Assembly: GCF_009914755.1 (NCBI RefSeq)
Contig: NC_060947.1
Source: the human T2T-CHM13v2.0 reference genome, Homo sapiens
Strand: one strand, 5' to 3'
DNA: 64,000 nucleotides
Part shown: positions 1 through 64,000 of the stretch, piece after piece
How positions within the stretch are numbered: the stretch's first letter is position 1
Layout of the letters: every line of letters starts with the position of its first letter
The notes under the pieces: model-generated
What the model was told of the DNA's origin: nothing
Databases searched by the model: none
What the model saw: the letters and a program-made list of their open reading frames with translations, nothing else
Program-made: the position numbers and the translations under genes

Positions 1-58
1 AAGAATTTATCCATGTAACCAAAAACCACCTGCACCCCCAAAAACTCTTGAAATAAAA
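1..58 (+). mobile_element. 3' end of an old L1 (L1MA/L1PB-type)
   Basis: CATGTAACCAAAAACCACCTGCACCCCC...GAAATAAAA matches the L1M/L1PB 3' terminus, as also seen at 18870-18920 and 33920-33965. Confidence 0.6.
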
Positions 59-257
59 ACATAAACTGAGGGTAAAAATTCAAAACCCTGAAAAAAAACA
101 CTTTCTACACAAATAATTGGAAAAAAAACTAAAATCAAACTGTTTATCAACACAATAGAGGTTAGAAAACAATTATGAGATCTCTTCCAATTTCTGAGGA
201 AACATAATCTTTTTAAAAATTATTCAGCTCATTGGATTGTTGTGACAATCAAATGAG

Positions 258-369
258 TACACACAGACACACACACACACTCCACACAAACACACATACA
301 CATACATATATACATATATTTCTTATACATTTACATAGTAAGCTTACATAGTAAGCTTACATAGTAAGT
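258..369. repeat. (CA)n/(TA)n microsatellite followed by a 3x 13-bp tandem repeat TTACATAGTAAGC
   Basis: Read directly; units at 331-343, 344-356 and 357-368. Confidence 0.85.
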
Positions 370-1106
370 ACTTATTCAATATTTGCTATTATTATTATAG
401 GTGCTGTTCTGAAGACTACAGCAGGGAACAAGATAGACATAATTCCTGCCCTCATGGAGTTTACATTCTGGTGGATAACTCCCATGACATTTTTTCATTG
501 AAAAGAACCTTCCCATTTTCATTCTCTCTGTATCAGTCTCTCTCTTTCTGTTCATATGTTTCTCATCTAGAATCTATCATCAGGCTCAAGTCTCTCAGAT
601 CTTAAAAAAATATATCAAACCTACCCTCACAAATTACCACTCTCTTTCCTCATCTTCACAGCCAAATTATTTAAGCTAGTTTTTTATATATGCTGTTTGA
701 ATTTGTGTATTATTTACATCTGAACCAACTGAAATATGACTTTTATCACCACCACTCCACTGAAACAACTTTTACAAAATCTTAAATGATCTACATGTAA
801 ATCTAAGTGACACATTTTAGTCATTCCCTACTTGAACTTTTTTTGTTGAAATACTCTCTTCTCTTGATCCCTTGTTGAAATACTCTCTTATATACTTCCT
901 CCATCTCTAGTAATTTTTCTTTCTCTCCTTTGCAGGTTCTTCACCCTCTATATGCCCCTTATATTCCTTAGTCCCTGTTCTCCTCTTCCTTTGTTTCCAT
1001 AGATGCTTTCTTGTCTATTCCTAATCTTGTCTCCAGATTTTCCATTATTCATCCTTCATTCTGGGGCCAAAGTGACCTATACCATATGCATAAATTATTA
1101 CTATGT

Positions 1107-1418
<312 letters not shown>

Positions 1419-1843
1419 ACTCTCCTGCTTAAGATATTTTAATTCCTCTCTATAACAAATGAGATAAATAATATGATACAGAAGGTTCTGCATGTCATGG
1501 TGACTGCTTTTATTTCTACCCTGACTTATATTTGATATTCTAGAAATACTTCATTTGTTGTAATTACCTGTACTCAACATGCTGTTTCATACTAGAATGT
1601 CTTACACCTAGAATGCCTGTTCTCTTGTTTTTACATAGCTAACTTCTACCTATTTTTTTTAATTAATCTCTCATATTACCTTCTCCAGTAAGCCTTCCCT
1701 GGTTACCTCTGGTTGAACTAAATGTCCTTCTTCTACATTCTGAAAGCTTGCTGGACATATCTCTATTACTGCTTCTGCCATATTATGGTGAAATTTATTG
1801 TATACATATTTGTCTTACATACCAAGGTTAAAGCTTCTTTATT

Positions 1844-1878
1844 TACACTTGATCTTAGCCAAAAAGCCAAAAGGTAAT
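1844..1878 (-). pseudogene. 3'-truncated (tailless) U2 snRNA retropseudogene, U2 nt 1-35
   Basis: TACACTTGATCTTAGCCAAAAAGCCAAAAGGTAAT resembles the reverse complement of the U2 5' end (TACACTTGATCTTAGCCAAAAGGCCGAGAAGCGAT). Flanked by direct repeat AAAGCTTCTTTATT at 1830-1843 and 1879-1892. Confidence 0.88.
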
Positions 1879-2051
1879 AAAGCTTCTTTATTTAAAGACA
1901 GTGGCTATCCATATTTCAATTTTCTGTTCCCAGATTGTAGCATAGTTCTCAATAAATATTTGTTAAACTAAACAGCATGTACAAAAACATGCATGTGTAG
2001 AATATGAGACACATTTGGATAACTGCAAAGAGTTCAGTGTAGCTACATTAG

Positions 2052-2475
2052 TGTCTTAATCCATTTGGGTTGCTATAAAGGGATATCTGAGACTGGGTAA
2101 TTTATTTTAAAAGGGAATTATTTGGCTCACTGTTCTACAGGCTGTATAAGAAGCGTGGTGCCAGCATCTGCATCTGGTGAGGGCCTCAGTCTGCTTCCAC
2201 TCATGATGGAAGGTGAAGGGGAGCTGGCATGTGCAGAGATCACGTGGTGAAAGAGGAAGAAAATAGAGAGGAAATAAAGAGGCCTGGATCTTTTTAACAA
2301 CCAGCTCTCATGGGGTCCAGCAGAGCAAGAACTTGCTTATTACCATGAGGACAGCACCAAGCCATTCATGAGGGATTTTACCTTATGACCCAAACACCTC
2401 CTGTTAGCCCCTACCCTCAACATTGGGGATCAAATTTCAACATGAGATTTGGAGGGTCAAACTTCCAAACTATAA
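2052..2475 (-). mobile_element. MaLR solo LTR (MST family, MSTB-like)
   Basis: TGTCTTAATCCATTTGGGTTGCTATAA...TTTCAACATGAGATTTGGAGG...CAAACTATA matches the reverse complement of an MST LTR. Confidence 0.75.
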
Positions 2476-3182
2476 ATAGAGAATATGCTTAGAAAAGAAC
2501 AGAAAATTTAAGTTACAGAGATAAACAGGAATTATTTCATAAATAGCTTTGTATACCATGCTAAAAAGTTTGGATTTTATTCTGAATAAAATCCATTGTA
2601 AATTGTTGGAAGAATTTTAATCAGGGTATGAGGGTAGCATTACTTGTTAAAAAATTACAAGATTTGTGTTGTAGTGGTAGAGGTTGAATTTGGTAGCACA
2701 ATATTGATTGCAGGTAATAAAATGCAGGAGACTATCAAATATATCTGTATAAAAAAATGCCTTAACAAAGACAGTGATAATGGAGAGAGAGGTAAAGAAA
2801 TAACCATAAAAGAATCAGTACAACTTTGTGACAGATTTAATGTTTGGAGGGGTTGTTGAGAAATATGGATGAGAAAAGAGTGATTTTTCAGTTTCTAAAC
2901 ATGGGATATTGGTGTCACCAACTGAAATAGAAAACATAAGATGAGATTCCAGTGAAGTTTTTCTAAGGGGTTAGAATGAATTTACATATTTATTCTCTCA
3001 ACAAATACTTATTGAACATCTTCCATGAGACAGGCATTGTTCCAGGCATTAATGATACATTAGTGAATAAATTAATTTCAATGTTAGAGGGTAAGTTCTA
3101 CATTTAAAAAGCAATAAAATGCTAAAGTGGTGGGAGGGAAAAACATTGGGAGAAGTTTGCAGTATTAAACAGGGTAATCAGG

Positions 3183-4088
3183 GGAGGAGGAGCCAAGATG
3201 GCCGAATAGGAACAGCTCCGGTCTACAGCTCCCAGCGTGAGCGACGCAGAAGACGGGTGATTTCTGCATTTCCATCTGAGGTACCGGGTTCATCTCACTA
3301 GGGAGTGCCAGACAGTGGGCGCAGGCCAGTGTGTGTGCGCACCGTGCGTGAGCCGAAGCAGGGCGAGGCATTGCCTCACCTGGGAAGCGCAAGGGGTCAG
3401 GGAGTTCCCTTTCCGAGTCAAAGAAAGGGGTGACGGACGCACCTGGAAAATCGGGTCACTCCCACCCGAATATTGCGCTTTTCAGACCGGCTTAAGAAAC
3501 GGCGCACCACGAGACTATATCCCACACCTGGCTCAGAGGGTCCTACGCCCACGGAATCTCGCTGATTGCTAGCACAGCAGTCTGAGATCAAACTGCAAGG
3601 CGGCAACGAGGCTGGGGGAGGGGCGCCCGCCATTGCCCAGGCTTGCTTAGGTAAACAAAGCAGCCAGGAAGCTCGAACTGGGTGGAGCCCACCACAGCTC
3701 AAGGAGGCCTGCCTGCCTCTGTAGGCTCCACCTCTGGGGGCAGGGCACAGACAAACAAAAAGACAGCAGTAACCTCTGCAGACTTAAGTGTCCCTGTCTG
3801 ACAGCTTTGAAGAGAGCAGTGGTTCTCCCAGCACGCAGCTGGAGATCTGAGAACGGGCAGACTGCCTCCTCAAGTGGGTCCCTGACCCCTGACCCCCGAG
3901 CAGCCTAACTGGGAGGCAACCCCCAGCAGGGGCACACTGACACCTCACACGGCAGGGTATTCCAACAGACCTGCAGCTGAGGGTCCTGTCTGTTAGAAGG
4001 AAAACTAACAACCAGAAAGGACATCTACACCGAAAACCCATCTGTACATCACCATCATCAAAGACCAAAAGTAGATAAAACCACAAAG
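3183..4088 (+). promoter_or_regulatory. L1 5'UTR internal sense promoter (YY1 site CAAGATGGC at 3194-3202) and antisense promoter
   Basis: CpG-rich L1HS 5'UTR is intact; the promoter architecture is established for L1HS. Confidence 0.85.
3418..3633 (-). CDS. L1 ORF0 (71 aa, antisense in the 5'UTR)
   Basis: MAGAPPPASLPPCSLISDCC...VRHPFL from the ATG at 3633 inside the 94-aa track ORF; length and sequence match primate L1 ORF0. Confidence 0.85.
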   Translation of the reverse strand: MAGAPPPASLPPCSLISDCCASNQRDSVGVGPSEPGVGYSLVVRRFLSRSEKRNIRVGVTRFSRCVRHPFL

Positions 4089-5105
4089 ATGGGGAAAAAA
4101 CAGAACAGAAAAACTGGAAACTCTAAAACGCAGAGCGCCTCTCCTCCTCCAAAGGAACGCAGTTCCTCACCAGCAACAGAACAAAGCTGGATGGAGAATG
4201 ATTTTGACGAGCTGAGAGAAGAAGGCTTCAGACGATCAAATTACTCTGAGCTATGGGAGGACATTCAAACCAAAGGCAAAGAAGTTGAAAACTTTGAAAA
4301 AAATTTAGAAGAATGTATAACTAGAATAACCAATACAGAGAAGTGCTTAAAGGAGCTGATGGAGCTGAAAACCAAGGCTCGAGAACTACGTGAAGAATGC
4401 AGAAGCCTCAGGAGCCGATGCGATCAACTGGAAGAAAGGGTATCAGTGATGGAAGATGAAATGAATGAAATGAAGCGAGAAGGGAAGTTTAGAGAAAAAA
4501 GAATAAAAAGAAATGAGCAAAGCCTCCAAGAAATATGGGACTATGTGAAAAGACCAAATCTACGTCTGATTGGTGTACCTGAAAGTGATGTGGAGAATGG
4601 AACCAAGTTGGAAAACACTCTGCAGGATATTATCCAGGAGAACTTCCCCAATCTAGCAAGGCAGGCCAACATTCAGATTCAGGAAATACAGAGAACGCCA
4701 CAAAGATACTCCTCGAGAAGAGCAACTCCAAGACACATAATTGTCAGATTCACCAAAGTTGAAATGAAGGAAAAAATGTTAAGGGCAGCCAGAGAGAAAG
4801 GTCGGGTTACCCTCAAAGGAAAGCCCATCAGACTAACAGCGGATCTCTCGGCAGAAACCCTACAAGCCAGAAGAGAGTGGGGGCCAATATTCAACATTCT
4901 TAAAGAAAAGAATTTTCAACCCAGAATTTCATATCCAGCCAAACTAAGCTTCATAAGTGAAGGAGAAATAAAATACTTTATAGACAAGCAAATGCTGAGA
5001 GATTTTGTCATCACCAGGCCTGCCCTAAAAGAGCTCCTGAAGGAAGCGCTAAACATGGAAAGGAACAACCGGTACCAGCCGCTGCAAAATCATGCCAAAA
5101 TGTAA
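4089..5105 (+). CDS. L1 ORF1p RNA-binding chaperone, 338 aa, open
   Basis: MGKKQNRK...NHAKM is full length with coiled coil, RRM, and REKG/ARR/YPAKLS motifs. Confidence 0.97.
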   Translation: MGKKQNRKTGNSKTQSASPPPKERSSSPATEQSWMENDFDELREEGFRRSNYSELWEDIQTKGKEVENFEKNLEECITRITNTEKCLKELMELKTKARELREECRSLRSRCDQLEERVSVMEDEMNEMKREGKFREKRIKRNEQSLQEIWDYVKRPNLRLIGVPESDVENGTKLENTLQDIIQENFPNLARQANIQIQEIQRTPQRYSSRRATPRHIIVRFTKVEMKEKMLRAAREKGRVTLKGKPIRLTADLSAETLQARREWGPIFNILKEKNFQPRISYPAKLSFISEGEIKYFIDKQMLRDFVITRPALKELLKEALNMERNNRYQPLQNHAKM

Positions 5106-5144
5106 AGACCATCGAGACTAGGAAGAAACTGCATCAACTAATGA

Positions 5145-8996
<3,852 letters not shown>

Positions 8997-10228
8997 ACAA
9001 TGAGATCACATGGACACAGGAAGGGGAATATCACACTCTGGGGACTGTGGAGGGGTCGGGGGAGGGGGGAGGGATAGCATTGGGAGATATACCTAATGCT
9101 AGATGACACATTAGTGGGTGCAGCACACCAGCATGGCACATGTATACATATGTAACTAACCTGCACAATGTGCACATGTACCCTAAAACTTAGAGTATAA
9201 TAAAAAAAAAAAAAAATTATATTAAGTGAAAAAAAAAATAGGGTAATCAGGTTAAGGTTCATAAAACTGATAAGATTTGAATAAAGATATATTGGAAAAA
9301 TAGTAGATATTTGGGGGAAGAATTTTTAAAGCTAAGGAAACAAATAGAAGACTCTGACATTGGATTGTAGTTTATGGGATCAAGGGACAAACTTATTCAT
9401 CATAGCTGGAGTAGAGTGGATAGATATTGAGAAAGTCAGAGAAGAATGTGGGAGAGGTGTTAGGTCATGTAAAGACTCATAGACCATTGTAAGAATTTTG
9501 GATTTGTTGAATTTGAGATGTCTCTGGAACATCCAGGGGAAAATTTCTGCCGATATTTGTCCACAAAGGCCTGGACTTCAGAACAGGTCTACATAGGAGA
9601 CTTCATTATATATATGGTACTTGTATCCATGGAAGTTGACAAGATATCTCGTAAATAATGTATGAGAAAATAGAAACAAGGATCAAACATGGAGAATATC
9701 AAAATTGAAGTTGTGAGTACAGAAGGGAAAGCTATAAAAAGGAGGTTGTGAGGGTAACTATGGAGTGCTTAACAACTTGGCTTTGGAGAAGAAAGATAAA
9801 ATAGTAGCTAAATGATTACCCCCATTCCGGAGAATAAGTGTTTGTTTGTTTTTATTAATGAGAAAATTTTGAATTTGTTTATAAATTGGCAGGGAAGAGC
9901 AGAGAGAGAAATTAAAATGCAAGACGGAGAGGAAAGAAAAGATAGGATTGAGATCTGAGACAAATTCTCTTCTGATAGATAAGATTTGCACTGGAGAAAG
10001 AATGCCTCTTCTGCTGAGAGAGAAATTGGCATTTGTGTGATGTGTCCCAAGATTTCTTCTATGTGCTTTATTTTTGTAGAGTAATAATAAAAATAACATT
10101 TTGAGTGCTTATTTTAGGCCAATTTTTATTATCTCATTTCATCCTCACAGTAAACTTATGAGGTCAGTATATTTATTATCCTTGTTTTACAGCTGATAAA
10201 AAGGAAATTTAGAACAACTTGCCAAGGT

Positions 10229-11819
<1,591 letters not shown>

Positions 11820-12708
11820 AAGGCAGGAAAATTTAAGTCTGTTAAGGTGCTCTCTCCCAGGGAGATGGGAGTTTTATCTATAAGCTCCTGACTGGGGCTT
11901 CTGCCTTTCTTTCAGATATGCCCTGCCCAGAGAGGAGGAATCTAGAGAGGCAGTCTGGCTACAGCAGCTTTGCCAAGCTGTGGTGGACTCTGCCCAGTTC
12001 CAACTTCCCAGCAGCTTTGTTTACACTGTGAGGAGAAAACCACCTACTCAGGCCTCAGTAATGTTGGACGCCCCTCCCCTCCTCCAGGCTGGAGGTCCCA
12101 GGTCGACTTCAGACTGCTGTGCTGGCAGCGAGAATTTCAAGCCAATGGATCTTAGCTTGCTGGGATCTGTGGGGATGGGATCCACTGCGCTAGACCACTT
12201 GGCTCCCTGGCTTCAGCTTCCTTTCCAGGGGAGTGTACGGTTCTGTCTCGCTGGCATTCCAGGCGCCACTGGGGTATGAAAAAAAAACAAAAAAAACAAA
12301 AAACAGAAAACTCCTGCACCTAGCTCAGTGTCTGCCTAAATGGCTGCCCAGTATTGTGCTTGAAACCCAGGGCCCTGGTGGCATAGGAACTCAAGGGAAT
12401 CTCCTGGTCTGCAGGTTGTGAAGACCATGGGAAAAGCATAGTATCTGGGTCAGAGTGCACCATTCCTCACAGCAAGGTCTCTTATGGCTTCCCTGGGCTG
12501 GGGGAGGGAGATCCCCAACCCCTTGCACTTCCCAGGTGAGGCAATGCCCCACCCTGCTCTGGCTCACCCTCTGTGGGCTCCACCCAGTGTCTAACCAGTC
12601 CTGATGAGATGAGCTAGGTACCTCAGTTGGAAATGCAGAAATCACCCACCTTCTGCTGGGAACTGCAGACTGGAGCTGTTCCTATTCAGCCATCTTGCCA
12701 GCCACTCC
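11820..12708 (-). mobile_element. L1PA 5'UTR segment, inverted relative to the adjacent ORF2 fragment
   Basis: Ends ...GGAGCTGTTCCTATTCAGCCATCTTG, the reverse complement of the L1 5' start; track ORF 12391-12645 resembles a translated L1 5'UTR. Confidence 0.82.
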
Positions 12709-14401
12709 AAGATTAATTTATTTTTATTCCTCAACTTGTATTTTAAGTTCAAGGGTACATGTGCAGGATGTGCAGGTTTGTTACATATGTAAACGTGTGC
12801 CATGGTGGTTTACTGCATCATTTCATCACCTAGTTATTAAGCTCAATATCCATTAGCTATTCTTTCTGATGCTCTCCATCCCCTCAAATCCCCCAAGCAG
12901 GCCCCAGTGTGTCTTGTTCCCCCGCCATGTGTCCATGTGTTCTCATCATCCAGCTTCCACTTATAAGTGAGAACATGCAGTGTTTGGTTTTCTGTTCCTG
13001 TGTTAGTTTGCTGAGGATAACAGCTTCAAGGCCTATCTATTTCCCTGTAAAGAACATGATCTTCATCCTTTTTATGGCTGCATTATATTCCATGCTGTAT
13101 ATGCACAACATTTTCTTTATCCAGTCTATCGTTGATGGACATTTGAGTTGACTCCATGTCTTTGCTATTGTGAATAGTGCTGCAATAAATATACATATGC
13201 ATGCATCTTTATAATAGAATGATTTCTATTCCTTTGGACATACACCCAGTAATGGGATTGCTGGGTCAAATGGTATTTCTGGTTCTAAAATTTCAAGAAT
13301 TGCCACACTGTTTACCACAATGGTTGAACTAATTTACACTCACACCAACAGTGTAAAAGTTTTCCTTTTTCTCTGCAACCTTGCCAGCATCTGTTGTTTT
13401 CTGACTTTTAATAATGGTCATTCTGACTGGTGTGACATAGTATCTCATTGTGGTTTGATTTGCATTTCTCTATGGATCAGTGGTGTTGATCTTCAGATGT
13501 TTGTTGGCCACATGTATGTCTTCATTTGAGAAGTGACTGTTCATGTCCTTTGCCCACTTTTTAATATGGTTATTTCTTTATCTCATAAATTGTTTAAGTT
13601 CCTTGTAGACTAGGTATTAGACCTTGGTCAAATGGATAGATTGCAAAAATGTTCTTTCATTTTGAAGGTTGACTGTTCACTGCTGATGATAGTTTATTTT
13701 GCTGTGCAGAAGCTCTTTGGTTTAATTAAGATTCTATTTGTCAACATTTGCTTTTGTTGCAATTGCTTTTGGCATTTTCATCATGAAATTTTCACCTGTA
13801 CCTATGTCCTAAATGGCATTTCCTAGATTTTCTTCTAGGGTCTTTACAGTTTTGGGTTTTACATTTAAGTCTTTAATCCATCTCCAGTTAATTGTTGTAT
13901 ATGGTGTAAGGAAGGGGTCCAGTTTCAGTTTTCTGCATGTGGATAGCCAGTTCTCCCAGCACCATTTATTAAATAGGGAATCCTTTCCCTATTGCTTGTT
14001 TTGTCAGGTTTGTTGAAGATCAGATATTTGTAGGTGTGTGGTCTTATTTCTGAGTTATCTACTCTGTTCCATTGATTTATGGGTCTGTTCTTGTAACAAT
14101 CCCATGCTCTTTTGGTTACTGTAGCCTTGCAGTATAGTTTGAAGTCAGGTAGAATGATGCCCCCAGCTTTGTTCTTTTTGCTTAGGATTGTCTGGTCTAT
14201 TCAGGCTCTTTTATAGTACCATTTGAATTTTAAAAGTTTTTTTTTCTAATTCTGTGAAGAATGCCAATGGTAGTTTAATGGGAATAGCATTAAATCTATA
14301 AATTACTTTGGCCAGTATGACCATTTTTGCAATATTGATTCTTCCTAATCATGAGAATGGAATGTTTATCCATTTGTGTCCTCTCTGATTTCTTTGAGTA
14401 G

Positions 14402-14771
<370 letters not shown>

Positions 14772-17700
14772 TATTTTATTATTTCACAGCAATTGTAAAT
14801 GGGAGTTCATTCATGACTTGGCTCTCTGATTCCCCTTGGTGGTGTATAGTAATACTAGCATTTTTTGGACATTGATATTGTACATATCTTGGGACTTTGC
14901 TGAAGTTCTTTATCAGCTAGAGGAGCTTTTGGGCCAAGACTATGAGGTTTCTAGATATAAAATTATGTCATCTGCCAACAGGCATAATTTTATTTCCTCT
15001 CTTCCTATTTGGAAGCCCTTTATTTCTTTCTCTTGCCTAATTGCTCTGGTCAGGACTTTCAATATTACGTTGAATAGGAGTGGTGAGAGAGGGCATTCTT
15101 GTCTTGTGCCAGTTTTCAAGGCTTCCACTTTTGCTCATTCCATATGATATTAACTGTGGGTTTGTCTATAAGGCTCTTATTATTTTGAGGTGTGTTTTTC
15201 AATACCTAGTTTATTGAGAGTTCTTAACATGAAAGAATGTTGAATTTTGTTGAAAGACTTTCTTGCATCTATTGAGATAATCATGTGGTTTTGTATTTAG
15301 CTCTGTTTATGTGATGAATCACATTTATTGATTTGTGTATGTTGAACCAACTTTGCATCTCAAGTATGAGGGCAATTTGATCATGGTGGATATCTTTTTT
15401 ATGTGCTGCTGGATTCTGTTTGTGAGTACTTTATTGAGGATTTTTGCATTGAGGTTCATGAAGAATATTGTCCTGAAGTTTTCTTTATTTGTTATATATC
15501 CGCCAGATTTTAATATCAGAATGATGCTGGCCTCATAGAATGAGTTAGGGAGAAGTACTTTCTTTTTTTTTCTTTTCTTTTTCTTTCTTTTTTTTTTTTT
15601 TTTATTTGATAGTCTCAGTAGAAATGGTACCAGCTCTTCTTTGTTCCTCTCATAGAATTGAGCTGTGAATCCATATGGTCCTGGGCTTCTTTTGGTTGGT
15701 AGGTATTGTTTATTAGTGTCTCAATTTCAGGACTCATTATTGGCCTATTCAGGCATTCAATTTCTTCCTGGTTCAGTCTTGGGAGGGTGGATGTGCTTAG
15801 GAATTCATCCATATTTTCTAGATTTTCTAGTTTATGTGCATAGAGGTGTTTATAGTATTCTCTGATGGTTGTTTGTATTTCTGTGAGGTCAGTGGTAATA
15901 TCCCCCTTCTCCTCTTTAATTATGTCTATGTACTTCTTCTCTCTTTTCTTCTTTATTAGTCTGCCTAGAAGTCTATTTTATTACTTTCTTCAAAAAACAG
16001 CTTCTAGATTCACGAATTTTTTGAAGAGTTTTTTGTATCTCTAGCTCCTTCAATTCAGCTCTATTCTTTGTTAATTGTTCTCTTCTGCTAGCTTTGAGGT
16101 TTATTTGCTCTTGATTCTCTAGTTCTTTTAGTTGAGATGTTAGGTTGTTAACTTGAGAGCTTCCTAGCTTATTGATGTGAGCATTTAGTGCTATAAATTT
16201 CCCTCCTAACACTACTTCAGCTATGTCCCAGAGATTCTGGTATTTTGTCTCTTTGTTCTCATTGGTTTTAAAGAACTTCTTAATTTCTGCCTTAATTTTA
16301 TTATTGACTCAAGAGTCATTCAGGAGCAGGTTGTTCAATATCCATGTAGTTGTTTGGTTTTGACTGAATTTTTTAATTTTGAGTTATGTTTGTGCTATAG
16401 TCTGAGAGAATGTTATGATTTCAGTTCTTTTGCATCTGCTGAGGTGTATTTGACTTCTGATTATGTAATTAATTTCAGAGTGAGTGGCATGTGGTGATTA
16501 AAAGAATCTATATTCTGTTGTTTTTAGGTGGAGAGTTCTGTAGATATCTATCAGGCCCACTTGATCCAGAGCTGAGTTCAGGTCCTGAATATCTTTGTTA
16601 ATTTTCTGTCTCGATGGTCTGTCTAATATTGTCAGTGGAGGTGTTAATGTCTTCCACTATTATTGTGTGGGAATCTAAGTCTCTTTATAGATCTTTAAAA
16701 ACTTGCTTTATGAATCTGGCTGCTCCTGTATTGGGTGCATATGTATTTAGGATAGTTAGCTCTTCTTGTTAAATTCAACTTTTTACCATTATGTAATGTT
16801 ACTCTTTGCCTTTTTTTATTTTTGTTGGTTTAAAATATGTTTTGTGAGAAACTAGGATTGAATTCCCTGATTTTTTGTTTTCCATTTACGTGGAAAAATT
16901 TTCTCCATCCCTTTATTTTGAACCTTTGCACGTGAGATGGTTCTCTTAAAGACAGCATACCAATCGGTCTTGGCTCTATCAAGCTTGCCATTCTGTGTCT
17001 TTTAATTGGGGGTATTTATTTCATTTATATTTTAATTGGGGTATTTAGCTCAATAAATTTAGCTCATTACATTCTTACATATAAAATTCTGGATTAAAAA
17101 TTCTTTTCTTTAAGTATGTTGAATATTGGCCCCCAATCTCTTCTGGCTTGTAGGGTTTCGACTAAAGGTCCCACTGTTAGTCTGATGGGTTTTCCTATGT
17201 AGATGAGCTGGCCTTTCTCTCTGGTGCCCCTAACATTTTTATTTTATTTTGACCTTGGATAATCTGATGATTATGTGTCTTGGTGTTGATCTACTCATGG
17301 AGTATATTACTGGGGTTCTCTGCAATTCCTGAAGTTGAATGTTGGCCTGTCTTACTGTGTTGGGAAAGTTCTCCTGGATGAAATTCTGAAGTATGTTTTT
17401 CAACTTGGTTGCAGCATTCTCCTTGTCTCTTTTCGGTACCCTATTCAGTCATAGTTTCAATCTCTTTACACATACCCATATTTCTCAGAGGTTTTGTTCA
17501 TTTCTTCTTATTTCTATTGTTGTTTGCCTTTCTGATTTCAGAAAGATAGTCTTCAAGATCTAAGATTCTTGTCTCCACTTGTTCTATTCTGCTATTGATA
17601 CTTGTGGTAGCATTGTGAAGTTCTCATGCTGTGTTTTTCAGCTCCATCAGGTCAGTTATATTCCTTTCTAAACTGGCTCTTCTGGCTACAAGCTCCTGTA

Positions 17701-18314
17701 TTGTTTTATCATGACTCTTAGCCTCTTTGCATTGAGTTACAACATGCTCTTTCAGCTCAGTGAAGGTCATTATTATCCACCGTCTGGAGCCTTCTTCTGT
17801 CAACTCTGCCATCTCGGCCTCAGCCCAGTTCTGTGCCCTTGCTGGAGAAGTGTCACAATCATTTGCAGAAGAGACACTCTGGTTTTTTAGTTTGTAGCAT
17901 TTTTACATTGATTCTTTCTCATCCTTATGGGCTTATCTACCTTCAATCTTTGAGGTTGCTGACCTTCAAATAGGGTTTGTATGGGCTCTACTTTGTTGAT
18001 GTTGTCATTCTCCCTTTCTGTTGGTTTGCTTTTCTTTTAATAGTCAGGCCACTCTACCATAGGGCTGCTGTGGTTTGCTGGGTTTCCCTCCAGACTGTAG
18101 TTGCCTTGGTTTATTCCCATACCTGGAGGAATCAACAGTAAAGGCTGTAAAACAGCAAAGATGGCAGCCAGCTCCTTCCTCTGAAAGCTCCATCCCTGGG
18201 GTATACTGACCTGTTGCTGGCCCAACAACCAGGAAAATGGCTGGAGGCCCCTGTTTGGAGGTCTCACCCAGTAAGGAGTAACAGGATCAGGGACCCACTT
18301 AAAGAAGCAGTCTT

Positions 18315-18940
18315 TTGGTGGGAATGTAAACTAGCATAACCACTATGGAAAACAGTGTGGAGAGTCCTTAAAGAACTAATAATAAAACTCCCATTTGATC
18401 CAGCAATCCCACTACTATGTATCTACCCAGAGGAAAAGAAGTCATTATATGAGAAAGATACTTGCACATGCATATTTATGGCAGCACAATTTGCAATTGC
18501 AAAAATGTGGAACCAGTCCAAATGCCCATCAATCAATGAGTGCATAACAAAATTGTGGTATATTTATACATATGATGAAATACTACTCAACCATAAACAT
18601 GCATGGCATTCACAGCAACCTGGATGGAACTGGAGGCTATTATTCTAAGTGAAGTAACTCAGAAATAAAAAAACAAACATTATATGTTCTCACTCATAAG
18701 TGGGAGCTAAGCTATGAGGACACAAAGTCATAAGAACTATACAATGGACTTTGGGGACTCAGGTGAAAGAGTGGGAGCAGGGTGAGAGATAAAAGACTAC
18801 AAATTGAGTTCAGTGTATACTTCTCAGGTGATGGGTACACAAAATCTCAGAAATTACCACTAAAGAACTCACCCATGTAACCGAATACCACCTGTTCTCC
18901 CAAAACCTATGGAAATAAAAATAAGTAAAAAAATAAATAA
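18315..18940 (+). mobile_element. 5'-truncated L1PB/L1MA-type 3' end inserted in the 5'UTR of the minus-strand L1
   Basis: ORF2 C-terminal peptide [10 protein letters not shown], 3'UTR and A-rich tail; the host 5'UTR resumes afterwards. Confidence 0.85.
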
Positions 18941-20309
18941 GCAATTGGGCTGCTTTTTGGTAGAGCAAGTGTGCTTCATTAGGGGGAATTCTTCCTTGTC
19001 CTGACTGTTTGGATTCTCCAAAACTAGCAAACTGGAATGGCTGTGTTGACTGAACTGCAGAGATGGTGGCTGACCCTCTTCCTGGGAGCTCCATTTCAGG
19101 GAGAGATCAGAGCTCTATCTATAGAACCCTGGCTGGAGTAGCTGAAGCCTCTGCAGGGAAGTCCTGCCCAGAAAGAAATAATGAATTGGGGTCTCACTTA
19201 AAGAAGCAGTCTGGCCATGATCTGGCAAGACAGCTTTGCTGGATTGTGGGGGAACCTTCCTTTTCTAGACCATCTGTATTCTCCAAAGCCATCAGGTTGT
19301 AATGTCTGAGTCTACCAAACCACAGAAATGGCAGCCACCTCTCCCCCTGGGAACTTGGACCCATCTCAAGCAGAGTCCTGTCTGTTGCTATTGGCTGGCT
19401 GGAATTCCAAGCCAGTGGATCTTAAGTTGTGAGGTGCCATGGAAGTGGGGTCAACAGAATAATGTCATTTGGCTCCCTGGATTTGGCCCCCTTCCTAGGA
19501 ATATGTACAAACAGATTTCCCACCTTGCCAGGGATTCTGGGGCCAGAGTAAGTAAAATAACTGGGTTTCTGTGTGTGCCTGAGTGACTGCTCTGCTGAGA
19601 CTCAACGCAGCTCTGCTGAGACTACACACACACTTATTGCACCCCAAGGCCCTGGTGGCATGGGCTTATAAGTGTATCACCTTATCTGTGGGGTGCAAAG
19701 ATTTGTGGGAGAAGTGTGGTTTCCCAGGTTGAGTCGCACAATTACTTACTGCATCTTTTGGCTGGGGGTGGGGATTGCTTTGGCTTTGTGCCACTTCTGG
19801 GTGGGCCATCACCCCACCCTGCTTTTCTTCTCCGTGGGTAGAGTTGTTTGCCTTGTCAGTCCCAATGTGAGAGCCTGGATATTTCAGTTGAAGGTGCTGA
19901 ATTCACTTGCCCCTTTTTTTTCCTTTCTGTAAGTGCCATGAACTGCAGCTGCTTCTAAGTAGCCATCTTGGCCCCTCCCTTATTTAACATTTTTTTCCAA
20001 TTTTTTACCATTAAAAGTAATACTGTGGTAAATATTTTTGTGTTAAAATTTTTGGAAATCTTAAATTTCTTTCCTAAAGACAGATTCTGAAATTTGGAAT
20101 TACTTGGTAAAGAAATAAATACTTTACACCTACTTTTAATATGCTTTCTAAAAGTGTTGTACATATATAAACTAAAAATTACAATATATTATAGTACCAC
20201 TTTTCTGCATTGTCAGTAGCATTGTGTGTCTTTTTCCTAAATTAGTTGGTGAAAATAGTGTCTACATTTTTTAAATTCACATTTATTTTTAATTTTTAAT
20301 TGTAAGAAA

Positions 20310-20646
20310 TGTTCATTGAACTCATAAAAGTAGAGAGTAGAATGACGGTGGGTGGGGTGGAGAAAAGAATTGGGGAGTTGTTGGTCAAAGGGTAAAAAGT
20401 TTCAGATAGAAGAGAGGAATAAGTTTTTAGATCAATTGCACAGTTGGGTGACTATAGTCAATGATAATAAATACATTTTAAAATAACTAAAAGAGTACAT
20501 TTTAAATGTCTCCCCATAAAAATGATAGGTAAATAAAATGACTAATATGTTAATTAGCTTCATTTAATCATTCCACATTGTACACATGTATCAAAACATC
20601 ACAGGTATTCCATAAATATATACAATTATGATTTGCAAATTAAAAA
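20310..20646 (+). mobile_element. L1MA/MB 3' end fragment
   Basis: GAACTCATAAAAGTAGAGAGTAGAATG...ATCAAAACATCAC...AATTAAAAA resembles an L1M 3'UTR. Confidence 0.65.
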
Positions 20647-20738
20647 TTTTGCATTTATTTGACAACTTATTGGTTGCATACTTTCCAGTATTGGACAGTC
20701 TGTTGTTTTTTCCTTTTCAAAAAATGTGTGTTTCTGTT

Positions 20739-21225
20739 TGTGGTAGACACAAACAGATGTTTGTGATCTGGCCTTCAATGAACTCCACTTTCAGCTATTC
20801 ATGACCATGTGCAAACTCCTCTCTCTGGGTGTAGGTTTGACCTAGTGATTAACTTCTGATTAATAGAATATGCTGTAAGTAATGGGATATCACTTCTAAA
20901 AATTAAGTTGTAAAAAGACTGTAGCTTTAATCATTAGAACTCTGACATTCTCTCTCTAATCACCAACCTTGGGAAAAGCTAGAGCTTCCAGCAACCTTGT
21001 AGAAGGGTCCAAGTGGCAAGAGATCAAGCCTTGAAATAATCATATGAGTGAGCTTGGAGGAGGATCTGCCACCAATCTAGCCTTCAGATATGACAGCAGC
21101 CATAGCTGACAGTTTGACTGCTACCTCATAAGAAACCTAGAGACAAAGAAACCCAGCTGAGCTGCACCTGAATTTCTAAGCCACAGAAACTATGAGATAA
21201 TAATGTTGGTTTCTTTAAGCTGCAA
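20739..21225 (+). mobile_element. MaLR LTR remnant (MLT1-like)
   Basis: TGTGGTAGAC start; CCACAGAAACTATGAGATAATAA...TTTAAGC 3' motif typical of MLT1. Confidence 0.6.
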
Positions 21226-21959
21226 AACCTGGTTTATTTGCATCTTCCTCTTATTTTTGCCTAATCACACCATCCATTAATACAATCAACTAATTCCCTT
21301 GCTGTTAGTCCACACATACTGATGTCCTACTGATTATAAATGAATGAATGCACTATTCAGATATTGGAAATCTGTTCAGCAAATGTATTTCTCAATGGAA
21401 TCACTAACTTTGTAGTCTTATTTATAGGTTGCTCACTTCATTTGCTTGGAGTTAGTCCTAGAATTCAATCAGGTGTCCTAAAAATGAAGTTTTTTTGATA
21501 TAGAAAGATGAGGGCTAAATTCTGATCCATGAAACCATCATCAATGTTAGCCTCTGAGATGCTGCATTTTAATATCATTCAGAGATTGCAGCTCTAGAAT
21601 TGATAGAGCAAACAAAATGATATCATCAAGCAAAAAGCCTGCCTTGTGGTGATACATGTGTTAGTAAAAAAAAAAATACAAAACTTAAAAATAAAGAGAA
21701 GATACGTTCTTTAAATAAAGCATTGTTAAATAGGCCCACCAAATTATTTAATTCTCTCAGTGAATGTACATAACTTTGACTCTGCTATTTGATGTCAGTT
21801 AGAGCCTAGACTCTGTGAGGTTACATGTTAACTTGCAGACTTTAGTCTGATTATAAACATTACCCCAAAGGTTATAGTTTATTGCCCTGTAGGATATTAA
21901 ACAGTGTTGTATTTAATAACAGGCTTATTTTAACGTTATTTTTTCAGTGACTATAAATA

Positions 21960-24900
21960 CCCAGTTCTGCAAATGTCCTCTGAGGCAGCTTTATCCTGCA
22001 CAGAGGCAAACACCCTGGCACCCACTAGCACCCTGCTACAGCCAATGAGTGTGCATTATGCTGTGCTTCCAAGGCTGTACTGATGACATGTGTGAACAAG
22101 GATGGATCCTGCTGTCACTGCACTATAAAATGCTTTGGGTAATACCATACAAGAGCTCCTGAAGGAAGCACTAAATATGGAAAAGAAAGCACATTACCAG
22201 CAACTACAAAAACACACTCAAGTACATAGACAAGTGACATTATAAAGCAACCACATAAACAAGTGTGCATAATAACCAGCAAACATCATGATGACAGGAA
22301 AAAATCCACACACATCAATACTAACCTTGAATGTAAATGGTCTAAATACATCAATTAAAAGGCACAGAGTGGCAAGCTGGATAAAGAACCAAGTCCCATT
22401 GGTATGTTGTCTTTAAGAGACCTATCTCACATGCAATAGCACCCACAGGCTCAAAATGAAGGAATGGAGAAAAATCTACCAAACAAATGGAAAACAGCAA
22501 AGCAGGGGTTGCCATTCTAAAACAGACATTAAACCCACAAAGATCAAAAAAGGCAAAGAAGGGCATTACATAATGGAAAACAGTTCAATTAAAAACGACC
22601 TAACTATCCTAGATACATATGCACCAAATACAGGATCACCCAGATTCATAAAGCAAGCTTTTAGAGACTTTTAAAGAGACTTAAACTCCTACACAGTAAT
22701 AGTAAGAGACTTCAACACTTTACAGACAGTATTAGGCAGATTATCAAAGCAGAAAATTAACCAAGGTATTTAGGACCTGAATTCAGCACTGAATCAAATG
22801 GACCTGATAGACATCTACAGAACTCTCCACCCAAAAAGAACAGAATACACATTCTTCTCATTGCCACATGGCACATACTCCAAAATCAATTACATAATCA
22901 GACATAAAAAATTCCTCAGTAAATGCAAATGAACTGAAATTATAACAACTAATCTCTCAGACACAATCAAATTAGGAATCAACATTAAGAAAGACACTCA
23001 AAAAAAAAATACACTCAAAACCATACAGTTATATAGAAATTGAATAACCTGTTCCTCAATGACTTTTGAGTAAATAATGAAATTAAGGTAGAAATTAAGT
23101 TCTTTGAAACAATGAGACAAAGAAAATAGCATACCAGAATCTCTGGGACAAAGATAAAGCAGTGTTAAGAGTGAAATTTATAGCACAAAATGTCCTCATC
23201 GGAAAGTTAGAAAGATCTCAAATTACTAAGCTAACATCACAACTAAAAGAACCAGTGAACCAAGAGGAAACCAACCTCAGGGCTAGCAGAAGACAAGAAA
23301 TAACCAAACTCAGAGCTGAAGAAGATTGAGACACGATAAATTAATCAAAAAATTGATCAATCCAGGAAGGTTTGTTTGGAAAAAAATAATAAGTAGACCA
23401 CTAGCTAGACTATTAAAGAAGAAAAGAAAGAAAATCCAAATAAGCAAAATTAGAAATAAATAAGAAAATATAAACATTGACTGCACCGCAATAAAAACAA
23501 CCATCAGAGAATACTATGAACACCTCTATGCACATAAACTGAAACATAGAAAAAAATAAGTTCCTGAACACATACACCCTCCCAAGACTGAACCAAGAAG
23601 AAATAGAATCCCTGAACAGAACAATAACAAGCTCTAAAATTAAATTAGTGATAAATAGTTTACCAACCAAAAACAGCTCAGAAACACATGAATTCACAGC
23701 TGAATTTTACCAGATGCACAAAGAAGAGCTGGTATCATTTCTGCTGAAACGGTTTTGAAAAATTGAGGAGGGACTCCTCCCTAACTCATTCTATGAGGCC
23801 ACCATTATTCTGATACCAAAACATGGCAGACACACACAGACACCAAAACAAAAAAACAAACAAACAAACAAACAAACGCTTTAGGCCAATATCCTTGATG
23901 AACCTCAATGCAAAAATCCTCAATAAAGTATTCACAAACCAAATCCAGCAGCACATCAAAAAGATTATCCACCATGATATAGTAAACTTTATCCCTGGGA
24001 TGGAAGGTTAGGTCAACATATCAACATACGCAAATCAATAAATATATTTCATCACATAAACAGAACTAAATTCAAAAACCACATGATTATCTCAATAGAT
24101 GCAGAAAAGTATTTTAATGAAATTCAACACCCCTTCTTGTTAAAAAAAAAACCCTCAATAAGCTAGGTATTAAAGAAACGTACCTCAAAAATAAGAACCT
24201 TATATTACAAACCCACAGCCAAAATTATACCAAATGAGCAAAAGCTGGAAGCATTCTCCTTGAAAAGTGGCACAAGACAAGAATATCCTCTCTCAATCCT
24301 ATTGAACACAAGTTTGAAAACCCTGGCCGGGGCAATCAGGCAAGATTATAAAATAAAGGGCATCCAAATAGAAATAGAGAAAGTCAAATTATGCCTGTTT
24401 CCAAATGACATGATTCTATATGTAGAAAATCTCATAGCCTTGACCCAAAAGTTTCTTCAGCTGATAAAGAACTTCAGCAAAGTCTCAGGATACAAAATGC
24501 ATGTACACAAGTTACTACCATTTCTATACCTCAACAACAATCAGTCTGAGAACCAAATCAGGAATGCAGTCCCATTCACAATTGCCACAAAAAGAATATA
24601 ATATCTAAAAACACAGCAATCCAGGGAAGTGAAAGATCTCTACAAGAGGAACTACAAAAGACTGCTGAAAGAAATAAAGGATGACACAAACAGATGGAGA
24701 AACATTCCATGCTCATGAATAGGAATAATTAATATCATTAAAATGGCCATACTGTCCAAAGCAATTTATAGATTCAATGCTATTCCTATTAAACTACCAT
24801 TGACTTTTCTTCACAAAACTAGGGGAAAAAAGCTGTAGGCATCTCATTACCTGACTTCAAACTATTCTACAGGGCTACAGTAACCAAAAAAGCATGGTAC

Positions 24901-25885
24901 TAGTACAAAAACAGACATATACACCAATGGAACAGAATAAAAAACCTAGAAATAAGACTGTACACCTACAACTATCTGATCTTTGACAAACCTGACAAAA
25001 ACAAGCAATTGGGAAATGATTCCCTATTCAATAAATGGTGCTGGGATAACTGGCTAGCCATATGCAGAAGATGAAAACTGGAGCCCTTCCTAGTACCATA
25101 TACAAAAATTAACTCCAGATGGATTAATGACTTAAATGTAAAACCTAAAACTATAAAAAACCTGGAAAACAACTGATATAGTTTGGCTGTGTCCCAGCCC
25201 AAATCTCATCTTAAATTGTAGCTCCCATAATTCTCACGTGTTGTGGGAAGAACCCAGTGGGAGATAATTGAGTCATGGGGGCAGTTTCCCCTATACTGTT
25301 CTGGTGGTAGTGAATAGGCCTCACAAGATCTGATGGTTTTATAAGGGGAAACCCCTTTCACTTGTTTTCATTTATCTCTTGCCTGCCACCATGTAAGACT
25401 TGCTTTTCACCTTCCACCATGATTGTGAGGCCTCCTGAGCCACGTTAAACTGTGAGTCTATTAAGCCTCTTTTTATTTATAAATTACTCAGTCTGGGGTA
25501 TGTCTTTATCAGCAGCATGAGGACAGACTAATGCAACAACCTAAGCAATGCCATTCTGGAAATAGAAATGGGCAAAGATTTCATAACGAACATGACAAAA
25601 GCAATTGCAATAAAACAAAAATTGACAAATGGGATGTAATTAAACTAGAGAGATTCTGCACAGCAAAAGAAGCTATCAGCAAACAGATGACCTACAGAAT
25701 GAGTGAACATTTTTGCAATCCGTGCTTCTGGCAAATGTCTTCTATCAAGTATCTCTAAAGAACTTAAACAAATTTACAAGGAAAAAAACAATCCCATTAA
25801 AAAGTGGGCAAAGGACAGGAACAAACACCATTCAAAAGAAGACATGCATGTGGCCAGCAAACATATTTTAAAAAGCTCAACAAAA
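21960..25885 (+). mobile_element. Older L1 (end of ORF1 plus most of ORF2), 3' end missing
   Basis: ORF1 tail GAGCTCCTGAAGGAAGCACTAAATATGG at about 22153; degraded ORF2 from ATGACAGGA at 22291. Confidence 0.85.
25174..25535 (+). mobile_element. THE1 solo LTR
   Basis: TGATATAGTTTGGCTGTGTCCC...AGACTAATGCA; 5-bp TSD ACAAC at 25169-25173 and 25536-25540. Confidence 0.93.
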
Positions 25886-28800
25886 GATTTATAAAAATGG
25901 CAGACAGAAGGGCGGACTAAATTGCAGCTCCCAGTTAGATGGACAGAGCAGCATGTGGAGACTCACATTGTAAACTTTTGCTCCAAGAACTACTGTGGGA
26001 ATACCAGGAAAGCTGTGAGAATTAACAGACCCTTTGAAAGAAGCAGACTGCTTCTGCAATACTCAGAAGACAGCCCAAGTACTCTGAGTGCCCAAACTGT
26101 GAGAGTGGGAAACGGGAATTGTTTGCCCTTGAATACACACCCTCACTGGGGAACCTGAAGGTTCAGATAACAGAAGAAGGATTTGACCTTACCTGGAGCT
26201 GAGACAATCTGAAGAGCTGAGCAAAATACAAGGTTAGAGGAGGCAGCAGGAAAAGCCCTGTGGGCTCTCTGGGTACCCAGAGAAGCCATTTCTAACTTGT
26301 CTCACAGGGGTCCTTGGGGAGCACTGCCAGAGAAACTGGGAAAAAAAAACACAGAAAGAAGAAAATCTCCAGCTAGACTTTATGACAATTCCAACCAAAT
26401 TCAGTTTCCTGGCCAGAACTTAGAAGAGGGCATGAATCGGTTGTGCAGACTTGACAGATGAGGAAGCACAAAAGCCCGGCTGAATGAAACAAGTTTTCAG
26501 CCTTCCTTGCCCACTGCCTAGAAACAAACTCAGTGCTGTGGAGGGTGGGGGGAACGGTGGGAGTGACACCAGCCTTTTGGGTTGTGTGGATCCTAGGTGA
26601 CGCCTGTAACTGCCAGCTTTCCTCCACTTCCTGGACAACCTGCATGACACAACAGAGGCAGCCATAATTCTGGGAACATAGCTCCATTGACCTGGGAACC
26701 ACAACCTTACTCCCCACAGCAGTCAAATCAAGCTCTGCCCAAGGAGAATCTGAGCTCAGACAGGCCTAACCGTGGCTCCACCTGATGGTCCTTCCCTACC
26801 AATGCTGGTAGCTGAAGACAAAGGTCATAATCTCGTGGGAGTTCTAAGGCCTTGCCCACCACCTGATCCTCCCTTATACTACCACAGCTGATCCTCTCTT
26901 GAAAGCACCACCTCCTGGCAGGAGGCCAACCAGTACAAAACTAGTGCATTAAACAACTACAACTAAGGAGCCTCACAGAGTCCAGTTTACTCTCTTGCCA
27001 CCTCCACTGGAGAAGGTGCAGGTATCCACAGCTAAGAGAACTGAAGATGGTTCATATCACAGGACTCTGCAGACACCCCCCAGTACCAGCCCAGAGCATG
27101 GTAGCCCTGCTGGGTGGCTAGATCCAGAAAATAAATAAAAATTAATACAGTTCAGCTCTCAAAAAGATATATCCCTAGGAAAAAGGGGAGAGTATTACAT
27201 CAAGGGAGCACCCCAGAGGACAAAAGAATCTGAAAACCAGCCTCAAATCTCAGATCTTCCTTCAGACATAGCCTACCCAAATGACAAGGAACCAGAAGAA
27301 TAATTCTGGTAAGATAAAACAAGTTCTTTAGCAACCCCCCAAGAATCACACTAGCTCACCAGCAATGGATGCAAGAAGAAATGGAACCAAGAAGAAATCC
27401 CTGAATTGTCAGAAAAAGAATTCAGAAGGTCGATCATTAAGCTAATCGAGCAGACACCAGAGAATGGTGAAGTCCAACTTAAGAAAATCTTCAGTGAAAT
27501 GGATAGCATAAACATAAAACAACCACAACTTCAGCAAGAGAGGAAAAACTTAGAGAAATGCAAAATGTACTGGAAAGTCTTAGTAATAGAATCAAACAAT
27601 CAGAAGAAAGAACCTCAGAGCTCGTACACAAGGTTTTCAAATTAACCCAATCCAACAAAGACAAAGAAAAAGAATTTTTAAAAATGAACAAAGCCTCCAA
27701 GAAGTTTGGGATTATGTTAAATGACCAAACCTAAGAATAATTGGTGTTCCTGAGAAAGAAGAGAAATTCAAAGTTTGAAAAACATATTTGAGGGATTAAT
27801 CAAGGAAAAGTTCCCTGGCCTTGCTAGAGATCTAGACGTCTAAATACAAGAAGCTCAAAGAACACCTGGAAAATTCACGAAAAAAAGATCATTGTCTAAG
27901 CACATAGTCATGAGTTTATCTAAAGTAAAGATGAAGAAAAGAATCCCAAGAGCTGTAAGGCAAAAGAACCAGGTAATCTACAAAGGAAAACCTGTAAGAT
28001 TCACTGCAGGTTTCTCAGCATAAACCCTACAAGCTAGAAGGGATTGGGGCCCTCTATTCAGCTTTCTTAAACAAAACAATTATCAGCCAAAAATTTTGTA
28101 TTCAGTGAAACTAAGCTTCATAGATGAAAGATAGATACAGTCTTTTTCAGACAGACAAATGCTGACAGAATTCACCACTACCAAGCCAACACTACAAGAA
28201 CTAGTAAAAGGAGCTCTAAATCTTGAAACAAATCTTGGCAACATATCAAAACAGAACCTCTTTGAAACATAAATTCAACAGAACCTAAAAAACAAAAATA
28301 CAATAAATGAATAAATAAATAAATAACCAAGATATTCAGGCAACAAATAGCACAATGAAGAAAATAGTACTTCACATCTTAATGTTAACGTTGAATGTAA
28401 ATGGCCTAAGTGATCCACTTAAAAGATACGGAATTGCAGAATGGGTAAGAATTCACCAACCAACTATCTGCTGCCTTCAAGAGACTCACCTAACACATAA
28501 GGAAACAAATAAACTTAAGGTAAAGGGATGGAAAGAGATATTCCATGGAAATGGACACCAAAAGTGAACAAACTTTAAAGCAACAGTAGTTTAAAAAGAC
28601 AAAGAGGGACATTTTATAATGGTCTTGTCCAACAGGAAAATATCACAATCTACATATGTGTGAATCTAACACTGGAGCTCCCAAATTTATGAAACAATTA
28701 CTACTAGACCTAAGAAATGAGGTAGAGAGCAACACTATAACAGTGGGGAACTTCAATATTTCACTGATGGCACTAGACAGGTCCTCAAGACAGAAAGTCA

Positions 28801-29951
28801 ACAAAGAAACAATAAATTTACAGTATATCCTAGAATAAATAAACTTAAAATATATTTACAGAACATTCTACCCAACAACCACAGAATATACATTCTATAC
28901 ATCAGCACATGGAACTTTCTCCAAGATAGACCACATGATAGGCCACAAAACAAATTTCAATACATTTAAGAAAATTGAAATTAAGTCAAGTATTCTCTCA
29001 GACGACATTGAAATAAAATTGAAAATCAACTCCAGAAGGAACCCTCAAAACCATGCAAATACATGGAAATTAAATAACCTGCTCCTGAATGATCATTGGG
29101 TCAACTATGAAATCAAGATGGAAATTAAAATATTCTTTGAACTAAATGATAATAGTGACACAATCTATTGAAACATCTGGGATACAGCAAAGATGGTGCT
29201 AAAAGTTTATAGCCTTAAATGCCTATATCAAAAAAGTCTGAAAAAGCACAAATAGACAATCTAAGGTCACACCTCAAGAGAATAAAAAAACAAGAACAAA
29301 CCAAACCCAAACCTAGTAGGAGAAAAGAAATAATGAAGATCAGAGCAGAACTAAAAGAAATTGAAACAAAAAAATTCAAAAGATAAATGAAACAAAAAGC
29401 TGGTATTTTTAAAAGATAAATAAAATTGATTGACCATTAGCAAGATTAACCAAGAAAAGAGAGAAGATCTAAATAAGCTCAATTAAAAACAAAAATGAGA
29501 GATATTACAACTGACAACACAGAAATACAAAAGATCATTCAAGACTACTATGCAAACATTTACGTGCACAAAGTAGAATACCTACAGGAGATGGACAAAT
29601 TTCCGGAAATATACAACCCTCCAAGCTTAAATCAAGAAGAATCAGAAACCCTGAAGAGACCAATAATAAGCAGCGAGATTGAAATGGTAATTTTAAAAAT
29701 TACCAACAAAAAAAGTCCAGGAACAGACAGATTCACAGCTGAATTCTATCAGACATTCAAAAAAGAATTGGTACCAATCCTATTGACACTGTTCCACAAG
29801 ATAAAGAGAAACTCCTCCCTACATCACTCCATGAAGCCAGTATCACCCTAATACCAAAACCCGGAAAGGACATAACAAAAAAAAAGAAAACTACAGACCA
29901 ATATCTCTGATGAGCATAGATGCAAAATTTCTTAAGAAAATACTAGTTAAC

Positions 29952-30292
29952 TGGCCGCGTGTGGTGGCTCATGCCTGTAATTTCAGCACTTTGGGAGGCC
30001 GAGGCAGGCTAATCACGAGGTCAGGAGATCAAGACCAGAATGGCCAACATGGAGAAACCCCGTCTCTACTAAAAATATAAAAATTAGCCAGGCGTGGTGG
30101 CAGGTGGCCGTAATCCCAGCTGCTACTCAGGAGGCTGAGGCAGTAGAATCACTTGAACCCAGGAGGAGGAGGTTGCAGTGAGCCAAGATTGTGCCATTGC
30201 ACTCCAACCTGGATGACATAAGCGAAACTCTATCTCAGAAAAAAGAAAGAAAGAAAGAGAAAGAAAGAGAAAGAAAGAAAGAAAGAAAGAAA

Positions 30293-30355
<63 letters not shown>
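29952..30355 (+). mobile_element. Alu (AluSc/Sg-like) with an expanded (GAAA)n tail
   Basis: Alu body 29952-30236; GAAA repeat 30237-30355; degenerate TSD TACTAGTTAAC/TAGTAGCTAAC. Confidence 0.93.
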
Positions 30356-30359
<4 letters not shown>

Positions 30360-31667
30360 TAGCTAACCAAATCCAGCAACATGTCAAAAAGATAATCCAC
30401 CATGATCAAGTGTGTTTCATTCCAAAGATGCAGGGGGATGCTTTAACATAGGCAAATAAATAAATGTGATACACTATATAAACAGAATTAAAAACAAAAA
30501 TCATATAATCATCTCAATAGATTCAGAAAAAGCATCTGACAAAATCCAGCACATCTTTGTGATTAAAACCCTCAGCAAAATCGGCATACAAGAGGCATAC
30601 CTCAATGTAATAAAAGCCATCTATGACAAATCCACAGCCAACATAATACTGAACAGGGAAAAGTTGAAAGCATTCCATGAGAGAACTGGAACAAGACAAG
30701 GAAGCCCACTCTGACCACTTCTATTCAACATAGTACTGAAAGTCCTAGCCAGAGCAATCAGACAAGAGAAAGAAATAAAGGGGATCCAGAGTAATAAAGA
30801 GAGAGTTGAACTGTCACTGTTTGCTGATGATATGACTGTATACCGAGAAAACACTAAAGACTCCTCCAGAAAGCTCCTAGAACTGATAAATGAATTCAGT
30901 AAAGTTTCAGGATACAAGATTAAGTACACAAATCAGTAGCTCTGCTATACACCAACAGATACCAAGCTGAGGACCAAATCAAGAACTCAACCCTCTTTAC
31001 AATGGCTGCAAAATAAATAAATAAACAAACAAAATACTTAGAAGTATACCTAACCAAGGAGGTGAAAGTCCTTTACAAGGAAAACTACAAAATACTGCTG
31101 AAAGAAATCATAGATGATACTAATAAATGGAAACACATCCCAGGATCATGGATGGGTAAAATCAATATTGTGAAAATGACCATACTGCCAAAGCAAGTAC
31201 AAATTCAACGCAATTCCCATCCAAATAACACCAACATTCTTCACAGAAAGAAAAACCAATTCTAAAGTTCATATGTAACTAAAAAAGAGCCCACATAGCC
31301 AAAACAAGACTAAGCAAAAAATACAAATCCCGAGACATCACATTACCTGACTTCAAACTATACTATAATGCCACAGTCACCAAAACAGCATGGTACTAGT
31401 ATAAGAATAGGCACAGAGACCAATGGAACAGAATAGAGAATCCAGAAATAAACCCGAATACTTACCCCCAACTGATCTTCGACAAAGCAAACAAAAACAT
31501 GAAGTGGGAAAAGGGCACCCTAATCAACAAATGGTGCTGGGATAATTGGCAAGCCACATGTAGGAAAGTGGAACTGTATCCTCATCTCTCAGGTTATACA
31601 AAAATCCAATTAAGATGGATCAAGGACTTAAATCTAAGACCTGAAACTATAAAAATTCTAGAAGATG

Positions 31668-31961
<294 letters not shown>

Positions 31962-32802
31962 TGTATATATATAGAAGGTAACATTGATAAAATCCGTCTA
32001 TACTTTGGCTTAGGCAAAGAATTCATGACCAAGAATCCAAAAGCAAATGCGACAAAAGCAAAGATAAATAGGTTGGACTAAATACAAAGATAATAGGTGG
32101 GACTATTAAAACAAAAGCCAAGATAATAGGTGGGACTATTAAACTAAAGAGCCTCTGCACAGCAAAAGGAAGAGCGAACAGAGTAGACAGACAACCCAGA
32201 GAGTGGGAGGCAGTCTTCACAATCTATGCATCTGACAATGGACTAATACCCAGAATCTACAATGAAATCAAACAAATCAGTAAGAAGAAATAACAAAAAA
32301 TCCCATCAAAAAGTGGGCTGAGGACACGAATAGACAATTCTCAAAAGAAGATATACAAATGGCCAACAAACATATAAAAAACTGCTCAACATCACTAATG
32401 ATCAGGGAAATGCAAGTCAAAACCACAATGTGATACCACCTTACTCCTGCAGGAATGGCCATAATCAAAAAATCAAAAAAATAATAGATGTTGGTGTGGA
32501 TGCCATTGAAAAGGAACACTTCTACAATGCTGGAGGGAATGTAAACTAGTATAAACACTATGAAAAACAGTGTGAAGATTCCTGAAAGAACTAATAGAAG
32601 AACTACAATTCGATCCAGCAATCCTCCCACTACTGCATATCTACCCAGAGGAAAAGTCATTATACGAAAAAGATACTTGCATATGCAAGTGTATAGCAGC
32701 ACAATTCACAATTGCAAAACTATGGAACCAGCCCAAATGCCCATCACACGAGAGGATAACAAAATTGTTATACATATATATATATATGTGTGTGTGTGTG
32801 TG

Positions 32803-33090
32803 TAACAATATTGTTATATTGTTATATATACATATAACAATATTGTTATATTGTTATATATACATATAACAATATTGTTATATTGTTATATATACATATA
32901 ACAATATTGTTATATTGTTATATATACATATAACAATATTGTTATATTGTTATATATACATATAACAATATTGTTATATTGTTATATATACATATAACAA
33001 TATTGTTATATTGTTATATATACATATAACAATATTGTTATATTGTTATATATACATATAACAATATTGTTATATTGTTATATATACATA
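32803..33090. repeat. Minisatellite, 9 perfect copies of the 32-bp unit TAACAATATTGTTATATTGTTATATATACATA
   Basis: Period 32 read directly (starts 32803, 32835 ... 33059); lies within a TA/CA-rich tract spanning about 32760-33610. Confidence 0.93.
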
Positions 33091-33572
33091 TAACAATATA
33101 TGTATATATACATATATAACATATATACACATATATACACATATACACATATATACACATATATATAACATATATACATATATACACATATACACATATA
33201 TGTATATACACATATACACATATATGTATATATACACATATATGTACATATATGTGTGTACATATATGTGTATATATACATATACACATATATGGGTATA
33301 TAGACACATATGCATATATATATTTATACATATATACATATATATGTATAAATATATACATATATATGTATAAACATATACACATATATGTATAAATATA
33401 TACACTATAACAATATTGTTATATATATGTATAACAAAATTGTTATATATATGTATAACAATATATGTATAACAATATATGTTATATATATAACAATATA
33501 TGTATTGTTATATATATATAACAATATATGTATTGTTATATATATATAACAATATTGTTATATATATATGTA

Positions 33573-33609
<37 letters not shown>

Positions 33610-34958
33610 GATTGAATACTACTCAGCCTTAAAAACAAACGAATTAATGGCATTTGCAGCAACCTGGACGGAACTGGACAGTATTATTCTAAGTGAAATA
33701 ACTCAGGAATGGAAAACAAAGCATCGTATGTTTTCACTCATAAGTGGGATCTAAGATATGAGGACGCAAAGGCATCAGAATGATAAAATAGACTTTGAGG
33801 ACTCAGGGAACGGGTGGGAGGGGCATGAGGGATAAAAGACTACAAACTGGGTTCAGTGTATACTGCTCGAGTGATGGGTGCACCAAAATCTCACGAATCA
33901 CCACTAAAGCACTTACTCATGTAGCTAAATACCACCTGTTCCCCAAAAAACCTATAGAAATAAAAAAATTTAAAAATTAAGAAAATTTTAAAAAGAAAAG
34001 CTAATTTTCAAAAGAAATCAAATTAATCACCCAACTTCTCAATTTAAAAAACTAAATGAAAACCATTTACTATCACTCAGAGGTGGGTTTAGTTTTATTT
34101 TCTATTGTCATCTTTTGATCATTGTAAATTATGAGAGTTGGATCTGTAGCACTTCTCAAATTGGCCTCTATGTTCCTCCAACCTAACAGTGCCCTCTTCT
34201 GGCTTCATGATTCACATTCAGCTGGTTCACTGATGTTGAAAAAAAAAAGATGATGGAAAAAAAACCTGTTTTGAAACCTGGAATAATAAAGGCTTTAGAT
34301 CTCCGTTTTAATATAATGAAAACAAACAAAATTCCAGTTGCAAGTATAATGGTGGTTTCCAGCAGCTGGAAGGAGGGTAAAATGGAGAGTTGTTTGATAG
34401 GTATGGAAAAGTTCTCGAGATTGGTTGTACAACAATGAGAATATACTTTACCTTATTGAACTGTACACTTAAAAAATGTTAAGATGGTAAAGTTTATGTT
34501 ATGTATGCTTTACCACAAAGCATATAAACAAATAAATAAATAAATCTAATTGTGGTATAAATAGTCAATGTTGATAGAAGCAACTCTAAGTTGGGACTGT
34601 TTTCACCTCAAGTCAAATGTTTACCGTAAATTAAACCTAGCTGGAGTTGATAAAATTTTTAATTCCTGTTACTTTACTAACGAGGCACATATTTCTCTTA
34701 ATTTGCTAAAACTATAGCTATAGAACGACTTAACTGCAACTCTTAATGTCTTTAGTCGTGAAGATTTAGAGACCTATGTAAAAAGACTGTGAAATTGTTA
34801 CTTCATTTACTTGAATAAATAATAAAATATTCTTCAGTTTCTAAAAATAAAGACTCCAAAGTTTGACTTGTATATCTGAGTGGAAGGCATAACATTTCAC
34901 TGAGATGAAAGAAAAAAAAAACTAGGAAAGGAGCAAATTTGGTGGATTAAGGATAGAC

Positions 34959-35178
34959 CAATGGTTCTCAACTGGGGACAATTGTGTACCCGAGGGGACA
35001 TCTGGCAATGTTTGGAAATCTTTTTGGTTATCACAACTTGAGGAGTAGGGAGTAGTACTGGCATATAGTTGGTAGAGGCTTAGCTTAGGACATTGCTAAA
35101 CGGTAAACTCTGGCAACCACTACAAAGATTGATTTGGCCTCAAATGTCAATAGCACCAAGATTGAGAAACTCTGGGTT
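34959..35178. mobile_element. MER20-like hAT MITE
   Basis: CAATGGTTCTCAACTGGGG...GGACATCTGGCAATGTTTGG...TTGAGAAACTCTG termini. Confidence 0.75.
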
Positions 35179-36339
35179 AGAATCTTCTTCGCTGACTTTG
35201 ACCACTCTTTCTCAGCCTTTGCAGCAGACTTCTTTTCTTCTATCTGTCTCTAATTACTCAATATTCTGTTTTTAGCTCAATTATTTTTCCTTTAGATTTT
35301 CTCTTGGGGATATAATCCATTCCCTTGTCTTTAACTATCACCTCTATGTTGCTGTCTCCCACATCAGTATGTCTAGTTCCAACTACTCTTCTAGCTCTAA
35401 AATATTGCCTCTCTCAATGCCTCCCTCACATCTTTTCATTAAGCTACAGCTACATCTGACTTTTCTGTCTTTATTAGTAGCATTTGGCACAAAACCACGG
35501 GGTCATTTATTTCCCAAATATTTACTGAGTACCTAATTTGTGTAAAGGGCTGTGCTGGTTACTTGGAGGAAGGTAGAAGGGTGGAGATAAGAGATAGTTA
35601 TAGTAGTAAATGCTTTACATGTATTATCCCTGGTTATGGAAACACCTTTGCAAGGAAAAAATTATGGCCTAGAAACCAAAGTTCCAAGAATTTAAATAAT
35701 TACTCAAAGAGCTCAGAGCTTGTAAACAGCAGAGTTTAACAGGCACTTCTACTCTGGCATTAAGGACTAAGCTCTCTCCATTTAAAAAAACAAAAAACAA
35801 ACAAAAAGCACTGAGAACAAAGCTGAAGAAGTGTGATCTAGTTTGTCCATAGCTAAAGGGAGATGGATGTGTAGGCTATTTTAATAATGAAGGTCTAAGA
35901 AGTTCCAGAAGCCTTTTCTTCTGAGACACGTGGTACTTTCTTCTGGTTACCATAAATCATAGAATATAACATATCATCACTAGTAAGATGGGTCATTATT
36001 TTCCATACCTACAAGAAAGAAAAAAAAAAGCTGCCAACTAAAGTATAGTGTACCATCAATTGTTAGGTCGCAGAGATTTCCTAGATATTCAAATTTGGGG
36101 AAAAACATAATAAGCCTTCAAAAATTACAAATTTGCTTAAAAAATAAAGAAAAAATGATCTTAGATTCTATGACATACGGTGAATTCATTTTCCACATTC
36201 AATTTCCATGGTTTGTGCTAGTGTGCTATTCTGCACTCTAGTCAACTTACATGTTTGCATATTGCTTTTTAAATGTTTGTAGCTAGTTTCACAGCTCTGT
36301 GATGTGCATCTGCAGCTGGCTTGTAAAGCTCTTCAATAA

Positions 36340-36750
36340 TTTATTTGGTTACCGCCCACCCCCGCGTCCCTCCCACACATATAAGCCATTCAGAGTTTAC
36401 CACTTAAAGGTAAACTTGAATTTCTTCTCATCTTAAAATTGCATAAATTATATTAAATTCTCAATAAATTTATTTACATTTAGTGGGGGTGGGGCGCGAT
36501 GGAAAAACACTATATTAAATAACGACATCGGTTTTTAACACCCATCCTAATAGAAACATTAAAATAGAATGGGGTAGGGAGGAGGGGTGGAGGCGGAGAA
36601 GGGATGTACGTCTCAGGATACAGGAAATACGGTAAGAGCGAAACAGGAGGAAGCCAGCTCTGTGCCTGGAGGGGACTCGCCGCCATCTCAGGTCTCTTGG
36701 CTTTGCCAGGGCCCACCGGAGAAAACTGACGACCCGTTTCTGTAATCCTT
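36340..36750 (+). promoter_or_regulatory. NBDY promoter/5'UTR: GC/GT boxes, ETS-like and YY1 motifs
   Basis: Only non-repeat CpG-enriched segment in the window; CCGCCCACCCCC 36352, GGGGGTGGGGCG 36485, GGAGGCGGAG 36590, CAGGAAAT 36621, GCCGCCATCT 36679-36688. Confidence 0.75.
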
Positions 36751-36957
36751 ATGGGAGACCAACCTTGTGCCTCCGGGAGATCCACTCTCCCACCTGGAAA
36801 CGCACGGGAAGCCAAGCCTCCAAAAAAGCGCTGCCTCCTCGCTCCGCGTTGGGATTATCCGGAAGGAACTCCCAACGGAGGTAGTACCACTCTACCCTCC
36901 GCACCTCCTCCTGCATCAGCCGGCCTGAAGTCGCACCCTCCTCCTCCGGAGAAGTAG
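36751..36957 (+). CDS. NBDY: NBDY / NoBody, 68-aa microprotein, negative regulator of P-body association
   Basis: Translation MGDQPCASGRSTLPPGNAREAKPPKKRCLLAPRWDYPEGTPNGGSTTLPSAPPPASAGLKSHPPPPEK recognised as NBDY; ATG in a GC-rich first exon; donor CAG|GTCAGA at 36986/36987. Confidence 0.96.
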   Translation: MGDQPCASGRSTLPPGNAREAKPPKKRCLLAPRWDYPEGTPNGGSTTLPSAPPPASAGLKSHPPPPEK

Positions 36958-37630
36958 AGAAATAAATTTCTCCCACCCTAAACCAGGTCAGATTCTTTCT
37001 CATCTAGGACATCTAGGCTCTTTGAAACTTATTTATGCATTCTCACAAATTTCCTTCCCCTTTTCCCTGTTCTTTCCATGATTTCAAAATAGAAAAAATA
37101 ACATGCAGGGATTAAGCAGCTCTTTCACAAAATATGCTTGAATGAAATGATGGATATTTAACGACATTAAATAATTATTTGTAATATTTTAGATGAAATA
37201 ATTGTAGTTATATTTTCTAAGAAATAGACTTGAATCTTTTGATTTGCTTGAAAGTAAGTCATTGGTGCCAAGGTGGAGGGAAAGTGTAATAAAAATGCTC
37301 ATGAGTTGATAATTTAAAGCTGGGTGATGTATATGTAGGGATTTATTATATTATTCTCTCTACTTTTGCGTGCATTGGAAAATTTTTTTGTTAAAAAAAA
37401 AAAGGCTGGTTCAAGGCCAATAAAAAGCATCTGTTGAAGGCCAGCCTTCAGAAGTGTATGTCTTTCTCTGTGTAAGGCAGGAGAGTTGAATTTTTTTTTT
37501 TAAAGCTACAATGTGATAGTCAAATCCAAGTGCCATAATGTTTGCTTGTTCAAGGTATTCAGGAAGGGTGGAGGATGGACCAAGTCACTGCCTGGTAGTA
37601 ATCATGAGCCATCAAAAAGGAGGAGTAGGG

Positions 37631-38014
<384 letters not shown>

Positions 38015-38606
38015 TCAGGCCGAGGGTTTCCAGAGAAAAGGCAGAATTCTTCTGGAAACAGCTTGGCTATAATTTTGAATCTACAAGAAGGACTAGGAGG
38101 TGAAGATAAAGTGCTTCAGGGCCTTAAATGTTATGCTGAGCATATACTTCATTCCAATATCCATCAAGTGCTACTATTTGTATTTTAAGATTCCTATTCT
38201 TACTATCAGAAAAGGAATCTCTGATATTTAGATGAACTTTATAGAATGCAAATTATAAAACTGAATCTGACCCAAGTTTTATAGATCCTTTTAATTCAAA
38301 GGAGAGAAGCATCTTTTCTTCATTCGTGCAGTAAACCTTTATGAAGCCCTTGCAATGGGTAGGAATTATTCTGAGAGCTGTAGGGGATGGATGGCCAAGG
38401 CATAGTGCCTAGTACATAATAGGAGTGAAACAGATATTTCAATAAATAAATCAATGAATGATGGGACAACTTTGGCGACCAAAAAAGTTTTAGACATTGG
38501 GTTTGGTGGTAATGCATAGAAAAAAAAAAATAGAAATCTATTTTACTTGAAAGCATCTCCCTGTCATTCCATACAGTTTTACTTCTCACATGTTTACCTC
38601 TATTCA

Positions 38607-39310
<704 letters not shown>

Positions 39311-39459
39311 CCCTTCTAATACTATGTATACAACTGTTTTATAGGAATAAATCATTGAAATAGAGGTATGGGAAGGATAATGATTTGAGGAGACCAAGGG
39401 ACAAAGAGATGGACAAAAACAGAAAAAATGATGCCACAATATTTTTTACTATTTTTCAG

Positions 39460-39596
39460 TCTTTGAGTGATTGCAGTATGACTCCATTTCCCTGGTGCAT
39501 TCATATAATAGTTCACCTGGTGAAAACAATGAAGATTATTTACAATGCTACCCTGCTTTTTCTGGTGTCCTGAACCTGGAAGTTGTGCTTTTTAAG
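39460..39596 (+). other. NBDY: Probable NBDY exon 2 (non-coding, 3'UTR, 137 nt)
   Basis: Acceptor TTTTTTACTATTTTTCAG| at 39459 and donor AAG|GTAATC at 39596/39597 in non-repeat sequence. Confidence 0.7.
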
Positions 39597-39759
39597 GTAA
39601 TCTCTTTACCAAAAATTATTAAGAGGAGGAAGAGAAAAAAAAGAGTTGGTTTTGACACATTAAAAAGTAGCCAAACAAAACTCAAAAAGATAGCAGCAAA
39701 TGATAAAATTGAAACTATATTCTACATTATATGAAAACATATTCATAATAATAGTGTAA

Positions 39760-40700
39760 TCTGAAGAAATGTTTTGTTAGATTCACTTGTACTTATAGTT
39801 TCTATTATTACTGTGAAATATATCATCTTTTTAACTACATTTTCTAATTGTTTCTAGTAAATGGGAACATGATTGATATTTTTGTATATTTATTTTATAT
39901 GCTGGAGCCTTCTTAAATTCTGTTTATTCTAATAATGTATAGATTTTCTTGGATTATCTGTTAATTAATTATATTTTGAATAATGACAGTTTCTTTACAA
40001 TATTTCTTTACCTTATATTACTGTGCTAGCTAGGATCTTCAGTACAAAGAGGAACAACAGCATTGGTAGAGGATTTCCTTATTTTGTTCCTAAATTCTAC
40101 AAAAGTTTCACCTTTTTTAGTAGATTGTCTTTCTCAAGTTAAGGAACTTTCTTAATGTTCCTAGTTTGCTGAGAGGTTTTATTACAAATATTATGAAGTT
40201 TTTTCCCGTCTATATGTACTGCCACTTTCATATCCTTTCTTCACCATTAATATCACAGTGTGACCATGTGATAAATTACAATAATCAATTTTCTAATGTA
40301 TTTCTTGCTTTTGCTTTCATCGAGCCTCGTCATTTGATATTTGGTTCCTATTTTAATCATTTTGACTTTTATTTTTATATTGAACTTTCTTCTACTTTCC
40401 TTTTATTGTTCTTTTTCTAATTTATTGAGTTGAATCTTTAGCATCTTAATTTTCAATGTTCTTCTGTAAAATAAGAATTTAGAACTATAAATTTTCTTCT
40501 ACCACTTTAGAAATATTTCACAGACTTTTATATATAGTATTTTTATCATTCAATATTTATTATTTTTAAATTTCTCTTATGATTTTTTTGACCCATGGTT
40601 TGTTTTTTTTCAATTTCTAATCATATGGGATTCCTTTTTTAAAAAATATATTATGAAATCATTACATTATTCCCATTCTAGTTTAACTTTATCTTATTTT
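39760..40700 (-). mobile_element. Highly degraded L1M (L1ME-like) ORF2 remnant
   Basis: T-rich L1 antisense motifs (CTAGTTTGCTGAGAGGTTTT, AGAACTATAAATTTTC); similar sequence resumes at about 47690. Confidence 0.55.
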
Positions 40701-41041
40701 TCTTTTTTAATTTTTTTTACATCTATAGACTTTATTAGATGTTCTTTATACAGTCATCTGGTATGTATAAAGAGTGAACAATCATATAAAAGGAAATATG
40801 GTCATAACTGATTGAATTAATAAAATCCTGAAACTAAATAACTCATAATTCATTGCACAACATATATTAGGTTTCATTAGATCAGTATATAGCTTAGTAG
40901 TAAACTCTCCTGATGGCCATAAACCTCTAAGGTGTTGTCATCCTGAAAAATGAAGGAGGGGAGGGAGCTGGTGGGGTGCAGAATGGAGAAACCTTCCATA
41001 GTGCTGGTGTGATGTACCCTAAGTTGTAAAGTTATAGGGCA

Positions 41042-41057
41042 TCGCCACCTAGTGGCA
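41042..41057 (-). promoter_or_regulatory. CTCF-like motif
   Basis: TGCCACTAGGTGGCGA on the - strand closely matches the CTCF core CCAC(C/T)AG(G/A)(T/G)GGCG. Confidence 0.65.
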
Positions 41058-42224
41058 GAATTTCATGCCTTGTTCTAATTAAGGGACTTTCCTTGTTTTC
41101 CAAAGAGCAATGTGTCTTGTTCACTTTCTAACCATCCCTCTCTGATGCTGTCCTTCCTAAAATCCATGCCTCCTCCCATACAGTGTAAACCCATCTGCTT
41201 TTCATCCATCAAGCTGTCAAGGATTTGGTTATGACAATTTTTATGTTCACCTAACTTTTTAGTTCCAAGTACTTCGGTTATTTTCAAAGCTACACACAGG
41301 ATGCCCATATTTTTATAACTCCATCTTATTTGTGAAGGATTATTACTTTGTGCTTTGGCCTAGTTTTTATTCTTACTGCTGAATCTTTTCATAAGTTAAA
41401 GTTATTGCAGAGTTAATGCTTTAAAAGGCAGTCCTTAGAGTAAATAGCTAAATGAAATCATTACCAAAATGTACACTTTGGATTTATTAAGATTCTAGAA
41501 TTTAAAAACAGGAAAAGGTGCCATTAGTGAAAATTCCATCACTAACATTTTGGTACCACTCGTAGAGCATCACATAAATATTCAGACCGTGATAACTCAG
41601 TGCAGGAATGTTATCAAATATGTCCATGCAATCTGGAACTAGGACCAGAGTTGGCAATTGGGGGTCTGAAGGCCCAACATCCCTTACACTGCTTCCTACA
41701 CCTTGACAACAGGAAGGCTGAGTGATACTAGGTAGTGCACTACAACAGTGAACATAAGCCAGCCATCTGTTTTTTGCAAAGTATAATAAAATAGAAAAAC
41801 AGAACATAGACCACTTCAGAGCAAACAAACATATCCTTCTTCAAGATGTAGGAAAACCATATATTCAAAACCAATCTCAAACTTTAAACAATAAAAGATA
41901 TCAAACATTTTAAACTGTACAAAGCAAATTAGCAAGATTTTAATGTTGGCAGTTTTAAAATGTCACCCATCCAAAACACAAAACAGGGAGATAACCAAGT
42001 CTTAGCTCCATCCTAATCAAAGCTGTCATGCAGATCCAGTTCCACTCTTCTCATCTCCAGCAGGTACTTCACTCAAGGAGGTAACACCCAAGGGGAGTAG
42101 ATGGACCAAAAACAAGAGTGCCACATAGAAGGAAGAGAGGGGACCTTGGACTTTAGCTACTGGTTAGCTATTCAACTTTGATGATATTCAGTGTTTTCCC
42201 AAGTTATTTTTTCTCGCTTCTCAT

Positions 42225-42450
42225 CACATAATTTACATTATGCATACTATGTGCCAGAGACTGTTTGACATGTAGTCAGTTAATTTTCACAACTGTGTAA
42301 AGTTGGTTTCTATCATTAGCTCTATCTTAGGGCCAAAGAAACTGAAGCACGGAGAGGTTAAATTGTATTCCTAAAGCACTACACAGTGAGCAAATAGATT
42401 CAGACCTGTGCAGTCTAACCCAGAATTAGCTCTGAATCACTCTACCATTC
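42225..42450 (+). mobile_element. MIR remnant
   Basis: CTATGTGCCAG...GAAACTGAAGCACGGAGAGGTTAAAT MIR core. Confidence 0.7.
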
Positions 42451-43667
42451 TGTCTACAGGACAACAAGCCTGTGTGTTTCAGGTACTTTCATGGTGATTT
42501 TTCACACAGGACAGCTTTTGATAATAGAAAGGCCCTCTCTTTCAAATGAAAGGACTTCACTGATGGATTAACAAATTCTCACCTTTTCACCTATGTGAGC
42601 CAAATACTAGATCTACTTTCTTAGTCTTCATAACAAGCAGGACGATAACCATAATTTATAATGAACACAAAACATTGATATAGTGTTCAAAGAACTTTTG
42701 CACACTTGGTCTCGTTTGGAAGAATGAAGTAATCTGGAAACATAGAATAGGCATACACTGTGACTTTAGGAAGAACTCTCACAAAATCAGAGGTTGCCCT
42801 ATGTAATATCACACTTTTTACCTTGAGCAGGTGGATAGCCTGGGAGTTCTTGTTATACCTCAATCTTGGTCCATTCTATTTGTTCCCCTGTCCTTCAGCA
42901 GTGCCCTTAGGCTTGCTTTAAACATTAACAGCATTCATAAGCATGGTTTCTAGGGTCAGAGCCCAGCCTCCCTCCACCCACCCGGCTCCCTACACACCTT
43001 GACAGTGCTCTTTGAGATGCCTCAGTTCTAGTCTCCTTGTAATTGTGCACAGTAGATGTCTGAACAAATAGACCAGAGTCCTGCAAAAGTGATCTTGAAA
43101 TCACAATTAAAAGAGACTTTGGAGAGATCTACTCAGGAAAATTTTCTGAATAGACAAATGCTTTTAAAGGGGGTTCTAGACAGTCCGTCTTTTCTGCCTC
43201 CTTCTGCGAAGTAGGGCTACACTAAAACCTTGTCACAATGTGACCTGAGCAAAACCATTATCAAGTGATTTAGTTGTCTTGAACCAGACAAAAGAAAATT
43301 GACATGATTTCAAGATAGGTTTAGAAAAATAATCTGACTAGCAAAAAAAAAAAAAAAAATGGGGGGTGGTTCCTAGGGAATATGAGACTTGATATTTTAG
43401 CAAAAATTTAAATATGCTCTTTATGATACACACATTTCTCGTTGCTTTACAAATTTTAAATGTAACACAAATTTGTTTTTCACACTGTTTTGTTAGTTGA
43501 GGTAAGGCATTCCTGCCGCACGCAGCAATGACTCGTCCTGGAAAACCAGGGAGGCTGCATATCCTACTGTTCCTTCTCTACTAGCTGTGGCTCCACACTC
43601 TCACCTCCACCAAAGAAAGCATTTCAGAATTTAGGGGTGGAAATGATGACAACATTGAATAATTCTA

Positions 43668-43962
43668 TTTTTTTCTTTTTTTTGAGACAGAGCCACTGTC
43701 GCTCAGGCTGAAGTGCAGTGGCGCAATCTAGGCCCACTGCAGCCTCCGCCCCCCGGGGTCAAGCAATTCTCCTGCCGCAGCCTCCCAAACAGCTGGGACC
43801 ACCGGTGCCCGCCACCATGCCCGGCCAATTTTCCGCATCCCTAGTAGAGACGGGGTTTCACCATGTTGGTCAGGCTGATCTCAAATTCCTGACCTCAGGA
43901 GATCTGCCTGCCTCGGCCTCCCAAAGTGCTGGGACCACAGGCGTGAGCCACCACGCCCGGCC
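43668..43962 (-). mobile_element. Alu (AluS-like) with clustered A>G changes on its sense strand
   Basis: Reverse Alu; TSD AAT(A/G)ATTCTA at 43658-43667 and 43963-43972. Confidence 0.92.
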
Positions 43963-44638
43963 AATGATTCTAATTTATATTTTTAAAAATTACCTTATAA
44001 TCTTAAAACTTTTAACTGATGAGTATCCAACCCTTAAACTTTATAACAATCATTTCCAAAGTGGAAAAGTCACTGGGATATGGGGAAAAGTATGATTTGT
44101 TTTTGTACTTCTATTTTTCTAATGTCTACTTTTTGTTTTCTAGTCTACATGTTAGCACAGGAGTATATATATTACTTAAGTATACCTATGTTGGAGTGCA
44201 TACAGAATTTCTTTTTAAATGATAGGATGCAAAATCAAATCTATTTGGATAGCAGTGAAGAGGCTGTTTTTCAATCCTGGCAAACTAGGGGGTGCATACC
44301 CCCTTTTTTATTTAGTAGCTTCCATAAGGCTATAACTCATGGAAGTTACATCCTTACATAAACTGATGGGCTATCCAACCAGTGAGGAAAACTGATAAAG
44401 TGGCCTCTGAGCTCCAGGAAGTAGTTAAACACTACTAAAAACATCTTGAAAATTTGGAAAAAAATTTAACAGTAAATGGATTCAGTAGTTATTCAGTATA
44501 AGGTTTGGAATAACTCCAGCCATTACAATAGACATTTATTTAAAGTAAAACATCTGCAGACCAAATAATTCTTAAAATTGTTTGTTTCAAGTTTAACCAT
44601 CTTCATAACAGCTGCATCCACAGACTTCAACTACATGA

Positions 44639-44974
44639 TTACTTCTTTGCCCATTCTTCTCTTTCTTTTCTTTCCCGAATAACCTCTTGCACATACAGTT
44701 CAAGGTAGAAATTTTCCTCTTCATATTTGGTCCACTGCTCTTTAGGCAAGATCTGATGCTTCATGGTCAGGTCCAATGCACTCTTAATGTGACACATCCT
44801 GTCATTATAAAGGTTCTCAGGAAGCCTTCTTATGGCTTCTTTTATGTCTTCATCCTCATATATTGTATCATCTCTCATTAACCCCAGTTTATTGAATCCT
44901 GCAGTATTGTAATACCATTTTCGAATACCATCCAGCCACTTGCCTGATGCTGAAATGGCCTGCTTGCCAGCCAT
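44639..44974 (-). pseudogene. UQCRBP1: UQCRB (complex III ubiquinone-binding subunit 7) intronless retrocopy ORF, 111 aa, open
   Basis: [23 protein letters not shown]...EREEWAKK, about 90% identical to human UQCRB as recalled; no introns; followed by 3'UTR-like sequence with AATAAA. Confidence 0.93.
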
Positions 44975-45169
44975 TTTGACCTGCTTTAATTTTTTTTAAT
45001 CCTTCTTATAACAAGATACAAAAATTATACACTGGCTGCTCATCCCAACAGAATTTGGCAATATAAAACATTTTCTTTCATTAAATACATAGAAAAAGTG
45101 TGGTTATTGATATTTATTGATGTAGTTATTATTGAATTTTATATTTGTGTTTTTAAAATTTTTATTTTT

Positions 45170-46627
45170 ATTTAATTTCACACTTGAAAAACCAGGAATA
45201 TTACAAAGAACTCCCAGAATGTCCTTTACCCAGATTCACCAATTAACATTTTATCACGTTTGCCTTATCATTCTGTTTTTCTCTTCCTCTCCTCCTTCTC
45301 CTATTTGACAGTAGTTTGCAAATATCATTCTCCTTTACCTCTTAATATGTCAGTGTGTATTTCCTCAGAATGATGATTTCCTCTTATACATCCTCAGTAA
45401 ATGTGTCACAATCAAGAAATTTGACATTGTTTCAATATCATAATCTACGCCATATTCCAATGTTATCAGTTGTCCCAATAATGTCTTTTGTGGTTATTTT
45501 CTTTCCTTGGTCAAAGTGCTAATCCAAGATGATGCATTACATTTACTTGTCATGTCTCTTCAGTTTTTAATATGGAACAATTCCTTGACCTTTCTTTGTC
45601 TTTTATGTTTATAGAAAAACAAACTTAGTTTCTCTCATTATATTCTCACAACCCCACTTCTGACACTGATTGTGTGGAAAAAAAGTTTTTCTTTGGCTCT
45701 TGTACCACAGCAACCAACACAGAAAGCTTGTGAACAAATGTATTGGGATTTTTTCTCACCGACAGGCAAGTAAACAATTCTGCAGTGGACACCAGCTGGG
45801 TGTTCTCCAATCCAATTCAATTCTGAAGCTATCTCCCTACAGAAAGTATCAGATCCCACAGATTGAGGGCTTAGTCCCACGAGACTGCCTCAACTTTAGA
45901 CATCAGTTTCAAATCTGGGCCTCTGGAACTTTTAACTGACCAGCTTCAAGTTAGGGTTCCCGCAACCTCTCTCTTTAGGCTCAAATAATTTGCTAGAACA
46001 ACACACAGAACTCAGGGAAACACTTACTTACATTTACCCATTAACAGCCAGATGAAGAGATACATAGAGTGAGGTCTGGAAGGCTACTGAGCACAGGAGC
46101 TTCCATTCCTGTGGAGTTAGGGTGTGCCACCCTCCTGGCATGTGGATGAGTTATTTGTCACCTTTCTGAAATCCTCCACAAATTCAGCTGTACTTTGTCC
46201 TCTTGTGCTTTTTATGAAGACTTTATCTGATAGGCACTAATGAAGCATGAACAACCATGTAGAAATGTGACTGGACTAAAGGGTATGATCTAATACCAAT
46301 AGACTTGGTGGAGAAACCCAGCAAGGCTTGTCTGTTCAGATTCTTCTTGGTTTCTCTGTGCAGCATTCCTTCCTCCTGGGTATGGGGCAGGACTCTTTCT
46401 GAAATGGGAGTCTTATGACCCACAGTCAAACTAGGTAGGTCAGAGAATTTCTTTACGACCAGCTCCAAGCCAGAAAGCTGGGTGAAGATTAGAGTATATT
46501 TTTAGTTTCTATGGCTTGCCTTTGGGAGAAAAAAAAAGCAGGTAAAAGGAGGGCAGGAGAAAGTCAGAGAGAGATTCTGTTTTGTGAAGCCTAAAGTGCC
46601 CCAACATTATACATATATATGTGTGTT

Positions 46628-46668
<41 letters not shown>

Positions 46669-46681
46669 ATATATATATTTT

Positions 46682-46717
<36 letters not shown>

Positions 46718-47680
46718 CTGTCTCTCACTTTTATTTCTCTGAAGCTGTTTCAAAGCTGCTTCAGGAACCAAAGACAAAAGACCAAATACTTTAACAAGAG
46801 ATATGCTTATTTCTTTAGTCACTTAGGAAATAACAAGAGATTTGGGAGTTATAAGCCAGGAACCATGGACAAAAACCAATATATATATATCACAATATCA
46901 CACATCGACAATTGACACTTGGGTAAATACAGGACACTTATTTCATAGATTGTCCTTTAATTTAAATTTGTGTGCCATTTCCCCATTATTCAGAGTACGC
47001 ATATTAGCAAAAGCACCACAGAAGTAATGTATTGTTCTCAGGGCATCATAATGGTGGTACATGATGCTGGTTTGACCCTTTAGTAGTAAAGTTAACTTTG
47101 ATTACTTGGTTAATGTGGTGAATAGTTGCTAGATTAATCCACTTTACAGTTATCATTTTCCTCTTTATAATTAATGATTTTGCTGGGGATACTTTGAGAC
47201 TATGTAAATATCCTGTTCCTCATTAAATTATCATCCACTGGTTTTCAAATCCATTGATAATTCTTGACTGAATCAGATATTGCTATGATGAATGCAAAAT
47301 GGTAATTTTCAAACTCCATCATTTTTAGTACATTTATTAGTTTATATTCTACATCAAGGTAGAGCTTTTTCTCCATTTATTTGTTTATTAATTACTTTGG
47401 ACACATAGATTTTTACTTTATTTTAAAAATACCCTATTGTTATTATTTATTTTAATACCCAAATTGTCTCAGATTTAGTGACTGGCTGCCCATTCAAGTT
47501 GGCTCCCCTGTCTTTTGACATGTGTCATCATTCTTAAACACACTTTTTACTTACTTTAAAATTTTTTTACTTCCTTACTTTCAAGCTTGTCTTGTACTTC
47601 CTACCCCATTAATCATTTCTCTATAGACCTCTGTTATCTTTTATGGAGACAGTATTTAGAAACTAAGTCATTGTATATAG
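45170..47680 (-). mobile_element. L1MC-like 3' region interrupted by an LTR
   Basis: CCTTTACCCAGATTCACCAATTAACATTTT and AGAAATTTGACATTG motifs; sequence resumes after 46902. Confidence 0.6.
45606..46902 (-). mobile_element. MER21-family LTR with an internal (TA)n(GA)n microsatellite (46609-46716)
   Basis: Terminus TCACAATATCACA (reverse complement TGTGATATTGTGA) and GGACACCAGCTGGGTGTTCTCCAAT motif. Confidence 0.7.
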
Positions 47681-48111
47681 CTGTTTTTTAGCTTAACATT
47701 TTGTCATTGTTTTCCATTTAAAAGACAATATTGCTTATGTGATAATGATTATTTAGTGTTTGTTGAAACTTGCTTTATGTCCTAGAGAACATGATCAACT
47801 AGTGTTTTATGTGTGCCTGGAAAGATTGTGTATCTAATTTTTGCGTGTAGTGTTCTGTTCATTAAATTTAACTGTGTTGTTTAAATCTTCTCTATTCCTA
47901 AGTTTTTTGTTTGCTGGACCTATCAGTTACCAAGAGAGTTAAAATCTCCCACTGTATTTGTGTATTTGTCAAATTCTTACACTTTTGACAATTTTTGCTT
48001 TGTATACTTGAGGCATTGTTAGTATGTACATACAAGTCTAGAATAGATACATATTTTACAATTTTAGGAACTCTTTTTATCTTTTTGAATGTAAATTTTT
48101 TTTGTTTGCTG

Positions 48112-51100
48112 GGTCTTTTTAATTTTGTAAAATCTTTCTGGGTACCTAGTAGTTGTATACATTTATGGGGTATATGAGATGTTTTGATACATGCAAAGTG
48201 TAATAATCACATCATGTACAATGGGGTATCCATCATTTCAAGCATTTATCCTTTGTGTTACAGACAATTTAATTATACAGTTATATTATTATTGACTATA
48301 GTCACCCTGCTGTCCTATCAAATAATAGGTCTTATTCATTCTTTTTGTATACCCGTTAACCATCCCCACTCTCCCCCACCACCCATTACCCTTCCCAGCC
48401 TCTGGTAACCATCTTTCTACTCTCCATCTCCATGAGTTCAATTGTTTTGATTTTTAGATTCCACAAATAAGTGAGAACATGTGATGTTTGTCTTTCTGTG
48501 CCTGGCCCATTTCACTTAACATAATGATATCCAGTTCCATCCATGCTGTTGTAAATAACTAGATCTCATTCTTTTTTATGACTGATTAGTACTCCACTAT
48601 GTATATATACCACATTTTCTTCGTTCATGTATCTGTTGATGAACCCTTAGGTTGCTTCTAAATCTTAGCTGTTGTAAGCAGTGCTGCAACAAACATGGGA
48701 GTGCAGATATCTCTTTGATAATACTGATTTCCTTTGTTTGGGGTATATACCCAGCAGTGGGATTGCTGGGTCATATGGTAGCTCAATTTTTAGTTTTTTG
48801 AGGAATCTTCAAATCGTTCTCCATTGTGGTTGTACTAATTTACATTCCCATCAACAGTGTACAAGCATTCCCTCTTCTCCGCATTCTTGCCAGCATTTGT
48901 TATTGCCTGTCACTTGGATATAAGCCATTTTAATTGAAGTGAGATAATATCCCATTGTAGTTTTGATTTGCATTTCCCTGATGATCAACTACAATGAGTA
49001 CTTTTTCACATGCCTGTTTGCCATTTGTATATCTTCTTTTGAGAAAGGTCTATTCAAATCTTTGTCACAATTTTGATCAAATTATTAGATTTTTTCCTAT
49101 TGAGTTGTTTGAGCTCCTTATATATTTTGGTTATTAATTTCTTGTCAAAAGTGTAGTTTGCAAATATTTTCTCCCATTGCACCTATACTTTATAGACTGT
49201 TTGCTTTGCTGTGCAGAAGCTTTTTACTTGATGTGATCCCATTTGTTCATATTTGCTTTGATTGCCTTTGCTTGTGGGGTATTAATTAAGAAATTTTTGC
49301 CCAGATCAATGTCCTGGAGATTTTTCCCATATTTTCTTGTTGTAGTTTCATAGTTTGAGGTCTTTGACTTAAGTCTTTAATACATTTTGATTTGATTTTT
49401 GTGTATGGCAAAAGATAGCTATCTAGTTTCATTCTTCTGCATATGGATATCCAGTTTTCCCAGCACCAATTATTGAAGAGACTGTCTTTTCCATAGTGTA
49501 TGTTCTTGGCACCTTTGTGGAAAATGAGTTTGTTAGGTGTGTGGATTTGTTTCTGGGTTCTCAGTTATCTTTCATTGGTCTATGTGTCTGTTTTTGTGAC
49601 AATACCATGCTGTTTTGATTACTGTAGTTCTGTAGTATAATTTGAAGTCAGGTAATATGATTCCTCCAGTTTTGTTCTTTTTGCTTAGGATAGCTTTGGT
49701 TATTCTGGGTCTTTTGTGGCTCCATATAAATTTTAGGATTGTTTTTTCTATTTCTGTGAAGAATGTTTTTTGTATTTTTATAAGTATTGCATTGAACCTG
49801 TAGATTGCTTTTTGTGGCATGGACGTTTTAACAATATTGATTCTTTCAATTCATGAACATGGACTATCTTTCCATTTTTTGGTGTCCTCTTCAATTTCTT
49901 TCATCAGTGTTCTACAGTTTTTATTAAAGAGATCTCCCACTTCTTTGGTTGAGTTAATTGCTAGGTATTTAATTTTATGTTTGGCCATTGTAAGTGGAAT
50001 TACTTTTAAATTTCTTTTTCAGATTGCCCAATGTTGGCATGTGGAAATGCTACTGATTTTCGTATGTTGATTTTGTATCCTGCAACTTTACTGAATTTAT
50101 CAGTTCTTATAGTTTTTGTGGAATCTTTATGCTTTTCCAAACACAAGATCAAATCCTCTGCAAACAACGGTAATTTGACTTCTTCCTTTCCAATTTGGAT
50201 GCCCTTAATTTCTTTCTCTTGTCTGATTGCTCTAACTAGGACTTGCAGTACTATGTTGAATAACAGTGGTGACAATGGGCGTCCTTGTCATGTTTCAGAT
50301 CTTAGAGGAAAAGCTTTCAGTTTTTCCCTATTTGGTATGATACTAGCTGTGGGTCTGTTATATATGGGTTTTATTATGTTGAGGTATGTTCCTTCTATAC
50401 CCATTTTTGAAGGTTTTTATCATGACGGCATGTTGAACTTTATCCAATGCTTTTTCAGCATCAAGTGAAATGACCATATGGTTTTTGTCCTCCATTGTGT
50501 TGATACTATGTATCACCACTGTTGAACCATCCTTCCATCCCAGGGATAAATCCCACTTGGTCATGATGAATAATCTTTTTAATGTATTGTTGAATTTGAT
50601 TTGCTAGTAGTGTGTTGAAGATGTTTGCATCAATATTTATCAGAGATATTGGCCTGTTTTTTTTTAATTTGTTTCTGTCTGATTTTGGTATCAGGCCTCA
50701 TGGAATTAGTTTGGAAGTATCCCTTCCTCCTGTATTTTTCAGAATAGTTCAGGTAGGATTGATATTAGTTCTTCTTTAAATATTTGGTAGAATTCAGCAG
50801 TGATGCCATCAGGTCCCAGGCTTTTCTTTACTGGGAGACTTTTTATTATGGCTTTTTATTGGTCTTTTCAGGTTTTGGATTATCTTCATGGTTCAGTCTT
50901 GATATGTCATATGTGTAGAGGAGTTTCTCTATTTAGTCTAGATTTTCCACTTTATTGGCATATAGTTGCTCATAGTTGCCATTAATGATCCTTTGAATTT
51001 CTGCAGTATCAGTTGTAATGTGTCCTTTTTCATCTCTGGTTTTATTTATTTGGATCTTCCCTCTTTTTTTCTTAGTCTGGGTAAAGGTTTGCCAAATTTG

Positions 51101-51810
51101 TTTCACATTTCAAAACACCAACTTTTTATTTCATTTACTTATTTATTTTGTATTGTTTTCTTCATTCCAATTTCATTTATTTCGGCTCTGGTGTTTATTA
51201 TTTCTTTTCTTCCTCTAATTTTGAGTTTAGTTTTCTCTTGCTTTTCTAGTTCTTTAAGATTCATTATTGGTTTCTTTATTTTAAGTTTTACTTTTTTTTT
51301 ATTTAGGCACTAAATAACTAAACTTATATATAACTAAACTTTATAGCTATAAACTTCCCTCTTAGTACTGCTTTTGCTTTATCCCGTAGGTTTTTGTATG
51401 TTGTGTTTCCATTATCATTTGTTTCAAGAAATTTTTCAATTTTCTTCTTGGTTTCTTCATTGACCCACTGCTTATTCAGGAACATACTGTTTAATTTCCA
51501 GGTATTTGTATAGTTTCCAAAATTCTTCTTGTTATTGATTTCTATTTTTATTCCATTGTGGTCAAAGATGCTTCATATTATTTCAATTTTTTTGAATGTT
51601 TTAAGACTTGTATTGTGACCTAACATATGGTCATGTGACCTAACATGGTGGCTTTAGAGAATGATCCATGTGCTGAGGAAAAGAATGTATATTCTGCAGC
51701 CGTTGGATGAAATGTTCTGTAAATATCTGTTAGGTCCATTTGGTCTACAGTACAGATTAAGTGTGATGTTTCTTTGTTGATTTTCTGTTCGGAAGACCTG
51801 TCCAATGTTT
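48112..51810 (-). mobile_element. 5'-truncated L1MA-type element
   Basis: L1MA 3' end (CATTTATGGGGTATATGAGATGTTTTGATAC) and ORF2 peptides in track ORFs 49572, 50006 and 51620. Confidence 0.88.
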
Positions 51811-52083
51811 CCTTGCTGTTAACATAGCTACTCCACCTTTCCTTTTTTGGTGGTATTTCTTTTTCCATTGTTTTACTCATTCACTTTTTTCTTTCTTTTA
51901 TCTTTTACAAAATGTTCTGCCAAAAAATCAATGCATTGATTTGTTTGTTTCTGAATTTACCAATAGAATTTATAATTAGTATTAAGGATAAGCTTTATAT
52001 ATCCAAACATTATCTTTCTTTACTAATTTTTTATTTTATAGAATTTAAACTCTACAGAAAAGTCAAAAGATATCTTTCATGTA

Positions 52084-52746
52084 TTGTAGTGCCATTCTTT
52101 TCCAAGGGAGATACATTCCAAAATCCCCAGTGGATGCCTGGTAACATGAAGAGTAATTAATCCTATATAAACTATGTTTTTTTCCTATACATACATATGT
52201 ATGATAAAGTTAAATTTATAAGTTAGGCACAATACAAGATTAACAACAACAGTAATAAAATAGAACAATTATTACAATATTCATAGTTTCATGGATAGAA
52301 GACTCATTCTTACCATAGGTCTTAGCAACTTCAACACATGATTTTTTTCTTCCCTTATTAAGTTGAAAACTTCCTCCTTTTCACTTAAAGGAAGCATTTT
52401 ACAGCTTCTCTTTAGCATATGTGAACTGCCAGCATTATCATTCTTGCACTTTGGGGTTACTATTAAGTAAAATAAGGATTACGTGAACATAAGCACTGTG
52501 ATACTGCAACAGTTTATTGGATAACCAAGATGGCTAGCAAGTGACTGATGGGCGGGTAAGGAATACAGCGTTGATGTGCTGGACAAAGGGATGATTCACA
52601 TCTGGAGCAAACATGAGATTTCATCACACTACTCACAGTGGTGTGAAATTTAAAACTTATGAGTCGTTTATGGAATTTTCCATTTACTGTTTTCAGACTG
52701 CAGTTAATCATGGGTAACTGAAACTGTGGATGAGGGGGGACCACTT
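52084..52746. mobile_element. MER44/Tigger7-type DNA transposon remnant
   Basis: ACATTCCAAAATCCCCAGTGGATGCCTG near the left end and GAAACTGTGGATGAGGGGGGACCAC right TIR. Confidence 0.75.
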
Positions 52747-53831
52747 TAGATTCATCAGGGCATCAATTTGGCTACATATGGCTTATCTCTTTTTCTAAAT
52801 ACTATATACATATATGTATATATACATGCACAGATTTTTTTGCTGAGCCATTGGGAAGTAACTTGCAGATATCATGACACTTCAACCCTAAACACTAAAT
52901 CATATATCTCTTAAGAACAATTAAATTACTATTACACCCAGAGAAATTTAACATTGATACAATACTATTATCTAATATACTATCCATATCAAGTTCTCAC
53001 AATTTTCCTAACAATATCCTTTATAGCTTTTTATTTGTTTTGGTCCAGGATCCAGTCAGGGGTCATGCATTGTATTTAGTTGTCATGCTCCTTTTTAGTC
53101 TTTTTAAATCTAGAATAGCACCCTCCCTTTTTTTTTCTTGTCCTTTTTTTGTGACGTTGCCATTTTTGATGAGTCCAGGTAGTTTTCCTCTATATGTCTC
53201 ACAGTATGAAATGTGTCTGATTGTTTTCCCATGATTAGTTTAAGCGTTTTTAGCAAGAAGACTACATGGGCGATGTTCTGTCCTTCTTAGGCACAAAATT
53301 CTAGTTTATCCCAAGAGCATAGATACCTTTGGGGATTTTACAGATAGCTAGGTGGGTATTTTTTACTTCCCCCTTAAGAAAGTTACTTTTCTGGACACGG
53401 GTCAAATTATGGTTTATAATTTGCACCATATTCCATGTCTAGGTTACCTGTTTACAGAAATGCTCAGCATGAAGAGGAGTTTCTATATCTGTTCTGCCAT
53501 CACATTTTCCTACTTCAGAGCATTTACTTAGTCCGGTTGGTTGTCTGTCTGTGTATTCACAAACTTTCACAATCAACTCAATAGGGAATAAAGTTTTTTT
53601 TTTCAGCAGCTTCATGTGCAGTCTCCTTAAGTACTTTTTCCTATGACTTGGTCACTTTTCTCCCTCTCATTGTATAAAGACTTTCTCATACTACTCTATA
53701 TTGATCATTTTTAAGAGGCAAATATGATATGATCGAGTTCCTCTCCTGTTATTCTTACCTCCTGACATGTTATCATAGCATCTGGGTCTTCTGTCTCTGG
53801 GAAGATAAGCCAGATTTTATTGCATGGATTC

Positions 53832-54470
53832 TGTATTAGTTTTATATTTCTACCATAACAAAATGATCACAAATTTAGAAATTTAAAAGAACATATTTAT
53901 TATAGTTCTGGAGGCCAGAAGCCTGCTATGGGTCTCATCAGACCTGATGAGAAGTCAAGCTGTTGGCTGGCTGCATTCCTTTCTAGAGGCTCTGGGGGGA
54001 TATGTCCTGCTCATTTGGTTATTGGCAGAATTCCGTTCCTTGCCACTGTAGATCTGAGATCTGTAGATCTCAGTTCCTTGCCACTGTAGATCTGTAGATC
54101 TGAGATCCCTTTCTTGCTGGCTATGAGCTAAGAGCTGTTCCTAGCTTCTAGAGGCCACCCAAATTCCTTAGATTGTCATCTCTTTTCTCCATCTTCAAAG
54201 CCAACCATGGCAAATTGAGTCCCTCTCATACTTAGAATTTCTCCATTTTCTTTTGTCATTACATCTTTCACTGACTCAGATGATATGCTTTTAAAGATAT
54301 ATGCAATTAGAGTATGCCCACCCAAATAATTCAGAATATTCTCCCCCATCTCAAGATCCTTAACTTAATCACATCAGTAAAGTTCCTTTTGCCTTGTAAA
54401 ATAACATAGTCATGGATTCTTGTAATTGTGGTGTGGACATCTTTGGGTGGCCATCATTTTGCCTACCACA
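53832..54470 (-). mobile_element. MLT1 (MLT1E-like) solo LTR
   Basis: TGTATTAGTTTT...TTGCCTACCACA termini; TSD GATTC/GATTT. Confidence 0.8.
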
Positions 54471-55259
54471 GATTTTATTATAGCAGCAAGCCATAACCTG
54501 ACACCGAGTGTGTGATTCATCCATTCTTTTATTCAACCAACACAAATATTAAAGAATGCCTATTAAATTGAGCATGTATTAAATTCCAGGCATTGTTTTA
54601 TGTGCCAGGGTTACAAAAATATAACATCTAACTCACCAAGGAGTTCATAAACTGGTTTGGTAAGTTCTGTAGATAGAGATTGGCACAGAGTTCTATAAGA
54701 GAATACAAGAAGGCACATGAGCAAGACTAGAAGAGCCAGGAATGGCCTCCTGTATTGATCAATATCTAAGCTCAGTCTTTGAAATGAAATGAGGTACTAA
54801 GTAAGGATGGATGATTGTAGATGGGTAAAGAACTTCAAGCAGTGAGAAAATAATGACCAAAGTTACAGAACTCGAGGTAGGCTGGTTTTTGGAGGAGGTG
54901 AGATGTATGGTAGGTAGTTTTCCTGGAGTGGAGAGATGGAGCTAGATCAGCAAGCTGAAGCATAAACATGAAGACTTTGTGCACTACAAAGGCTCAAGAT
55001 AGATCTGTAGGAAATGGGATGTGACTGACAATCTTGAAAGAGAGTGCTGTGTTCACATTTATATTTTATATAGGTCATACTAGTGGCCATGTGGAGGATA
55101 GTATAGTAGAGCAAGATTGGGGTAAGAAGATCATTTAAGATGCTTGTATGAAAATCCCGACAAAAAGTGATGAAGGCTTGAACTCAGCCAATGGTAGTTG
55201 GGATGGAGCACAGATCAGTGAATTTGAGAAAGTTTTATGAAGTATTATTGATTAGATGG

Positions 55260-55651
55260 TGTATCAATCAGGGTTCAACCAGAGAAATAGAACCAGTAGG
55301 AGATATATATTAAGAAATGTATTATAAAGAATTGGCTTGTGGGGGCTGTGTAGGCAAGCCTGAAATCTGTGGAGTGGGCTTTCAGGAAGGACAGACTGGA
55401 ACTCCTGGACATGGGCTGAAGCTGATGTCCTCAGGTTAAATTTATTCAGGGAGACCTTAGCTCTGGTCTTAAGGTCCATCAGCTGATTGAATCAGGTCTA
55501 CCCAAATTATTTAGGATAATCTCCTTTACTTAAAGTTAACTGATTATAGACAGTAATCACATCTACAAAATAGCTTCACAGCAAAACCTAGTTAAATTGA
55601 ATAACTGAGGACTCTAGCCTAGCCAAATTAACACATCAAAAGACAATCACA
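55260..55651 (-). mobile_element. MLT2 (ERVL) solo LTR
   Basis: TGTATCAATCAGGGTTCAACCAGAGAAATAGAACCAGTAGG...AATCACA; TSD GATGG at 55255-55259 and 55652-55656. Confidence 0.85.
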
Positions 55652-57048
55652 GATGGGATGTCAAGGGAAACAGAATAATAGAGGGTAGTTCTCAAGTATG
55701 TGGCTTGAGTATTACATGAAATCACTAACTGAGTTATAGAATACAAGAAAAAGAGCAGGTTTTCAACATTTTCAGTAAGATACCTAGATGGAGGTTCCTG
55801 GCAAGCAGGTAAAGATCTGAGATTGCAAGAGAAGTGTTGTCCATATAAATATATTTAGATAACCATCAGCATAAAGGTGATAGATAAAACCAGGAGAGTA
55901 AATTAAATAATCTAGAAGAAGGTATATATAGAGAAAAGTTATGGATTGAGAAGGAAATTCTGGGGACCACTAACATTTAAGGATTATCTAGAGAAAGATG
56001 AACAGATAAAGGAGTAATAGGATGAGGGGGAAACCTGAAAAAGTCTGATGCCGATTAAGAAAAATGTAGTGAACAGCAACATAATATACATTAGAGGGTT
56101 CAGTACTGAAAAATATTTATTAATTTGTAAATTAAGTTTATTGGTGAATTTAGCATTAACGGTTTCCGTGTTGTGAGAGCAGAGGCCAGATTACAGTGGG
56201 TTGAAGAGTTACTAGGAAGTGCCAAGTTGAGGGTAGCTGGCATACGAGATGGGATGAGAATGGAGGATAAAAATTGGACAATATTTTATAATTAAATGAT
56301 AACTGTAAGAAGATTAAGAGCCAAGGGAGTATTAAAAAATAATGGTAGGAACTTGCAGTTTTATTGACTTAAAGTAACAAGAAAAGGGGTAGAGACTGAA
56401 GATATAGGACATAAGAGAATTCAAAGTTACTGAGAAATAAAAGAAATAGGCCTGGTTGTTAGAGAGGGTGCAGTGACAAGAGAAGGACTTGTTTTATTCT
56501 TTGGATAAGACTAGGGTATTGGTACTCAATGGAGGTAGTATAATCCTGAGAGGGTGATTGGAAAGTTTGTGAAAGGCATTTAAGATAATCATTATTGAAG
56601 TGCTTCCTGACATATTGTGGGCAGGGTCAGTATTGCTAAATAACCTGCAATATGCAAGACAGCCTGCACAATGAAATTTTCTATATCCCATACAACTTTT
56701 AAATATATCATCAGATTAAACACTTATTTTTGTTAATCTAGACCTTGAATTGAACTCCATTCTATATATATATAAGCAAGTTTTTAATACACACTAACTT
56801 TTCCAGGAATGTAACTACCATGTAATCCAAGGTAAAAACCTTTGTTTTGTTCAGAATCTTATCAAGAATGTTTATCATTTTGGAAAATCGTGATACCTAC
56901 AAAAACGCTGCTCTTGGATATTTGAAATCCAGATAACAACACACATGCATCAGTCAGTAATTATAGCTGCCACCTTTACAGGCATTCTCTGTATATTTTT
57001 TGCATACTTCATTGTCTTCTAGTGTTGTCATGTCCCCACATTTGCATC

Positions 57049-57343
57049 CTTTTTTTTTTTTTTGAGACAGGGTCTCACTCTGACACCCAGGCTCGAGTAG
57101 AGTGTCACAGTCCCATCTCACTGCAGCCTCGACCTCCCGGGTTCAAGCGATCCTCCTGCCTCAACCCCCCAAGTAGCTGGGACCACAGGCACATGCCGTC
57201 ATGCCCAGCTAATTTTTGCGTTTGTTGTAGAAACGGGGTTTTGCCATGTTACCCAGGCTGGTCTCAAACTCCTGAGCTTAAGTGATTGTCCGATTCAGCC
57301 TCCCAAAGTGCTAGGATTACAGGCATGAACCTCCATGCCTGGC
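57049..57343 (-). mobile_element. Alu (AluJ-like)
   Basis: GAGACAGGGTCTCACTCT, GCAGCCTCGACCTCC and CTCCTGAGCTTAAG AluJ-type features. Confidence 0.9.
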
Positions 57344-59164
57344 TGCACATTTACGTCTTAAAATACATTATATTTTATTATAAATTACTTTCTTGTTATT
57401 TCTATTTCATATTATAGATGTTTTGAAATTTTTATCTTAATATAATAAAGCATTAAAATATTTAAGAAAGGGAGCCAGATAGAATTGGAAACCATTGGCA
57501 CAGGAGAAATAAGATAAGAATGAGTGAAAATGCCGATTTTTAAACAACAATGAAGAGATTTGTGAGAATGGCTAATGCATTATGCTTTGTGGAAGAGGTT
57601 ACCATAGTTCTAATTCCCAAATCCAATGACTGGATTTTGGGTTTTATCTTGATCCTTCTGCAACGTTTAAAATTCTCTGCTTTCTTCCATTCTACAACAT
57701 TCTTCTCTTCTAGTTCTCCTTTTACATATCTGGCCATTGTTTCTAACTATTTTTTTCTGAGTACCTCCTCAGCCTAGATCCTTAAATTGAGTGGTTCCTG
57801 AATCTTCCTATTTCAATCCTCACTTCTTCTTGGCAATCTCACCCACTGTCCTGGGTTAAATAAAAAAAATATATGCAGACGACTTCCAAATCTGTATTTC
57901 TAGCACAAGCTTTATGCCAGGCTCAAACTCATATAGTCACCTGCCTGCTCTTTCTGTGTGATTGCCTTATCACCTTAGACTGAATGTTACCAAAACTGAA
58001 CTCTTCATCACCCCACCAGCAGCACCACAAACCTCTTTATTCTTTATTGTTTGTACTAGTACTTCTAAGGCAAAAACTAGGGTATATGTCATGTTTCTTC
58101 TCTCTTACCTCCACTTTTTAATCTGTCACCAAGTCATAATGGTTATTTCTTCAAAATATTCCATGATTTTTTCTTCTATCTTTCATTTCCAAAACTCTAG
58201 TCCCATTCCCCGGTTTGGACCCTCAACATTTTTCTCCTGAATGACAATAATAGTTTTCTAACTGATCTCCTGCCTCCAGTACTGTGTACTGACTCTTGGC
58301 ACAGCCTTTAGAATAGCCTCTAAAATAAATATCTGATCACATTGCTCCCCTACTTAAAATCCTTTAATGATTTTTTGCTTCCTATGAAAATCCTTTAATG
58401 ATTTCTTGCTTTCTATGATAATGTCTAAAGTCTTAGCATGACCTAAAAGATTCTGTATGGCATACCTCTTAATCAAGCCTTATCTGTTGCCACCAATTCC
58501 TACACCTCATCCCAAACTCACACAACTTTTTTTTTTTTTGGATTTTATGTGCCACTAGGGTTTTCTTGAACATACTATTATTTCATGCAGATTTCTTTGT
58601 ACATTTGACTCCCTCTAACATCTTTACACCCTTGTTTACCTAGTGAACTTCATTCTTCAAATTCCTGCTCATTTGTCATAGCCTCAATATTTTTTTTCCT
58701 CATCCTCTGTCTTCAGCCTCTAAAAATAATTGCTTCCTCTTTACTATTTCTGTGCCTGGTATTTGTCTATTATTGCACATGTCAAACAATAACTTGGTGA
58801 ATGTACATTGAATTCTCAGTGTAGTACCTTTCCATCTGGTTGATTAGGAATTTTAAAAAGAATTACAATGCACAACAGAAGTTACTTCATTTGTTTCTAG
58901 GTTTTTGCTTTTTATGGTGGTATAAGTCATAGTAAAGTACATAAATCTTAAGTATATAGCTCAATGAATTTGTACATATACTTATATACTAGTGTAAACA
59001 ACACCTAGATCAAAATATAAAACACTTCCAATACCCTAGAAAGCACATTTGTGTCCTTTTCAAGTTAACATTCACAAAAAGTAACCACTATTCTAACATC
59101 TGTCACCATTGATTAGTTTCGCATATTCTTGAACTTTATTTAAGTGGAATCACAGAATATGTAC

Positions 59165-59835
59165 TCTTTTTAAAATTTTAACTATTATTTTACTTGTAGG
59201 GGCTACATACGCAGGTTTATTACATGGATGTATTGCACTGACATCCATTCCCTCCTGCCTCTAGTAATCTGCAGTGTTTATTGCTCCCAAGTTTATGTCC
59301 ATATGTGTTCAATGTTTAGATCCCACTTATAAGTGAGAACATGTGGTATTAGGTTTTCTGTTTCTGCATTAATTCATTTAGGATTATGGACTCCAGCTCC
59401 ATCCATATTGCTGCAGAGGACATAATTTCATTGTTTTCTGTGGCTGCATAGTATTCCATGGTGTACATGAAACACATTTTCTTCATCCAGTCTACCACTA
59501 ATGGGCACCTAGGTTGATTTAATGTCTTTGCTATTGTGAATAGTACAGTAGTGAACATACGAGTGCTTGTGTCTTTTTGGTATAATGATCTATTTATTAT
59601 CAGTTATGTATACAGTAATGGGATTGCTGGATCAATTGGTAGCTCTGTTTTAAAAATTTCTTTGAGAAATCTAAACTGCTTTCCACAGTGGCTGAACTAA
59701 TTTACATTCACACCAGCAATGTATACGTGTTCCCATTGCTCCACAGCCTCACCAGTAGCTATTGTTTTTTGACTTTTTATAGTAGCCATCCTGATTGGTG
59801 TGAGATTTTTTTTATTGTGGTTTTGATTTGCACTT
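59165..59835 (-). mobile_element. 5'-truncated older L1PA/PB 3' end
   Basis: Track ORF 59349-59558 is the ORF2 C-terminus; L1 3'UTR motifs. Confidence 0.82.
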
Positions 59836-59875
59836 CACAAGACTGTACTCTTTTGTCAGATAGGTTTTTATTTGA

Positions 59876-60304
<429 letters not shown>

Positions 60305-60499
60305 AGCAACTATTGAATCATAAAAATCAGAAAGCCTATGATTATTTGGATGGGTGTCCTCACAGTGAAATAGAATGTTTATCTAATGTGTTATCTACTT
60401 GAAGGCAAAATGAAATATCCAGAAATTTGAAGAGACTGTGGAAGAAGAGATCTTAAACGTTTCCAAGAAAGAAAGGGTGTTAATTTGAAATTAACTCAG

Positions 60500-61590
60500 T
60501 TCTATTCAGTCAACACTTACTGAACACTTGCTGTGTTAGGCACTATATGAGACAAAGGGGACACCCAGATTACTAAACCATGCACCTGTTCTTGAAGACT
60601 ACTCAGTCTAATGCTGGAGACAAGATCTTTCTGTAAGGAAGAAGCTAAAGCTAGGAAGCACAAAGGATAGATAGTGATCCCAGACACAGAAGGCTTCTTG
60701 GAAGATATAGGGCTTGAATTAAACTTACATTATAAATAGGAGGCATTCAGGTGAAGAAAGTTAGCAAGGTATTTAGTTTTCAGTCATGTGAATTTGAGGT
60801 ACCTGTGAGACATTCAAGTGAAGATGTCCACTAGAATGTCAGAAATATAGGCAAAGAATGCAGACTTGAATGATAATCAGCATATAGGTGAGAGTTGTCA
60901 TCATATAGATGAGAGTTGAAGCCATGGGAAAGTGTATATTGTGAGAAGAAAAAGTGGTCAAGAAGAAAATTTTGAAGAACACAAACATTGAAATGACTGG
61001 GAGAGGAAGTGGGTCCTGGAAAGGAAACTGAATTGACAAAAAAAAGTAAAAAAGGTAAGCAGAAAATGAGGATTCCTGAAACCTAAGGGAAGAAACTATC
61101 TCAAGAAAGAGGGTGTGGTTAACAGTGTCAAATATTTTTATAAGAGAAGGATTTAAAAGCATCCATTGGTGATGGGGACAGAAGGGAAGGAAAAAAAAAC
61201 ATTGAGTCTATCAAAGGAGGTCCTGTATTAGTGACTTTGGTAAGAGAAGATTTATTGGCATAGAAGGGACAGAAAAAAGATTGTAGTGGATTGAAGAGTG
61301 CATGGAGGAGTGTGAGGAAGTGGGTGAAGATAGGGAAGACATTGCTTCCAGGAATTTGAGCTGTGATGAGTAGCAAAAGGGGAAGAAAGTTATAATAGGA
61401 GGGGAACAAGGTTAAAGGAACCATCTTTTAAGATGGAAAAGACTTAAACTTGTTTAAATGTCAGTAGGAAAGATCAAATAAAGAGGAATAGCTGAAGAGA
61501 GAGGAAAAAGTGAGTATAATGAATAGTTCGAAGGAAGTGAGATTATATGGGATCCAGAGCAGAGGTGGAAGAGTATGCCTTAGGAGAGGA
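60500..61590 (+). mobile_element. L2 remnants
   Basis: GAATTTGAGGTACCTGTGAGACATTCAAGTG and TTAGTGACTTTGGTAAGAG L2-like motifs; similar L2 pieces at about 54510-56300 (+) and 57600-58800 (-). Confidence 0.55.
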
Positions 61591-62372
61591 GGAGAATTGA
61601 AGGGAGAAATAAACAGTTCCACAATAATAGTTGGAGACTTAAATACCTTACTTTCAATAATGGATAAGACATGTAAACAGAAGATCAATAAAGCGATAGT
61701 GAACTTGAACAGCACTGTAAACCAGTAGATCTAACAGACTGTAAAGACCTAACAGCACTGTCCCATAGACCTAACAGGCATGTATAGAACACTTCATCTA
61801 ACAACAGGAATATACACATTTTTCTCAAGTGCCATGGAACATTCTCCAGGATAGGCCATATATTAGGCCACAAAACAAGCTTCAATAAATTTAAAAAGAT
61901 GAAAGTCATACAATATCTTCTACAATGACAATGGAAGGAATCTAAAAATCAATAACAGAGGAAAACTGGAAAATCATATAACATTTTTAATAAATGGTTC
62001 AAAGAAGAAATCTTAAGGGAAATTAGACAAAATTGTGAAATAAATGAAAATGAAAACATGCCAGAACTTAAGGGACACAGTAAGATCAGTGCTCAGAGGG
62101 AAATTTGTAGCTGTAAATGTCAACATTAGAAAAGCAGAAAGATCTTGAAACCTGACTCTACACCTAGAGGAACAAGAAAAATAATAGCAAAACAAACCCA
62201 AAACTAGAAGAAGGAAGGAAATAATAAAGATTAGAGTGGAGATAAACAAAACAGAGAATAGAAAAACAATAAAGGGAAAAACAAACCAAAAGTTGATTTT
62301 TTTGAAAATATCAACAAAATTGACAAAACGTTACCAAATACCTGAAATAATAAGTAAATCAGAAATGAGAAT
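61590..62372 (+). mobile_element. Old L1M ORF2 endonuclease-region fragment
   Basis: Peptide STIIVGDLNTLLSIMD (EN motif GDFN-like). Confidence 0.75.
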
Positions 62373-63712
62373 GGAGCCACATATCTACAACCATCTGATC
62401 TTTGACAAACCTAACAAAAACAAGAAATGGGGAAACAATTCCCTATTTAATAAATGGTGCTGGGAAAACTGGCTAGCCATATGTAGAAAACTGAAACTGG
62501 ATCCCTTCCTTACACCTTATACAAAAGTTAATTCAAGATGGATTAAAGACTTAAATGTTAGACCTAAAACCATAAAAACCCTAGAAGAAAACTTAGGCAA
62601 TACCATTCACGACATAGGCATGGGCAAGGACTTCATGTCTAAAACACCAAAAGCAATGGCAACAAAAGCCAAAATTGACAAATGGGATCTAACTAAACTA
62701 AAGAGCTTCTGCACAGCAAAAGAAACTACCATCAGAGTGAACAGGCAACCTACAAAATGGGAGAAAATTTTTGCAATCTACTCATGTGACAACGGGCTAA
62801 TATCCAGAATCTACAATGAACTCCAACAAATTTACAAGGAAAAAACAAACAACCCCATCAAAAAGTGGGCAAAGGATATGAACAGACACTTCTCAAAAGA
62901 AGACATTTATGCAGCCAAAAGACACATGAAAAAATGCTCATCATCACTGGCCATCAGAGAAATGCAAATCAAAACCACAATGAGATACCGTCTCACACCA
63001 GTTAGAATGGAAATCATTAAAAAGTCAGGAAACAACAGGTGCTGGAGAGGATGTGGAGAAATAGGAACACTTTTACACTGTTGGTGGGACTGTAAACTAG
63101 TTGAACCATTGTGGAAGTCAGTGTGGTGATTCCTCAGGGATCTAGAACTAGAAATACCATTTGACCCAGCCATCCCATTACTGGGTATATACCCAAAGGA
63201 CTATAAATCATGCCGCTATAAAGACACATGCACACGTATGTTTATTGCGGCACTATTCACAATAGCAAAGACTTGGAACCAACCCAAATGTCCAACAATG
63301 ATAGACTGGATTAAGAAAATGTGGCACATATACACCATGGAATACTATGCAGCCATAAAAAATGATGAGTTCATGTCCTTTGTAGGGACATGGATGAAAT
63401 TGGAAATCATCATTCTCAGTAAACTATCATAAGGACAAAAAACCAAACACTGCATGTTCTCACTCATAGGTGGGAATTGAACAATGAGAACACATGGACA
63501 CAGGAAGGGGAACATCACACTCTGGGGACTGTTGTGAGGTGGGGGGAGGGGGGAGGGATAGCATTACGAAATATACCTAATGCTAAATGACGAGTTAATG
63601 GGTGCAGCACACCAGCATGGCACATGTATACATATGTAACTAACCTGCGCATTGTGCACATATACCCTAAAACTTGAAGTATAATAATAATAAAATAAAT
63701 AAATAAATAATA
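62373..63712 (+). mobile_element. 5'-truncated L1PA2-4 3' end
   Basis: High-identity ORF2 C-terminus (PKDYK type), 3'UTR with ancestral GAG rather than ACA (GACGAGTTAATG), (TAAA)n tail. Confidence 0.92.
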
Positions 63713-64000
63713 AAATGGTTAAATTTATAATATATTAATTTATCCACAGCTAAATAAAAAACAATTAAAAGATCCATTTGGAAAAGGATACACCCTATTA
63801 AAGTAAGCCTGATACATGAGACAACAGCTAAAAAAGAAAAAAAAAAAGTAACACAATTGACAACCTAAATAAAGAAAATACTTACACTGAAAGAAAACAT
63901 AAACAAGACCAAGATCAGGTTATAAAAAAAGAGTTAGTGTATAATGTACTTAAAAACATTGCCTCTGTCAATGAATAAAAAGAATAACATATTAGCGAAG

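What the first reader, a model, noticed from the sequence alone, without database searches (positions are those of the whole stretch)
36751..36957. 68-aa microprotein NBDY/NoBody in a lncRNA-like locus: regulator of mRNA decapping and P-bodies
Seen in sequence: the only non-repeat CpG-rich promoter in 64 kb is followed by an ATG-initiated 68-codon ORF wholly inside exon 1 (donor at 36987). The peptide is Pro/Gly/Ser-rich and likely disordered, with a basic-aromatic core KPPKKRCLLAPRWDYPEGTP and C-terminal polyproline tracts (APPP, HPPPP). Established: this is NBDY (ex-LINC01420), which binds the decapping scaffold EDC4 through the central segment and reduces P-body number. The proline-rich tail is reported to engage DCP1A, and T40 and S61 are reported phosphosites (recalled). 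It is the key biology of the window, though already described.
Basis: partly seen in the sequence, partly recalled or inferred. Interest (0 to 1): 0.9.

Follow-up and report, generated by a model that had tools for sequence, protein, structure and literature searches.

The report
Known human microprotein NBDY (NoBody)
This is the already described human gene NBDY, whose 68-residue protein is reported to bind the mRNA-decapping scaffold EDC4 and dissolve P-bodies; the only extras seen here are a likely minor tail-less splice form and an exon layout predicted to expose the mRNA to nonsense-mediated decay.

Summary
Confirmed and already known. Window 36751-36957 (+) is a 68-codon ORF from the first AUG of exon 1. 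It matches Pfam NoBody PF21949 end to end, E 8e-48. All 19 named homologue hits are placental mammals, and the gene is single-copy in this genome. Residues 22-41, the published EDC4-binding piece, are the best-kept of three segments (92% identity versus 80% and 83%). T40 and S61 sit where reported. Papers disagree on the EDC4 site: WD40 domain for full-length protein, C-terminal domain for the 22-41 peptide. The claim that the proline tail binds DCP1A could not be checked.

Two extras. (1) An internal donor at 36881, implied by chimpanzee, horse and donkey records, would give a 46-residue form that keeps 22-41 and T40 but loses the tail and S61. (2) The normal stop lies 166 nt before the last exon junction and meets none of three published NMD-escape rules, although the transcript is reported abundant. 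Neither extra was tested on RNA data. Interest is low: 0.12.

The parts
36482..37046 (.). Weak CpG island over the NBDY promoter and exon 1
   Evidence: GC 0.53, 26 CpG, o/e 0.67
36640..36986 (+). NBDY exon 1 (347 nt): 111-nt leader, whole ORF, 29 nt after the stop
   Evidence: RefSeq row in the finding
36681..36688 (+). YY1-like motif at the start of the RefSeq enhancer element; no TATA match in 36301-37000
   Evidence: pattern match only, motif recalled
36751..36957 (+). NBDY/NoBody ORF, 68 aa, 7.0 kDa, pI 9.5
36814..36873 (+). Codons 22-41: published EDC4-binding segment, includes T40 (36868-36870, followed by P41)
   Evidence: PMC12265941; 92% mean identity in 16 full-length homologues
36881..36882 (+). 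Internal 5' splice site (GT) inside codon 44; joined to exon 2 it would give a 46-aa tail-less form
   Evidence: P0017, P0018, P0020 leave the ORF here, and their tails map to window 39459 onward; rough donor score 0.35 versus 3.05 for the main donor
36898..36954 (+). Proline-rich tail (residues 50-68) with S61 (36931-36933)
   Evidence: residues 50-55 90% and 59-68 91% identity; its DCP1A role is recalled, not checked
36987..36988 (+). Main exon 1 donor, 29 nt after the stop codon
37555..37594 (+). Possible 40-nt cassette exon (AG...GT) homologous to an insert in a horse isoform record
   Evidence: 9 of 11 residues match P0017 44-54; use in human untested
39460..39596 (+). NBDY exon 2 (137 nt), 3' UTR in the main isoform; holds three downstream AUGs
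   Evidence: RefSeq row

Best explanation
The ORF is the NBDY/NoBody gene, and its 68-residue protein likely works as a disordered, phosphorylation-switched motif peptide that binds the scaffold EDC4 through residues 22-41 and so weakens the EDC4 network that holds P-bodies together. Shown here: the ORF, its family match, its conservation pattern and the gene layout. Shown in papers: full-length NBDY binds mainly the EDC4 WD40 domain and weakly the C-terminal domain. The 22-41 peptide binds the C-terminal domain directly and competes with EDC4-EDC4 self-association. T40 (CDK, G2/M) and S61 (PKC, after EGFR) phosphorylation is needed for normal P-body disassembly. Inferred: the WD40 contact docks NBDY in the decapping complex, the C-terminal-domain contact does the dissolving, and changes in mRNA stability follow mostly from moving selected mRNAs out of P-bodies rather than from switching DCP2 directly. 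Recalled only: the proline tail binds the DCP1A EVH1 domain.
For: Pfam PF21949 residues 1-68 of 68, E 8e-48. 19 of 19 candidates pass, 67-100% identity. Identity to human in 16 full-length homologues (3 isoform records dropped): residues 1-21 0.80, 22-41 0.92, 42-68 0.83. K22, C28, L29, A31 and Y36 are invariant. W-x-YPEG is present in 14 of 17 sequences including human. No fold predicted; NMR disorder reported. EDC4 binding and competition: PMC12265941 sections 7 and 8. WD40 requirement in cells: PMC9987799 section 13. NBDY restores decay of P-body-held mRNAs: PMC10620763 passages. Ribosome footprints on the smORF: PMC8615451 passage.
Against: The EDC4 site is disputed between papers, and no solved structure of NBDY is in the PDB copy. 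Much of the functional work read here uses overexpression or tagged peptide. The 22-41 peptide did not change SMG7-, TNRC6A- or Nanos1-tethered decay. The N-terminal 21 residues are also well kept (0.80; C6, S8, S11, E20 invariant), and this model gives them no role.
Confidence: 0.85

Rival explanations
1. NBDY works mainly as a charge switch. The basic peptide condenses with RNA, and phosphorylation at T40/S61 lowers its charge and remixes the condensate; EDC4 binding only localises it.
For: 9 K+R versus 5 D+E, pI 9.5. In vitro droplets form with RNA and are disturbed by phosphorylation (review PMC13276856).
Against: The best-kept residues are hydrophobic or aromatic (C28, L29, A31, Y36), not only basic. 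The same review says RNA binding in cells is not established. The 22-41 peptide, which lacks S61, suffices to dissolve P-bodies and competes with EDC4 self-binding.
Confidence: 0.1
2. The locus acts mainly through its RNA (LINC01420 as a miRNA-binding transcript) or its promoter/enhancer, and the peptide is secondary.
For: Knockdown changes cell migration, and the authors leave open whether RNA or peptide is responsible (PMC7227183). Exon 2 is conserved outside the main ORF: 14 of 15 codons give the same residue as in the horse record. A RefSeq enhancer lies in exon 1.
Against: The ORF is kept at 67-88 aa in 16 full-length placental records, with peak conservation on the binding motif. Plasmid-expressed peptide alone dissolves P-bodies.
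Confidence: 0.04
3. The ORF is a chance reading frame in a GC-rich first exon.
For: 61 ATG ORFs of 68 or more codons occur in this window.
Against: Full-length Pfam match, 19 homologues, footprints, and proteogenomic discovery as reported.
Confidence: 0.005

Closest known systems
NBDY / NoBody (ex-LINC01420), Pfam PF21949, RefSeq NM_001348129.2
   Same: This is the gene itself: same coordinates as the RefSeq coding part, 68 aa, full-length Pfam match, single locus in the genome.
   Different: Nothing in the main product. Human and chimpanzee have A18 where all 16 full-length homologues have T. The internal-donor form and the NMD geometry were not seen discussed in the papers opened.
Short linear-motif partners of EDC4 (XRN1, LSM14A, PATL1) in the P-body network
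   Same: Reported to use the same N-terminal WD40-containing part of EDC4 (PMC9987799 abstract).
   Different: They are large proteins that build or work in P-bodies; NBDY is a stand-alone 7-kDa peptide that lowers P-body number. I did not compare their motifs with NBDY.
Other microproteins from former lncRNAs (MTLN, myoregulin, CYREN)
   Same: Small ORF in a transcript once filed as non-coding; acts by binding a larger protein.
   Different: No sequence relation shown; Pfam returned only PF21949 for NBDY at E up to 10.

Membership tests
NBDY / NoBody (PF21949) | Score above the Pfam cut-off over the whole model | tested here: met
   161.2 bits versus cut-off 27; residues 1-68 on model 1-68
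NBDY / NoBody (PF21949) | 68-aa ORF in exon 1 of the three-exon X-linked LINC01420 transcript | tested here: met
   published exon-3 primer F3 maps downstream of an AG acceptor about 93 kb 3'; window is C23:55986001-56050000
NBDY / NoBody (PF21949) | Conserved 22-41 EDC4-binding segment | tested here: met
   Present; 0.92 mean identity in 16 homologues
NBDY / NoBody (PF21949) | T40-P41 and S61 phosphosites | tested here: met
   Residues present; T40 kept in 15 of 16, S61 in 14 of 16. The phosphorylation itself is from papers.
NBDY / NoBody (PF21949) | Intrinsic disorder | tested here: met
   Prediction only: FoldIndex -0.13; pTM 0.13, no elements listed
NBDY / NoBody (PF21949) | Translation in vivo; binding to EDC4 and DCP1A; P-body loss | not testable with these tools
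   Taken from papers
EJC-dependent NMD substrate (positional rules as in PMC12668785) | Stop more than 55 nt before the last junction, more than 150 nt from the AUG, in an exon under 407 nt | tested here: met
   166 nt, 204 nt and 347 nt (rules)
EJC-dependent NMD substrate (positional rules as in PMC12668785) | mRNA rises or is stabilised when UPF1/SMG1/SMG6 is blocked | not testable with these tools
   No expression data here; high expression and a long half-life of the mouse homologue point against strong decay
Alu-derived peptide | DNA similarity to Alu and a primate-limited range | tested here: not met
   2 of 8 strand comparisons stood out (1 and 3 of 200 shuffles reached the score), both with one copy; the other 6 did not. 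Homologues exist in elephant, tenrec and anteater.

The most novel reading that the evidence does not exclude
NBDY is dosed by the decay machinery it regulates. Its two 3' UTR introns make the normal mRNA a natural NMD substrate, so NMD activity sets NBDY level and thus P-body number. A competing donor inside the ORF (36881) yields a 46-aa form that stops within the start-proximal escape zone (138 nt). That form keeps the EDC4-binding 22-41 piece and T40 but lacks the proline tail and S61, so it would dissolve P-bodies without the PKC input. The sign of the loop is open: PMC7227183 reports that NBDY loss lowers an NMD substrate, while a figure legend in PMC6917221 says it promotes NMD.
Probability: 0.15. 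Interest if true: 0.45.

Novelty: already known. Interest (0 to 1): 0.12.

Why it matters
The gene matters biologically: a 7-kDa peptide controls P-body assembly. But it is described, named, annotated and has its own Pfam family, so finding it adds nothing new. The only possible addition is the splice and NMD anatomy. If real, it would link NMD activity to P-body number through NBDY dose and give a natural counterpart of the 22-41 peptide that labs use as a tool. Both can be tested cheaply on existing RNA-seq.

Tried and rejected
Deeper origin: a profile search of 1.84 billion representatives gave 9 hits. Three were already known. P0022 and P0024 are degenerate NBDY-like sequences of unknown source (PF21949 E 2e-14 and 4e-12). 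P0023, P0025, P0026 and P0027 are long repeat proteins whose scores are summed over repeats. For P0023 and P0025 no single stretch passes on PF21949; the model is not listed for P0026, nor among the best 25 of 45 families shown for P0027. I rejected these four as artefacts.

The longer-protein search gave 1 hit of 111 candidates, P0021, which reads like unspliced read-through of an NBDY locus. No paralogue or retrocopy in this genome: protein search 1 strong plus 2 weak matches (E 0.6 and 4.9); DNA searches of exon 1 and exon 2 each found only this locus. PDB: only weak hits, PEPCK E 1.2 and an envelope glycoprotein E 0.18. ESM Atlas: no usable hit.

Alu-antisense look-alike peptide: rejected. 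Long coding frame through exon 2: the frame has one stop in 46 codons, but 24% of 20,000 shuffles do as well, and the horse and donkey records end after 15 exon-2 residues; rejected as a conserved ORF. NLS-like basic patch (12 of 17) and tankyrase-like R-x-x-x-P-x-G pattern (16 of 17, but it can match at two places): low-information motifs, recalled, not supported further.

A complex prediction of NBDY 14-50 with the EDC4 WD40 domain was not available, so it gives no verdict. Earlier scan findings were not open. D'Lima 2017 and Na 2020 are not held.

Full report
Observation. The ORF is as described. Window 36751-36957 (+) gives 68 residues and a TAG, inside annotated exon 1, with GT at 36987. 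Its AUG is the first in the exon, 111 nt from the annotated start, with C at -3 and G at +4. An in-frame stop 8 codons upstream excludes a longer N-terminus. A 200-bp scan found 7 merged CpG-rich stretches. One covers this promoter (36482-37046, GC 0.53, o/e 0.67). One is the 5' end of an L1, and five look Alu-like to me by eye. So 'only non-repeat CpG-rich promoter' holds, though the island is weak. Length alone is no evidence: the window has 61 ATG ORFs of 68 or more codons.

Identity. The peptide matches Pfam PF21949 (NoBody) over all 68 positions, E 8e-48, the only family returned. The homologue search returned 19 of 19 candidates at 67-100% identity. All are named as NBDY or carry PF21949, and all are from species I know as placental mammals, including elephant, dugong, tenrec and anteater. 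The same database holds marsupial, platypus, bird and reptile EDC4, so the lack of non-placental NBDY is not simply missing taxa. Small proteins are under-annotated, however, and PMC7227183 says only 'mammals'. The gene is single-copy in this genome. A profile search of 1.84 billion representatives added only two degenerate NBDY-like sequences and four repeat artefacts. An origin in the placental ancestor without a detectable parent gene is my inference, not a tested result.

Anatomy of the protein. I aligned 20 sequences and dropped the three isoform records (P0017, P0018, P0020). Mean identity to human over the remaining 16 is 0.80 for residues 1-21, 0.92 for 22-41 and 0.83 for 42-68. Residues 50-55 are at 0.90 and 59-68 at 0.91. 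Some of these records are labelled '-like' or low quality and may not be true orthologues. T40 is kept in 15 of 16 and S61 in 14 of 16. Composition (43% P+G+S, FoldIndex -0.13) and AlphaFold2 (pTM 0.13, no elements listed) fit disorder. The PDB copy holds no NBDY structure.

How it works. From PMC12265941 (abstract and sections 3, 7, 8, 9, 13): full-length NBDY and the 22-41 peptide both lower P-body number. Full-length protein binds mainly the EDC4 WD40 domain and weakly the C-terminal domain. Purified 22-41 binds the C-terminal domain directly and competes with EDC4 self-association. EDC4-DCP1/DCP2 contacts and three tethered decay routes are unchanged. From PMC9987799 (abstract and section 13): in cells NBDY needs the EDC4 N-terminus. 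From PMC10620763 (passages): dissolving P-bodies with NBDY restores decapping and decay of mRNAs held there. From the reviews PMC13276856 and PMC13143143 (passages): NMR disorder, EDC4 and DCP1A binding, T40 phosphorylation at G2/M downstream of CDKs, S61 by PKC after EGFR, and droplets with RNA in vitro. PMC8615451 (passage) reports ribosome footprints on the smORF. I conclude that NBDY is a motif peptide that docks on EDC4, weakens its self-assembly, and is switched by phosphorylation, with mRNA effects mostly secondary to P-body loss (0.85). The division of labour between the two EDC4 sites is my inference. That the proline tail binds the DCP1A EVH1 domain is recalled. D'Lima 2017 and Na 2020 are not held, and Na 2021 was not requested; I saw all three only through citing papers. 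Passages of PMC12399430, PMC10523361, PMC6917221 and PMC12873205 did not settle it. No supplements were read. A complex prediction that might have weighed the two EDC4 sites was not available.

Extra 1, a tail-less form. Three of the 19 homologue records leave the ORF at the same point, right after G43: chimpanzee 'NBDY isoform 2, partial', and horse and donkey UniRef entries. Their tails map to the window's exon 2, with 14 of 15 residues identical for horse and donkey. The point is a GT at 36881. On a rough matrix recalled from memory it is the second-best GT in the exon 1 region (0.35 versus 3.05 for the main donor), but 10.6% of the 2920 plus-strand GTs in the window score as well, so it is a weak site. 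In human the joined frame adds three exon-2 residues and stops, giving 46 aa. At that codon chimpanzee has R and horse G, so the early stop may be human-specific. The form would keep 22-41, which alone dissolves P-bodies, and T40, and lose S61 and the proline tail. Against: these are database gene models, not measurements, and the chimpanzee model may be lifted from human annotation (inference). RACE and RT-PCR in PMC7227183 (parts 1-2 of 4 read) found only two isoforms, which differ in the last exon.

Extra 2, NMD geometry. I located exon 3 with the published primer F3; it begins at L004:3125, about 93 kb downstream, with AATAAA at its nt 235. The normal stop is 29 nt before junction 1 and 166 nt before junction 2, 204 nt after the AUG, in a 347-nt exon. 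By the rules in PMC12668785 (passages; 55 nt, 150 nt, 407 nt) it meets no escape rule. There, 601 of 807 such nonsense variants showed allelic imbalance. The short form would stop at 138 nt, inside the start-proximal zone. PMC7227183 notes EIF4A3 and UPF1 among CLIP binders. Against: the transcript is high and ubiquitous, and the mouse homologue has a long half-life (PMC6238598 passage). The rules come from premature stops, not native ones; 204 nt is near the boundary; and exon 2 offers three AUGs for re-initiation. Four searches (NBDY + nonsense-mediated, 11 papers; LINC01420 + UPF1, 5; NBDY + isoform + splice site, 5; NBDY + UPF1, 4) showed no listing on either extra. I opened only some of these papers, and the library lacks most subscription journals, so this is weak evidence of novelty.

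Verdict. Interest 0.12. The boldest reading not excluded is NMD-set dosing of NBDY plus an active tail-less form: probability 0.15, interest 0.45 if true.

Noticed in passing
window 3180-9246 (+): Full-length L1-like element with CpG-rich 5' end, poly(A) tail and a matching flank repeat at both ends (target-site duplication). ORF1 is open for 338 codons (4089-5105). ORF2 is open for 1223 codons from 5169 and stops at 8838, short of the usual length (1275, recalled). Looks young.
   Followed up: partly
window 44185-44981 (-): UQCRBP1 keeps an uninterrupted reading frame from its ATG to a stop, of UQCRB-like length, although annotated as a transcribed pseudogene; it lies antisense in NBDY intron 2.
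   Followed up: no
window 37555-37594 (+): Stretch with AG/GT ends that matches the extra piece in horse record P0017 (9 of 11 residues); 40 nt in human, so it would shift the frame. An Alu-like insert follows at about 37632.
   Followed up: partly
window 39460-39504 (+): The start of non-coding exon 2 is unusually well kept between human and horse/donkey (14 of 15 codons give the same residue). The human TGA stands where chimpanzee has R and horse G.
   Followed up: partly
window 36802-36804 and 36919-36921 (+): Human A18 is T in 16 of 16 full-length homologues (chimpanzee shares A). Human A57 is P in most homologues, where S56-P57 would be a proline-directed kinase site.
   Followed up: no
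P0022, P0024: Two degenerate NBDY-like proteins of unknown source, one with an unrelated tail; possibly decayed copies in other mammals.
   Followed up: partly
P0008, P0016: Two bat records carry in-frame N-terminal extensions; in the Myotis record the position of M1 is L.
   Followed up: no

What the first reader, a model, noticed from the sequence alone, without database searches (positions are those of the whole stretch)
43668..43962. Alu with strand-specific A>G hypermutation: possible genomic fossil of ADAR editing
Against the recalled AluS consensus there are about 14 T>C changes on + (A>G on the Alu sense strand): 43734, 43751, 43790, 43799, 43800, 43826, 43833, 43834, 43836, 43839-43841, 43935 and 43936. 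The linker CTAAAAATACAAAAATTAG reads CTAGGGATGCGGAAAATTGG, and both TGTAATCCC motifs read GTGGTCCC. I saw no such pattern in the other Alus here. The affected strand is the UQCRBP1 mRNA-sense strand. Inference: an A-to-I edited UQCRB long-3'UTR transcript was reverse transcribed, fixing inosines as G.
Basis: partly seen in the sequence, partly recalled or inferred. Interest (0 to 1): 0.8.

Follow-up and report, generated by a model that had tools for sequence, protein, structure and literature searches.

The report
RNA editing fossilised in a retrocopy
An old DNA copy of the human UQCRB messenger RNA carries 15 A-to-G changes packed into one Alu repeat on the message strand, likely because ADAR had edited the RNA before it was copied back into the germline genome, and a second, unrelated retrocopy shows the same mark.

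Summary
Confirmed and extended. The Alu lies in a 4.3-kb processed copy (40720-44984, minus strand) of the UQCRB parent on contig C8: three introns are gone and a 14-bp target-site duplication flanks it. The parent has A at all 14 reported sites. Polarised with 140 Alus, the copy gained A>G at 15 of 61 adenosines versus T>C at 1 of 50 thymidines (p=5e-4); outside the Alu only 24 of 1202 A differ (p=3e-11). All four published Alu editing hot spots are hit (p=0.003), changes cluster (p=0.001), and the parent's only inverted Alu lies in intron 2, 2.2 kb upstream. Against: 5'-G depletion alone is not significant here, 3'-G preference is absent, and the partner is far for efficient editing. A second intronless copy (septin gene, C1:196.40 Mb) shows the same mark: 32 of 123 A in two Alus versus 1 of 151 between them, with 5'-G avoidance (p=0.002). 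Best reading: ADAR-edited mRNA was reverse-transcribed by L1 and fixed in the germline (0.9). Eight literature searches found no report, but the library is partial. Primate orthologues and parent editing data could not be checked.

The parts
40720..44984 (-). Processed (intronless) copy of the long-3'UTR UQCRB mRNA; the annotated UQCRBP1 (44185-44981) is only its 5' fifth
   Evidence: Collinear with G000:C8:97352405-97356470, 97357109-277, 97358490-562 and 97360848-872; 5.5% different outside the Alu (215/3937 columns)
43668..43962 (-). Sense-oriented Alu in the copied 3'UTR, orthologous to the parent Alu at C8:97355426-97355712
   Evidence: Collinear flanks; 9 states shared by parent and copy against the panel majority, three of them present in under 10% of the panel
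43935..43936 (-). A>G pair at Alu positions 27 and 28 (published editing hot spots)
43833..43841 (-). Six A>G in the A-rich linker (43833, 43834, 43836, 43839, 43840, 43841)
   Evidence: panel G at most 3% at each
43826..43826 (-). A>G at Alu position 136 (hot spot; raw index 137 with one extra linker A)
43790..43800 (-). A>G at 43800 (position 162, hot spot), 43799 and 43790
43693..43751 (-). A>G at 43751, 43734 and 43693 in the right arm (all after G)
40706..40719 (.). Target-site duplication, copy at the 3' end of the insert; its A-run directly follows the mRNA end, no separate poly(A) tail is left
   Evidence: 14-bp exact match to 44985-44998
44985..44998 (.). Target-site duplication, copy at the 5' end of the insert; the junction reads TT then an A-run on the minus strand, as expected for L1 endonuclease (consensus recalled)
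40731..40736 (-). AATAAA polyadenylation signal, about 12 nt before the end of homology with the parent
44639..44974 (-). Uninterrupted 111-codon UQCRB-like reading frame, with exon-exon junctions near 44716, 44883 and 44956
   Evidence: translation and parent splice sites

Best explanation
This Alu sits in a spliced retrocopy of the long UQCRB mRNA and carries 15 copy-specific A>G changes on the message strand, most likely inosines that ADAR made in one germline transcript and that L1 reverse transcriptase then copied into DNA as G. Steps: (1) shown: the parent's last exon holds a sense Alu and intron 2 an antisense Alu 2.2 kb upstream, the only inverted partner between exon 1 and the poly(A) site. 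(2) Inferred: the two paired in the nascent RNA before intron 2 was removed. (3) Inferred: ADAR deaminated about a quarter of the Alu's adenosines on that molecule. (4) Shown: the template was spliced and ended just after AATAAA, and the insert has a 14-bp target-site duplication. (5) Established knowledge: reverse transcriptase puts C opposite inosine, which gives G on the sense strand. (6) Inferred: this happened once, roughly 20-30 million years ago (5.5% divergence, calibration recalled), in a germ cell or early embryo. The copy has no demonstrated function; it is a record of one edited molecule.
For: Parent has A at all sites. Copy lineage A>G 15/61 vs T>C 1/50, p=4.6e-4; parent lineage A>G 1; outside the Alu 24/1202, p=3e-11. 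The excess stops at the Alu edges. Adenosines 27, 28, 136, 162, named as hot spots in PMC1636486, are all changed; chance 0.0026. Adjacent changed pairs 5 vs 0.9 expected, p=0.001, as described for Alu editing in PMC526178. 5 of 8 A after T are changed; after U/A 11/24 vs after G/C 4/37, p=0.005, a grouping chosen after seeing the counts. Inverted Alu in intron 2; 247 of 290 nt predicted paired to it. Independent second case: C1:196.40 Mb against two paralogues, A>G 32/123 in two Alus vs T>C 5/90 (p=5e-5) and vs 1/151 between the Alus; after G 2/31 vs 28/77, p=0.002. Its septin match runs through profile positions 201-258 in one piece 550 bp away, where the C7 gene has two exons 12 kb apart.
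Against: 5'-G depletion alone is not significant at this locus (3/20 vs 12/41, p=0.34). 3'-G is not enriched (3/21). A after C is rarely changed (1/17), whereas PMC526178 reports a preference for C and T at -1. PMC4066801 reports that editability falls with a scale of about 800 bp, is about 20 times lower at 2.4 kb, and is weaker across an intron-exon border, so a molecule edited at 25% of its A would be an uncommon one. Predicted pairing does not separate changed from unchanged A (12/15 vs 39/46 paired), and three changed linker A are unpaired in today's sequences. No RNA data, no primate orthologue: simultaneity is not shown.
Confidence: 0.9

Rival explanations
1. GC-biased gene conversion or a local mutation hot spot raised A/T to G/C in this Alu after insertion.
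For: Single A>C, T>G and T>C changes also arose in the copy; the Alu is the GC-rich part of the region.
Against: Weak-to-strong changes are 15 A>G against 1 T>C, 1 A>C, 1 T>G; strand symmetry is rejected (p=4.6e-4). The pooled panel is symmetric (A>G 189 over 59 columns, T>C 118 over 38). It gives no reason for the four hot spots or the second case.
Confidence: 0.02
2. The copy's Alu was overwritten by gene conversion from another Alu that carried these G; or the parent Alu once had the G (an edited Alu RNA that inserted) and was later corrected.
For: Conversion between Alus is known (recalled). The genome search for donors scored only 40 of 10021 candidates, so it is not exhaustive. No shared private state lies in 43887-43962, where two sites fall.
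Against: Best other hits are 83-85% identical; no panel Alu shares more than 4 of 14 G; parent and copy share 9 non-majority states from 43695 to 43886, interleaved with the changes. Correction of the parent would need 15 exact reversions that spare those states.
Confidence: 0.03
3. Adenine was deaminated in DNA after insertion: the copy lies antisense in an NBDY intron, so its sense strand is the template strand of NBDY, and ADAR acting on the DNA strand of an RNA:DNA hybrid would give A>G on that strand.
For: Direction fits; two oppositely oriented Alus lie 4.7-6.2 kb away in the NBDY transcript. ADAR activity on hybrids is reported (recalled; a title).
Against: A hybrid with NBDY RNA would not stop at the Alu edges. 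The neighbouring NBDY Alus show 1 A>G each. The pattern follows RNA hot spots, and the second case is again a retrocopy.
Confidence: 0.02
4. L1 reverse transcriptase misincorporated C opposite A during this one insertion (error burst, nucleotide imbalance), without any editing.
For: Would also be strand-specific, single-event and limited to retrocopies; six changes lie in an A-rich linker.
Against: The other 3.9 kb of the same cDNA, with 1202 A and several A-runs, shows no excess (A>G 24, T>C 34 of 1247). In the second case the 520 bp between two changed Alus is spared (1/151).
Confidence: 0.03

Closest known systems
ADAR hyper-/ultra-edited Alu RNAs (PMC526178; PMC3197674)
   Same: A>G cluster on the transcribed strand, confined to an Alu, inverted partner in the same transcript, TA hot spots, neighbouring sites changed together; AAA and GAG contexts, which PMC3197674 finds relatively more common in ultra-editing, occur here.
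   Different: The changes are in genomic DNA and inherited, not in RNA; 3'-G preference is not seen.
L1-mediated processed pseudogenes (UQCRBP1 itself is annotated)
   Same: Intron loss, end at a poly(A) signal, target-site duplication.
   Different: Carries a block of directional changes that most likely predate insertion. Retrocopies have been mined as fossils of splice forms (Shemesh et al. 2006, recalled, not read); I found no such use for editing.
APOBEC-edited retroelements fixed in vertebrate genomes (PMC4866542; PMC2873906)
   Same: A deaminase leaves a strand-biased cluster in a retro-transcribed element that becomes heritable; detected by the same pairwise-plus-consensus logic.
   Different: Those are G>A, made on cDNA of LTR elements or Alus; this is A>G, most likely made on the RNA of a host gene before reverse transcription.
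A>G-hypermutated retroviral proviruses, and retroprocessing of C-to-U-edited mRNA in plant organelles (both recalled, not read here)
   Same: Edited RNA is written back into DNA by reverse transcription.
   Different: Other substrates (viral RNA, organelle genes); not a nuclear host mRNA fixed in the primate germline.

Membership tests
L1-mediated processed pseudogene | Introns of the parent precisely absent | tested here: met
   Four parent segments joined; GT donors and AG acceptors at the parent breakpoints examined (5 of 6 sites; the exon 1 donor was not printed)
L1-mediated processed pseudogene | Target-site duplication | tested here: met
   14 bp exact, 40706-40719 and 44985-44998; A/T-only, so of low complexity, but it sits at both ends of homology
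L1-mediated processed pseudogene | Poly(A) tail after a polyadenylation signal | tested here: inconclusive
   AATAAA present about 12 nt before the end; the only A-run is the one that belongs to the duplication
ADAR-edited Alu substrate | A>G excess on the transcribed strand only | tested here: met
   15/61 vs T>C 1/50, p=4.6e-4
ADAR-edited Alu substrate | Confined to a region able to form long dsRNA with an inverted repeat in the same transcript | tested here: met
   Confined to the Alu; inverted Alu in parent intron 2, 83% identical, 247/290 nt predicted paired; distance 2.2 kb is unfavourable
ADAR-edited Alu substrate | G depleted at -1 | tested here: inconclusive
   3/20 vs 12/41, p=0.34 here; 2/31 vs 28/77, p=0.002 at the second locus
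ADAR-edited Alu substrate | G enriched at +1 | tested here: not met
   3/21 A before G changed, p=0.22
ADAR-edited Alu substrate | Published hot spots 27, 28, 136, 162 and clustering of neighbouring sites | tested here: met
   4 of 4 hot spots, p=0.0026; 5 adjacent pairs vs 0.9, p=0.001
ADAR-edited Alu substrate | Inosine or A>G seen in the parent's RNA at these sites | not testable with these tools
   No RNA-seq or editing database on hand; a preprint passage says UQCRB has inverted Alus in an extended 3'UTR in J2 CLIP data without giving places
APOBEC-edited retroelement | G>A clusters on the sense strand | tested here: not met
   4 G>A and 4 C>T in the copy lineage
GC-biased gene conversion tract | Strand-symmetric weak-to-strong excess | tested here: not met
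   A>G 15 vs T>C 1

The most novel reading that the evidence does not exclude
The human genome holds a whole class of retrocopies that froze single ADAR-edited germline transcripts. ADAR plus L1 is then a heritable, directional A>G mutagen, and these copies are a datable record of editing sites, enzyme preference and RNA pairing in extinct primates. One further case turned up among the first 20 of 199 matches to a single motif, which would extrapolate to about ten from that motif alone.
Probability: 0.75. Interest if true: 0.82.

Novelty: new variant of a known kind. Interest (0 to 1): 0.72.

Why it matters
It would be direct evidence that A-to-I editing, normally lost with the RNA, can be written into the germline genome, the ADAR counterpart of APOBEC-edited retroelements. 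A 2016 review states that a role for ADAR editing in Alu evolution had not been determined (PMC4982230). Each copy is a phased, single-molecule record of editing tens of millions of years old. It shows that an inosine-rich spliced mRNA could be taken up and copied by L1 machinery, and, if the intron 2 partner is right, that editing came before splicing. The signature is simple to screen for genome-wide, so the question becomes testable at once. It also means such Alus look older and more diverged than they are.

Tried and rejected
(1) Raw parent-versus-copy counts (24 A>G) overstate the signal; 9 sites have G as panel majority and were dropped as parent G>A. Some could be edits that restored a decayed CpG (PMC526178), which cannot be told here. 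(2) My first polarisation from local BLAST rows (144 rows) wrongly gave 43954 and 43958 to the copy; the end-extended alignment (140 rows) reversed this. (3) A G in the Alu's A-tail (43675) lies in an indel and was not counted. (4) Pairing state in the predicted duplex did not discriminate sites. (5) No non-Alu inverted repeat beyond 14 bp exists in the parent's last exon. (6) Other UQCRB pseudogenes cover only the first 470 nt or so, so none serves as outgroup for the 3'UTR; changes outside the Alu are unpolarised upper bounds. (7) The 20 Alus read from the 199 motif matches show no strand bias when pooled (A>G 54/985, T>C 32/592, both about 2.4 times the panel); several are monomers or misaligned, and only L093 held up. 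The other 179 were not read. (8) Searches for prior reports and passages of PMC2584115, PMC5745447, PMC9148063 and PMC11846448 gave none.

Full report
Observation. The Alu at 43668-43962 lies on the minus strand. Searching the window's own genome with its flanks found one long relative, on contig C8, which I take to be UQCRB because the hub annotates the window's copy as UQCRBP1 and the frame translates to a 111-residue UQCRB-like protein. The best 280-column window holds 24 such differences and coincides with the Alu; the best window not touching it holds 5.

Anatomy. Homology runs from about 40720 to 44984, five times the annotated length. Four parent segments are joined without their three introns. 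A 14-bp exact duplication flanks the insert (40706-40719, 44985-44998), AATAAA lies about 12 nt before the 3' end, and no poly(A) tail is left apart from the A-run of the duplication. This is an L1-type processed copy of a long-3'UTR mRNA. Outside the Alu it differs from the parent at 215 of 3937 columns (5.5%); with recalled primate divergences this suggests roughly 20-30 million years, an inference.

Direction of change. I built a panel of Alus from loci fetched with the parent Alu and the copy Alu as queries and from flanks of earlier loci, leaving out the UQCRB and window loci and three duplicates: 144 local rows, 140 after extending the ends and removing duplicates. The panel leans towards Alus resembling the two queries, which makes it conservative as a null. 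Taking the state favoured by the panel as ancestral, the 276 columns of the Alu body give for the copy A>G 15, C>T 4, G>A 4, and one each of T>C, A>C, A>T, T>G; for the parent G>A 9, C>T 5, A>G 1 and three transversions. So 9 of the 24 raw differences are most simply decay in the parent and were dropped. A>G 15/61 against T>C 1/50 gives p=4.6e-4; against 24/1202 outside the Alu p=3e-11. At 59 conserved A columns the copy has 14 G, the parent 1, and no panel Alu more than 7; the pooled panel is strand-symmetric and the 8 other Alus found in the window show 0-5. Parent and copy share 9 non-majority states, no panel Alu shares more than 4 of 14 G, and the best other genome hits are 83-85% identical, from 40 scored of 10021 candidates, so a conversion donor is unlikely but not excluded.

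ADAR signature. [quoted passage not shown] Counting from the Alu's first base, with one extra linker A removed (column present in 46% of the panel), these are 43936, 43935, 43826 and 43800; all four are changed, chance 0.0026. Changed sites adjoin each other 5 times against 0.9 expected (p=0.001), as PMC526178 describes. By 5' neighbour the changed fraction is T 5/8, A 6/16, G 3/20, C 1/17; U/A against G/C gives p=0.005, but that grouping was chosen after the counts, G alone gives p=0.34, the low value after C disagrees with PMC526178, and 3'-G is not favoured (3/21). PMC3197674 notes that ultra-edited RNAs use AAA, GAA and GAG relatively more, which fits the linker run and 43751 and 43734.

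Partner. Between exon 1 and the poly(A) site the parent has two Alus: the 3'UTR one and an inverted one in intron 2, 2.2 kb upstream; the next inverted Alus lie about 12 kb past the poly(A) site or upstream of exon 1. The two are 83% identical and are predicted to pair over 247 of 290 nt. Editing would thus have come before intron 2 was removed. This step is the weakest: PMC4066801 reports decay of editability over about 800 bp and weaker editing across intron-exon borders, and predicted pairing does not separate changed from unchanged adenosines (12/15 against 39/46). A preprint passage reports inverted Alus in an extended UQCRB 3'UTR in J2 CLIP data (10.1101/2023.11.30.569399); its supplementary figure, which I did not see, may name another pair.

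A second case. A 22-base motif carrying G at both 27 and 28 matches 199 places in the genome. I read the first 20. Pooled they show no strand bias, but L093 (C1:196.399 Mb) has 11 A>G against 2 T>C, none after G, and its flank holds a second Alu changed the same way on the same strand. Its 21 paralogues are 92-94% identical over the Alu-free flank and 83-86% over the Alu-containing flank. Against two of them, at columns where both agree, it has A>G at 32 of 123 A in the two Alus, T>C at 5 of 90 T (p=5e-5), and A>G at 1 of 151 A between the Alus (p=1e-11); after G 2 of 31, otherwise 28 of 77 (p=0.002). A septin profile matches positions 201-258 in one piece on the same strand 550 bp away, whereas the gene on C7 has positions 200-237 and 231-275 in exons 12 kb apart and 11 kb from these Alus. 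It is therefore most likely an intronless copy of that gene (SEPTIN14, name recalled). Two of its A>G were used to find it; the rest were not. Its ends and partner were not mapped.

Mechanism. Shown: processed structure, direction, strand, confinement, hot spots, presence of an inverted partner, and a second case. Inferred: pairing in the nascent RNA, deamination by ADAR, copying of inosine as G by L1 reverse transcriptase, one event in the germline. I put this at 0.9; that intron 2 supplied the partner at about 0.65. Biased gene conversion fails on strand symmetry; reverse-transcriptase error and DNA-level deamination fail on confinement to Alus; conversion from a donor fails on the shared private states.

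Known and new. ADAR editing of inverted Alus and L1 retrocopying are both well known, and APOBEC G>A editing fixed in retroelements is described (PMC4866542; PMC2873906). Eight searches aimed at an ADAR-edited mRNA fixed as a retrocopy gave no such report, and PMC4982230 says a role for ADAR editing in Alu evolution had not been determined in 2016. The library lacks most subscription journals, so this is weak evidence of novelty. For all papers cited I saw search listings and term-matched passages only, no whole texts and no supplements; PMC2584115, PMC9148063, PMC5745447 and PMC11846448 gave nothing relevant in their passages. Shemesh 2006, A>G-hypermutated proviruses, plant organelle retroprocessing, the L1 endonuclease consensus and primate divergence values are recalled.

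Verdict. Real, well supported, a new variant of a known kind: a deaminase signature made on RNA and inherited in DNA. Interest 0.72; higher if a genome-wide screen shows a class.

Noticed in passing
L100:830-1901 (G000:C1:196399329-196400400), minus strand: Second candidate editing fossil: two sense Alus with 32 of 123 locus-specific A>G, 1 of 151 between them, 5'-G avoided; an intronless septin match lies 550 bp upstream. Ends, target-site duplication and partner not mapped.
   Followed up: partly
window 40720-44184: The UQCRBP1 annotation stops at 44185, but the retrocopy continues 3.5 kb further, to the parent's distal poly(A) signal.
   Followed up: yes
window 44639-44974 (-): The retrocopy keeps an uninterrupted 111-codon frame with start and stop; no test of selection or expression was made.
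   Followed up: no
L053 (Alu at G000:C2:151898770-151899034): An Alu with G at 27, 28, 162 and 163, the most shared with the copy in the panel (4 of 14); it was retrieved by similarity to the copy, so it may be chance.
   Followed up: no
L096 (G000:C2:6441943-6442258): A little-diverged Alu with G at 27, 28 and two linker positions, A>G 5 of 10 changes at conserved columns; possible lightly edited copy.
   Followed up: no
window 43608: An A/G difference after T about 60 nt downstream of the Alu on the mRNA strand; it could be editing spreading into the flank but cannot be polarised.
   Followed up: partly
window 37632-37956, 38670-38957 and 43668-43962: The insertion put an antisense Alu into the NBDY transcript, 4.7-6.2 kb from two sense Alus, creating new inverted pairs of 74-84% complementarity.
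   Followed up: no
L100:780-850, L101, L102: In the septin 3'UTR family the second Alu lacks an A-tail and runs into what looks like a short inverted Alu end, shared by the paralogues: a possible remnant of a deleted tail-to-tail inverted pair.
   Followed up: no
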